From Fistulifera solaris (Eukaryota): DNA of 64,000 bases. This document shows, in pieces, positions 1-64,000 of this stretch. Location of the stretch: contig AP026125.1 in NCBI GenBank assembly GCA_030295235.1, positions 1,178,001 to 1,242,000 of the forward strand, written 5' to 3'. The notes below the pieces were generated by a model. The model searched no databases. It was not told the DNA's origin and worked only from the letters and a program-made list of their open reading frames with translations. How positions within the stretch are numbered: position 1 is the stretch's first letter; each line of letters begins with the position of its first letter. The translations under genes were made by a program, and so were the position numbers.

Positions 1-4
1 CCTT

Positions 5-193
5 GTGAACAGTCGTCTTGACGCGATCGAAGCTACGCTTGAGGCGCGCTTCACCCAGCTAGATGACTTGCTGGCCATTGTCCGTACGCTCCTCATCACT
101 CCTGATGGTCGCCGCACCGCCTGGAACAACCCAGCTCTCATTTGTGACGGCAGCCCCACCGGAAACTGCGCAACTGTTCCCAACTTTCCTTAA
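5..193 (+). CDS. 3' end of a gene truncated by the window edge (unknown product, coiled-coil-like stretch)
   Basis: Open frame from the window start to TAA at 191-193 with protein-like composition (SRLDAIEATLEARFTQLDDLLAIVRTLLITPDGRR); no family recognised. Confidence 0.4.
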   Translation: MNSRLDAIEATLEARFTQLDDLLAIVRTLLITPDGRRTAWNNPALICDGSPTGNCATVPNFP

Positions 194-724
194 CCGAAGA
201 GAAAAAGTTGACGATGAGCCCGGCCAAGAGTTACCTGCGACGGGATATACGTGTGTTCTTGCATTTCATTGGTTCGCTGGGTTTTCTTTGGATGATAGGG
301 ACGAGTGGCAGCCGGTCTCCCCTAATAACTAAAGTTTTCTTCCTTATAGATCCACTGAATGCTTTTTTCATTGGTCTCTTTTCATGCGAAGACCTTCAAG
401 CTAGCGCATGTTCTTCCGTACCTAATTCGTAGTATCTAAAGCAACTAGGTTGTTGTTCCTCGAACGCTTGTAGAATCCTTGCGTATTGGCCCCGACATCA
501 TTTAGCTCTGTTTTATATGGTTGTAGAGGAACCCCAATTTGTCGAGGCCATAGACAGCAGCAAGCCCAAACAATGGATGACCGGTGGTGAAAATGGCATG
601 GCAGTTCCATTTGAATTTTTTTCTACGTGGCCCAGCAAAAGAGTCGTTGTTCACTTTAAATGGTAGAAAGAGGAATATCCACCAAAACGAAACCATTTAG
701 AGCGCGCTTGGCAATCGCGAAAAC

Positions 725-1739
725 TTACACCTTATCAATCATGACACTCGGACAACCGTTTCTGCCATGTTCACAAAGTGTCCTTGATAAACGCAAACGC
801 TGCTGCAGCTCTTTCGGCAGGATTTTTGGCACGTAACCCGGTGACAGCTTGAGCATATCAATTATTTCCTGATAAGACGGTTGACCATAATCAAGCAAAC
901 GTCCCCCATCGCGCTTATTATTCCACGGCTGCTCGTTCCCTTCCTCCGGCGGTGTTTTTGCAAACGGCTTTTCACCTAACATCTTCCAGTCGACGTCCCC
1001 ATTAACAAGTTCTTCCCGTAAATAGACTCTCCAGGGCCAATTGTAATTGTGCAAAATGCGTACCGATTCTCCTTCACAGATCAGATTGGTTAGCGAAAAG
1101 TAGGCTGATAAAATTCCGCATACCGTGCACTCGATTCATCAATTCCAAAGAATCCACCGAAATCCGACCGCCGACGCCATTGCGGATTCACCAACACCAA
1201 GTTGCGTTTCGGGCCTACTTGTTCATCCAACGATCGAATGGCTTTGACGCATTCGGCCGTGGGCAATAGCACAAAGACACAATCGTTCGCCGCCGATTCC
1301 GCTTGTCCCATCCACGCGTAAACACCGTCACTGGCATCCAAACACACTTTTGAATCGCCGTCGAATCCACAACACCGAGACCGATCATAATCTGTTCTAC
1401 CATTGGGGCAGCCGCTTCCATCATTTGACGGGCGCCACCGGGCCAGTCATCGAGATCCGTTGCACCGATGACGGGCAACAAAAGTCGTATGGCATGCCGA
1501 ACGGTGCCGTCGGCGGAAGCGAGTTGAATGCTTTGTACGCATTGTCGGACTTGATCGTCGACGGAAGTGGGTAAACGTGCCGTTACCAAAGAAGAGAGTT
1601 CAGGGTCATTCTTGTCATTGCCGTTGTTGCGAGATGATTCCCGAGTGACAATCATCTGACGACGGTGAAACAACCGCATCTCCAGTTGAAAGCTCAGTGC
1701 TACTGTCACTAAACCTGATAGTAACAAGAGCGGCTTCAT
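725..1739 (-). CDS. Plastid-targeted DUF1995-family protein (two apparent frameshifts, ~1350 and ~1090)
   Basis: Signal peptide MKPLLLLSGLVTVALS|F followed by a transit-like region; motifs LPVIGATDLDDWPGG, VLVNPQW, FGGFFG and WPWRVY spread over three consecutive ORFs (1215-1739, 1090-1347, 725-1054). Confidence 0.65.
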
Positions 1740-2149
1740 TTAACTTTGGTGTCACTGAGAAGAACTCCGTTAAGATGTGTTTATGTGGTAATAATATAAA
1801 AATGAAACATCGTCTCAATTCTCAATCAAGGTCGTCAATAACGCAGGCTCAACGAAAACTTTGTAAAACTGCTAACCCGGAGTTTCATGACTACACTTCG
1901 GGAGATAGTAAACTCATGATTCACGCAACCATATCAGAACTTTGGGATAAAAGCAAGCATATACAAAATGAAAGCATTGTCGGCTGCATTTGCACCTGTT
2001 GAAATGTAATGGCTGATAGATTACCTGGTGCTTTTCGCAAAACCATTTATTCATGGCTAAACATTCACTCGAAGGCTGATCATTCAGGCTTTACTATGAT
2101 CCGAAGTGTATACGACCTTTTCCATGACCGCGGTTTTCAGTCTTGAGAC

Positions 2150-2505
2150 GTTTTCCAGAATTTCTGGAACGCGCAAAAACTCTCTGTCACCCCGAAACAC
2201 CGATATCCAGAATGTCTGAACATCCACAGACTTTCGTAAGAACCAAGATACCGACTGCATTATTTCTAGAACATCCACAGATTTTCTGTAGGGCACGAAA
2301 AACGCCGATTCCAGAATTTCTGGAATGTCTGTATCATAGACAGAATTTATGTATGCTTGCCAACACCTCTTCCAGAATTTTTGGAACCTTCACAGAATTT
2401 CTGTATCATCGCAATAAGGTTACCGCTTATTCCAAAACTACTGGACAGTCCACAGAAATTCTGTATGAAAGCAAACACCTATTCCAGAATTTCTGGAACG
2501 AACAT
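2150..2505 (-). repeat. Degenerate minisatellite of ~7 units of ~52-60 bp; inverted relative of the 58.2-60.4 kb satellite
   Basis: TTCCAGAATTTCTGGAA-like dyads recur at ~2153, 2205, 2262, 2309, 2370, 2429 and 2482. The 2441-2496 segment aligns with the reverse complement of 58229-58285 (ctggac..ccacagaa.ttctgta.ga..gcaaacacc...tccagaatttctg). Confidence 0.75.
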
Positions 2506-2634
2506 AGAAAACGCTCACGGCGACGTTTTCTCGGTCACCTTATTTGCTGCAAAGTGCAGCTTTTTCCAAATAATGAAACGACATAGCGGCCAAAGTAGTA
2601 CTTTGTTAAAATTTTACATTGGTGATATAACACA

Positions 2635-3972
2635 ATGATACCCGCAGCAGAGAGTCCGCGTGTACAAAGAGCGCTGCTGCTCTTGTTGATTACTCAATTT
2701 TGGACCGGATATTGCTTGTCAACCATCTCGTTTGAATCTTTACAAGGGAAAAACATTCTCGTCATTGGCGGATCGGGACGTGTCGGCGGCAGCGTTGTCA
2801 CACAACTGGTCCAACGTGGCAGCAAAGTATCCGTAGGAGGCACAAGTAGGGATCATTTCTCGCAAGCACAAGCTCGATGGACACGGATCTTCCCTCAATT
2901 TGATTTTCAAAATATTGCATTTCACAAAGTCGATAGAGAAGTGGCGGAATCTATCACTCCCATCATTCAAGACTACGATCTCGTCATCCATACCGCAGGA
3001 CCGTTTCAAGGCAAAGTGAAAACACCCAATGGCGTCTTGGAAGCATGTGTCCGTGCTTCAGTGCCCTACTTGGACGTTTGCGATGATTACTGCACGGCTT
3101 CCGCGGCCAAAGCCAAATACGCAAGTCAAGCCAAAGTTCCTTGCATTGTGTCGACTGGCACGTGGCCGGGCGTTTCTTCCCTTCTGGCCAAGCAGCTGGT
3201 TCATAAAGCGCTTGCCAAAGATCCCTCTCTCCAACCGGCTGATTTGAAAGTTGACTTTGGCTTCTTTACAGCTGGCTCCGGCGGGGCTGGGGTCACACTT
3301 TTAGTAGCTACCTTTCTTATTTTGGCGGAAAAGGCATTGACTATCGTGGACGGTAGAAGAATCCCTGTTCCACCTCTCAAAGACTTTGAATATGTGAATT
3401 TTGGAGACATCGTTGGTGACCGAGCCATTGCGCCTCTCAACTTGCTTGAAACTGCATCCGTTCATGATTACTTGGGTGTGGGGAGCACATCGGCTAAGTT
3501 CGGTACAGCCCCTTCTTATTGGAATACACTGCTTGGATTGTTTGGGTCGATGGTGCCGAAAGAAGTACTGGAGAATGAACCTTTCATGCGTAAACTATCC
3601 GTGTTCAGCATGCCGATTGTTCGAATCGTGGACTTTTTCGCCGGAGCGACAAACGCCATTCGCGTCGATTTGAGTGCCAAAGGCCTGGGCAAACTGGCGA
3701 CTGCTATATATGCCCATGAGAACTTAGAACCGTGCGTGGGTGAAAGCATTATAGCTTTCGCTGCCGCGGCCTTGACGGAATCCGCCGTCCCGCCCGGTGT
3801 ATGGTTTACCGAGGAAGCCATAGCAGCCGGTGACGACTGCGCAGCTGTATTGCATTTGGCGAGTGTTGGAGCGCATACGTGTGTCGTGGAAGGTCTCGAT
3901 CTGAGTAAGGACGAGATTTTTGGAAGTTCCATTAAGCAGCGACCAAAAACGACCAAGTCAGGAAAAAGATAA
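2635..3972 (+). CDS. Saccharopine dehydrogenase-like NAD(P)-binding oxidoreductase
   Basis: 445-aa intact ORF with Rossmann motif ILVIGGSGRVG, plus HTAGPF, PYLDVCDD, TGTWPGVS, AGSGGAG and PPGVWFTEEA, typical of the plant/algal saccharopine-dehydrogenase-like family. Confidence 0.8.
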   Translation: MIPAAESPRVQRALLLLLITQFWTGYCLSTISFESLQGKNILVIGGSGRVGGSVVTQLVQRGSKVSVGGTSRDHFSQAQARWTRIFPQFDFQNIAFHKVDREVAESITPIIQDYDLVIHTAGPFQGKVKTPNGVLEACVRASVPYLDVCDDYCTASAAKAKYASQAKVPCIVSTGTWPGVSSLLAKQLVHKALAKDPSLQPADLKVDFGFFTAGSGGAGVTLLVATFLILAEKALTIVDGRRIPVPPLKDFEYVNFGDIVGDRAIAPLNLLETASVHDYLGVGSTSAKFGTAPSYWNTLLGLFGSMVPKEVLENEPFMRKLSVFSMPIVRIVDFFAGATNAIRVDLSAKGLGKLATAIYAHENLEPCVGESIIAFAAAALTESAVPPGVWFTEEAIAAGDDCAAVLHLASVGAHTCVVEGLDLSKDEIFGSSIKQRPKTTKSGKR

Positions 3973-3985
3973 AAGGAAATAAACT

Positions 3986-6408
3986 CTATTGTACTTTGGA
4001 TTTCAAGCTTTTCACGAGGGCGCTTAGAGTTGCTGCCCCACCGGAAGGTTTCGATGCTGCGATCGCATCATCTGCGCTAACATCCTTTTGGACTGAGCTT
4101 TTCTCGCCTTTTCTCTGTCTCTTTGCCTGACGCCGTCGGGTTTGTTCTGCAAGAATTTCGCGCATCGCCGGTGTTTCTTTGAAGTTTGGATCGGTTCTGT
4201 CAATTCCGAAGCGTCCGTCCTGCCCATCCAACACTGCTTTGAACCGTTCGTCTTCAACGTCAACCTTGAAGTCAGTTCCCACCGTATTCTTCGCCCGTAA
4301 CTCTTCCTTACGCTTTCGAGAGCCTGTAAGCTTTTTGCCTTTATTCCTTTCTAGTCGTTCCAGATCTTTCATATTGTAATCCTTGTGCTCATCATCATCG
4401 CCATCACCCGCAACCAAAAGCTCCAATTCAGCTTTGGATAGTGTAGGACGCTGTTCGTCAACCTTATCATCCGATTCAAAGAAGCTATCACCGCCTCGAC
4501 TCGCGGATGTATTGACGGCACGATGACTCTCTTTCAATTCAGCCTTTTTCTCACGTGCAGCTTGACGTCTTTCCCTTTGCTTCTGTTTTCGTTTTTCTTT
4601 GTACTTCTCCCATGGAGTCAACTCTTTTTGGGAGTTTCCAATTTCGATCTGATCTTTTGCTCCAAATCCTGTTTGCCAGGTACAAAAGTAAACTCCTTTT
4701 CTTCCTCCTCTTCGCCCTCTGACTCACTGTCATCAGTCGGTACTGGGGAGTCCTGCTCGAGCGCCTCGTCGTCACCAGACGAGTTGTCTGCACTCACATT
4801 GTCATCGTCGCTATCAAGCCCAAGCATTTTCCTCAAATTATCACGTTTTGCATCTGCATTTCCGTCTTCGTCTTCGTCACTGGATGCGTCTGATGCCAAA
4901 TAGGCTTTGATGTCATCGCTCTCAGCCATTGCTTCCCATGCCATCCCAGAAGAGTATTTTGTCAATACCCGTTCGCGCTCTTGGTCCCCCGCCTCCCATG
5001 AACACTGAACATTAGTTTGTTGGAGAGCATTTACAATGAATTCAGGTGGAACGTAATTGCTCGGTAGGTTTGTCGCCTCATCTCTCACTGGCCGATCCTT
5101 TACCACATCAGGCAAGCTATCCATTGGAATTGCTCTCATGTCAACCGCAGCGCTCGAATGTTCGAACTCCATTCCATCTATTTCTTTATCTACATCAATG
5201 TAATAAAGTGAGAAATATGAAAGAATAAGCGAACGCCAAAGACAAATTTAACCAAGCGACTTACATGCTTTGTCCGCATGTTCAGGCGTTGAGAATTCGA
5301 CCACAGCAAAGTAGTATTTGAGCTTAGAAGCTTCATAAGCTCTTAGTTTCTCGGGATCGAACTCAGATTGAACAATTTCTTTCTTTGGTCTCGCGTCCCC
5401 TATATCACCATCAACTGGGTCATCGTCCCCGTCTTGCTCCGAAGAATCGATCGAATTAGAATCACTCTCGCTGTCCTCAGAACCGTCAGAGTCGCTCTCG
5501 TTATGATCGGAATGCTCGGAGGTGTCGTCATGATCGGAATGCTCGAAAGTATCGTGCTCGTTTGTTTCATCTTCAGAGTTGGTACCCGTTATGCGTTGAT
5601 CTTGCTCTGAATTCTTAGCCGATGGTGCAGGCACAACTACTTTCTTCTTTTTCCACAAATCACGAGGACCGAATTGATCTTCTTCCGATATGCGCTGCAT
5701 TCCAAAATCACTGGGATAAACGCGCACTCGCTTCACAGCACCCGTCGGAGTAAAGCTGCTGACAATTGCAAAAACATCAATGGCACGCACGTGTGTCCAA
5801 TCCAGATTCATTACAGCCAAGACCGATGATTCTTCATAAGTGATTTCCACTTCTTCCTGATTTTCTGGATCTAAAATACCCGCCGAGCCGTATAGTCGGT
5901 CCTCACTTGCATCTCCAGACACGTCAGAATCAGAATCACTGTCGTCATCTTCTTCATCCTCCGCGTCGTCGTCTGACGAGGAGACATCGATTTGACCTCG
6001 CGAAAGAGCTGTCAAGAAAGCAATGCGAGAAGCAGGATCCTCAAGCTTCTTGGCGGAGTCTCCTTCTCTCGAGGAACTGGACGTAGAAATGCTTGTCGAG
6101 TCATCATCGTCTTCATCTTTCGACTTTTGTTGTTCACGTTTTGCCGACTCCTCTTTCCCCTCGTCGTTGTCTTGTACAACGTAGAATGCACTAAGCTCAT
6201 CTTTTGTTGATTTCTTCTCCTTTCGACCATATTTGTCTTTCAGTTGCAATTTAAACCGAGGGTCTGTTAACACTGATGCAAAGCGTTCATCTAAAACAAC
6301 TTTGGAAGCCTTTTCCTTGTGCTGACGAAATTGAGGTTTCGACGCGTCGAAACGATCTTCCGTCTGGTTATCCTTTTTCTCCGCTATTTTTTTGTTGCGT
6401 TTCCCCAT
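3986..6408 (-). CDS. ESF1: Pre-rRNA processing protein ESF1 (one intron ~5190-5262, frameshift ~4620)
   Basis: LAVMNLDWTHVRAID, VRVYPSDFG, LRAYEASKLKYYFAVVEF, DGMEFEHSS and TPWEKYKEKRK motifs; C-terminal NUC153-like DVEDERFKAVLD..FGIDRTDPNFKET. Confidence 0.9.
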
Positions 6409-6797
6409 CTTTGAAAATTTCCGAGCAGTACTTTTATGAGATTTTCAATGCTATATATGCTTGCAATTAATTCTGAAAGATGAGTCATCTAATCATCATC
6501 GCAAAGAAAAAGGGGAAAAAGTGAAGTTTCTTATCCAAAAGGCGGATCATCGGGAAAATTTGGTTGGTCTCCCCACTACACCGATGACGCGGACAGACGT
6601 ACTTTAATTGAATCTTGTTAAAGGTTGAGTCGCGTGGGCATATACTTGATGCGCTCAAGGTAAAGAGGGAATGCCGGGCAATAGAAATGATCTCTTCGAC
6701 AACCTTTTATCTATAACTTCTTAGAAGCCTTTGTGTCGAATTTCATACTATTTAGAACTATTTAAACTTTATTGCTAAAGCATGAAACCGTAACACT

Positions 6798-7708
6798 CTA
6801 TAGATCAGTCCACATCTCGGTTGGCGCAGTGTTCGACTTCACTAATGTCAAGCCAGCACTGGAAGCCTTGGGTATTCCAAAGACTTCTTGAAGTATCTCG
6901 TGCGCTTCCTCCTCGGAACTCAAATGACGGATATCAATGGTGGGCTCACCGAATTCAGCAAACCGTGGGGGACCAGTGACCTTAAATCTGCTTCCAGCCA
7001 AAGTATATTTCCTATCCCTCGTCAGCTTGGTCACAACTAACTTCTTCGAAAAGATACTCTCGGGGTGTAAGACACTCTGCAATCCGGCTTGAAAGTCTGA
7101 CAGCGATGGCGACGGACTCAAATGCGATGCCGAATAATTCCATCGCAGTCTTGGAATCATGCGACCCTCCTTTTCCCAATAGAGATAGACAAAGTCCCCG
7201 TCCCGAACTATTTGACTTTTCATGCCTTCGGGCGTAACCTGCATTTTGCAAAGAATTCGTCATCGTATCTCAGCGGATGAAGGGAGGGCTCGCCAAAGCC
7301 AACATCGACAAAGAAAAGGGACTTTTTTGAAGTCCCTTCTTCAGTCACCTCAATACATTGTACCACCAAGATAAGGTGAGAAGCTTCTTCTGATTTGGGA
7401 GTACCATCCTCGAATAACACAGTTCCTGGAACCCGTGTTACTTTGTAACCAATCTCCTCCAACCAATAGCTCAGCAAGCCATTCAGCTCAAAGCAGAACC
7501 CGCCTCGCTTGTGCTCCATCAACTTCGTAACAGTAGCCTCCACGTCGAGACAAGGAAGTTGTGGGCCGACACCGTGCTGAGAAGTGTTCTCGAATGGTAT
7601 GTTGGCCAAATGCGCTTCTTGCACACGGCAAAGATTCTCGTACGTCGGAACGGACAAGTCTAGCGATTGCAGGCCGAGACGAGTAACGTAAAACGGTGTT
7701 AACTTCAT
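6798..7708 (-). CDS. Arylamine N-acetyltransferase family protein (frameshift ~7245)
   Basis: HLANIPFEN, RGGFCFELNGL (catalytic Cys), HLILVV (His) and FVDVGFG (Asp) triad motifs. Confidence 0.88.
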
Positions 7709-8140
7709 AGTACTGCAACCTGCACAACTGCTAGAACGGAAAGCTGAAGTATTTTGTGATTTTGTGAGCTTGATGATTCTTTATCTGTTTCTTTGCATCC
7801 GTCAAGAAAGGAAACGCTCCGCGAACTGTCAGGAAAATCGGAACGAGAGTTTTTGTGCAGGGGAAGTTCGCGGACATTCCGAAAGGTTCTTGATGAAGTA
7901 TAATAACCCCAAAAGCACAAACGGGATAGTGGTTCATTGCTAGGACCTGCAAAATTCAATGTTAATTAGCCGAACGTGTTCTAGTTCTAGAGCTCAAGCA
8001 ATTGATTGGTAATACGAGTAGTTAGATAATACGGAGCATCATTTCTTATTAATTATGAGTTTTTGTCTATGAGCTATGTTCGCAAGCAAGGATGCCGGGA
8101 TAATAAATCCCAGACAGACGAATATCATGAATAGTTTGGT

Positions 8141-9892
8141 CTAGAGTGGCTTTCCCTCAACATTGGCATATCGATCGTGAAGCCTTGCTTCGATGGTCCT
8201 TAGCAGAACATGATTCATGAGAAGCGGCGGCTCTTCCGAGCTGATTTGTATACTGTCAAGAAGAGGATTCAATGATTGAGGTATAGAATCTTGTTGGACA
8301 GATGCCTGGGAATCGTCAACTGTAACACGAAGTATATCAAGGATGTCCTGCCAGTTCAGGAGCTCACTCGAGTCGAGTGCTCCATTGCTTTCTCTTTTCT
8401 GTCGTACGGACATTGCAACTCTCTGAAACAATGTGTCAATCTGAGAACGCGATTCAGTGCGAAGAATGCTGTTAATCATTTCTCTTTCTTTGGCTTCGAT
8501 AAGCCTCCAAGCACATCCGCAAGTTGTACGTATTCCAAAGAAATGAGCTTCCAGAGAAGTAGTCTCCTTGAAAACAAGCTTGCAACAAGAACACTTGAGT
8601 GGATCGTCGCCATTAGCCATTTTTATTCCCAAACGGCTGCATCTGTATCGTGTCAAAGTTGCAGAGCGAGTAATGTTTTCTGTCCGAAAGTTGCGCTGAA
8701 AAGAAGAAGGAAGAAAAGTCGAAGCAGCTGCATGTACTGCCCGCTCCCATGCACGACTTAGCAGCAGCTGAGGGACGTCGTCAGATAATACGTCGACCGT
8801 GCCACTCAATTCTAACGATGACCACTTCTGAAGTTCGTCCTTTTGCTTCTTTGTTCCCGGAATAAGCGCCGAAAGACGAAGTGATTCAAAAGCTAGCGGA
8901 TGTATGCCGTCTCCATGCTCCTGGTCCCATAAAGTATCATCTGGCAAAAACCTTTCTTCGACTTAGATGCCTTTCCGGGTAGTCTGGGCCAAGGTTCATT
9001 CTCAAATCCGTACCGCGTAGTGTATAAGCGACAGTCTTCTCTATGAAGATGTAGACCATCTGCTTTCGCAGTTCGCGTAGTATCTCCTCGTGTCACTTTT
9101 GCTCTATTCCTTTCTGTACTAAGATAATCTTGAATGCGCTGATTTTTGCATTTAAAATCCCAACCGGTACGAATGACGTGTTCCAAACCAGCTAGTTGAT
9201 CAGGTTTTAGGTGAACGGGATGAAAACACACCAGTTCGTCTTTCTCATTAACCTTTTGGATTTGCGCTTTCGTGCCGAGACGGCGGTCTTTTTGGGTTTC
9301 GGCTGTCGGACCGCATCCGCTTTCGCTTTAGGCTTTTTCGCCGAAACAGGGGTCTTTTCTTTAGGTTTAGGTTGTCGCGCCGATTTGGTGGTCTTCTTGG
9401 GCGTTGGGGCACGCGCAGCTGCAGCTGCCTTTTTGCCTTTCGTTCCTTCCCAAATGGGACCTTGAACGGTACCAAATCTCTCGCAGCTATCGACAATCCT
9501 GGGAGATTGAGAATACTCGGTTGTGTATCAGCAGCGCCAGTATTAGTTTGTGCATTAGCATCCTGGGTCGCAGGTTCTGCATTACCATCGTCTGCATCTG
9601 CTGTTCCTTTCTTTTGTTTTTTCTTCGCAGGGACCTTTAGGGGGTTAAAAACTGAAGGAGTTACCGACAACCCAGGGACATTGGGAGTTGTGGGCTGTGC
9701 ATTCGCAGCATTGTTTTGAATTGGATAGCCAAGAGGCATAAAAAATGGGAAAGGAAAGAAAAACTGCGGCATCATAGCATTCGACGTAACAGGTGCTTTA
9801 GCGCTTTCCTCCACTTGACCATGGTCCGACGTGTCGTTTCGTTGATGCTCATTACTGGACTTATCTATTGTTTTCTTTGAAGCGGATTCCAT
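8141..9892 (-). CDS. Hypothetical nuclear protein with Lys/Pro-rich region and a C2H2-like Cys motif (frameshifted)
   Basis: Three abutting minus-strand ORFs with protein-like composition; CSCCKLVFKETTSLEAH in the C-terminal part. Confidence 0.5.
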
Positions 9893-9995
9893 TTCGACAG
9901 ACAACCGTTTCTCTTCATGGTCGAAAAAAAAATGATGGATGCAATAAGCGACGATCGACGATGAGAGAAATTTTCGCGAAGACGAAGGCCCCAGC

Positions 9996-10090
9996 GAGAC
10001 GGACCGACAGACGACAGACGACAGACAGACGGCAGACATACGACATTCTTTCGGACAAGCAGATAGACGAAAGACGAAAGACGAACCAGC
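9996..10090. repeat. Low-complexity GACA/GAC tandem tract
   Basis: gaccgacagacgacagacgacagacagacggcagac...agatagacgaaagacgaaagacgaacc. Confidence 0.6.
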
Positions 10091-10433
10091 AGGAAAGTAC
10101 TGTATGAGCCATACCAGGTGAACGAATCGGCTCGGATTAGGCACTTTTACTCTTTAAATCGCAGTAATAAATGACTTCATTCGAGGTTCCTCTTCAATTT
10201 AGACCAGAGTGTCAGCAAGCCAGTCCTCGAAAAGAATGTTCTTGGGTGCGACCAAAAACTCCTCCATAAACAACAACAAAACAACAACATCTATCATCCC
10301 CCTCCTTTTGCCTTTCTTATCGCCTTCAATCAATCAATCAAACTCTTGTTTAGCGCCTAAATAATACACCAGGTGCAACATCTCACAAGTGCAGATTCTT
10401 GCTATAAGTCACCGGCACACTTTGCGCGAAATC

Positions 10434-11075
10434 ATGAACGCGGAAACGCAGTCCAACACAAAAGATGCGGGCTTGTCGTCTTCCTTCAGAAATTTGAGGC
10501 GGTTACCCAAGCGAAGTGGCAGCGGTTTTAGCGCATTTAGCTTGCTCAGTCGGAATAGTGGGGATACAGATCGCGTCAGGGACACTCCGACAAGGAGGTT
10601 TGTTCCTCGACGACAATCAAAAGACACCCTTTCCAGCTCCTTTAATGCCGAAAAGATGCAACGCCGGGCTGAGCGAAAGAAGCTCCAACAAGCAATTGAC
10701 AAGTTACACAGCGAAGCAGACAGGGAACTTTCTCAGGACGAAGTTATAAAACTAATGAGTAAGGAATTGGCACGCTCGTCTCTCTCAAAACAAACGGCAT
10801 CTTGCACCGATGATTCTGCACAAGGAGACGACGCTCAGTCTGCGTGCGCGGGTCCGTCTTACATGGAAAGATGGCTTCCTCGAGTGACTAGTCCCACAAC
10901 AGTGGAGAATCAGAGCACCAGAAGCGGCTCCATTGGCGTTAGCACTTTGGGCCTGTTCTCCAGCGCTGGTGTTGATGATGATGATGGCGATGTTAGTGCT
11001 GAATCCGATGATCAATCTGTTTTTAAGCCCCCAGAGTACATCGAGTTCGTCACTCCCCAGCTGATCGAGTTATGA
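10434..11075 (+). CDS. Hypothetical Ser/Arg-rich protein
   Basis: Single ORF of more than 200 codons from ATG 10434, flanked by a CAA-rich leader and an AT-rich trailer. Confidence 0.55.
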   Translation: MNAETQSNTKDAGLSSSFRNLRRLPKRSGSGFSAFSLLSRNSGDTDRVRDTPTRRFVPRRQSKDTLSSSFNAEKMQRRAERKKLQQAIDKLHSEADRELSQDEVIKLMSKELARSSLSKQTASCTDDSAQGDDAQSACAGPSYMERWLPRVTSPTTVENQSTRSGSIGVSTLGLFSSAGVDDDDGDVSAESDDQSVFKPPEYIEFVTPQLIEL

Positions 11076-12146
11076 TAGCACATTCGCCAGGATCCTGTAA
11101 TTTAGCTTTTTGTTATACTTTGTGCCTCAACCGTACTAGGTAGAATCATCTAGCCTCTGCTGTAAGAATGACGTTTGAATATCTAAGAATTCGGTAGCAT
11201 ACCATTCAAAATTTAATTGCAGCCCTATTTTCGATTTCTTACCTGCGACGTCAAACATCATCCCACACCCCGATCGTTCGCCGCGACTACATCTATTTAT
11301 AGCAAGGAAAGATATTGCTAAAGTACCATGTCCGCGAAATTTCTCTAGCTTTCAATCTACTAAGCATTCTGATGTTATGGTCCTCCGTAGAACAATCTTG
11401 AGCAACTCAAAGATATTAGTATCGAGATATAGTGTCTTCTTGTCAATCAATTCTGGCTACATCGTAAGACAAGCTATTTTATCCGATACATTTACTATTG
11501 ACTGACAACTACCATGACAATACATATTCCGCCAATTTATTTTCTCCGTCTACATGAACCCCGAGGCAGCACTGATGTCATCAACCCAAAAAGTGAATGC
11601 TAACCGCCACGACTGGATTCAGTCATGAGTCATGTTCATTTGAAGCGTTCACTACGTCGCGTCGAAAACGTCGCATCAGCGCAAAAACAATTCTTTACCA
11701 GCATAACTTCAAGAAGGCTTGCTATAGAACCTTATAATTTGAAGCAAAAACATTCGCAAATCGATTAATGATGTTGAAAAGCCTTCTCAACAATTCTTCG
11801 GAATTTTACTAATGTTATTCGTTTCTTGCCACGATTGGAGTTCGTTTCTTGCCACGATTGGATTGCAGTCATGAATGATGAGTGACGACGACTGACGCTG
11901 TCTTTCGTACTTTGCCACGTCATTGTTGCGTCATAGCTATTTTTTTAACTCGGGAAGTTGAGGACAGAAACAAACGGGCACGCAAGGTTTGAGCCGCAGC
12001 GCGCGTACTAATCCGCCTTAGACTGCGACCGCCTGTCGTCCAAGAAGTCCAAATCCAAACTCGTGTGTTGCTGCCATCCCCATCAACTCTTCGCTTTTTC
12101 TCTCAGTAAATCATTGACCTTGTTTGTTAGCATACCGACTCATACA

Positions 12147-13141
12147 ATGCCTACCAAATTCGCCGATATCGATAAACCTGTCAAGGGTGAGTGTGTTCAG
12201 GGTGCTTTGATGCGAAAGGATGATGCTCGAACAACGCCATCAAGATGAATGATGATGACGTGCGCTTCATTCGGTCATACGCTGCTTTTGTACGGATCGA
12301 ACGCCTCTATCTTTTTGTCTTTGCGACTTCAAGCACATTTAACTAACCAGTTTTTTGATTTAATTCTTTTTAATAAAAAGACATCTTGAACGACGACTAC
12401 ACCTCCAAGGTCTCGCTCAAGTGCAAGAGCAATGCCGGACCCGTTGCCGTCACGATCGAGACGGAGCGAGGTGCGACCGGTGCACTTGCGTCGAAAATTG
12501 GTACCAAGTTCTCGTACGCGAAATTCAATGTCGATAAGGGACAGTTGACTGCCGATGGTGGTTCTGCTTTGGAGACGTCGATGAAGCTCACCCCAGATAT
12601 TAAGCTTTCATTCAAGACCTCGAAAGGAGCTGATTTGGGCATTGATTACACCTTGGGCAGTTTCTACGCCACCGGTGTCCTCGATGTGCAGAACATGTCC
12701 AAGGTCAGCACCTCTGCCTGCTATGCTCTTCCTTCTGGATTGAAGGTTGGTGGTGATGCCGTTTACTCTCTTTCTGGAAAGACGACCGGACTTGCCGGAT
12801 TCAATGTCGGCGCAAGCTATGCCAAAGGACCCATCTTCACCAGTCTTGTCAGCTCCAAGTTCTCCACCTACAGTGTTTCTGTTGGATACAATGTCAACCC
12901 GGACCTCACCATTGCCTCTCTAACAACTCACTCCGCTGAAAATCGCTGCAACCTTGTGGGTGTCGGTGCTTCTTACAAGAACCCCGTCATCGGCATGCTC
13001 AAGGCGAAGGTCGGCAGTGACGGAATCATCCATGCCTGCCTTGTCAAGGACATTGCACCCAAGGTGTCGTTGACGGCTTCGGGATCCATGTTGGCCACTG
13101 ATCCTTCTACCTTCAAGCCTGGTTTCGGAATTGCCATGTAA
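12147..13141 (+). CDS. VDAC: Mitochondrial outer-membrane porin (voltage-dependent anion channel), intron 12188-12380
   Basis: Exon 1 MPTKFADIDKPVK splices (GT..AG) to DILNDDY; amphipathic beta-strand pattern; LKAKVGSDG and a C-terminal KPGFGIAM beta-signal. Confidence 0.9.
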
Positions 13142-14181
13142 AGTTGTCAGCAGATTAAGCAGCCTTTAACGACATTTGATATTAAACAAATTGAGTTTCT
13201 AGGAACGTCGTGCATAATCCTTTTGTAGCTGTTTTTGTGTTGTGGATCACAGGATTGCTATGACTAATTCAGATTGGATACGAAGAACCATAACGAGCGG
13301 ATACAATGGTACAATACAGATTGCCTTGATACCAGAAGGCTCAACTTCCACACCGACCCTTTTCTCATATTTCATTCATTGCGTTCTAGACCGTGAGGTA
13401 GTCTACTTGATAGTATCTAAAATCGTTATGCCCGTCATTTTCAAATCGTACCTTAGCTGTTGTATTTACAAGATGAGCATGCCCCTGTCATGCGAGAAAA
13501 AACAGAAAAAAGGATATGGTGGTTTTGCTAAAAGTATGTTTTAGATGTAAGGTCTATGATATGAAAAAGGCATGTCAATTTTTGTCGTTACTTCCGTCTT
13601 GAATCTAAACCCGTAGCCCTATATTAGACGCGCTCGGACACCCTATATCCTACATTTATTCCAATACAATTTAGTTTCCGTTGATGTATCATCACTTAGC
13701 AACACATTTCCGTTGACCCTCTATCTCACGTTGCAGTTATAACTCGTATTTTACTTACTACTCGGGTTACGATACGACAACTGCCTCGCATACGTACGTC
13801 GACGGTTGAGCGTTGCGTTGGCATGCGAAAGCTTTTGGACGCTTCTTACTGAAGTACTTTTTGTGATACACTCTTAAAAGGTGGAATGAAGAAACAGCTG
13901 CACGAAACAAAACGGACGAGAGTTTACTTCAAGAAGGACACGTTCGATCTTTCTCTGTTCAGCTTCTTAATTTCAATTTCATTATAAATGAAAACACGGG
14001 TGTTTGAATTATAACACCAAAACAACAGCAATAACGAGACGAATCCTTTTATTCGGTTGGTTGCTCGACGCCAGTTTTAGAAGACATCTTGGCTTGGAAG
14101 TCGCTGCGCGAGAAAAGTGAGCGAAATCAAGAGCGACACGATTGTGGATACCTTTTGTTGGAAAGCTTAACGGCACGTAAA

Positions 14182-16400
14182 ATGAGACAATCAGGAAGAT
14201 GGAAGAGAGCATTGATCGGCACAGTTGTAGGTGGTTTCGTCGGTAGTACAAAATCTAGCTGGGTCGATCCTGACACTCCAGCTGTTGAAAAGGTACCCCA
14301 ACGACGAGCACTCACTCCTGGAGATAACCGACACTACAATCTAGTAAGTAAAGGCAGACCGCAAACGGTTTGTTTCTTCTCTGTGTGTTTGTGTCTGTGC
14401 TGTAACTCAATAAACGTCTCTCGATTTGCAGGTATTCTCAGATGAATTCGAAATCGACGGCAGAACGTTCAACGACGGCTACGACCCACGCTGGACGGCC
14501 ATAAACAAAAATGATTGTGAGTATTGAGGCGTATTGACGTTGATCGGAACTATTTGATCTCATGACACCTTGTACTTTAGATACAAATAAGGCGCTCCAT
14601 TTTTACAGCTCCGAAAATGCAAAGACAAAAAATGGTGTGTTAAAGATTCTGACGGAGCAAAAGAGAATTCTTACAAAGCATTTGACGAAACAAAAAAGAC
14701 GTTTTATGCCGATAAAAAGTACATACAATCTGCTATGCTTCAAAGCTGGAATAAGTTTTGTTTTGTTGGGGGAATCATTGAATTCAGAGCTAAGTTGCCA
14801 GGCGACCCAAAGATCGGAGGACTGTGGCCAGCACGTAAGTGTTCAATTGTGTTCCTAGCGCTGTGCATGATTTCAAAAGGCTAACGTACGCTGTCAAAAT
14901 AGTTTGGATGCTTGGGAATTTGGCAAGAGCGACCTATGTCGGCTCATCAGATTACATGTGGCCCTACAGCTACAATCGTTGCGACTCACGGACACGAATA
15001 AGTCAGGGAAATAGACGCGTGCGCGAAGGTGAACCATTACGGGATGCAGGCTTACACTGGTAGAGGGGCCCCAGAGATAGATATTATAGAAGCTATGCAA
15101 GGCGAAGCTGGGAAGTTACCTAGCACATATATCCAAAGGCCATATCAATCAACGTCGCTACAAATAGCACCCGGAGTGGAAATTGACCGACCTATTCTCG
15201 GAAAGCGGCCTCATGAGGTAAGTTGGAACTATGAAATAATACGCTTCGGAATCGAGTAGTCACATCTCACATTTGGATACAGGGCCACTGGTACGAAGAT
15301 CTGGATTATGGCAATAGCACTAATGTCACCGTCGACCTCAATCCGTTCTTCTACGGCGTCACCTTGGTCCACAAGCCAAAGCAATACACGTATCAAGCCG
15401 ACGCGATATCTGCCAATCTACAACTAAACGATACACATTACAACTCTATGCACTTATATCGTGTTGAGTGGGAGCCTCCTGCTGAAGATGGCTCCGGCGG
15501 ATACTTGAGATGGTACACAGACGAAAAGTTTGTGTTCGGTATAAATGGTGATAGTTTGAGTATTATGCAGTCAGAGATCCCAAGCGAACCTATGTATCTT
15601 CTTATGAATACTGCCGTTTCAAGCTCATGGGGATTCCCGGCACCATGTCCCGACAATTGCGAGTGCGAATGCTTCGAGTGCGGAAATCCTGCGTGTCAGT
15701 GTGCGTTGCCAACAGATTACTGCAATAACTTCCCAGCCAGCTTTGAAATTGATTATGTTCGTGTCTACCAAGCGGTTAATGAATCGAGACATATTTTGGG
15801 ATGTTCTCCAGAAAGTAGGCCGACGGAAAAATGGATTGAGGGCCACGCTCAGCGATACATGGAGGAAGGGGACAAAGCGCCACTAAGGCCGCTTCAGACA
15901 GGCGGAATGCCGTGCGAAAAGGACAGGGACTGTGGAGGAAAATTACACGGCATATGCATATCGGGTAGATGTGCATGCGAAGATGGATACACGGGGCCGA
16001 ACTGTCTTGCCCACGCTGGATTCTATGACGAAGATACTGGCGCTCATCCTGAACCTTTTCTTTGTAAGTTAACCAATCGTCAGCCCGCATGTTCGCCCGT
16101 TTAGTTCTCACTTATTTCCTTGTTTTAGTGAGTAAAATCGTTGTTCCGAAAAGTCTTCTGATGGCCGCTCTTTTACTAGTGGCCGGCTTTCTGTTCAGCT
16201 TGCTGAGAACAACTCGACTGAAGTTTGAAGAAGCACGGTATCAAAAAATTCCAAACGTTGGTTCGGACAGAGCAGATGTACCAGTAGTAAATGGTTCTGT
16301 GGCGTCTTATCAACAGAACCCGCCTCAGTTTAACTATGCTGTCCCAGAAGAAAAGGTCAACACCTACTGTGTGATTGACTCGCGACTAGTAGATACTTGA
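14182..16400 (+). CDS. KRE6/SKN1-type GH16 beta-1,6-transglycosylase (multi-exon) with C-terminal EGF-like domain and TM helix
   Basis: [41 protein letters not shown], catalytic [22 protein letters not shown] and [14 protein letters not shown]; several GT-AG introns. Confidence 0.88.
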
Positions 16401-16444
16401 AATAGCTCGATATCCGTGTGATGTATGCCGAAACGCCGGTGTCT

Positions 16445-17658
16445 TCAATACAACAACCTGCAAAATAAGCGCGAAAAGTGTTAATTTGGTCTGACTTGTC
16501 TTTTGATAAGGCGCATGGACATACCTTACTAAGAACATTCGATCCCAATATTTTCCTGTTACGTAAAGAAGGTCGGGGTCCCTTGAAACGGAGATCCCAT
16601 TGAAAACTTCCGCACCTCTTCCTTGTTCTTCTCGTTCCTCCTCTGGCCACAACGAACTGAAGTCTATGTATAATTAATAAGAACACAGTCGGACAGCGCA
16701 ATAGTTCCGAGTTCCGAACAAAGGTGCTTACCGTATTCCTTTTCCACTACCCCCGTCTCCGGATCGATAACAATGAGAACGTCCTCGTACCATATATTTG
16801 CCAGAACTTTGCCTCTCCACCATTCCAACTCGTTGATATTCTTGGAATTTCTCGAATTTTGCCGTTTCACTTCGACTTTCCGTTTCAAAGCAAAAGTATC
16901 CGGATCCCAAAAATGCAAGAACTTCGAACCATCACTAGCGATAAGCTCATGTTTCGACGCGTCATACGTCAATCCCCATCCCTCTCCCGTCGTTGTATTG
17001 AAATGAAATTGATCCGGGGGCGCAGATATGTTCTTGGAGTCGAAGATGAATCCGCGTTTCGCTTTGTAAGTAAGCACGTAAAGCTTCGAGTCCACAATTG
17101 TCAGCCCTTCTCCGAAATATTTGCTACCCGAAGGAAAAGGCTGAGATTCAATGACTTCACCCGTTTCTGGATTCAATCTTTGAACTTTCGAGTGCCCATT
17201 CATACCGCTGCTTTCGAACAATGAGCCATTGAAATACGCCAGCCCTTCTCTGCGGAACAAAGCAAGCCAAGAGTGAGAGTAATTTCAACCAGGCAGCCAT
17301 TAAACGTGGTGATTCAAATGTACACTGACATGAACGAATTGCTATCATGCTCTAGTTGTTTGACAATCTCGTATTTGATTCCGTCTTCGATCGCTACAAC
17401 GGCGGCGGCCCAGCTTGCTTCTTCGTCGCTCATCGTTTTTTCTGGTGTCTCGTCGTCAATCAGGACATCGGTTTTCACAACATCATTTCGACGGTAGAAG
17501 AATGCCAGAGACGCTATGACGCCACCCAGAAGAAGAGAGACAAGAACAAAACCCGCCGTAACTTTTCGCGGACTTCTCCTTTCAACAATGTCTCTGGGAA
17601 GTGACATTTCGAGGTTTTGTCGTCCTCGAGGGAACGTCATTTCAACATCGCCGCTCAT
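16445..17658 (-). CDS. Glutaminyl-peptide cyclotransferase (plant/bacterial beta-propeller type) with N-terminal TM anchor, 3 introns
   Basis: HDSNSF..EGL, LFESSG, YFGEGLT, GEGWGLT, SDGS, NINELE, LANIW, VFNGIS and LYVTGKYW motifs. Confidence 0.88.
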
Positions 17659-19067
17659 TGTTCTGTTTCTCCTTTTGCTCTCAATCGATAGGTTTCGTTT
17701 CTGCAACAGCGAAGAGAACTTGCTGATGGTCGGTAAATAGTGTACGTAAACGTGATATCAATGAGAGTTCACGGACAAATCGAAGACTAGACTAAGAGCA
17801 GGGACTAAATGGGGTGACATTGCATGCAAAGAAAGGAAGTGTGGAGGCAGTTTTGGTCACGAGAGGATTGAGTCGTCTCCTCGTCTGTTGTCATCCCTTG
17901 GTCTGTTCGTGCTGCGTCAATGAGTTCAAATTTTTCTTTTCCATAGTAAATCTTTTTGTTACGGAAGTCCTCCGTAAGTCTCTTTTTCAACCATAGTGAT
18001 GAGTACCCCATTCAACACAAGAATTAATACTTGTCTCGCAGCCCTGCGAGATCTTTAATCTATGTAGGAAACCTACCTGAAAACACGCAGCCGGCAAAGA
18101 GGGGAGGGGTGGTTCGGGTATAAGACAAGTCCTTTGGAAACACAGTAAAAAGTATAACACGCGTATCAGCTACAATGTATCATGGTATACCGTCTACGTA
18201 CGCACAGGAGTGCACCCCTCCTACAAGTTTTCTGTTCCAGCCACACCAGCGGTATTTGTTTAGGCCATGTTTGCTTATTCAGCGGTCTTCGCTTAGATGA
18301 CACAAATCTAACAAATTTGAAGATCAATCATACTTACAGAGGCAAACGCCATACTCGCCTGCCGAGTCTTTCCATCAAAAAAAAGAGTGAGTCTCACTTT
18401 CGTTCCAGCATCATTCAGACCATGTTTTGTTCCTGTTCAATGCAAATGAAACATTCATCACGACGCAATGAAATGAGTCGTTGACGATGTCCGTGCTCAA
18501 TATTCTTGGTAGTGAATCGAAGAAGATCATCATATTCGACTTCGCTACCATCCCGTCATCGTCGTGCGCTGCTCGAGAGCCGTTTTCCCTTCATTCAATC
18601 GTTTGACGATCAAGGAGAAAGATCAGTTGCCATTCGACTGCGCTTTTCATTCGCAAATAACTCGTCGTGGCCGGTGACCTCGTCAAGAAGGTCGTCGTCG
18701 TTCTCTCCCTTCCCTTCTTCGCATTTCGCATGAATGTTCCTCGTGCGTCGTGTCAAAACGGTCTCCGTAGAATTCCTACGGCGTCTTACGCTACTTTGTT
18801 CGGTACAGTCGTGCGACGCAGTCTGCGCGAGAGTGTAGAAAGAAGTCGTTTGAATCTCCAAAAACCGTTAATTCTGATGATCTCGCACGCCGGCATGTCC
18901 TGTCACATAGACGTGCAACTAGCTCTTCATGGCTATCAAACTCTCATTGATAGAAAGTTTGAATTTCATTGCATCACAAGGATTCTGCCCCTTGCTGATC
19001 AAAGAATTAATCCACTCCCTCCATCAATAGCCAATCGATCTTACCGCCCTTGATATACTATCGACCA

Positions 19068-20097
19068 ATGTCGCTCACCTTTGCCACCCCGCTCAAACAG
19101 ATTCAAGATAATCATCAAAACGATATGAAAGAAGAACTGGACTTGAAGTCGAAGGACAAACTTCCTCTTCCGTCGAAGCGACCCTCTAAGAAGAAGCCAA
19201 AAGACAAGCCGAAGCGTCCACTCAGTGCTTATAACTTCTTTTTTTAAGGAAGAGCGTGAAAAGATCCTCAAAGTTGTGCTCGCAGATGACCCCGAGAAGG
19301 TTGACAACAATCCCGAGTCAGAAGACTATCTCGACGAAGAAATGCTGAAGCGCCTCCGCAAAGAGGGCGGCAAAGTATCTTTTGAAGGTAAGATTTGTTT
19401 GCGACAACGACTAGTCGAGATCGATGTGTCTCACGTAATGTTATATTCAGAGATGGGAAAGCTAATTGGTCAACGATGGAAAAACATTGAAGGTGACAAT
19501 CTTACACGCTTTTCTGAGATGGCGACAGAGGACACTGAGCGTTACAAGAAAGAAATGGCTGAGTACAACGGTCGACAAGAGCAGAAAATGAGAAACGAAG
19601 CTTTGAAGCCCTCCGCCCCTGCTTTCTCACGCGCCGATATGAGCAAAGGTCACATGATGGATCCAAGCCGAGGTGGTTACCCAGACGGCTCTGGTTTCGG
19701 TAATCCAGCTATGGGCGGATATCCTGGCTATGGCATGGGCTTCGGATACGGCATGGGCATGGAAGGCATGTACCCCCCTCCTTATGGCGGATACCCAGGC
19801 ATGGGAGGCCCGATGGGTCCTGACATGGGCCGCATGGAAGGTGGTCAGTACGGAGGGCCTCCTCCCATGTACGGAATGATGGGCGGCTATCCCATGGGAT
19901 ACGGGTAAGTATTGTTTAAGTATAAAAGGTATTCGTTCGCAACATCGGTCTTACATTTAATCGATCGTCTCCGCAGACCTGGCCCCGAAGGATACGGCCC
20001 ACCGCCGCCGGGACAGCAGCCTCCTCCAATGGACCCATCGGGTGGTCCTCCTCCAATGTACGGATACGGTCCTCCTTCCGGTTGGGGACACCAGTAA
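19068..20097 (+). CDS. HMG-box transcription factor with Gly/Pro/Tyr/Met-rich tail (introns ~19388-19450 and ~19906-19977)
   Basis: KPKDKPKRPLSAYNFFFKEERE, GKVSFEEMGKLIGQRWK and DTERYKKEM; the exact start is uncertain. Confidence 0.85.
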
Positions 20098-21159
20098 GGT
20101 CACAATTGAACTCGGTGTAGTAAACAGCTCATCTGGAGAGTGAGTTGAGGAAATATATATATATGAATAATGTGGTACTATAATCTTTGATTTACCTTTC
20201 AACAAATAAAGTTGCATATTACGTAGGCCACACTTCTAGACGCCATACACACAAGTATTTCCTTGAGGTCTTGCACGCCGGTCCAAAAAAGTCCCCATTG
20301 TTTTCTGATGGGCTTTATTGCCCAGCTTTTATTTGAACTGTTGAAAGTGCAACCATGTCTAGTAGCATCAACAATACAAGCCTCGATACTTTGTGATGCG
20401 CGATGAGAATCTTTTCAAATCATCATCGTTATCGTCCCCATCATTAATCACATTAGTTTTTCACGACTGAATATCAGTCATCAGTCATCAGTAATAATTA
20501 TTTAATCTATTCGTCTTTCTTCTAGTTTAATATGCCCCTTCTGTCGATGATGTAGTGCTTTATTACCTTAAACATCGCTTTTAACAACTTATCTCTGTGT
20601 TCTAAAGTCGATAAAGTCGTCATGCGGAGCGTTTATTGATTGTCCATTGACCGTACACTATACCCGCAAAGTGTAGATTACTTTTCATCACGACTGCCTT
20701 TCAGTCATGAGTCATGAATTATAATTGCGACCCGAACCATGCCTGTGAGCGAATGGGTGTGACTATGTTCGTTTTGCTAACAACTCGTTAAACGCAATAA
20801 ACTCGTTATAGCATAAGAAGCAATTTCAATGCACTTCTCGTTTATTTTGGCGGAAGCCGTTGCGGAGCACTTTGAAAAACGAGTATTCTTGGTCAAGGTG
20901 AAAGTGACGTCTCACTAGCCACTTAGCCTTTGGCACTCCATTTGTGCAGTCCCGTCATTCGAAGTTCGATATGTTCAATCGAACATCGCAAAAAAGGTAT
21001 TGCAGCACTTCTCTATTGAATGGTCTTTCTATCTCTATTTTCTATTGTTGCCATCAAAGAAGGGAGTAAAAAAAATGAATTAGGCATAACGACTGAAAAG
21101 AAATCAACATCGGGAGCGAATCAACAATAATCGTGAAAAGTCATTCGGAAACCAGCGTC

Positions 21160-21975
21160 ATGAATTGCAAAGAACATTATTTACCTGAGCTCGAATTGTC
21201 GACTGCGCAAGTGCGCTCTGCTTTGCAATGTATTCTTCATACAATACTGTTGTAAGTGACAACACCGGTCAGCGAGTTGTTTCAGCACATCATCAGCCTC
21301 ACCTTTCCGTTAGCCTACGTTCCCCAGGGCCTGTCACGCCGAAGGACGTTGAATGCGAAGACTTTAACTTAACGTATGCCCGAATTGCCAACAATCATCA
21401 AAATCAGCCCCCAAACAAGGCCATGGGCAATATAGTACATTCATTGGAAAATGACATTGACCAGAAGGTAGACGATGCGATTGAGTCATTTCTTCGAACG
21501 CTTTCACAAATTGGTCCTGAGCTGCTGAGTGGTTGTTTAACGGTTAGTTTCTTTGAGCGTCGGGCAACAAGACAATTATTTGGTCTCGTTTCACATGAAG
21601 AGCGAGTGGTGTTCGAGCAGTGGGTGATACGTCTAGTTGTCAATAACACGCCTCGACCTATAAGTAACGACTCGGCGGCTCTTATGGAAAGACAACGCAT
21701 ACAGGTACGTCAATTGCCCAAAGCTAAGAGCGGAGAAAGTGCTATTCTTTGTAAGTGCGCAATCACTGATAGAGTCTGTTGTCTTTCAGGATACGGCGGA
21801 AGGAATGCTCCGTTCCGTATTGAGTAAGATCTTTGAAATTACCGGCGGGCCGATCGATCATCTTCCCCCGGTCATGTACGAGTTTGATATCAGTTGCTCA
21901 AAGAGAGCCGATGATCGAGAAAATGTATATTCGAGGGTCGCAAACATGCCTCCAATACTTAATCTCACCACTTAG
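21160..21975 (+). CDS. ATG101: Autophagy-related protein 101 (two introns)
   Basis: MNCKE...CILHTIL.R..GPV.PKDVEC..F..TY, LTVSFFE.R and FEQWVI motifs of the ATG101 HORMA domain. Confidence 0.85.
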
Positions 21976-22037
21976 AGACGTCTAAACGATTAAAAACTAC
22001 GACGATCTATTATGAATGTAGAGCTCTACTGCATCTT

Positions 22038-25000
22038 TCAATAGGCTGCCTGGTAAATGCGTTTCTTCCTGAGCTTTGATGGGTACCTGCGGAAGTCTTT
22101 CAACGTCTTGTCAGTGTAGTACTCCTCGTCATGATCGGTAATCACGTGGTACGTTCCATCTTCCATCACTGCCACAATTTCGCAAAGCATGTACTCATCG
22201 TTGATCAAGACGTCCAGTTTTTCACCCAGTCGATACGGCACGAAAGGCAAGATTTCATACGTGTCATTCCAGTTGTCGTCGCCGTCGGGGTAGGAGATGT
22301 GATAGTTGCCATGTGCTGTCACGTGTGTAATAGTCCCCATGTATCTGTAGTTGTCGATGAAGCCATCGACAAGGTCACCTTCTTGTAACCAAGCTCCCTG
22401 GAAAGGCTCTTTTCCTTGAACCGCGCTAAACGGAAACGGTCGAGTGATCCAGCGAGTGGGAGCTTCAAACGAGCTAATCGGCGGAAGATGGAAAGTTCGT
22501 GGGAAAATAAATGGCGAGGCATCCGAAGCGTCGCCCAATTGCTGACGTATCTGACCAATTTGCTTCGGTCTCGATTTAATTCCAGTCATCAATTTTTCTC
22601 CAAAATCCTCCAAGAACGATATCATGTCGACTGATGACATAGAGTAATCCCTGTAGATACCATACAATAGGTCGGAAATCAGGAAGCGAATTTCTTTCGA
22701 AAGATAGTCCAGAACATTGCTTGACTTCTTTGCGAGCTTGCTTTTAACGTAAGAAGTGACAGCGTCAGTATCCATCAAGTACCACGCTCCATACGGAGCT
22801 TGATATAAGAACCGCGACCCTGACATGGCCATTTGTCCTATAATGTACTCTGCGGCAGCTTCCTGAAACTCAAGAGGATAGTCGGTAAAGGCATCAGCAG
22901 CTTCAGACAAAAGATCGAGGAACTTGCGGTTACCAGGGTGTCCTTCAATAAAGTCATTGTACATGTGAAGTTGTCTGCTTCCGTATCTCGTTTCGACTAA
23001 GACATCGTACTTAGTTGGGAAAGTTGTGGGCAGATCCTCCGACAAGCCATAAAGCGGAACAATACTAGCATAGCGACGCGAGGCCTTGATGTCCTTTGCC
23101 CATCCAGTATTGTCAACGTAGTATCTGGCCCCTTCGAACAAAAGGTAAGCGATGCTGGCAAGACTAGCACTACGAAACATCGCACCAAGGAAGCTTCGGC
23201 TGCGCGGTTGCGAGCGCGAAAAGAGACTTGCGAGTAGAGGAAGCACAGCAAAGTAGCAACAAGTTTTGAAAAGGAATTCCTTGCAGAGCAAAAATGTGCG
23301 GATAAGATATTCGTGCCAGTTTTCTTCGTCTGATACTTCACCTTGGAGAAAGTTCGGTAGGAATGGGAAGCCGCCTCGCTCCAAGAATGTATCGAGCTCA
23401 TCGCGACGAAATCCGTTATCTTCGTTTGCCATTCGCATCGACGAACCTGATATGTAGTCAATACCCCAAGCATCTTTGGAAACCTTATTGAATAAACCAA
23501 GTGCCCGTAATGTCGCGAATGGTTGATTCATCGCAGAATCGGCTGATTTCCAAAAAGAGGTGCTATTAGAGACGGAAACAAATAGAAAGCAACTTAGAGG
23601 TTGCTAAAACTTACCATGGGCCAAGTCGTCAAGCGTGTGACCCCACATATCCCACCTGAGCGAAAAGGTAATACCTTGCGACATTTGACGAGACTCGGCT
23701 CGTTCTTCAGGCCTAGGGACGAAAGTGAGAATAAGCATTACGCGATCTAAAGCGTCGGGATCTGTATGAGCAGAGCCCCGATGGTAGCTGTTCATATTCA
23801 TCAATAGCGCATCACCAGTAGCCCAGTAACCCTCTTCATTCACCAGTTGAAATCCTTCTTTCTCGCAGAATTTATCCAAGAAACCATCACTACAGTAATG
23901 CGTTCCCGGACAAACTCCTGTCGCACCCATGCCTTTGGTTGTATTTTGTAGCTGAATGAAAACGCTGTAACTTGGGCCAAAGGTGCGCGCATAATTGATA
24001 GCCGAAGCCGTCGCGACGACATCGTCGTGCCAGTACTGGGCAACTGCGCCGTAGGAAGCGGTGATCGCAGTCATTTCAATCAGCGCTGTGGGAAAGGCCA
24101 GGTTAGCGTATGAAATTGAAATAATCAACAGAGAAAATCTGCAACTTGTATGACTTACCCGGATTGGGGCCAATGATTTTCTCGAGTGCCGGACGCAACC
24201 GCTCGTGATTGCCAATCTCTTTCATCGCTTTGACTACGGACGGCTCTTCCGTACCTAATCCAAACGAAAAACGGTTCGTGTTTTCAATGACGAAAATGCT
24301 TTCTTCCTCCGTCAGGTTGCGGTTTCGTGCGGTGATAAAGTTACGAAGCTCCGTGGCGGTATCTTCCGCGAGCACGCTTCGGAAAACGGTGAATCCGTGA
24401 CGAAGCTGGTGTTGATAGGCTTCTTCGGGGTTGCATCCAACGGAAGAAAGAGGGTTTCACCACTTTTGGTCGTCATATCATCCGCCGTGCAAGGGCGTTT
24501 GTAGTAAGTTATTTCTGTTTCGGATCTCTCCGGGGTAAAACGACAGCCTCCAGCTGAAGCAAGAGGTATTCGTCGTAAACATGATGTCCCCACATGAAGA
24601 ACGCGTACGTCGTACAAAGCATCAACAAAGGGAGGTCCAGAAACAAAATACGCCCAGCAAGTCTCCATCGGCTGCCTTGTTTCGTCGCTGGGCTGGGTTT
24701 GACGGGTGTGTGATGATCCTCTACGGGTGCCGATACAACTTCGGAAGGCGATTCCGACTTGTCTTCGTCCGACAGTTCTTCCTGGCTAGCCGCAGGACTC
24801 GAATGAAGCGCGGGCACTGTCATACGTAAAAGATTATCGTCATTTTTATACTCATCAATACCTTTGAGAGCAGCTTGCATGATAGGTCCGTCAGGGTCAA
24901 CATACGGACAAAGAAGAATATATTCGCGCAGAATCTCAGCTTCCGTCATACCTTTTGTTGACTCTTCTTCTCGAGTTTCGACCACACTCGAGTCGATACA

Positions 25001-25077
25001 CGGAGCGCTGACCTCACAATCTCTTTGTCAGAATCTAACGAAGATTCCATCTTGTCTGAGAGAAGAGAAGAATTCAT
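22038..25077 (-). CDS. Multidomain protein: TM + PhyH-like 2OG-Fe(II) dioxygenase + TM + DUF6824-like + two Tudor/SH3-like repeats
   Basis: QYWHDD, SVFIQLQNTT..MGATGVCPGTH and HRGSAH...R (PhyH); DVL..HPGNRKF..GSRFL..W (DUF6824-like); YMGTITHV..GNYHISYPDGD (Tudor-like). Introns and frameshifts present. Confidence 0.6.
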
Positions 25078-26817
25078 TGTAAGGCGTTGAAAATTTGGGT
25101 ATCAGTCAAAGCAGAGGGAATCAGCGATGTCATTTACCTTTCACTTAATCTGACGCTAGAGGTTGTTGATAGAAGACTCACTCCTCCTCTCCTGTCAATT
25201 AATTTGACTCTTTCACAACTGCTTGGACCGAACGGAGTGTCGGCGTGATGGTTGTTCTTGGTTGGATTGTCTCGTGTCTCTTTCGGCACGAATGGGGCAC
25301 AAACAGCCTGCCAGCGCGGAAAAGAGGAAGTTGGAGGCAGTTGGGAGTTCAAAACGCGAACCAATGACGGCTGAATGGGAACACCGACCACCATAGTGAC
25401 AGACAAAAGCGCGTGTCGTGCTATAATACTTATGTTATGAAGCCGTTAACCGTTAAATCGCTTAACTACTATCCTCTAAATAGACGTTGAAGCGTCTATG
25501 TAACTATGCGATGGTGGTGTGACATTCGTCACCCAATTCAAGATCCAAACCACCGTGCCATCTTCAAACTGCGACTGTCGGTGCGGTGTCTTTCACGCCA
25601 TGGTTGCACCTTGCGATTTTGTCGCATTGCAAGCAAGAAGCGGAGAGAACAAAGTGAATCATCAAGCCATCAATCTTCGCTAGGCAAGCAAGATCGCATT
25701 TCCCTTGCAATGTGCAAAGATTGAGGGCGCTTTGATCAGTGGAAAGATTACTGCAAACAGTTTGAAACCGATTGAGCTTTATTGCTATTGCGAGTGTCAA
25801 TACAATGAATCAAGGTGATAACCTTCCGGAACCCAGCGTAGACGTCTTTTACTCGTTGTATTCTTGGTTCAGTATTTTAGTTTTGCACGCTTTGCTTCAC
25901 TTGTGGATGGCTGGCAAATGCAAACAACAAACTATATCTGAGATGACGACGAATGAGACGGGAGACACGGGAATCTCGATGGCGAAGCAAAAGTCCTTGA
26001 TTCGTTCTCAGAACGAGAGTTGCACCAATCGTCCTCGTCCTTGGATGGCGACGAGCCTTCTATTTTCTACGAACTTCTGGCGCAAACTGGATCCGAAATG
26101 ACAACGGTAAGACGAAGAATTTGTCATAGCTATGATCAACTTCTTCTAGTTCCTAAACTTTGATAAACCTTGTCGCAGACCTACTCCCGCGAGAATCTTG
26201 TTCGGGAGCAGCTTCAAATGGTGCAATGAGTGCCTTTACAGATCCTAAAAGCAAAAAGAGCGGCGCATTCTTCGACAAACGGGGTCGTGTCTAACATCTC
26301 GTACCGTGACTCGTGACCCCAGCTAGCATAAACTATCAACGACAATCTACGAATGATGAAACTGACGAAGAATGAATCTTCGTCAAATGTTTGTTTATCA
26401 ATGTTTCGGACAATGAAAGATAATTCAGTCGAAAACTCCCAAAATGTATCGATTGACAACAAGAGTACTGCTAATATCGATAATGTATGTATTTTTACAA
26501 ATGAATGTCGCTAAATTTGCAATCCGCTAGGGGACAAGGGCAGGTACAACAGGAATGGCGCGAACTAGATCACTATAAACTAGAGTCGTCTTAGGCCTTA
26601 GACAAATACCAGGTACTGGTACCACACATCATGTCTCATGACTGAAATCCAGTCCTGTCAAAAGTGATTTCACTTTATGTGACTATAGTACAGTCTGTTC
26701 TCGTAAGTGATCGCGTCTTGTTTTCCTCCATGTCCATCGAAACGAACAAAACAAAAATGATTTTTTGATGCCAATAATGACAGGTTCATACAATAATCAA
26801 GGATCAACAGAAATACA

Positions 26818-28357
26818 ATGAGCGATTCTATGAACAAAGTCGCAGAAGACAACTCTAATGGGCGTAACGAGAGTGATGATCTTCCGGACCCTTTGCTGAC
26901 GCTGCCTTTCAACACTTTGCAAGTCGGCGAACATTTCCTGTTGCATTTCAGCGATGGACGACAAGTGTTCGGCCAGTGTTTAACAAAGGTCAAAGGGATG
27001 ACACCTACTGTCAAGATAAACAAGAGATCCTATCCGACCCACAATTTGATCGGTCTTCCGTACGGAACGGTGTTGGAGGTGGAGAGAAATTTTCTTCTTC
27101 CTTTGCCCGCTGGAGAAGACCTAATTCCGTCGAACCCACTTGCTGCGACGAAAGTAGATGAAGAGATTTCCAACGAGAACGATGCCGGGACAGCAGGAGC
27201 TCGCGAGCGCGACAATCGTCACATAGTTGATACGAACACCTCGCAAGCCTTAGATCAGAAAGAACTGGTCGAACTGAGAAACTCCGGCACAGAAGGCGCA
27301 AAAATTGTTGAGAAAATTATCGAAAACTCATCGACTTTTGCTCAGAAAACCGACTATAGTCGCGCAAAATATGTGGTGAGAAAGCAACAGAAGTATCAGC
27401 CCCGCTGTCGGCTAATAAGATGTACGGGGCCGACTATTTGCGAAGCTATGTTTCTCAAGGATGCCAAGAGAATAATGAATATGCGTGACGACACACTGGG
27501 TCAGATTCTTAGCTACGCGAATGTTAGTGCGGGATGTCAGGTTTTGGTTTGGGAGACGTGTTATGGTATTATAACTGGAACATTGGCTCAGCGCATGGGA
27601 GGTTATGGGCAGATTCTATCTATTTACACTGGTCAGCAGCATTCGTTCAACGAAATTCTCAGCAAATTTAATCTCTCCTTCCCCGAATCTTCTTCAATCA
27701 GCTGGGTTCATAGCGGCGATATCTACAGCAATTCTGATGAGAACGATGATGAAGAAGAAGTTGACGTCGAGAAAAAGGAACGAGAGGTAATTCAGTGGCC
27801 TTGTCCGCTTCAGAATCATACACGAAAATATATTGAAACCTTTCCAACACGAGCAAAGCAAGAGCAATTTTTAATGAAACGAGCAGCCCGGTTTGCGAGA
27901 AAATTGACCCGGAGAACTCCTCTAGAAGCGCGCAGTCAGGTTTTGTCTCGACAAAGTGATTGCGTCGTTGTTGCGGTGCGTTATGACGCAACCGAAACTC
28001 TCCTTGCTCTGCTGCCACATTTGGCACCGTCTTGCCCATTTGTGGTATATTGCGAATTTATTGAGCCCTTGACTCTATGCTTTCTTGAACTACAGCGCAA
28101 AAACCTTGCTGTCAATTTAAGATTAAGCGACACGTGGGCACGGGAGTATCAGATTTTACCGGGGCGGACACACCCGAACATGACTATGAGACAGTCAGGG
28201 GGCTTTTTTACTAACGGGGATTAAATTAGACCCCGTGTTTGGAATCAATGAATTGGACGAAGATTTACTCAAGGAGATTCGACAGCAGATGGGAGGCCGT
28301 AGAGGGAAGCGACCGAGAACACCAAACGCAGACGAGAGTAACAAAAAGACGAAATAA
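26818..28357 (+). CDS. TRM6: tRNA (adenine-58-N1)-methyltransferase non-catalytic subunit (frameshift ~28205)
   Basis: LIGLPYG, RDNRHIVD, IIENSSTFAQKTDYSRAKY, MRDDTLGQILSYANV and WAREYQILPGRTHPNM..SGGF. Confidence 0.92.
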
Positions 28358-28388
28358 AACTAGATAGGCGCGTCTCGCGTAGAACATG

Positions 28389-30369
28389 TTATATCTTTCC
28401 GATTTCCTCATATAATGAAATGATGCTTCTGCAGGTTTCTCTGGCTGTTATCTCAACGTCTGTCAAAGTGACAAATTTACTGACATCAAATACGATGTAG
28501 ATCTCATACTGGCCATTTCGTGTCTTGTCTTTTTGCGCAAACACCCATCCCTGCGGCGTAAATGTGCACATCTCGATTGGTAAGCTTTCATCGGAAGCCT
28601 TATCTACTTCTGCCAGAGCATCTTCAAAACATAGGATTATATCCGGAGGTAAGGCAGAAGCAAATACATGGCGACAATCAAATTGATCGAATACACGCCT
28701 AGATAGGTCACGGTATTCGGATTGAGGCTTCGGCGGTGTTGCAGCAGCTGGAGAACGACTATTTCTTTCAGATTTAGCTAAGAGCTGCCTGGAAGGATCT
28801 GGAAACAAGATCAGATTGCCTCGCGCTCGGTCGATAAAAACTATATCCGCTCCTTCCCTTCCAAGTGTTTCTCTACGTCCAGACATATTGTTTGCTGCAA
28901 GACCAATAGAAGGAAAGCGATGCAATGCGTCGGACAAAATAGACTCAAAGCCTCGAAAGAGGTGCACCGACTGGTCAGCGGCTGGCTCAATCCCCTGTTT
29001 CCAAAAAGATAAGAAAGGATAAATCCCCGCAGCAGTACATCGAGGCATAGGCATCCACAGTTTCGATAGAGTTATCGCCGCAATTACAGTCAAGTGAAAC
29101 TGGCAGGCCCCATACCACAGAGTCCTCTGAGGGTCCTTTAAAGCCGTTGGCTTTGTCGAGTGTACTAAGCAGGGCTAGTGGCGGAGGAGGAAGATAACAT
29201 CGATCATCTCGCGAGGCTATCACCGGTGCGAGTTGCATGGAATCTTCTAGTCTCTTGCCCAGCGATAACATCAATTGCGTCAAAGCTCCGGTTCTTCGAC
29301 TGGGAGTAGATGAACGGCTATTAGGCTGACTGACTCTCTGGAGCGATAGCATTTGAAAGCGTATATGCTGCATATAGTTCCAGGTCCAAGACACAGTATC
29401 TTCTGATATTTTGCTGTTCATCATATCGATTTGAAACATGGCTTTCCCGTCAAACATACAAGTCACGTGGAGAATGTAAGACGAATCTTGGTTTTGACCT
29501 TTCAGAAAAGTAGCAATGGCATCTTGCACTCGAGAAGCTTGCTCCAATGGTTGAAGCAAAGGAAGCAAAAAGCAAGTGTGTGCCCCATCCATTCTGTAAG
29601 CTGGGGCTGGCATTTCTTCCGTAAAGCTACAAAACATGTTCGGTGCGCTTGCTTGTTGATTGAGTTGACCGATGTATGCATCGTAGTGAATTCTCAAATC
29701 TCGACGGAGAGGGATGATTGGGAGATTTTCGTAAAGATCGTCGATGCGGCCGATTAGCTCCAACGTTCGACGGTCATTGTTATCAAGAGGAAATCGCCGA
29801 TGCCGACTCTCCTCGTGCGATATCTCTTTCCACAGGCGATAAATGGGCTCCATTTGGGTGTAGATCAATCTTGTTTGATTGGGCTCGTGAATGGAGCTCA
29901 ACCTCCGATGAATACCACCACCACGCAGCAAACAAAAGAGACCATGCGAGCGTATAAGAGATGTCCTGATAGCCGAAGGTGTAAGAGATTGACTAGCCTG
30001 AACAATCGCAACGACTGATTGTGGTTCTACCCGAACAAAAATGAGAACAGAGTCCCCCAAGTAAAATTCTTGGGTAGCGTCTGTTTCAAGCGAAGATGAT
30101 GACGCGGATGAAGCAAAGGAATCGGGTAACTGATATAGCGCCTTACAAAGCCCATTGAAAGTTACAGCTTCTCTCGCTTTCTCGACAGAACTAGAGGCGG
30201 CCCATTGATTAAGTGATGACGATCCATTGTAATAATACAAAATTTCTTCGCGGAGTGTTTCTTCGGAAGCACCATCGCTTAAAGATTGTCCAGTTGAAAG
30301 CTCCGCGAGCTGCCAGTGCGCAATCAGAAGTTTTTGAATGGGCGGAATGGTAAATCTGTTGTGATCCAT
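28389..30369 (-). CDS. CCZ1/HPS4-like longin-domain protein (putative MON1-CCZ1 Rab7 GEF subunit; frameshift ~29000)
   Basis: N-terminal EEILYYY...GLCKALYQL and C-terminal GWVFAQK..EIYIVFD..TLTDVE resemble the first and third longin domains of CCZ1. Confidence 0.5.
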
Positions 30370-31326
30370 TCTGTGTTTGTCGCGCACTCAGATTTCATGA
30401 ACGTTTCAGGCACATTCTAGAAGTTATTGAGAATATCGCTGATTTGCTCATTGATAGGTTCCTTTCTGCCACTGAACTCTATTAACGTGTCGACGAAGTT
30501 GCATGAGAAGAGAATACGAGATACAATTTACGAATAATAACTTCATATCTTCACAACATCGAATGTTTTTATTGTCCGGAAAGGCGAGGTGCTGTTATCA
30601 AACATCAAGCCTTCAGAAAATCTGGGTGATCGCTTGTACCCGTACCCATAAAATCTGGGAGTGCGGTGTTTTCACGTTCCCAGAACATCTGGGTGTGGTA
30701 TTTCCACGTGATTTGGGTCTGCAGTACTGTAAACATTGAAGACTGCGTTTTGCAAGGCTCTTCGACGTAAAAGCTAATGACATGTAATTCAATTGCTGTA
30801 AAGTCTGTTGCATTGCACAACGATAAAGGAGCGCAAGATGCTTCGCTGAACGAACCAATTGTAATAGGCAGCATTGTGTCGCTCAGTCGCTCAAGAATAA
30901 GAATTCATGACAGAAATGCAATCTTGGATAATGTTTCATACACTTTGAACAATAGTAAATACGGTTGTTCTTCATTTCAGGCAGACCGAAATACTGAATT
31001 ACTGTGTTTTCTCGCGGAAGGGAAATTCATGGCGTACTTCCACGTGTACTGTAACCTTACCAGTATGGTGCCAGTAGGATTTCTACATGGAATTTATTCG
31101 CAATGTTATGTTTCGCCGTTTCGCCCGGTTTGCTGTTTGCTTTGAAGCCGTACAATGGTGGAAGGAAACAAATAAAGAGGAATCTTTCATTATACTGGTA
31201 GCACAGCTGTTCTTTTCTAGAAGAAAGACACCCCAACACTACCGCATCGAGTACCGCGCTTCTTTTCGCGCCTTCGGATTATCGTTCTTTCGCACTTGGC
31301 CTTTTTCTTTCCAAGCGATAGCAACC

Positions 31327-33762
31327 ATGTCGTTAGCCACTACCGGAGTCGGCGGCGGAATGGGCGGCGGAGGACTTACCATGGCCCATCACGCCGCTGG
31401 GGCTCAGCATAATGCAGCTCCTCCGCCCCCAGATACTTCTCATATGAGTGGGGCGGGCCCTATTTTTATGGGAGCGGATCTCACGGATAAGAATCAGGGC
31501 TTGTCATTGAAGCAGGTCAAAAATGTATCGCATTTACCTCTGGTAGGAATTGATTTACATTCCAGTGAACCCCTTGTTGCGTATTTCCCCCCGAAACCCG
31601 ACGATCCGAGTGGCGGGGCGACTCCAGTGCTCGTTGGGAAAATGAAATCAGCGTTGTATTTGAAGTCGAACGAAACAGCGCACAAAACCGTAAAGAAGTA
31701 CCTGGCTATGTCCAAAACTTTCCGTTCTCTTCAGACAGAAGCACTATCCGTTCCTTCAGACAAAGATGCTGTGGTCATTAGTAAGCCGCATGTGTGGTTG
31801 GGGCTCCGCCGCATCGACGACGCCCCGAAATCGGTCCGCGATCAGCTGAACGTTTCCTCCGACACGGTATCACACGCGATTGCCGAGGAAGTGCCACGAG
31901 GGGTTGGTGCGGCGCTTGTGAATAGTACACTGGACGGATCCGAATCGTCGGGTGACGATTTCGATAGGGTGGTGTGGAAGGTTCGTTTGTGTGAGTCAAA
32001 GAAAGCATTTCCGATTCTACCAGAAGAGGCCGTACAAACTCTGCTACGACAAGCGCAGTATCATGTCGCTGTGAAGTGCAATGAAGATCTGGAAAGCGAG
32101 GAGATCATTGATTATCCTCTCGCAATTTCTTTGCCCACTTGGGCGTTTCATGACGCGGCCGTCGAAGCTCTTTTGGAGGCGACGGACAACAGTGCCGTGA
32201 TCGTTCCTCGTAGTGTCGCTGCCTTGGCTGGTGCTCTTCTACCACCTCCTCCTAACGGAGGAAGTCCATCGCCTTTGTTGACACGCATCTTGACCGTAAG
32301 AAAGAACAGCAAACAAGAATTTCAAAAGGTGCTGGCGCAGAATCCTGAGGCTATCTGGGACGACGAAATAACTTTGATCATGGTTGGCATGACCGAAGAA
32401 GGTCTTGAGACTACAGCTGTTCAAGTCTCTTCGGAGAATGGTCAGAATGTTTGCGCGATTTTCGGTGACTTCAAAGTTATCTCGAATGTCTCTTATCAAG
32501 ATAGTGACCCGGTTTCGCAACTGAAACGTTGTGCGTTGGAGCTCGAGAAGGAGGTGGATCGCATCGCTCCGGAAGCCGATGGTCCCACTGGCATTGTATT
32601 TTTGGATCACAAATTGAGCAGGACGATCTCAAATCAGAGTGGGAGAATATTAAGGCGTCGTTATCGGAGTGGAGCTCTGTTCCTGTGTACAACACCAAGC
32701 AAGATACGGTGGCCCTCGGTACGGCAGTTCTAGGAGGCGTCAGCCATGGGCGCTCAACCCGGATACGCGCAGCTGGTAGCAAGAAGACGAAGCCGGAGTT
32801 GGCGCTGCAAGTGCAAAATGTGGCACCCATGGCAGTTGGTGTACGAATGTACTATCACGGGAAGATATCACCTAGCAAATGGTCCAATATCCCCGTGAAA
32901 ACGATATTTGATTTCGATCGCCGCGTACCAGCCGGACCGTTCCCTATTGAACTAATCGCTTCCGAATGCGCTGTATACCGTGAGCATGGTGCTGACAAAT
33001 TGTCAGAGGAGGACTTTCTCAAGGCGACCAAGGAAATGGAGGGCGTCAAAGGTATACCCAAGCGAGAAGAAGCAGCATTGGATTTGCGAGTACAAATTGT
33101 GCAGAAGTGGTCTCGTGACGGCGAATGGAAACAGGTGGGCGATGTAATGCAACCGCTAGTCAGAATGACCGAACGCGATGATAAAGCAGACACCTCAAAG
33201 GTTGAAGCTGTTGAAAGTGTCACTCTTGAGCTCAGCTTGGGAGTCAACGGAATGATAACAAGCAATCTTGTCGGGGAACGGTAAGTGATTGAACGAGTTA
33301 CTTCTGTGTGCAACCAGGTGCTAACAATTAGTTTTGGTCTCCAGACAATCTGTCGTGCAAGCGACCAAGTCAGCCTTTCAGTCGACAATGAGATACTACA
33401 TTGGCATCATCGTTGCAATCCTCTTCTTTGGTGGTTTCATGGTTCGTTCATACTACGAAGAATACGCGTTTAAGCGGGATGTGAAGCGCCTTTTGGCGTA
33501 CTACAAGCACGTGATTCCGGGTAGTATTTCTGATGGCGATGAAAACAATGCCCGCTACTTGGTGTGGAAGTACCGCAATCAGAAGGAAAAGCTTTGGAAG
33601 ACGCTCGAAAAGAAGTACGGAGAGCCTGTTCTTTATCCTGATGAATGGGAAGAGAAAGCGAAAGAGGAGAGCGAAGTTGGCGGCTCTGACGAGATGAATT
33701 TAGATAAAGAATCGGACAAGGACGCCAAGGGCACTGGTGATGACCAAACGGACGAACTATAA
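31327..33762 (+). CDS. Highly divergent Hsp70/actin-fold protein with C-terminal TM helix (frameshift ~32600, intron ~33281-33343)
   Basis: Residual Hsp70 landmarks in order: LVGIDL, PEEAVQTLLR, LAISLP, AALA, TVALGTAVL, LQVQNVAPMAVGV, IFDFDRRVP; TM YYIGIIVAILFFGGFMV. Confidence 0.6.
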
Positions 33763-33935
33763 ACAAATGCCACCTTTCTAATCCTAGTAATATCATACTC
33801 CGTATTTCGTTCAAAAAGTTACTATAATTTCATCATGGCCAGCTGTTTAGTACAAACGAATAAGTTTTGAGCGTAGGGCGGGTGATTACAGATTGACGCG
33901 GCTCGATGTAGCAATGACAAACCATTCAGCAAAAT

Positions 33936-34465
33936 TTACAAAGGGACTCCTGTCCAGCCTATCGGGGTCGCTTTATGTCGGTCTTGTAGACCTTGAAAGA
34001 CTGGATTGGGTTGCGAATGCGTCACATCCTGGCTGAAAGGACTGTTTTGTGTAGAAGACATCGTTGAAGCCGTTGACGAAGACGATGCTGGTTTCGCTAG
34101 TGAGCGAGAGTAGTACATTTCAGGTGTTGGAGGTGTCGTTCGAATATACCACTGAAAAACAAAGAAAAAATTAGCAATGACAGGTTAGAAATTCATGGTT
34201 CGGTTCTTTAGCAATGCAATTCTTAAAGAACTTACACCCCATTGTGGACTTTCGAGGCTCCCCGCCTCTGCTAATGGGTCAACTCTCGTCCTTTGTGGCA
34301 AGGAAGCGAAATCTTGCTGTTGTTTCGATAGTCCTTTTGGTAGATAACGGCTATTCTCGTCTCCTGATAACTTATTTTGTACTGATCTCGTGCGACTCAT
34401 CGCTGACCGTTGTGGAACGATTTCGGGCCGCGGCTCGTGCTTTGCGTTGCCTGATGATTGCCCAT
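33936..34465 (-). CDS. Small hypothetical protein (possible N-myristoylated MG start; intron ~34153-34235)
   Basis: SPQWG|WYIRTTPPTP joined across a GT-AG intron; frameshift near the 5' end. Confidence 0.45.
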
Positions 34466-34807
34466 GATGTATTGTTGCGAATGATTAGATTTGAAAGGAC
34501 AAAAAGGACAGGTGAGGTAATCTTGCTTGTGAAGATTCAACGTTTCAATCATCATGGGGTCAAAAATGTGGATGTTGATGGCTGGTGTGATGTTTGATGG
34601 AAGAAGGAAGTCAAAAACTTGGACAAAAAGTTCGCGTGCCGATGACGATAAAATTTTTCACGGTTCCGACCACAGAACAAAATAAGAGTGTCAATCAGTC
34701 ACTATAGGCTTCACAAGTAGGATGGTGTCAAGAAACTGTGGTGTCAAAATTCGAATGCCGCGATGGCTTCATTACCCGGCACTGAAAACAGGTTTTATGA
34801 AATCAAT

Positions 34808-35320
34808 TTAAGTCATGGACCGACACCGAGCAACGAGCAACGCTTTCGACTTTCGACAAACAAAAGGTGCGGTTCGGTACGAAGCGTGCAACCAACGATG
34901 ATCATGATGGCTTACCTCGAACGCAAGATTATCACCGTTCTCATCCGACCAGCTCAGTTTCTTCTTCAGAACAGAGCACGACGAAGCTCGCTGTAAATTG
35001 AGATGGACAGCCGCCATACGCTCCTGCAGAAATTCCTGTTGGTACGTGCTCATATCGGATACTTCGGATCGAACCATGCTAGGCGAGCCCTTGTGAAAGT
35101 GCGAACCTGACAGATTATCTGAACAACGTCGGAGATTATCAATGCTTTGCCTTTGATCTTCGCTGTCTTGTTCTATTTCGTCTTTTCTTCGGCAGACATC
35201 CTCGTCGTGATTGGCCCCTAACGCCCACAAGACCAAACCAATCGGCGCTCGTACGAAGTTGAAAAAACCAATGTCGCCGACACTATCGGACTCTAAATGA
35301 TGATTGAACGCCATTTTCAA
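34808..35320 (-). CDS. Hypothetical protein with KKKLSWSD (RVxF-like PP1-docking) motif
   Basis: 170-aa ORF containing SVLKKKLSWSDENG. Confidence 0.45.
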   Translation of the reverse strand: MKMAFNHHLESDSVGDIGFFNFVRAPIGLVLWALGANHDEDVCRRKDEIEQDSEDQRQSIDNLRRCSDNLSGSHFHKGSPSMVRSEVSDMSTYQQEFLQERMAAVHLNLQRASSCSVLKKKLSWSDENGDNLAFEVSHHDHRWLHASYRTAPFVCRKSKALLVARCRSMT

Positions 35321-35939
35321 GACGCAAAGGATTCCAAAGATACACAGAGTTATTGCCGAAAGATAAAATGGAATCGTTTTGGAATGAAGCCGATCTTGTC
35401 TTTGGTTGGGACAGGTGACAGCTGCAATCTGCCTCCCTGTATGCTGTATACAGTAGCCGCCGAAAATCTACACTGTACAAGATACTGTTCCTTAGTTCAA
35501 GATCGACTTTGCTCTAGGCTAGACTGTACATTCTGCCAAGTTGAATCACATAACTAGGTTCTACTTGAATGCCGCTCGATACTCGCTCGCCTAGTCTACG
35601 CAGAATTTTTGTCGAGGAGCTTTGGAGCTTCTAACCTCGAGTGCAAGTGCACCAGATCCGAACACCCTAGATTTTACAAATCCATGCTCTTGCGCTAAAT
35701 AAGAGTGATAAATTTTCTAAGCGATCGATTATTATATAATGTTCTTATTCACATCACTTGGGACCAGTCAGCGCGTATTGTTCGTCGATAACGCAGGCGA
35801 AGCATTTGTGATAGCACAACTGCCGGAATGAACCAAAGGTCGAAATCGGTCGAGTATCGTGTCCACTGATGTGGCTTTGACCAGAGGGTTGTTTGTAATC
35901 GCATGATTCAGACATTCGGGGCAATCTACAACTGACGGA

Positions 35940-37365
35940 TCACTCATCTTCCAATCCGAATCGCTTGAGACTGTAAAACGATGTACAGCCCTGTTTGAGA
36001 CGACCTTCATAATTGTAAACGCGGGATATTTTTGAGCAGACGATATTGGGTAACACTATTTCCTCAGCTGCGTCTTCTCGAGTTGACAGCGCTGCCTTTT
36101 GGTAACAGCAAAACTCAGTATAAAAAGGTCTGATTTGTCTTGTTCGATCAAAGTTCAAAAAGCGAGGCACTTGAATGGATTTTTGAACCGACGAGAAAAC
36201 CAACATTGTCTCCCGTCCAATCAATGTAGACCATTCGCTCCTCCTTAGGTATCCGCCTGGATAATCCTTCATTGACGCAGACTGTACCAGCAAGGTCCGA
36301 TTTCAGAGCATCTGCAATCGACGCACCCAGTGCTTTTCCAAAATCGTTTACTTGTCGGATTTCTTCTCCAAAGTTCCACATCCAGCGCCAGGCAACTTTT
36401 TGCACCCCTTGCGACCAACTAGCGAACGGTATAACTTCGTTTGTTGCACTTTCCCGCGATGTACCAAATCCTTTTCCTCGTTGCAAAGGTGATATCGGCA
36501 CTTGTGGGAGATCACGTATAACTGAATCGCCGAGCCAAACGCCAGAACTAAGCTCAAGTAAGCTAACTAGATGCGGCTCGTAGGGCTGAGTACCAGTAGT
36601 TTGTTCCATCGATTTGGTAGACGTCTGGGGGTACGCATCCTCAGTCGACACACTGGTCGTTCCGTTCATGTTACGTGTTAGTTTCTCGACAAGACGATCC
36701 ACGTCTCCTTTCATTTCCATCAAATCTTGCGGCGTTAATTTCCCAGTCATTTTGTCCTTTATAGTGCTGTCATTTGATATTCGGTCTTCATCCGCAACGA
36801 CCACCCGCATGAGCTGCTGATCGACTCCATAAAACGCTAAACAACGAGATCTTGTGTGATCGCTCGTAGCAATACAGTGCTCAATGACAAATCCTTGTAA
36901 CTTGTCGGTGCCGATGAGCGTCGCGGGGAAATCAGGAAGTGTAGCATCCAAAGAATACGATCCGTCGACATCATCCACATCCATATGTGAGTCTGTAAGC
37001 GATACTTTGCGCGTGGATAATTCACCACTTTCCCATTGAAAATCTTCCGTCATGGTAAAGTGCCGCTTTTGCAAGTTGACGCCGAACCGGATGGTGGATG
37101 TGTACGTCGGCGACGCTTTTCGTTGCACGATTCCTGCCGCCACATCGGATGTTACGGCGAAAGAGACCGCTTTTCCTTTCCATATTCCTTCATGAAAGTC
37201 AGTAATCGATCGTAGAGCTGCAGTTTCTGGATTTTCGTCGCCGTAGCTGCTGAACAGAGGAAAGCAAGGGCGACGAGGCGGCGCCCGCGACAATGAGGTG
37301 AACGAATTAACATGATTAACGAACAGTGCAGCAAGAGTCAGCCGCCACAGTCGAACAGTCATCAT
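35940..37365 (-). CDS. Plastid-targeted DUF3598-like protein (two beta-barrel repeats; frameshift ~36180)
   Basis: Signal peptide ending VNS|F; repeated FHEGIWKG and SSGVWLG motifs; C-terminal SRVYNYEG. Confidence 0.55.
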
Positions 37366-37957
37366 TATACGCTTGTGCAAGTCTGCTAACGTGCGCTTGG
37401 TTATCTTTGGCCGTGGGGTGCGATATTCTCGATCGTTAGATTATACTCATGATGATGGATGCGGAAAAAGGGCAACACATTTTTTCGTCGGTTGGCCAGT
37501 TAACGCGCCTGTTTAGCATGACGTCATGCCAGCACCTACATTGTACAGTTAAACGTACTGTAAAGAAAAGGTGTCAGCAAAAGTGTTGTCTTGACGTCTT
37601 ACCAGCATTCAGCTTATACCTAACCTTACACGCTTTGTCGGTTCGCTTTTACTGCTTACCGAGTTACTTTTCTCGAGCTGCCTCCACTCGCTCTCATCTC
37701 GAGCCGATACTCCAACAGAGAGAAACAACGTCCTGTTGGATCAAGGAGTCTATCGTTTTCCTCTTTTATCAATTTCGAAGGTGTGTTTGCTGTAGCAGTT
37801 TACATCTGTCTGTAGTTTGTTGCTGCGAAATCGAAGTGGAGAGAACTTAGGCTGTTTTTCGAGTAAACCAGACAAATCCTGAATTTTGTAACATCAAAAA
37901 GAAACGGTCATCTAACAATATTTCTTTCCTTCTATTCACACAGTCAATTATAGAACA

Positions 37958-38536
37958 ATGGGTATCGATCTGAAAGCAGGAGGCCGCCGCGTGGGGCACA
38001 AAAGCTCCATGAAGAAGGTAAAAACCCTCAACCCTTACAACAGACTTTTGATCAAGTTGTACAAATTCCTTTCTCGCCGAACGGACTCCAAATTCTGCGC
38101 CACTGTCTTGAAGCGTCTGCACATGAGCAAGGTTAACAAACCACCGATCGGTCTCAACCGATTGGCTCGATGCATGACGAATAAGGACGACAAGACGGCT
38201 GTTATCGTCGGAAAGGTCACAGACGATGTTCGTATGTTGGACTGCCCCAAACTCTCGGTATGTGCTTTGGGATTCACGGAGACTGCCCGCAAGCGCATTG
38301 TCGCTGCCGGTGGTGAGTGCATTACTCTAGATCAGCTCGCGTTGCGTGCCCCCAAGGGAAAGAACACGGTCCTCTTGCGTGGTCCCAAGTCTCGTGCTGC
38401 CTTGGCGCACTTTGGTCACAGAACCACGGTCAACAACCCTCACACGCACAATGGTGTCAAGCCTTACGTGCGATCCAAAGGACGAAAGTTCGAGCGTGCT
38501 CGTGGTCGTCGTCGCTCTCGTGGTTTCAAGGTGTAA
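37958..38536 (+). CDS. RPL18: 60S ribosomal protein L18 (eL18)
   Basis: [40 protein letters not shown] and [25 protein letters not shown]. Confidence 0.98.
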
Positions 38537-38966
38537 TCACTTGGTATTTAATAACAGTAATTTACTAGGAATGCTCCTCAAACTCATTCATTGTTATAAT
38601 ATAAGTCAATTACGAGGGATCTACATTTTACGAGCATGTTTCTGTTTTACGGAGTATATGTTGTTCGATCATGCTAATGATAAGTAGCTAAGTGCTACAT
38701 CTCCTTTAGCTTTAGGGGCTACTGATCTTGCTAGAGGGTTAGCTAAACTGTGTTAATGTATCCTAAAAAACAGTATACGGAGTATCCATTTATCTCCGTT
38801 TCTTATAATCATGCTACGATATCTGTTGTGAATATGCGTGTTGCCTCGTCATCGACGATCAAAGCGTCAAAGCTGGACAAAGCCGTAAGCCGTACATAAG
38901 TACCAGTAGGAGAAGTGGTCTAGCTTTGGATAAGAACCGGAGGCTAATATAAACGACAATAGAGTT

Positions 38967-40735
38967 TTAAAAGCCATCGAATTCCTTCGATAAGCCGCCT
39001 GTGACTGCCTTGGCCTTGTCTTTGTCGCGGATAGTGCGGGCTTCTTCCCGCGAAAAGTAGTTAAGACCTTCCTTGGACGCCTTTTCTCCTTCGGCGTAGT
39101 ATTCCATCTCAGCAGGCCCTTCATCGACGGCGTCTTCTTTATCTGGACCGTCGTCCAGCGCAAGGCCGTCCAAAAGTTCGTCCAGCTTGACTCTTTGATC
39201 GTCTTCGTCGTCTTCGTCCTGGTCACCAAGTCCACCTTCTTCCATTTCCTCGGAGGCAAGCTTCTTTGTGAACTCATTCTTGTACAAATTCATATTCATT
39301 CGCATGTCCTTGTCCGCTTCAACTTCCTGCATAAAGTCCTCCTCGTCCATTTCATCATTAGCGGCGGCATTCTTGGCGCCCCGAGCGTGAGGATTTGCTT
39401 CAGCGACATCAACGTCCAATCGCTGTAACCGCCAAATTCTTCGCTTGTTTGCGTTGGCTTCGCCAGTCGCAGCTCCACCGTATAACTTGCGGATGACAAC
39501 AACGTCCGGTAGCTTCCCTTGACTTCGGACACTTTCGGCTTCATCGTCCACAAACTGTGTTTCCTTGAGATCGTAGCCAACGCAGACGTCCCCAGATTTG
39601 AGCAAGTAACCAACGTGCGATTGTTCTTCTACTTGAGAATCGTTCATACCGAGATCATCTTCCCGTGCCATGGTCAATACTGCAAGTCGTGTCTTCATTT
39701 TGCGACTGGTAGAACGCTTAGAGACATTCTTGCGCAAGAAGACGGGTTCTTTTCCCAAAACTACGTATCGAGTCATTCGCGAGCGCGCCGCTGTGATCAA
39801 CGGCCGGATGGGATCGCGCCAGTACGCGTCATTCGTCATCGAAGCAGTCTGACCGGTGAGAGGGTCGATAAAGTGAATCAAATTGGAAATGTTCTTGACG
39901 AGAACCAGTTGAGAGATGTTTCCCAGGTTACGTGCTGTCTTGGCTGGTAGGAAGCACAAATCGTCCTTACACAAGGGACAAATCTCAACCAGATTTGTAT
40001 ATTTGAAGTTCGAAATGTTCGATTTGTCATCCGTTCCTATCAGTTTTTAGAGGTTTTGATCTTGACTGGGCAAACATTCTCAAGAAAGGAAATAAAGCGA
40101 GCTGCTTTCGATTTGTCGGGAAAGTAAAAGTCCATTCCATCGCGAAAAGTTTCAATGCTGAGACAACCGCGATGAGCTCCGTGCTTAAGAATGAGCTGTT
40201 CTAAGTACAGGAACGTTCTTTTGTGGCTCACACGTTGTCGAACCTGAACCAACGATTTCCAAGAACCTTGTCGAAACTCCGCTTGACACTCGATGCATTG
40301 TTGGTTCCTGACAATAAATACAACTGTGAAACTCTGTTGCAATATAGTCCCAGCGTGCACTTCCCTTTGCACTGTCAATCTGACTTTAAGTCTCATGGAA
40401 TGTGGCTCCGTCCAGATCCAACTAGCGTCCACCAGACGGACTTTCTCACCACCTTTTGAAGAGCGCAAGCCACTGACATGACCAAGACAGATGGACATGA
40501 GCTCCCGACTCTCCAGCTCACAGGCGATCCACTTCCCAGCTTCCTTGTGCCATCTTTGGCATCCACGACACTGATGCAGCGTCGCTTCCGTACTAATGCC
40601 TCGCGTAATGTCAGACGTACTCGCCAAACAAGTCGCGCATGTATTGGTCGGGTTCGGCGCAATGGGAACTCCGCACATGCAGCAAAGCACCATCATTGCC
40701 GTGGCAGTTGGTTTCTGCGCAGCCATTACTTCCAT
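38967..40735 (-). CDS. NMD3: 60S ribosomal export protein NMD3 (frameshift ~40045)
   Basis: CCMCGVPI..N..CATC, LESRELMSICL, WTEPHSMRLKV, QVRQRVSHKRTFLYLEQLILKH and PLCKDDL. Confidence 0.95.
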
Positions 40736-41586
40736 GATAGCAATACTCTTTCTACAACAAAGAGAGCAGGCAAAGACTTCTCAAAAGTTGCACGACGTTA
40801 TTCTTTTGTTCTTCGAGCAGAAAAAAAGTGGGCTTGTTTCTCGTTTCTTGAATGGAGCCGATGATAAACTCATAACCTAACCGTATGATGACAGACAAGT
40901 AGTTATCTCGCATTTATGTTTAAGGTTACCAATCCCTTACTACACTATTACACTATACTACGGAATTCAACATTCAACCCATTGGAATTACTGCTGAAGA
41001 TAAAAGATAACATCTATTATTTGAAACATCTTATGCTCATTTTTCTTTTAACAAACGAAAGATGTCAGCAGGGACTCGTTATATCATGTCTGTTTGTGCA
41101 ACTTCCCAATTCATGACTGAAAGGTAGTCGTGGCAAAGTATGCTACACTTTAGTTGATACTTAACATGGGTTTAATGATCCTCGATGCTTTTCGAAGCCA
41201 CCCAAAAGCGTAAGGCGTGTATTACAAATACTGCTTAATACCACTACTTTACGCGAAACAATTTTAGTTTTCAAAGCTTTCAAAATGCACGGAAGATTAG
41301 TCAGCAAGAACTCAAAATCAATGGAAGTATGTGTCAGTTGAGTCAATTAGCGAACTTTTCTACATCTAGAACTGTGTGCTTTGCAATTGAGGCTCGACAG
41401 ATAGCTAAGTTTGTGCTATGCAATAGCAAGGCTTTTACAGAAGGAAATAAATGAGCACGGGCGACATACATTGGTCGTTCAATGAGTTAAATGATGTCGG
41501 TTCAGTCCTTGTGCACCTGAACAGCCGCTAATACCTACAGAACTGGTTTCTCAGAAAACGATACAGAGGAGGAGCCTTTACAGCGC

Positions 41587-42420
41587 TTACTTGATCGCAT
41601 CTTTTCCGAGAAGATTTACGCACTTTGTCAGGTCTTTTAAAGCCTCGTTTGCAGCTCCTGCTTCTCTTTCAGCGTCCAACATCAACTGGCAAAACTGGAG
41701 CGGAGTCACATTGTCCGCTCCGACACTTTTTCTCGGCTGAGTATGCAATCGAAATCTCCCAGAAGAGCGAAGTTCGCGTGAGGCTCCCTTGGACAATAAG
41801 TACTTCACGACAGATGGCATAGCTCGCACTGCCGCGACACACAGAGCAGTTTGTCGTGAATGTTGAGATTCGTCGCTGGAAATGTTCACCAATGCTCCAA
41901 ATTCGTCCACTAGTGTTTGCACACATGCCAGAATTGTAGCCTCCTTTACTTTACGAGCACGACACACTTCCACGAGATAGAGACCGCCCGATGAGACCGT
42001 TTTGTTGATCCGTAACGTTGGTCCGAAGTCGAGAATAAGACGGCGCAGTCGTGATTTCGAGAGCTTTTTCTCGGCTGTCGCCCCGCTGCTTAGTTCCGAA
42101 AGATAATAAAAAACTATTTCCGTATTGTCCTGCATAAGGCGATGCGCATCTTGGACACGATAAAAGGCAGAACGCCGTAATCGCTTGGGTATTCTTCGTG
42201 CCCTGTCCTCCTCTTTTGCAGTACCATAGTCTTGTTGCAGAAGAATTTCCCATAGTTGCCGGTCGTCCTTCTTCAGTAATTCGTTCTGCGCTGCCTTGCA
42301 TAGACAAGCTATATGACAGATAGAGCCAGCGCGATGTGTGGGTGGTGCGAGATAAGTGAGAACGTGAAAGAGCAAAACGTCCGGAAGTTCCCAAACATAA
42401 AGGCCTCGTTGCTCGTTCAT
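41587..42420 (-). CDS. F-box-like protein with C-terminal ankyrin repeat(s)
   Basis: ELPDVLLFHVLTYL (F-box-like); QTALCVAA...VVKYLLSKGA (ankyrin). Confidence 0.6.
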   Translation of the reverse strand: MNEQRGLYVWELPDVLLFHVLTYLAPPTHRAGSICHIACLCKAAQNELLKKDDRQLWEILLQQDYGTAKEEDRARRIPKRLRRSAFYRVQDAHRLMQDNTEIVFYYLSELSSGATAEKKLSKSRLRRLILDFGPTLRINKTVSSGGLYLVEVCRARKVKEATILACVQTLVDEFGALVNISSDESQHSRQTALCVAAVRAMPSVVKYLLSKGASRELRSSGRFRLHTQPRKSVGADNVTPLQFCQLMLDAEREAGAANEALKDLTKCVNLLGKDAIK

Positions 42421-42767
42421 CTTAGTCGTAAAACAAGGCCGCGCGGCAAAACAGAAAGACTTTGTTGAGTCGTTTGCTTTTATCAAAGCGTAATTGATAG
42501 GCTGCTAACTTATCAACAATGGGGGTATGGAGATCATCGTCTATTGTCGTCTTTCGTCTTATTCGTCCTTTTTTTTACGGAGTAGAAGAAGTCGTCTTAG
42601 TCCCGGAAATTGGAGAAGATGCTTTAGTCACGAACTCCAAGTTACGTCATCCGATTCGCCTTTTTATTAAGTACTCCGTATCATATAGAAACTAGACCTA
42701 CGTAGATTAGAACCTTATCATATAAAGCTTGCTGTCGAGCAGAAAGGAGATTCTAATGAATAATTGC

Positions 42768-43383
42768 TTACGCTGGATTAATCATGGATCCACCCGGCCG
42801 TAGACCACCGACACCAGAAGGGAATGGTCCTCTTACATCCGGATCTATTCCCTGATATTCCATTGTTTCACGATCTCCGTTAAAGTCGGGAGCTTTCTTG
42901 TCTTTTTTGAAACAGTAGCTCACCGGTGATGTCATCGTATACATTCTCATAATCCAGCAACGCGTCCATATTCTCGACACGAACTTCCATTATTTCGGGC
43001 ATGCAAGCGTTCAACCACATGGCCGCACGACCAAGCACTGTTTCTCTGCGATGCCAAAAACGCCCCGATAGACTTAGGATTACCTCCGGGCCGTCAATAT
43101 CCACAAAGGCAATACTTCCGGTAATGCCGACCGATGCCGGCATGTCGTGGACACCGAACATTTGTTTCCCATAGTCGGACTCGACGAATAAATCTAACAT
43201 TTCTCGAACGTTCTCTTCAGATAGTTCCCGTGTCGGTACGACGGCATCGCTACGCCAATCATCGTAAATATTGGCAGAAGCAACCAACGATCGTTGACAG
43301 CAAGTTGTGACGACGAATGAATGCAGTTGTCGAGGATAGCAACAGAAATAAACAAAAATGAAGCCTCTTGGCCAGATCGACAT
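42768..43383 (-). CDS. Plastid-targeted NifU-C-terminal-like protein lacking CxxC (frameshift ~42900)
   Basis: Signal peptide plus LSEENVREML, GITGSIAFVDIDGPEVILSLSGRFWH and MPEIMEV, resembling a degenerate NFU domain. Confidence 0.5.
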
Positions 43384-43583
43384 TATAATCGTTCCTCAAT
43401 AGCTACTTCTTTACGGTCCGTGTAGAACCAGACTTTCGACAGAACAGCAATCAATGGTTGAAGATCATCAAAATAAAGCGGCACGGCATTCAGAAAAGTG
43501 CGAAAAAGGTAATATACTATATGTGCTATAGTCGATTGTTTGTTGACGTCACACACGCACAAAATGGTCTGCGCATCACCCGT

Positions 43584-44093
43584 TGTTGAAATTTCTACCG
43601 CGGTCTGTAACTGCTCTCGGCTATCGGGGACTCCACACACCCCAGACAAAAGACTATTGAAACAACGAACTTTTGCTCCAAACACTCGTTTACAGAATTA
43701 TGACGATTTCCTACGATTACTTTCGCTTTCCTCTTTTCACTGGTCTCCGATCTGATCTTGATCTGATCATGATCCGATCTTGCCAAGTCCATTTCTCCAA
43801 TAACAACTTTAGGATAAAATAGCCCTTTCTGCCAATCCACCAGATTCTCCATTATTGCATGTTCCTTAGCAACTAGCAACAGTCATCGTCCATAATTGCA
43901 TACTGGATTCTTCCGTGATCCCAAATCCCCAAACATATAGTTCGAAACACTTCCGAGACTCCTTTCACGAGTAGAATGCTTTCCCAATAAACTAGGCGGT
44001 CATTTCGAACCATTCCGACATCCGATGACGTGTCAACTCATGACTGAATAAATCTTTCAGTCCGACACTCAACCTCGACCTCGCTCTTTGACA
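43584..44093 (-). repeat. 3' LTR of the copia element (510 bp); purine-rich PPT GGGAGGA abuts it at 44094-44100 on the minus strand
   Basis: tgttgaaatttctacc...ctttgaca; by eye identical to 48451-48959 except for one extra T. Confidence 0.95.
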
Positions 44094-47000
44094 TCCTCCC
44101 TGTCGGCTGCTAAGATTAACTGCGTCATGAGTCCTTCTCTAACAACAGGCACCAAAAGATCATGGATTTTCTCTGTCACATTCTTGGTTTCCAGATCTGC
44201 AATATTCCTTTCCGATCGAATAAACTTCACAACCAGCCTGGCTTCTTCCTTCTCCGTTGCAGCCATCATCTCCCTTATAAAATGCATTCGAATATCAATG
44301 TGTTTCGTCCTATTCCCCACAACTTGGTTTTCCATCAAGAAGATTGCGCCCGTGTTATCTTCAAACAAGGTAGCCGGTCGAATCTTCACCTTCGGAAACA
44401 ATTCTTCGAATAACATCTGCAAAAACTTGATGTCCGTCGCACACGTAGATGCCGCATAATATTCCGCCTCCGTACTTGACAGTGTCACCGCCGGTTGCAA
44501 CTTGCTTGAAAAGCCACACAAACAACCTCCAATGGTAACAAAGTAGCCAGTAACACTTTTCCGCTGACTCCTTGTTCGTAGCAAAGTTTGAATCCACCCA
44601 TGCGTAAACCTTCAAATTAACAGGCTCGCGCAACTTCAGATGAACGTCCGTACTCTCGAGATAGCCAACCAATCTCTTCATCGCTCTCCAATGTTCTTCG
44701 CCTGGCGAATCCATAAACATTGCAAGCTCCCTGACTGCATTTCCACATTCCGGAGCTACTTTCCGCACCAGCCACATGAGACGTCCGAGAAACTTCCGAT
44801 ACTGATCCTTATTAACTGGATCGCCTTCGTTCTTCACAAGCGATTCCCCTGGATAGCCCGGTGTCTTCTCAGCTTTCAACGGTCCAATCAGCTCCTTCCA
44901 ATCCTTTACTATCTCGTCTTTGTACTCATCCATTCGCACTTCGTAGAACTCTCCTGCTTCATCCGATTTTCTCTCGTACCAAACTCCCAAGTGTTTCTGA
45001 ATCGGGCCCATTTCGGTAATGTTGAAGCGCTTCTTGATCTCTCTCTTGAACCAATTGATTTCTTCTTGGGGACCGGCAAGGATACAATCATCGACATACA
45101 CCACAATGATTAGTACTGTCTCGCCGTTCACCACTTTAAACCAGACACACGGATCCGCAGCACTCTGAATAAGCCCCAGCTTCCTCAATTGGGCACAGTA
45201 GAGCATGAAGTACTCTCGTGGACTCTGGACCAAACCGTACATCGCCCTCTCCAATAGGATGATGTAGTCAATTAACTCTTCATGCGTGATGTACCCAAAC
45301 TCATATAGCCCAAAGGGCCATTCAAGATACACCTCCTCTCTCAACTTCGCTTCTAGAAACGCAGCCTCAACGTCAATAACTTCAGTGACCCACATCTTCT
45401 TCCACATGTAAAGTACCACTGCCAAAACCATTCGAACCGACATGTCCGATGCAACAGGTGAATGCGAAGAGTGAAGTCCACACCAGGGATTTGAACAAAC
45501 CCCCCAGCGCACAAGTCCGAGCTTTGAAACGAATTCCCGTTGCCTCTTTCTTCTTTTTGAAAATCCACTTCGGCGTAACAGGCTTCCGTCCTCTCTCCTT
45601 CATCTGCTTTCTAGGAACCATCTTCCAAGCATCTCTTTTAATGAAATTTTCAATCTCCTTCTTCATTGCCTCTTTCCACTTGTCTGCATCCGGACCAACC
45701 AAGGCTTCCTTGTAAGTTTTCGGCGCACCAGGATCCGACGCCAACTCCGTATTCAAAACGTAGTGAAAATAACCTTCCGACACATCGATTGTATTGATCT
45801 CTCCTTTGGCGTTCATTGTTGGATTATATGAAGTGTCCAGCCTTGCCATTTCTCTATTCAGTCTTTTCATCGTCGATTGCGTCTCTTTCCGTTGATTCGG
45901 TGCTGGAGTATTGTCCGCCGTAGCCTCGGGTACCAGAGCTTCCGTAGGACCTTCCACAGCCACTTCGACAACTTCCTCTGCCGCTTTCTCTTCCACAACT
46001 TTCCTCCCTGCTCCAGCATCGACATCTTCGAGCATCACCGGTTTGATTGCGACTTCCTCCCCAATTTGGTCATCCTTTAAGTCGACTTCCATTCCAGCTG
46101 CAAACATCCTTAACTCTGATGCAACTGAAGCACTCGATCCATGCCAGTCTGCCCAAGTGACGTCACGTGAGAGAATGACAATATTTTCATCCGGCTTGTA
46201 AACACGATACGTATCGCCCGCATGCGAATCCGCGTACCCAACCATCACGCATTTCACTGACTTCTTCTCCAACTTGGGCTGTTTGTTTCGTAAAGTCACA
46301 TATCCGATCCGCCCCCACTGAACCAAGTGTTTCAGTATCTTAGGATGCTCGCCGTACCACGCATAATCAGGGCTCGATTCCACATTCCGATTCGGGACAG
46401 CGTTATCCAACTTCGTTGCCGTGTGAACAGCCTCGGGCCATAACTTTCCTTGATGCTCATCCGACAACTTCGCCGCCAACATCATCGCAAGGGCCTTATC
46501 GCGAATTGTCGTGAACTTCCTCTCAACAACACCGTTCATCTGCGGAGTATGCGGGGCAGTAAACTCCATAGTTATGCCCCTCGCCTCACAGATCTCCTTG
46601 AATGTTCCGTTCTCGCCTGCATTATCACACCGAATGTACTTTACGATTACGTTCGGATCTCCTTTCAAGCGATCAAGAAATAGCGTCATGACTTTGCCAA
46701 TCATCGACTTCTTTGTAACGAAGTAACTCCAAGCTTTGCGCGTGTAATCATCCACCAATAAGATCCAGTAGCAACTCTGTCCCAACGATTTCTTGTAGGG
46801 CCCACTCGTGTCCACGTAGAATCGTTCTCCTTTCGCCGTTGCTTTGATAGCCGTCGACTTGCACACCGCCTTTGCTTTCGCCTTCGCATACGCGCACGCC
46901 TCGCATGTCTCCTTGGTTCCAGTTAACTCGATTCCCAACTGTTTCATGAGACTCTTCAAAGGAATGTCGCTTGCGTGTCCGTACATATCGTGCGCAGCAT

Positions 47001-48402
47001 TTATGTCCATCTTCACTTTGGTCTCCACCGCATGGACATCTGACTTAACAACGCTAGCCTTCAAGTAGTATAACCCATAGTGTGACTGAGGTACCGTCAA
47101 CACACTCTTTCCGGAGGGGTCAGTGATCTTCATCGCACAACTGGTTATCTCAATCTTGCACCCTTGCTTCACTAAAGCCCCAGTACTGATAATATTCTTC
47201 GCGAACGTCGGCGCCACCTTGACTTCACTCAACTTCATAGTACCACCCACAGTAGCGAGCATGAGTGTACCCTTCTTGTGTACTTGGACTTCCTTTCCGT
47301 CACCGACGACCAAATACTCCTTCGTCGAAATAACATCGCTCAAAATCGTTTCATCCACAACAACATGGCACGTCGCTCCACTGTCGAGAAGGAACCTTTC
47401 CTTGTCTTTGACTCTCGACACTTCGACCGCGCCAACTTGATGAACGACGCCACAGAACTCTTCGCCGCCTTTGCCGACCTCATAGCACATGCCGACGAAC
47501 ATGTTCAGGTCCTTGTTCTCCGGCTTCGGATCCTTGCCGTTCGACTTGTCCGGACACTCGCGAGAGAAATGGCCTTCCTTGCCACAGTTGAAGCAGACTT
47601 TCTTCTTGTCGCTCTTGCACTCCACTGCCTTGTGTCCTTGTTTGCCGCAGTTGCGGCACTTTCCTTGAACTTCTTCTTAAAACCACCCTTGCCCTTTTCG
47701 ACGTTTAATGCTAAATTTTTATTTTCTTTTTTGTCTTTTTTCTTTTTCTTCGTTTTCTTCATCGTTCTTGGGCTTGAAACAGCGCTTCCACTTGTTCCGG
47801 ATCTCCTTCTCGAGGTCTTCAATCGAGGTCTCGTTGATCTTTCCGCTCAACTTCGTGATCACATCCGAATACTCGTCAGGAAGGTTGGCCAAGTAGTGGG
47901 CCTTCAAAACGAAACTTGGCTTCACATACTGCGATCCGATTGTCTTCAAACGGTTCTGCAACCGATCGCACTCCAGGAAGAACTTGTCAGGGTCATCTTC
48001 CTTCGACGCCAACTTGCACCGTCCGAACTCCGCCAACACTTCCGCCAAATCTTCCTCGCTGTTCCGGGCGTACTTAGCATCCAAAAGCTTGAATGCGTCT
48101 CTCGCATCGCCATCCGCTCTCTTGACAAGACCCAAAGGAACGCCTTCGCACGCAATCACCAACAAATCGATGATCTCGAGATTGCTTCGATACAACTCCT
48201 TGTCCTTCGCCGTCGCCGTCGCTCCCATCGCAACTTCCTTCGTGGGGATCTCGGCCTTCAGGTCATCGAACACACTCGTCCAACCTCTCTTCGTGATCAA
48301 CGACATCGTCTTGAACTTCCAGTCATCGTACGACTTCTCAGCGACCTTGTCGTCCAACGGGTAGAAGGTCAAAGCCCTCATCTTCTCTCCCTCGTCGGTC
48401 AT
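44069..48402 (-). CDS. Copia Gag-Pol polyprotein, broken by several single-base frameshifts
   Basis: ORFs 47719-48402 (gag), 45382-47625 (CCHC, PR, IN), 44361-45512 (RT) and 44069-44584 (RNase H); the stop codon lies inside the 3' LTR. Confidence 0.9.
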
Positions 48403-48450
48403 CTTGTCTTGTCTCGTAAACTTTTTTTCTCAACGCCACGCTTATAAGCG

Positions 48451-48959
48451 TGTTGAAATTCTACCGCGGTCTGTAACTGCTCTCGGCTATCGGGGACTCC
48501 ACACACCCCAGACAAAAGACTATTGAAACAACGAACTTTTGCTCCAAACACTCGTTTACAGAATTATGACGATTTCCTACGATTACTTTCGCTTTCCTCT
48601 TTTCACTGGTCTCCGATCTGATCTTGATCTGATCATGATCCGATCTTGCCAAGTCCATTTCTCCAATAACAACTTTAGGATAAAATAGCCCTTTCTGCCA
48701 ATCCACCAGATTCTCCATTATTGCATGTTCCTTAGCAACTAGCAACAGTCATCGTCCATAATTGCATACTGGATTCTTCCGTGATCCCAAATCCCCAAAC
48801 ATATAGTTCGAAACACTTCCGAGACTCCTTTCACGAGTAGAATGCTTTCCCAATAAACTAGGCGGTCATTTCGAACCATTCCGACATCCGATGACGTGTC
48901 AACTCATGACTGAATAAATCTTTCAGTCCGACACTCAACCTCGACCTCGCTCTTTGACA
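48451..48959 (-). repeat. 5' LTR of the copia element (509 bp)
   Basis: tgttgaaattctacc...ctttgaca, followed by the TSD acccgt. Confidence 0.95.
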
Positions 48960-48996
48960 ACCCGTCGCGCCACAAAAAATGGCGCGAAATAGAAAG

Positions 48997-49065
48997 GACG
49001 TTAAAATTCTGCCTCTCAGTACAAGCTTCTACGTAGGGCCTACGGCGAGGCAGAATTTTAACGTC
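48997..49065. repeat. Perfect 19-bp inverted repeat with 31-nt spacer
   Basis: GACGTTAAAATTCTGCCTC (48997-49015) and GAGGCAGAATTTTAACGTC (49047-49065). Confidence 0.85.
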
Positions 49066-49242
49066 GTTTCAAGAGCTTCGAAAAAATGAGACGGCGGGGC
49101 CTTTTGTGACGATGATAGACACTTTCTTTTGTAAAGGGTGGCTATGGCAAGTACAAGCCTAGCGTTGCTATTGATATCGCTTTTTAACCAACATAGAAAG
49201 ATACAGCAAGCTCTTTTGTAAAATAAAAGTGACTACTGCAGA

Positions 49243-49787
49243 ATGAATCAAATGAATGTTTCCCGGCAGTCGACGATATCTCAAAAACGTCCCGCTATGC
49301 ATTTGGTCATCACCAATATCTCCAAAAGGAACAACATCCGATCCCTCCTTCAATCTGCAGCTTCCTTTGGTTGCGCGAGTGTTCTGGTGGTGGGACAAAA
49401 ATGTTTGATTTTAGTGTCGACGGCAAGGATATGCCAGACTCAGTAGTGTCTCTCGTGACTTCGGGCCGTATGGCGATTCAGACATTTTCGAAATGGGAGG
49501 ACTGTGTTAACTATCTCCATCAAAACAAAATCCGTCTTGTCGGAGTGGAGATCCACGAAGACGCACAGCTGATCGAAAAGTTCTTTGACTATGAAGATAC
49601 AGCGTTCCTCATGGGAAATGAAGGACAGGGTATCTTGGAGAAGCATATGAAGTCATGCGATGCGTTTGTTCGAATACCGCAATATGGACAGGGGACGGCG
49701 AGTCTCAATGTTTATGTGGCCGCTAGTATTGTATTGCATCGTTACCATCACTGGCAGCGTACTACGACGTTCTCACCTGGAGAGTAG
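49243..49787 (+). CDS. SpoU/TrmH-family RNA 2'-O-methyltransferase (frameshift ~49400)
   Basis: NISKRNNIRSLLQSAASFG, LVGVE, FLMGNEGQG and VRIPQYG.GTASLNVYVAASIVL SPOUT motifs. Confidence 0.9.
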
Positions 49788-51169
49788 ATCGACTTCGATC
49801 TTGCCTTTTTCATGCCCTGCAGACGGAGCCTGGTCATTCCGGTCAGATTATCCAGAAAACTAGTGAGACACTCAACGTGCAAGCCATGAAGGCTGCCAGA
49901 CGAGTCTACGCGTTTGACGCACTTATATGAAAGGACAAGTCATCGACGAATCATAACTAAGTCTAACGTAAGTACAGCTGCCTAGTCGCTACCTGTTCCC
50001 AACATGAGATTTACAGAACGCATACCTGACGAGTCCTTACAATTCTGCTTCACTTCGTACACGATTGCAGCTGTTGGCGCAGTGATGAAGCATGTATTTG
50101 GGATTAATGTCGCATTCGCCTTCGTCGATTCGAGAGAAAATAATCGCATTAAGTAAGGCAGGTCAGCGGAAAAGTTTGAAGAAAGCTCTCCAACTTACCT
50201 CGTTGTGCCCTATACGATGTATGAACCATTTACGGAAGCACAAGTTAGAATGCTAATCACCTCGTGTAAAGTAAGGCTACCTAATTCGGCAGAATGTAAT
50301 ACGTACCATTCGAGACATTTCGAGTGGTTGTCGGTTGTCAAGCATGCTGTCTGGCAGTGTTGATGCATGTAGCCTGGATTCGTCTGTTAGTATATCACAA
50401 GTTATATCCAAAATCATGATAAAATAGTTAGTTCGCCTCTATGCATCATCGCACAAAAAGTTTGAGTTAAGTCGGACTCACTTCACATTCGCCTTGACTA
50501 GCCTGTTTTATTCGAAGCAAGCGAGCAATTAGGTGAGATTATGGAACGAAGACTTCGAAAGCGACCAGGAAGTAAAAATCGTACCCAAAGAACACACTTG
50601 GAATGATTGTCTTTCAGTAACTCTTTTTTGGCCTGGACAGCCGCTAACGCGAGCCAAACGAACAAAAGCTGCTTCCAGAGAGATCATGGGTACGGTATGT
50701 AGGAGGGGGTGCTATGAGCTGTTTGCCAAGATCCTTATCGATTAAATTGCTTGACGTCGTGTTGTGATGACCGCTCGAAAAGTTCATGAAAATCCAAAAG
50801 ACCGTCTCAAATACGGAGTACTACGTAATGTGCACCTCTTTTGAGTGTAAAATGCAGAGTACCCATTTGGGTTTCTTTATCGTAACATGAAACGTCCCAA
50901 AGATTTTCTATTCTAAAGTACAGAGACCTACCGGTACTTGATACTCTTAAGTGTTGAAGCGGTGCAGTTTCATCAACGCTTCGCGATTTTTCTCGCACGG
51001 AGCACGGAGTCGTTTGAAAACGCATTCGCTGTCGCTGCTCATCTCAACAACGTCTTCATCATTGCGTCTTCAATCGAAGTCTGTATTTACTTCTGCATGC
51101 ATTGAAACGCAAAACAATTGTAGATTCTGATACTTTATTTCGATATCTCTAGTTTTGTCGACAATTATC

Positions 51170-51642
51170 ATGGACAGAGGCGAGCAAGTTCCGGAGTCAA
51201 CGGTAAATGCTGAAAATTCTGCATCAGAACAACCTGCGGAGCAGTTGGTGGCTGATGCTTCAGACGCTTTAGGAGAGAATCTTCCGGAGGCAGAGTCGGA
51301 CGACGACGACGTAACCGTTATCATGCTAGACCAGACTGCGGAGAGTCAAGGTCACGGAGCGCTCGAATGGATTGAGCAGACCGGCCCGGAAATGGAAGAA
51401 CGCCGCCGCAATGTATTGCTCCGCGAACTGCGTCGCGTCCAGAGAGCTAGCTTTTACATTTCGCTCTATTGTGCCTCATTCCCACCGCACTCTTACTCAT
51501 TGTGGTCGCTACGGTTATTGGAGACGAAGAAGAATGCAGTTCGGATGCCACTTTCTGCGAACTTGAACCTCGCACCTTTATTAATGCGTTTACAACACGC
51601 TGTGTATGCGATCCGATCCCCGTGTCTCGGGTTTCGAACTAA
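51170..51642 (+). CDS. Small single-pass membrane protein with Cys-containing C-terminus (frameshift ~51455)
   Basis: Acidic N-terminus, RRRNVLLRELRRVQR, then after a frame change LHFALLCLIPTALLLIVVATVIG and C..C..CVC. Confidence 0.5.
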
Positions 51643-51840
51643 TGAGATAAACCATTTCGCTCATGATCGCATGCTGTAAATCGGCGTCTGTCATGCATTG
51701 CAAGTCACTGCCTTTTCGGGCGTATAGCCGTCAATACGCATTGATGCATTTACATTATAAGTTATTATGATAATCCACATTATTTATGAAGTTTTCAAGG
51801 AACATTCAAGTACATACCGACTGATGGCCTTCCTAGATCG

Positions 51841-52836
51841 TCACCTCCCGCCCGCGTTCATGACCAGTGTTATCTGTAGACAAGGTGCTTCTCCTTGCTC
51901 GGTTCGGAAAGTGTTCACCACCAGCCTGACATCCAGGCTGCTTTCCCTAAAGACACAAGAGGTAAACATATCAGCAGATATGGCTTGTCGAGGAAATACT
52001 GAATTAGTCTGGAAAACTCGAGCTTGTTGGAGAATGGAATGTGTCTCATCACACTGACAACGTGTTGACTTCTCCCACTCGCCCCGCATTCCGTTGTCGA
52101 ATCTCTCAAAAGGTGTTAGCTTGAGTGATATATGAGCTTCGCCCGCGCGTTCCGATTTTGTAGGGAAATCAAGAGTTCGGAGCTTGCAGCGTGTAATCGT
52201 CACTATGTATGGGTGATTCGACTCTGGTGAAATCGCGCCGCTCAGAAGATCAACCGCGCGAATCTCAGTGACGGGATCTACTGACACCCGGATGCAATCA
52301 TCGATATCATGATAGGCGGCAGGACCGATCCCAATTTCAAATACTAGCTCAGATGCCCGAACAGAGGACACTGAGCAAGTAGTATTGCCGCGCTCTCCCA
52401 AAGCAGAAATGAGGCTGCCGAGTTTCTGGTCCATAAAGTTGATATCATCCCTAATCCGAACGCTTTCAATATTTTCGAGGAATTTTTCAGTGCAGTCTAA
52501 TGCAAGGGATGACTGGTAGTCATCGCAGTTTTCTGTGGCAAGGTTCTCAACCAATGTCGCAGTTTGACGAAGCATTGATGGCAGAGTAATAAGGATAGCT
52601 GATCGGCAAGCTCTTTGTGTATGAGAGCAGGTGAGTTCGATCGGTGACAAAGAGCGAGCCAGGTGATTTGCTCGCTGAAAACAATCCTCGTATCGTGATA
52701 GGCACTTGGAGACATGGTTGTTCGCATTGGCTTTCAATTTAGGAATTTCGATTACGCGGCCGTTTTGGCTCAGATCATCCAATACAATCCGATTAATCAC
52801 CTCAGGAGAAGGCGGCTGTGTTTCCAGGGGTGGCAT
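51841..52836 (-). CDS. Hypothetical protein (~330 aa)
   Basis: Single long ORF; no family recognised. Confidence 0.55.
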   Translation of the reverse strand: MPPLETQPPSPEVINRIVLDDLSQNGRVIEIPKLKANANNHVSKCLSRYEDCFQRANHLARSLSPIELTCSHTQRACRSAILITLPSMLRQTATLVENLATENCDDYQSSLALDCTEKFLENIESVRIRDDINFMDQKLGSLISALGERGNTTCSVSSVRASELVFEIGIGPAAYHDIDDCIRVSVDPVTEIRAVDLLSGAISPESNHPYIVTITRCKLRTLDFPTKSERAGEAHISLKLTPFERFDNGMRGEWEKSTRCQCDETHSILQQARVFQTNSVFPRQAISADMFTSCVFRESSLDVRLVVNTFRTEQGEAPCLQITLVMNAGGR

Positions 52837-53190
52837 ACTAATTATTTCGTTTACAATTTTGATGAAGTTCAAGATGGGCAAAGTCCATTTCTATGGAATG
52901 AAAGATTTTTCGGGGGGTGCGGAGTTGAAAGGTGAGGAGAGCGGAAGCGGAGCAAGGAGCGGAGTGTCCATCAAGCTGACAAATGTCTGTCACTGTTGGT
53001 ACTTTATGCTCTACATGGCCGAGTTTAAGGAGGAGTCGAATAACCCTTTTACGTTTTAGACTTAGACTAACTTTCCTTTCGTGGCTTCTCTCATTCCATA
53101 CTATAGCTCTTCATAGTAGTCTGGGGTAAATAAAATCGGAGAAACTCTTAACCTTACTTGAACAGAACACAGAGCACACAAGCACACCAA

Positions 53191-54100
53191 GGACCAGGAA
53201 GAATGTTAATATACTCTCTTTTCATAGTCGTTATGTCCTAAGACACCATCAATATGAGTTTGAGTCCTGCTTAGTACTGAATGATTTTTATTCATACGCG
53301 CATAAAAACATCACTTGGACTTGGAAAAACGAAATTTTTACATAGAGCTATATTTTTCAACAATTATCGCTATTTCCCTTTCCGCGAAAAGAAACATCAT
53401 CAGCGGCGAAGTAATCTCGAAAAAAAGACACAAGTGTTGATTTTGTCTTTTTTTTCGAGACACGTCTTTTTTCGAGATCTTTGAAAAAGACGTGTCTCGA
53501 AAAAAAAGACAAACTTTAAGATCGACATTCTTATTAAGGTTATTTTTGAGACTACCATTTCTTACACAAACAACTAGAGACCCCACCCCTACTTCTACTA
53601 ATTTTGCATCATTCGCGCTCCGATGCTGATGCGATCATGACGAATCACATGCGGGTGCGATGGATAAGTGGAAATGGGCGATCCGCGCAATCCGCGATGC
53701 TCGATCCGTGATCTGTTTATCCGATCTTGTTTTGAGAATAGAAAATATCCTTAATCGGAAATCTGCATTTTCTTTGCGATGTCTTTTTTTCGAGATGCAT
53801 CTCTTTTCAAAGATCTCTAAAAGAGACGAGTCGTCTCGAAAAAAAGACAAAATCAACATTCGTGTCTTTTTCTCGAGACTTCGCCGCTCCTCATAGTTTC
53901 TTTCGCCGAAAGGTAAATAACAAAAATGTTGAAAAATGTTTCTCTATGTAAGATTTTCGTTTTTCATGTGCAAAAGTGTGTTTCTATGCGCGTATGAATA
54001 CAAGTCATTCAGAATTAAACGGTACACAAATCTACATTTACCGTGTCTTAGGAAACTTCGACTATCAGAAAAAGAGTAAAGTAACATTCTTCCAGGGACC
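53191..54100. mobile_element. Non-autonomous foldback/MITE-like element with ~350-bp imperfect terminal inverted repeats
   Basis: Left arm (ggaagaatgtta...cctaagacac...ctgaatga...attcatacgcgcata...gcggcgaagt..tctcga) is mirrored in order by the right arm (tcgagacttcgccgc...tatgcgcgtatgaat...tcattcag...gtgtcttagg...taacattcttcc); AT-rich and non-coding. Confidence 0.75.
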
Positions 54101-54294
54101 AGGGCTTCGCGTTTCCATGTCGCTGCGTTTTTCAAAGCTCGCAGTTTTCGTCTTCGTCGCAGCCGTCAGCAACGCGTTGACATCTGCAGAATGACAACAG
54201 CAAGAAGATGCTGATGACGAGTGCGGATAAGACGACGCATCTATAACCAAAAGCAGAGACACCAACCTAGAAACAAACTATCATTGCCCATAAA

Positions 54295-54677
54295 ATGAAA
54301 CCGGTCGCTAGCTTGCTCTCAATCCTCATTGCCATTATGGCTTTTGTTGCGCCGGCCATGGCATTCACTAGACAGTCGGCCGTTCGTACCTTTGCTCGCC
54401 AAGCAACATTGGCGAAGATGAGCTTTCTCCCGGAACCGGAACGGGAAAAACTGACCCGTGAATCAGAGCCAGAGGAATTCTTCAAGACGTAAGTTCATGC
54501 TTCGAAATCTTGCTATATCTTTGTTGAGAATTAACGAGAATCTCAACGATTATTTGTTTCATTAGCAACACCGACAAGATGTCTGACAAAGACAAGATTC
54601 CGATTGCTATCGCTGGAGTGGCGTTTATTACCATACCTTTCATTGCTGGGTTAATCGCGCTCTACGCTGCGAAATAA
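54295..54677 (+). CDS. Small plastid-targeted single-TM (probably thylakoid) protein, intron 54489-54565
   Basis: Bipartite presequence (..APAMA|FTRQ); mature LTRESEPEEFFKTNTDKMSDKDKIPIAIAGVAFITIPFIAGLIALYAAK. Confidence 0.75.
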
Positions 54678-55247
54678 AGAGAGCATTCTCGCTTTCGACA
54701 AACATTCATTACGAACTACGTATGACCTGTCCATTGGGCCAATTACTGTCGCTAATAAAAGCTTTTATCAGCTAGCAACTAGCATCGCTATTGGTAACTT
54801 GTGCATCTCGTTAGATCGTTGGGCAGCTTCGACAAGCGCCAATGACTAACCATCGTCAATCGTCTACAAAATTGTGCTAAATTCCATCATCCAATCTCTT
54901 TTTATCATAAATTCATCAAAACTGTGCAACTCAAATTCGATGCGCAGTTGTCCTGTAGGGGTCTACTTCATCGCCCTAGAAATCTCTTTTGAATTCGATT
55001 TTATTCGTCTTCGCGTGAAGATCCTCGCAGCAGCCTCGCAGCAAAGTTGAATAATCAAATGTACTATGGCACTAATGTGTATACGACTCTTTACCGTGAC
55101 TGTGTTGTAATTTAGTCATGAGTCGTCCTTCTATTTTCCAGATATGATCGTCGCATTGCTGCCATCCAAACTCAAAGGTCGCAAACTTTAGTTGTGAAAA
55201 AATTTTAGGCGCTTTTCTCTATTCTGAAGGCTGCAAAAGATCTGGGC

Positions 55248-56956
55248 ATGAGTAAGGAATCGATACGTGAAAAAACGATCAAATTGGCCACCCCACAAAA
55301 AAACGACGGTCGATTGGGGTTTCGTTCTTCAGGAATGTCGTCATCAGCGAATGCGCTTGGAAGAGAGTAGTGGAACGAAGGAAGATTGGGCCTCGTTCCT
55401 GGATCTATTCTATCAATACGGCACACATATTGCGAGTCAACTATCAATATACTGTCAGCGCTTATCGGCAAGGAAAGGTTCTTCCAGCGTCGACGGAAAA
55501 GAAGTGATTCGTGACACAAGAAACGCTTTGCGCATCGCGGTTTCGTTTAATTCCAATTTTGAAGCAAGCTATCGAGAGGTTGTTCAGAAAAATTCAATAG
55601 ATATTTGGACGGAACGTGTGCTTGATATTCTTTCTTCGCAGAGAGGCGATGCCAAATGCCGTTTATTTGCTGCTCAGTTACTGAGTAATCTGGTAACCCA
55701 GAACGCGCACACAGCTCAAAAAAATCAATAAACTCGTATCATTCGCGCCCTCTAATTCACAAATATGTTCATCGCTGCAGAACGTCGTTGTTTCTTTCGA
55801 TGGAGATGATGTCGCCGAGAGTACGAGTCGCTCTTTCAATTGGGTCGACATGATGCTTTGTGCGTCGAAAAGTAACAATCGAGAGGCTCTCGCCGCTATC
55901 GTCGCCGCCTTGCATAACATGTTTGCCTCGGGAGTGGAGCTTTCGACGAATTCTTTGCTGGTGTCGACGATTCTAAGACAGCTTATCGCCGCAAATTCGA
56001 TCAAAGGTTTGATACAAGGCGAGAGTTCTGAGGATATGACAGATGCAGCGACGGAGTGGATTGTTATACTGATAAGCAAGTACTGCAAGGAAGGGAAGCT
56101 ACCTTCATTGTACAGAGCTATTTCTGGGGAAAGCTTTGTCATGGAAACGTGTCTTCTTGAACAACTGGTCTTACTTCATTGTGTTAGGAGTATCGTGGAC
56201 GACCCCATAGGCCAAGCGACCGATCGGTATGGCAGATTGGGATCGAAAGTTGATGGGTTTGGCAGTTTAGCGACACACCTTTTTCTGTCGGAAATACTCG
56301 CTAGTCTACTGGCAAGAAGTTTTGTTTCAAAGCAAGTCGGAAGCTCAAGTAAGGAAGATACGTCGCTGGTTGACTCGGCGTCGTCCACGATCTTGTACAT
56401 CCTTTCGGAAACTCTCACCGCGGATTCCGAAGAAACGTCACAAATCCGGATTTGTATGGGTCAGAATACTGAATTGATACCAGTTGCGTGTAAAGCCCTT
56501 GGAGACGTGTACGATAGGATAACATTGAGAAATACGGGACGCAACGCCAGGGAAACCTTAATCGACGATGATGAACAAGCACAAATGGTCGGTCTAGTGC
56601 GGCTTTTAGGCAATCTGGCGTACGGCTGCAAAGATAATCAGGATGCGATTCGCCAGACTGCTGTTCCGGTACCAGAAAGCGTGACAGATGCTCGACATGG
56701 CGAGGAGAGAGGCGGACTTCACGTACTCTTATCATGCACGGCCTATTCTCACGCATGCTTCACCTTACGGGAATGGGCAGTCGTCGCTATTCGTAATGTC
56801 TTGGAGAATAACACTGCAAACCAAGAGTTGGTTGAGCAGCTTGAGGCTAAGCAGGGTGTCCAAAGTGCTGTCATGAATGACATGGGAATACAAGTCAATG
56901 TCGAGCCCAAAAGTGGTAAAGTTGAGGTAAGGACCTTAGAAAAAATCATTGGGTAG
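55248..56956 (+). CDS. Ataxin-10-like ARM-repeat protein (frameshifts ~55272 and ~55722)
   Basis: C-terminal LVRLLGNLAY..KDNQD, GGLHVLLSCT and LREWAVVAIRNVLENN.ANQELV..L ataxin-10 signature. Confidence 0.8.
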
Positions 56957-57036
56957 GCAATGCTGATGAACGCCAAAAGCTTTATATTCTTTCTTATTAT
57001 ACTTTACGCGATCGATATAAAATATACGGAATATTA

Positions 57037-58026
57037 TTAATTTTCTTCCAAATCGCGCTGCAAGCGTCGGATGTCACTTCTGGCTAAAGCCTGATTGCGG
57101 GCTTGCTGTTCATCAATTCTACTCTTCAAATCGTCAATATAGTCCAAAGCAAAGTCCTGCTCTGCCGCTTTTCTAACAGTAGTCCAAAACTCGTCCATTC
57201 CGTTTCCGGTCATGGCCGAAACACCGCAAGCATTCGCAAAACTCGAGTAGAACTCGTCCAAAGCCATACTCAGACTTCTCGTGAGAGACCCGTAAAATCC
57301 GGACGAGTCTGATACTTCGTCTAGTACCTTTTGAAATGCTTCATAATCTCTCATCCACTCCAAACAAAATTCGTGAGAGACGACATCTGTTTTATTGAAC
57401 ACTACCACCAATGGCAAACGTGTTCGATACAGCATACTGCACGCGTAGAGCATATTGCTCATGAAGGTGTTGGGCGACGACGCACAACGCACCGTGTCAA
57501 CGACGAAACAGAGAACGGTGGGAAACGCCGAAGCGAGTGATTCACTCATAATGGAACCGGATGCTGACCACGTGAATGCTTCAATCTGACCGGGTGTGTC
57601 TATGATAATGTAGTCCATGGGCGGATTGGGAGTTTGCTCGGTCGAAGTCGTTTCTTGCTCATCCGGATACGCTCTACGTTCCAGTATTCCCATAACTTGG
57701 TCGAACTTTGTTGTGAACAAGTTAAGTGAAGTCATGATTGCCCCGTTTGGTCCCAATTTGTGTTGTTTCATGACTTCCTTGTAATTGATAGTGTCACGAA
57801 TGTCGATGGACGCTTCGTAAGGAACACTCAACGTGGCTGGATCTAAATTCACACAGTAGGCCGACTGACCCAGATCTTCTTCCAATGACTCTTGTATTCG
57901 ATTGACTAATGACGTCTTTCCGGAGCCGGCCATTCCCACACAGATGATGCAAATCGGGTTCTTTTCTCGTGTCTGCAGTCGTTCGACAACCGGAGGTAAC
58001 GGTAGCGTCTTTGGTGTGCTTGTCAT
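57037..58026 (-). CDS. GPN1: GPN-loop GTPase 1
   Basis: GMAGSGKT, NLDPA, LGPNGAIMTSLNLF, DTPGQIEAFTWSASG and FMSNMLYACS. Confidence 0.95.
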   Translation of the reverse strand: MTSTPKTLPLPPVVERLQTREKNPICIICVGMAGSGKTSLVNRIQESLEEDLGQSAYCVNLDPATLSVPYEASIDIRDTINYKEVMKQHKLGPNGAIMTSLNLFTTKFDQVMGILERRAYPDEQETTSTEQTPNPPMDYIIIDTPGQIEAFTWSASGSIMSESLASAFPTVLCFVVDTVRCASSPNTFMSNMLYACSMLYRTRLPLVVVFNKTDVVSHEFCLEWMRDYEAFQKVLDEVSDSSGFYGSLTRSLSMALDEFYSSFANACGVSAMTGNGMDEFWTTVRKAAEQDFALDYIDDLKSRIDEQQARNQALARSDIRRLQRDLEEN

Positions 58027-58227
58027 GGCCGCGTCGTTATTTTTGAGGCCTTAGATGTTGGTTCTAGTTGTTCTGTGATCAAGTCGGTAGCTTAAGCATA
58101 CGTAAGGAAAAAGGATGTTTTAGTGCGATGACAGCGATGATAAGAAACAAAAATAGATTTTGGTAAAAATCTTTGCGGCGAAGAAACGAAATAATGGGTG
58201 GAGTGAAGGGGCTTTGAAAGTCGATTT

Positions 58228-60445
58228 TCAGAAATTCTGGACCATCGGTGTTTGCAATCTTACAGAAATTCTGTGGTGGTCCAGAAATTCTGGACCAAGT
58301 TTTTGTTCGATCCTACCGAAATGCTGCAAACGTTCCTGAATAACTGGACACGGTGTTTCGGATCCTACCGAAATGCTATGCACGTTCCAGAAGTTCTGGA
58401 CAAGGCGTTTTCGTTCATAACGAAAGAAAGTGTAAATTCCAGAAATTCTGGAATTGCTACTAGGTATTTCGGATCATACAGAAAATCTGTGGTGGTCCAG
58501 AAATTCTGGACCAAGTTTTTGTTCGATCCTACCGAAATGCTGTAAACGTTCCTGAATAACTGGACACGGTGTTTCGGATCCTACCGGAATGCTGTGCACG
58601 TTCCAGAAGTTCTGGACAAGGCGTTTTCGTTCATAACGAAAGAAAGTGTAAATTCCAGAAATTCTGGAATTGCTACTACGTATTTCGGATCATACAGAAA
58701 ATCTGTGGTGGTCCAGAAATTCTGGACCAAGTTTTTGTTCGATCCTACCGAAATGCTGCAAACGTTCCTGAATTTTTGGACACGGTGTTTCGGATCCTAA
58801 CGAAATGCTATGCACGTTCCAGAAGTTCTGGACACGGTGTTTTCGTTCATAACGAAAGAAAGTGTAAATTCCAGAAATTCTGGAATTGCTACTACGTATT
58901 TCGGATCATACAGAAAATCTGTGGTGGTCCAGAAATTCTGGACCAAGTTTTTGTTCGATCCTACCGAAATGCTGCAAACGTTCCTGAATTTTTGGACACG
59001 GTGTTTCGGATCCTAACGAAATGCTATGCACGTTCCAGAAGTTCTGGACAAGGCGTTTTCGTTCATAACGAAAGAAAGTGTAAATTCCAGAAATTCTGGA
59101 ATTGCTACTACGTATTTCGGATCATACAGAAAATCTGTGGTGGTCCAGAAATTCTGGACCAAGTTTTTGTTCGATCCTACCGAAATGCTGCAAACGTTCC
59201 TGAATAACTGGACACGGTGTTTCGGATCCTACCGAAATGCTATGCACGTTCCAGAAGTTCTGGACAAGGCGTTTTCGTTCATAACGAAAGAAAGTGTAAA
59301 TTCCAGAAATTCTGGAATTGCTACTACGTATTTCGGATCATACAGAAAATCTGTGGTGGTCCAGAAATTCTGGATCAAGTTTTTGTTCGATCCTACCGAA
59401 ATGCTGCAAACGTTCCTGAATTTTTGGACACGGTCTTTCGGATCCTAACGAAATGCTATGCACGTTCCAGAAGTTCTGGACAAGGCGTTTTCGTTCATAA
59501 CGAAAGAAAGTGTAAATTCCAGAAATTCTGGAATTGCTACTACGTATTTTGGATCATACAGAAAATCTGTGGTGGTCCAGAAATTCTGGACCAAGTTTTT
59601 GTTCGATCCTACCGAAATGCTGCAAACGTTCCTGAATAACTGGACACGGTGTTTCGGATCCTACCGGAATGCTGTGCACGTTCCAGAAGTTCTGGACAAG
59701 GCGTTTTCGTTCATAACGAAAGAAAGTGTAAATTCCAGAAATTCTGGAATTGCTACTACGTATTTCGGATCATACAGAAAATCTGTGGTGGTCCAGAAAT
59801 TCTGGACCAAGTTTTTGTTCGATCCTACCGAAATGCTGCAAACGTTCCTGAATTTTTGGACACGGTCTTTCGGATCCTAACGAAATGCTATGCACGTTCC
59901 AGAAGTTCTGGACAAGGCGTTTTCGTTCATAACGAAAGAAAGTGTAAATTCCAGAAATTCTGGAATTGCTACTACGTATTTCGGATCATACAGAAAATCT
60001 GTGGTGGTCCAGAAATTCTGGACCAAGTTTTTGTTCGATCCTACCGAAATGCTGCAAACGTTCCTGAATAACTGGACACGGTGTTTCGGATCCTAACGAA
60101 ATGCTATGCACGTTCCAGAAGTTCTGGACAAGGCGTTTTCGTTCATAACGAAAGAAAGTGTAAATTCCAGAAATTCTGGAATTGCTACTACGTATTTCGG
60201 ATCATACAGAAAATCTGTGGTGGTCCAGAAATTCTGGACCAAGTTTTTGTTCGATCCTACCGAAATGCTGCAAACGTTCCTGAATAACTGGACACGGTGT
60301 TTCGGATCCTACCGGAATGCTGTGCATGTTCCAGAAGTTTCCAGAAGTTCTGGACACGGTGTTTTCGTTCATAACGAAAGAAGGTACATTCTCCAAATTT
60401 CCGGAATGGCTACCTCTGATCACACAGAAATTCTGTGGTGGTCCT
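58228..60445. repeat. 216-bp tandem satellite, ~10 copies, each made of four diverged ~54-bp subunits
   Basis: GTTCCAGAAGTTCTGGACA recurs every 216 bp (58384, 58600, 58816 ... 60112, with a variant at ~60328); subunits of 53+58+53+52 bp each begin with the TCCAGAA-N-TTCTGGA dyad or a degenerate version. Confidence 0.97.
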
Positions 60446-60696
60446 TGTGTTTTGAATGTCGCACTAACTGAAACATTCCACGTGTCATTATGACCGCTGA
60501 CGGTCGTGCGAAGCGAGGAAAGATCCCCTGTTACATTTTACTTGATACAAGCAATCGAGCTAAAAAAATAAGGCGAAAAACCAAAAACAGGACAGATCGC
60601 GTCGCTTTTCCATTTTCATTTTTCTGCCCATCATAACAACAACATTACGCTTGTATCAGTCAAGTTCTTTACTCTAATCAACTCTATTTTTGAAGC

Positions 60697-63180
60697 ATGA
60701 GATTCTCTAAAGTTGTCGTGCAGGCGCTCGCGCTTCTCCTCGTTCATAGCAATTTCCCTTTTCCTGCGTTTCGTTCGACGGGTAAGTGGCGATCGACCTG
60801 AGGACAAGGTCCGATGACGTGCGCTCTCTTCCTATCGGTCTCTAACTCACGACGCGACAGGCATCACTCTAGCTCAGGCTCAAGAAGCAGGTATCGTCGA
60901 AAAGGGAGAAGTGTACAAGTTTGAAGCCGAAGTGCATCGAATGTTGGACATTGTCGTCAATTCCCTTTATCAGAATAATGACGTCTTCCTCCGAGAGTTG
61001 ATTTCCAATGGAAGCGATGCTATCGATAAGTTCCGATACATGTCTCTCACCGAACCGGAAAAGTATAAAGTTGAAGGAGAAGACGAAGTCCCTCTCGAAG
61101 TCAAAATTGAATACGATGCGGAGGAACAGACACTCACCGTTCGCGATACTGGTATTGGGATGACACACGACGAGCTCGTCAGCAACTTGGGAACCGTAGC
61201 ACGCAGTGGAACGACCAAATTCATGAATGCGTTGAAAGAAAGTGGAAATGCTGACAGCACGATGAGTCAAATTGGTCAGTTCGGTGTGGGCTTTTACTCG
61301 GCGTTTCTCGTCGCCGACAAGGTCACCGTCGCCTCCAAGAGTCCTCTCGATAGCGTGCAGTACGTTTGGGAAAGTGAAAACGGCTCGGCGAGTTTCAATG
61401 TGTATCCGGATCCGCGAGGAAATACGTTGCTACGGGGTACCGAGATTACGTTGCATTTGAAAGAGAATGCGCTCGAGTATGCTGACCCGGACCGTTTACG
61501 AGAATTGGCAAAACATTATTCCGAGTTTGTCGTTTATCCGATTTCGTTGCGTACCACCAAGACGATCCGCGTTCTGGACGAAGAAGAAGAAGATCCGACG
61601 AAAGCGGAAACGGAAGATGACAAGAAAGACGATGAGGAAATTGCCGTCGAAGAGGAAGAAGAAAGTCCCAAGGAGAAAAAGTTCAAGGATCTCAAGACAC
61701 ATCAATACGAAGTGCTGAATGGAAATCCTGCTCTATGGACCCGTGACAAGGAAGATATTTCGGAAGAAGAATACAAATCTTTCTGGCACACACTGGCTGG
61801 TGAACAGGCCGAGGAGTATGTTGGACACAGCCATTTTACGGCAGAAGGAAACATCAATTTCAAATCATTGCTGTACCTCCCGAACGAAGTCCCTGCTCAT
61901 TACAGGCTTGGTAGCATCGATAATGTTGAAAAGGGGATGCGCTTGTTCGTTCGTCGGGTTCTGATCAGTGATTCGTTTGAGCTTTTGCCACGATACCTGG
62001 GTTTTATTCGTGGTGTGGTTGACTCCGACGATCTCCCATTAAACGTCAATCGCGAAACATTGCAAGAAAGCAAAATTCTCCAAGTCATCAAAAGAAAGTT
62101 GTTCGAAAAGCCATTGATATGATCAAACACTTTGCCGATGAAAACGATGAAATCAAGGACGAGCTTGACGACGAGGGCAATCCCATCGAGCCCGACGATC
62201 AGGCCGTATCGAAGTACATTACGTGGTATAAAAAGTTCTCCCCGAACATCAAGCTGGGTGTCATTGAAGACGAACCGAATCGCGCCAAGCTTTCGAAGCT
62301 TCTTCGTTTTCAAACGTCCAAGTCGGAAGGCAAGTTTATCTCTTTAGACAAGTACGTGGAGAACATGAAAGACTGGCAGAAGAACATTTACGTACTTGGA
62401 GGCACGAGCGCTGAAGAGATTGCGAAGTCACCTTTCCTAGAAACGGCTAAAGAAAAAGACGTTGAAGTTTTGTTTTTGACGGATGCCATAGACGAGTATC
62501 TTGTGAAGCAGATTGTTGATTACAAGAACAACAAGTTCATGCACTTGTCTAGTGAAGGCGTCAAGTTCCAAGACGAGTCCGCTGATCTTGTTGCACGACG
62601 AGAAAAATACTACAGAAAGAAATTCAAGCCGCTTATTGAATGGCTTCGAAAGCTGTATCAGGGGTCGGTCTTACGTGTCCAAGTTGCCAAGCGCAGTCTT
62701 GGTCAAATTCCAGCGGTTGTTTCCAGCTCGGACTTTGGCAACAGCGCTAATATGGAGCGCATTCTGAGAGCCCAGGCATTTCAACACGGTGTGGATGAGA
62801 GGGGATACATGGCCATGAAAGTTTTCGAAATCAATCCACGTCACCCTTTGATCGTCAAGCTTTTCGAAGGCGTGGGATCCGGAGACGACGACGTATCACA
62901 AGATTTGATTGATGCTGCATTGATGATTCACGATATGGCAATGTTGAATGGCGGCTTTCCAATTGGTGATCCAGTGGCTCATAACAATAGGTTGTTGAAG
63001 GTGCTACAGGGAAGCTTCGGATTGGATAGCTTGGCGTTAGAACCGGAGTTGGATCCAGCAGAGTTCGAAGAGGATGAAGAAGAAAGTCCAAAAACTACCG
63101 CGGGTGGGCTAAACGCCGAGGATTTCGAAGAGTTGAACATTAATGATCTTATCATCGATGCGGACAAAGACGAGTTATAA
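60697..63180 (+). CDS. HSP90B1: Endoplasmin / GRP94 (ER Hsp90), intron 60782-60860, frameshift ~62100
   Basis: Signal peptide; FEAEVHRMLDIVVNSLY, FLRELISNGSDAIDK, IGQFGVGFYSAFLVAD, GVVDSDDLPLNVNRETLQ; C-terminal KDEL. Confidence 0.95.
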
Positions 63181-64000
63181 GCCGAACGTCTGTTTAGTGA
63201 AATTAAGGGTTTGTATTGGTTGAGTTAAATAGGGAAATGTTATCGCAGTTTTTGTAATCAAGCAGTTCGTTTGCTTGAACGTCTACCTGTCGCCCAGGTC
63301 TGATTCGTACCTCCAACTAGTCTGAACTGGATCTTAAAGCTTATAAGTAGTTGTTCCGTACTACTATGTAATGGGAGGTTGGAACGCTCGTGCACCATAG
63401 CACGATAATTGCACAACGTGGATATAAATCATCAAAAAGTAAAGAAGAAAGAGTCGTCACGCAAGCAAATCACGTGACCCATGCAGCGACATATGTATTC
63501 AGATTTAGTGCATGCCGGGCTGAAAGAAAGTGAAGACATCACTCATTATTAGACAGGCGGCCAAGACCCCAAACGGAAGAGTATCCCTCGGACAACCACA
63601 ATCAAGGTCGAATCTTCGAAGTGGGAAGTCGATCTATTCGATAACCAGTGAAGCGCAAAAGTTACAAAGGACCCATTTGACCACGGATGAAGCAACATTA
63701 ATAGCCGCTTGTGGACTGAAGTGAACTGCATTGAGCGTCATTGCTCTCTATCGACGACTTCGACGATACAGCGACATGAAGCGCCTTTTGTGTATTTTGC
63801 CGCTCTCTCTTTAGTTACGTTATGTATACGGATAGTATTGATGTAAAAGTGCTAGAAAATTGAAAGATAACAATGTAAAGGTCATCGAATGAAATGAAGC
63901 GAAAAAGAAATGAGCCAACATGCTTTTTCATGGGCTACCCATCAGCATTTTTGAGCCCAAGAACACGGTTTGATCACACTATACCCAAAGAGTAAAGGGT

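Follow-up and report, generated by a model that had tools for sequence, protein, structure and literature searches.

How does an LTR retrotransposon start its minus-strand DNA when a palindrome occupies the place at which a primer tRNA should bind? Three starts are established for LTR elements, namely the 3' end of a tRNA, a tRNA half, and self-priming of the Tf1 type. The question is raised by a Ty1/copia element within a 64-kb stretch of DNA, here called the window, and its answer begins with the boundaries of the element, whose parts all read on the minus strand:

43584..48959, minus strand: complete Ty1/copia LTR retrotransposon of 5,376 bp, delimited by the LTR pair, the order of Pfam domains and the ends of X3 contigs
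48960..48965, minus strand: target-site duplication ACGGGT, upstream copy, read from the sequence
48451..48959, minus strand: 5' LTR of 509 nt, TGTCAAAG...TTTCAACA, from alignment with the 3' LTR
47719..48402, minus strand: gag ORF of 227 aa, its ATG 36 nt past the palindrome and its N-terminus fitting the gag profile of relatives
44069..47676, minus strand: pol region with CCHC, protease, integrase, RT and RNase H, in three overlapping frames in this copy, from ORFs and Pfam
44094..44101, minus strand: polypurine tract AGGGAGGA, adjoining the 3' LTR on its 5' side, read from the sequence
43584..44093, minus strand: 3' LTR of 510 nt, from alignment with the 5' LTR
43578..43583, minus strand: target-site duplication ACGGGT, downstream copy, read from the sequence

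The element is young, and the alignment of its two LTRs (509 versus 510 nt) shows a single A in a short A run as the sole difference. Both LTRs begin with TGTCAAAG and finish with TTTCAACA, giving TG..CA ends; past the CA, the 5' copy continues into CGCTTATAAGCG and the 3' copy into ACGGGT, the target duplication of 6 bp. In Ty1/copia elements this duplication is usually 5 bp. Pfam matches follow the Copia order, with a weak Retrotran_gag_2, two zf-CCHC knuckles, Pol_BBD, gag_pre-integrs, rve, SH3_retrovirus and, downstream, RVT_2. Pfam also finds the protease, between the CCHC knuckles and the integrase, and a Pfam search of the RNase H ORF gave no match. The domain order, together with direct TG..CA LTRs, a target duplication and a polypurine tract, is thus that of Ty1/copia; the tRNA-complementary primer site expected near the 5' LTR is missing, and the palindrome stands in its place.

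The boundaries were compared with four public sequencing runs, all of them assembled contigs, which cannot show molecule ends. The LTR ends are independent of the window's assembly because X3 contigs match the element up to exactly 43584 and 48959 and then run on into different flanking DNA; the unitigs of X1 are broken some 30 nt inward of each LTR edge, as a repeat boundary would lead one to expect. Contigs from X1 and X2 differ from the window by 1-2-nt indels at 47664, 45505, 45466 and 44565, near the breaks of the pol frame, which may be assembly errors or private to this copy. Host genes surrounding the element encode ESF1, Gcd10p/TRM6, a GPN-loop GTPase and HSP90; the GTPase shares 70% identity with a Phaeodactylum protein, and its other named relatives are likewise from diatoms (Mayamaea, Epithemia, Amphora and Seminavis), which points to a pennate diatom as the host. 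The matches of the Copia element include a Fragilaria protein.

Four features lie at the inner edge of the 5' LTR:

48439..48450, minus strand: core palindrome of 12 nt, CGCTTATAAGCG, its first base directly after the CA of the LTR; proposed equivalent of the primer-binding site
48437..48452, minus strand: extended, perfect palindrome of 16 nt, CACGCTTATAAGCGTG, which takes in the terminal CA of the LTR and the downstream TG
48452..48458, minus strand: U5-terminal stem strand TTTCAAC, enclosing the palindrome in the predicted fold
48428..48434, minus strand: leader stem strand GTTGAGA, partner of TTTCAAC in the predicted fold

Read on the minus strand from 48460 to 48428, the junction is AATTTCAACA CGCTTATAAGCG TGGCGTTGAGA, so that the leader consists of CGCTTATAAGCG, TGGCGTTGAGA, a run of A and then the ATG of gag. 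The preliminary description had placed the 5' LTR's end and the palindrome at 48428..48460, which this reading and the LTR alignment confirm. It had also called the palindrome perfect over 16 bp, as is CACGCTTATAAGCGTG at 48452..48437, and had extended it by a UUUCAAC/GUUGAGA pairing, which recurs in the predicted fold (48458-48452 with 48434-48428). Its remark that no TGG lies within 0-3 nt of the LTR can be widened, as there is none within 12 nt and the first TGG begins 12 nt past the LTR. No copy of the palindrome with up to two mismatches occurs in the 648 nt upstream, LTR included. Contigs from X1 and X2, which represent two studies, span the site, and the only difference listed is a 1-nt indel in an A/T run at 48458.

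Taken by itself, the palindrome of the window is not beyond chance. Palindromes of at least 12 nt number 19 in the window versus 16.3 in shuffles, those of at least 16 nt number 3 versus 0.95, and the 61-nt hairpin (-10.8 kcal/mol, z = -0.57) is equalled in folding by 47 of 200 shuffles. Because these counts and this fold are ordinary, the significance of the palindrome lies solely in its placement exactly at the edge of the LTR and in the fact that relatives conserve it. Hairpin stability was dropped as evidence, since its z-score is not unusual.

Relatives came from 79 metagenome loci, retrieved by a protease-integrase profile search, with polyproteins at 25-53% identity. Their recurrent anatomy is an LTR-like end (...TTTAACA, ...TTCTAACA or ...TCCAACA), at once a perfect palindrome, and the ATG of a long gag or gag-pol ORF 13-235 nt further on. 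Leaders were located with a profile of the gag N-terminus, which makes no reference to palindromes; it found 42 gag starts in the 79 loci, 40 of them with more than 80 nt upstream. Sister copies with a TGG site and no palindrome, the outcome that the preliminary description had envisaged as contrary to its reading, are not what these leaders display: within 300 nt, 36 of the 40 have CA and immediately thereafter a palindrome that is perfect over at least 10 nt, but only 113 of 5000 control windows (2.3%) from the same loci do. This gag-anchored count, together with the X1, X2 and X3 contigs, excludes chance or an assembly artefact as the source of the palindrome.

The four exceptions are instructive. 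Locus L002 has two tandem copies, with CGCTTGCAAGCG in one and TACTTGCAAGCG in the other, a decayed copy beside its intact sister; L022 has CATTTAAACA, in which both CpGs have turned to CpA; in L018 the palindrome after the CA is 18 nt long and has one mismatch; and L069 has CGCTAGCG, a palindrome of 8 nt, or 10 nt when A..T is counted. For L035 and L036 the tally chose a different, equally long palindrome of the leader, and the CG-type one after ..AACA is also present. For most relatives the LTR boundary is taken from the conserved ...AACA end rather than from an LTR pair; the exception is L076, whose terminal repeat stops exactly before the palindrome. The nearest relative with a junction, L009, is 57% identical over 212 integrase columns; it shares the LTR end of the window's element, and the two palindromes differ only by a central TA/AT swap. 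In the alignment of 29 sites described below, no conservation was found in the columns past the palindrome. On these sequence comparisons, we are highly confident that the palindrome is a functional and conserved feature of the primer site.

Different palindromes at the site number 17, with that of the window and the AT-rich one in L047 included. Examples are CGTTTTAAAACG, CGTTTATAAACG, CGCTAATTAGCG, CGCTTTAAAGCG, CGCTTGCAAGCG and CGTTTGCAAACG, and further ones CGTTTCGAAACG, CGTTTGATCAAACG, CGCTTAGCTAAGCG, TACTTTAAAGTA, TACTTCGAAGTA and TAATAATTATTA; all 17 are self-complementary through the centre. Their length ranges from 10 to 16 nt in the clade (12 nt in the window) and most are CG-clamped. 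The centres of relatives include TTATAA, TAATTA, TTTAAA, TTGCAA, TTCGAA, TGATCA and others, and the third position varies too. Compensatory change, which the preliminary description had looked to relatives for, is evident here, as an ungapped alignment of 29 twelve-nt sites has five of six pairs changed on both sides. The central pair, for example, is UA in 13 sites, AU in 11, CG in 3 and GC in 2, and pair types at fixed positions include C-G/U-A, G-C/A-U and U-A/C-G/A-U. This alignment was built from perfect palindromes, and its 100% pairing is therefore by construction; the variety of pair types and the gag-anchored count alone escape this bias. With partners slid out of register as controls, pairing falls to 28-51%. 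Within the same selected 29 sites, the pairs are Watson-Crick only, with no G-U. A strict Watson-Crick palindrome without G-U is also to be expected from a constraint at the DNA level. The palindrome is strand-asymmetric, with a T-rich 5' half, an A-rich 3' half and an invariant T14/A19. Of the pairs that extend the window's palindrome to 16 nt, the A..T pair is present in 15 of the 29 aligned sequences and the outer C/G pair is not general among relatives.

Furthermore, the palindrome appears to be enclosed. We compared the last 18 nt of each LTR with the 30 nt past the palindrome, using own and foreign loci. The U5 end is predicted to pair with its own leader at a mean of -10.7 kcal/mol versus -6.0 kcal/mol with those of others, and none of 2000 permutations was as low. 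The stem differs in sequence between loci while its pairing, which includes G-U pairs, is kept. The window's own stem is unremarkable, at -7.2 kcal/mol, with 15 of 33 foreign leaders pairing as well. Across the family, the folding model thus predicts a U5-leader stem of varying sequence around the palindrome, a layout like that of retroviruses and Tf1, whose primer sites are likewise flanked by stems. Inside this stem, a hairpin of the palindrome itself would be feeble. Predicted hairpin energies of the 12-14-nt family sites lie between 0 and -3.5 kcal/mol for most, and are close to zero for UACUUUAAAGUA (0.0), UAAUAAUUAUUA (0.0) and CGUUUUAAAACG (-0.1), whereas self-duplexes of the family palindromes are predicted at -7 to -24 kcal/mol.

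In retroelements, U5 ends where minus-strand DNA starts. Here the LTR pair, the target duplication and the other insertion sites locate the LTR/internal boundary to the base, and since the LTR ends exactly before the palindrome, the last base of the primer should pair with the first base of the palindrome. For a palindrome that is specific to its family, no complementary sequence is known apart from the palindrome itself. We therefore read the palindrome, with somewhat less than even confidence, as a tRNA-independent primer site encoded by the element, probably acting through the pairing of two element RNAs.

Such a mechanism would run as follows. The last 7-9 nt of U5 would pair with the leader, forming a stem that presents a palindrome too weak to close on itself, and the palindromes of two co-packaged element RNAs would then join in a 12-bp duplex. 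One strand would be cut behind ...GCG, where the palindrome has its 3' edge, in the way of the RNase H of Tf1, which cuts at its RNA:RNA duplex. With the terminal C-G pairs as a clamp, the new 3'-OH would be extended on the partner RNA, so that minus-strand DNA would start opposite the terminal A of the LTR, thereby fixing the LTR end at ...CA directly before the palindrome. A cut RNA is no longer a full template, and hence the model needs a second, uncut RNA. With the primer being the element's own sequence, the site would be free to drift as long as both halves change together. We infer every one of these components, from the priming itself and the two-RNA pairing to the cut, its enzyme, the dimer and the uncut partner as template.

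Three considerations favour a duplex over a hairpin. The centre of the palindrome is self-complementary in every case, which a hairpin loop would not require; the hairpin energies are far weaker than those of the self-duplexes, as given above; and a closing stem with a weakly structured palindrome at its tip has the layout of a dimer initiation loop.

This layout is also the basis of the alternative that survives best, which we nevertheless consider unlikely, namely that the palindrome is a signal for dimerisation or packaging only and that another primer is used. In retroviral dimer initiation sites, such as that of HIV-1, and in the PAL sequence of Ty1, a stem presents a palindrome of the 5' leader that is able to pair two genomic RNAs. 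Presentation by a closing stem and a strong self-duplex beside a weak hairpin fit this function equally. However, those palindromes have about 6 nt and lie beside a separate tRNA site, whereas in the present elements the palindrome takes up the primer site. Between LTR and gag no further candidate for such a site was found, in a leader that is short (13-235 nt in relatives, 36 nt past the palindrome in the window). The end of the LTR exactly at the palindrome puts the 3' end of the primer on the palindrome, and a foreign primer would need to pair with a site that differs between families. In the fungal case discussed below, the accessible text mentions stem-presented leader palindromes of this kind, and its authors also weighed a dimer initiation site (PMC5445492).

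Quite unlikely, in our estimate, is fold-back self-priming in cis, in which the RNA is cut behind the palindrome and the 3'-OH of the resulting hairpin is extended along U5 of the same molecule. Its geometry is identical to that of the two-RNA model and it accounts for position and conservation equally well; moreover, the window's 16-nt version is predicted to fold as a hairpin at -6.8 kcal/mol and would stack on the U5-leader stem. A hairpin, however, needs an unpaired loop of at least 3 nt, while the central 2-4 bases are self-complementary in every member, and UACUUUAAAGUA, UAAUAAUUAUUA and CGUUUUAAAACG, with energies of about 0, would hardly fold. The cut would also remove the leader strand of the flanking stem. 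The preliminary description had proposed such a fold-back with a cut behind ...AAGCG; such self-priming has the right geometry, but its fold-back hairpin form is less likely than a pairing of two RNAs.

An action at the DNA level, with the palindrome as the site of a dimeric protein or as a single-stranded DNA structure in strand transfer, seems improbable. The absence of G-U pairs from the selected sites and the strand-asymmetric pattern around the invariant T14/A19 would suit it. Protein sites, in contrast, keep particular bases, whereas here the bases change and the complementarity stays, and both the exact abutment on the LTR end and the G-U-containing flanking stem point to RNA.

Of the two tRNA-based alternatives, the first starts from the half-tRNA primer sites that copia and Ty5 also use. 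Such sites are described for Osser/Bryco (iMet) and for Bianca (Ile), the latter of plants, in the accessible part of PMC6317226. The preliminary description had suggested that the 5' half or an exon of a tRNA-Ile(UAU) primes, which would be analogous to the sites of copia, Ty5 and the plant Osser and Bianca lineages; the complement of the window's site contains CUUAUAA, which resembles the anticodon loop of that tRNA. The site of the window's element is, like theirs, not complementary to a tRNA 3' end. Their sites, however, are fixed by a host tRNA and are non-palindromic, while here the sequence varies and palindromy is kept, with other centres and third positions in relatives. A fixed host tRNA would not impose paired changes, which leaves the proposal unsupported. 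Additionally, a perfect palindrome of even length cannot form an anticodon arm, whose loop has 7 nt, downstream conservation is absent where the complement of the D arm would be expected, and the upstream continuation in the tRNA sense is a run of U, unlike a D loop. We hold this reading to be very improbable. The second, that an ordinary tRNA 3' end (...UCUCAACGCCA) pairs with TGGCGTTGAGA, 12 nt downstream of the LTR, can scarcely be right, for although sites that pair with ...CGCCA-3' usually begin with TGGCG, the gap between LTR and tRNA site is normally 0-5 nt and one of 12 nt would also shift the LTR end, no relative with a listed palindrome junction shares the TGGCG or has a TGG there, and TGGCGTTGAGA instead forms the leader strand of the U5-leader stem.

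An ordinary tRNA site does exist outside the palindromic group. The outgroup locus L074 (27% identity) has CA followed by TGGTATCAGAGC, and a search of all loci for a canonical iMet-type site found one in L074 only. ARAGORN found no tRNA within the 64-kb window. Locus L021 has an iMet-site look-alike with two mismatches 3 nt past its palindrome, which is, in our view, either fortuitous or a piece of the leader stem. In the outgroup L077, the upstream region has no readable LTR edge. An integrase tree of 62 rows, made by quick maximum likelihood with SH-aLRT support and arbitrarily rooted, has a branch with 100% support that parts L074, L075 and L077 from the other 59 rows. Among these 59 are all 38 rows with a palindrome, and the other 21 come from contigs without the junction, a distribution that is compatible with a single origin of the palindromic site rather than proof of one. 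The palindromic site is common to a deep clade of diatom-type Copia elements, and we think the dimer-primed mechanism as a whole almost as probable as not.

Among described cases, the one most like this is that of the fungal GalEa Copia elements, which have no tRNA site and whose 'Conserved Hairpin Site' is a palindrome at the 5' LTR (2017, PMC5445492). As far as the accessible text of that paper describes them, these sites read CTGATCAGT or CTAATTAGT directly after ..CA and are palindromic together with the last A of the LTR, and the variants differ by a compensatory pair (PMC5445492). The elements here and GalEa share the Ty1/copia type, TG..CA LTRs, the lack of a tRNA-type site and a palindrome directly after the 5' LTR. 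In both, moreover, the palindrome may include the final A of the LTR, the window's taking in CA and 15 of 29 relatives having A..T. In contrast to the GalEa sites as described, the palindrome of the present clade is longer (12 nt, with a range of 10-16), mostly CG-clamped and far more diverse, with 17 forms. GalEa also has a second conserved sequence, CHSeq2, which is inverse-complementary with an A/A mismatch and lies 12-41 bp downstream (same text, PMC5445492). We found no such second copy, with up to two mismatches, within 700 nt downstream in any of 36 elements; here the U5 end pairs with the leader, in place of CHSeq2. Partial second copies downstream occur in L010 and L011 only. The hosts of GalEa, according to the same text, are Pezizomycotina, and those of the clade here are diatom-like. 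For GalEa, that text gives no complement in U5, and its authors state that no described model fits (PMC5445492).

Tf1/sushi elements and the plant TAR elements (Houba, Osr-1) resemble the present ones, in the passages available, in being tRNA-independent and in using a primer from their own RNA beside U5, within a U5 stem (PMC5445492, PMC6317226). The site of Tf1, however, pairs with the first bases of the transcript (about 11 nt, at the 5' end of R), whereas here the site is self-complementary. A complement of the Tf1 type was found in none of 36 elements, up to 700 nt upstream of the site and with up to two mismatches; the statement in the preliminary description that the geometry is not that of Tf1 and that the LTR holds no complement thus extends to the family. 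In these 36 elements, the longest exact words shared with the palindrome are no longer upstream than downstream.

In the open-access literature of PMC and bioRxiv, we found no description of a palindromic primer site in diatom elements. The accessible text of Maumus 2009 (PMC2806351) has no mention of tRNA and uses 'PBS' only for a buffer, and that of a 2025 preprint on diatom transposable elements has no mention of PBS, primer binding, 'palindrom' or tRNA.

The arrangement of a palindrome in place of a primer-binding site, for which the accessible account of GalEa gives no accepted mechanism (2017, PMC5445492), is now found in an unrelated host group, with much greater sequence diversity and with changes matched on the other half. 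This pattern gives a testable constraint, since it calls for a duplex of two identical strands and not for a hairpin loop. Moreover, annotation software for LTR elements that demands a match to a tRNA will record these diatom elements, which are abundant, as having no primer site. Because diatoms such as Phaeodactylum can be transformed and contain active Copia elements, the mechanism is open to direct test.

That a large family keeps the feature, with matching changes in both halves, suggests that its elements may supply their own primer. A bolder claim, and one that we consider doubtful, is that a deep and widespread clade of diatom-type Copia elements gave up tRNA primers altogether and primes from a partner RNA that is paired through the palindrome and cut at its edge. 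If this were true, dimerisation and priming would be one and the same site, and the palindrome of each family would be a private key against other families and against non-autonomous parasites. Such a key would explain why 17 palindromes evolved by paired changes, and GalEa's unexplained 'Conserved Hairpin Site' in fungi would be accounted for in the same way.

The palindromes proposed as primer-binding-site equivalents, self-complementary 12-nt cores that directly follow the terminal CA of the 5' LTR, are strand-asymmetric in alignment A3 (columns 11-22), which holds 29 sites chosen as perfect palindromes. Each site combines a pyrimidine/T-rich 5' half (CG-Y-T-T..) with a purine/A-rich 3' half (..A-A-R-CG), and T14 and A19 are invariant at 29 of these 29 selected sites; the reverse arrangement, a purine-rich 5' half with a pyrimidine-rich 3' half, was not seen in any of them. 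The purine-rich 3' half recalls a polypurine tract.

Among the metagenome loci encoding related polyproteins, some carry a second, different palindrome that overlaps the first or directly follows it, with pairs such as CGCTAATTAGCG then CGCTAGCTAGCG, and CGTTTTAAAACG then ACGTTATAGCTATAACGT. These loci are:

L025:4199-4220, second palindrome
L028:1181-1215, second palindrome
L033:1824-1850, second palindrome
L041:245-270, second palindrome
L050:3928-3949, second palindrome

A partial repeat is found in the leaders of two further relatives, L010 and L011, where GTTTGAT, half of their own palindrome, occurs again 5 nt downstream, resembling CHSeq2, the second conserved sequence downstream of the palindrome in fungal GalEa Copia elements. 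Elsewhere the palindromes themselves are altered. In L022 (~3375-3390), CpA replaces both terminal CpGs (CATTTAAACA), and in L002 (~1018-1035) the first of two tandem copies has TA instead of CG, the palindrome of the second being intact. Both sites are decayed palindromes, in the pattern expected of CpG decay in dead copies.

Within the window, the two LTRs of the Copia element differ solely in a homopolymer. Assembled contigs from two public sequencing runs, X1 and X2, depart from the window copy by 1-2-nt indels at 44565, 45466, 45505 and 47664, positions near the polyprotein's three frame breaks. Either the window contains assembly errors of the homopolymer type, or this copy is slightly damaged. 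The ~78 nt at 48992-49070, shortly before the 5' LTR, include an inverted repeat (TTAAAATTCTGCCTC ... GAGGCAGAATTTTAA). Summed contig depth in X1 reaches ~7,000-9,000 over this interval, against 150-400 over the Copia element, and its contigs show numerous variant letters and loose ends at both sides. The interval resembles a MITE-like or hairpin repeat present in very many copies, with the Copia element inserted into it or beside it.

Elsewhere in the window, between a GPN-loop GTPase gene and HSP90, a 216-bp unit is repeated in tandem about nine and a half times (58248-60275; copies 95-97% identical). HSP90 (60941-63180) is read as two ORFs overlapping by 4 nt (60941-62122 and 62119-63180), which may represent a frameshift, a sequencing error or a short intron. 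The host gene for Gcd10p/TRM6, a tRNA m1A58 methyltransferase subunit, lies at 26818-28224, 16 kb from the element, with no link implied; in tRNA-primed elements, m1A58 is where synthesis of plus-strand strong-stop DNA halts.

Three nucleotides downstream of its palindrome, the relative L021 carries TGGTAAGAGAGC (1988-1999), a sequence that differs at two positions from TGGTATCAGAGC, the ordinary iMet-type tRNA site found in the outgroup L074. This similarity could be due to chance, or the ancestral tRNA site could survive here as a relic.
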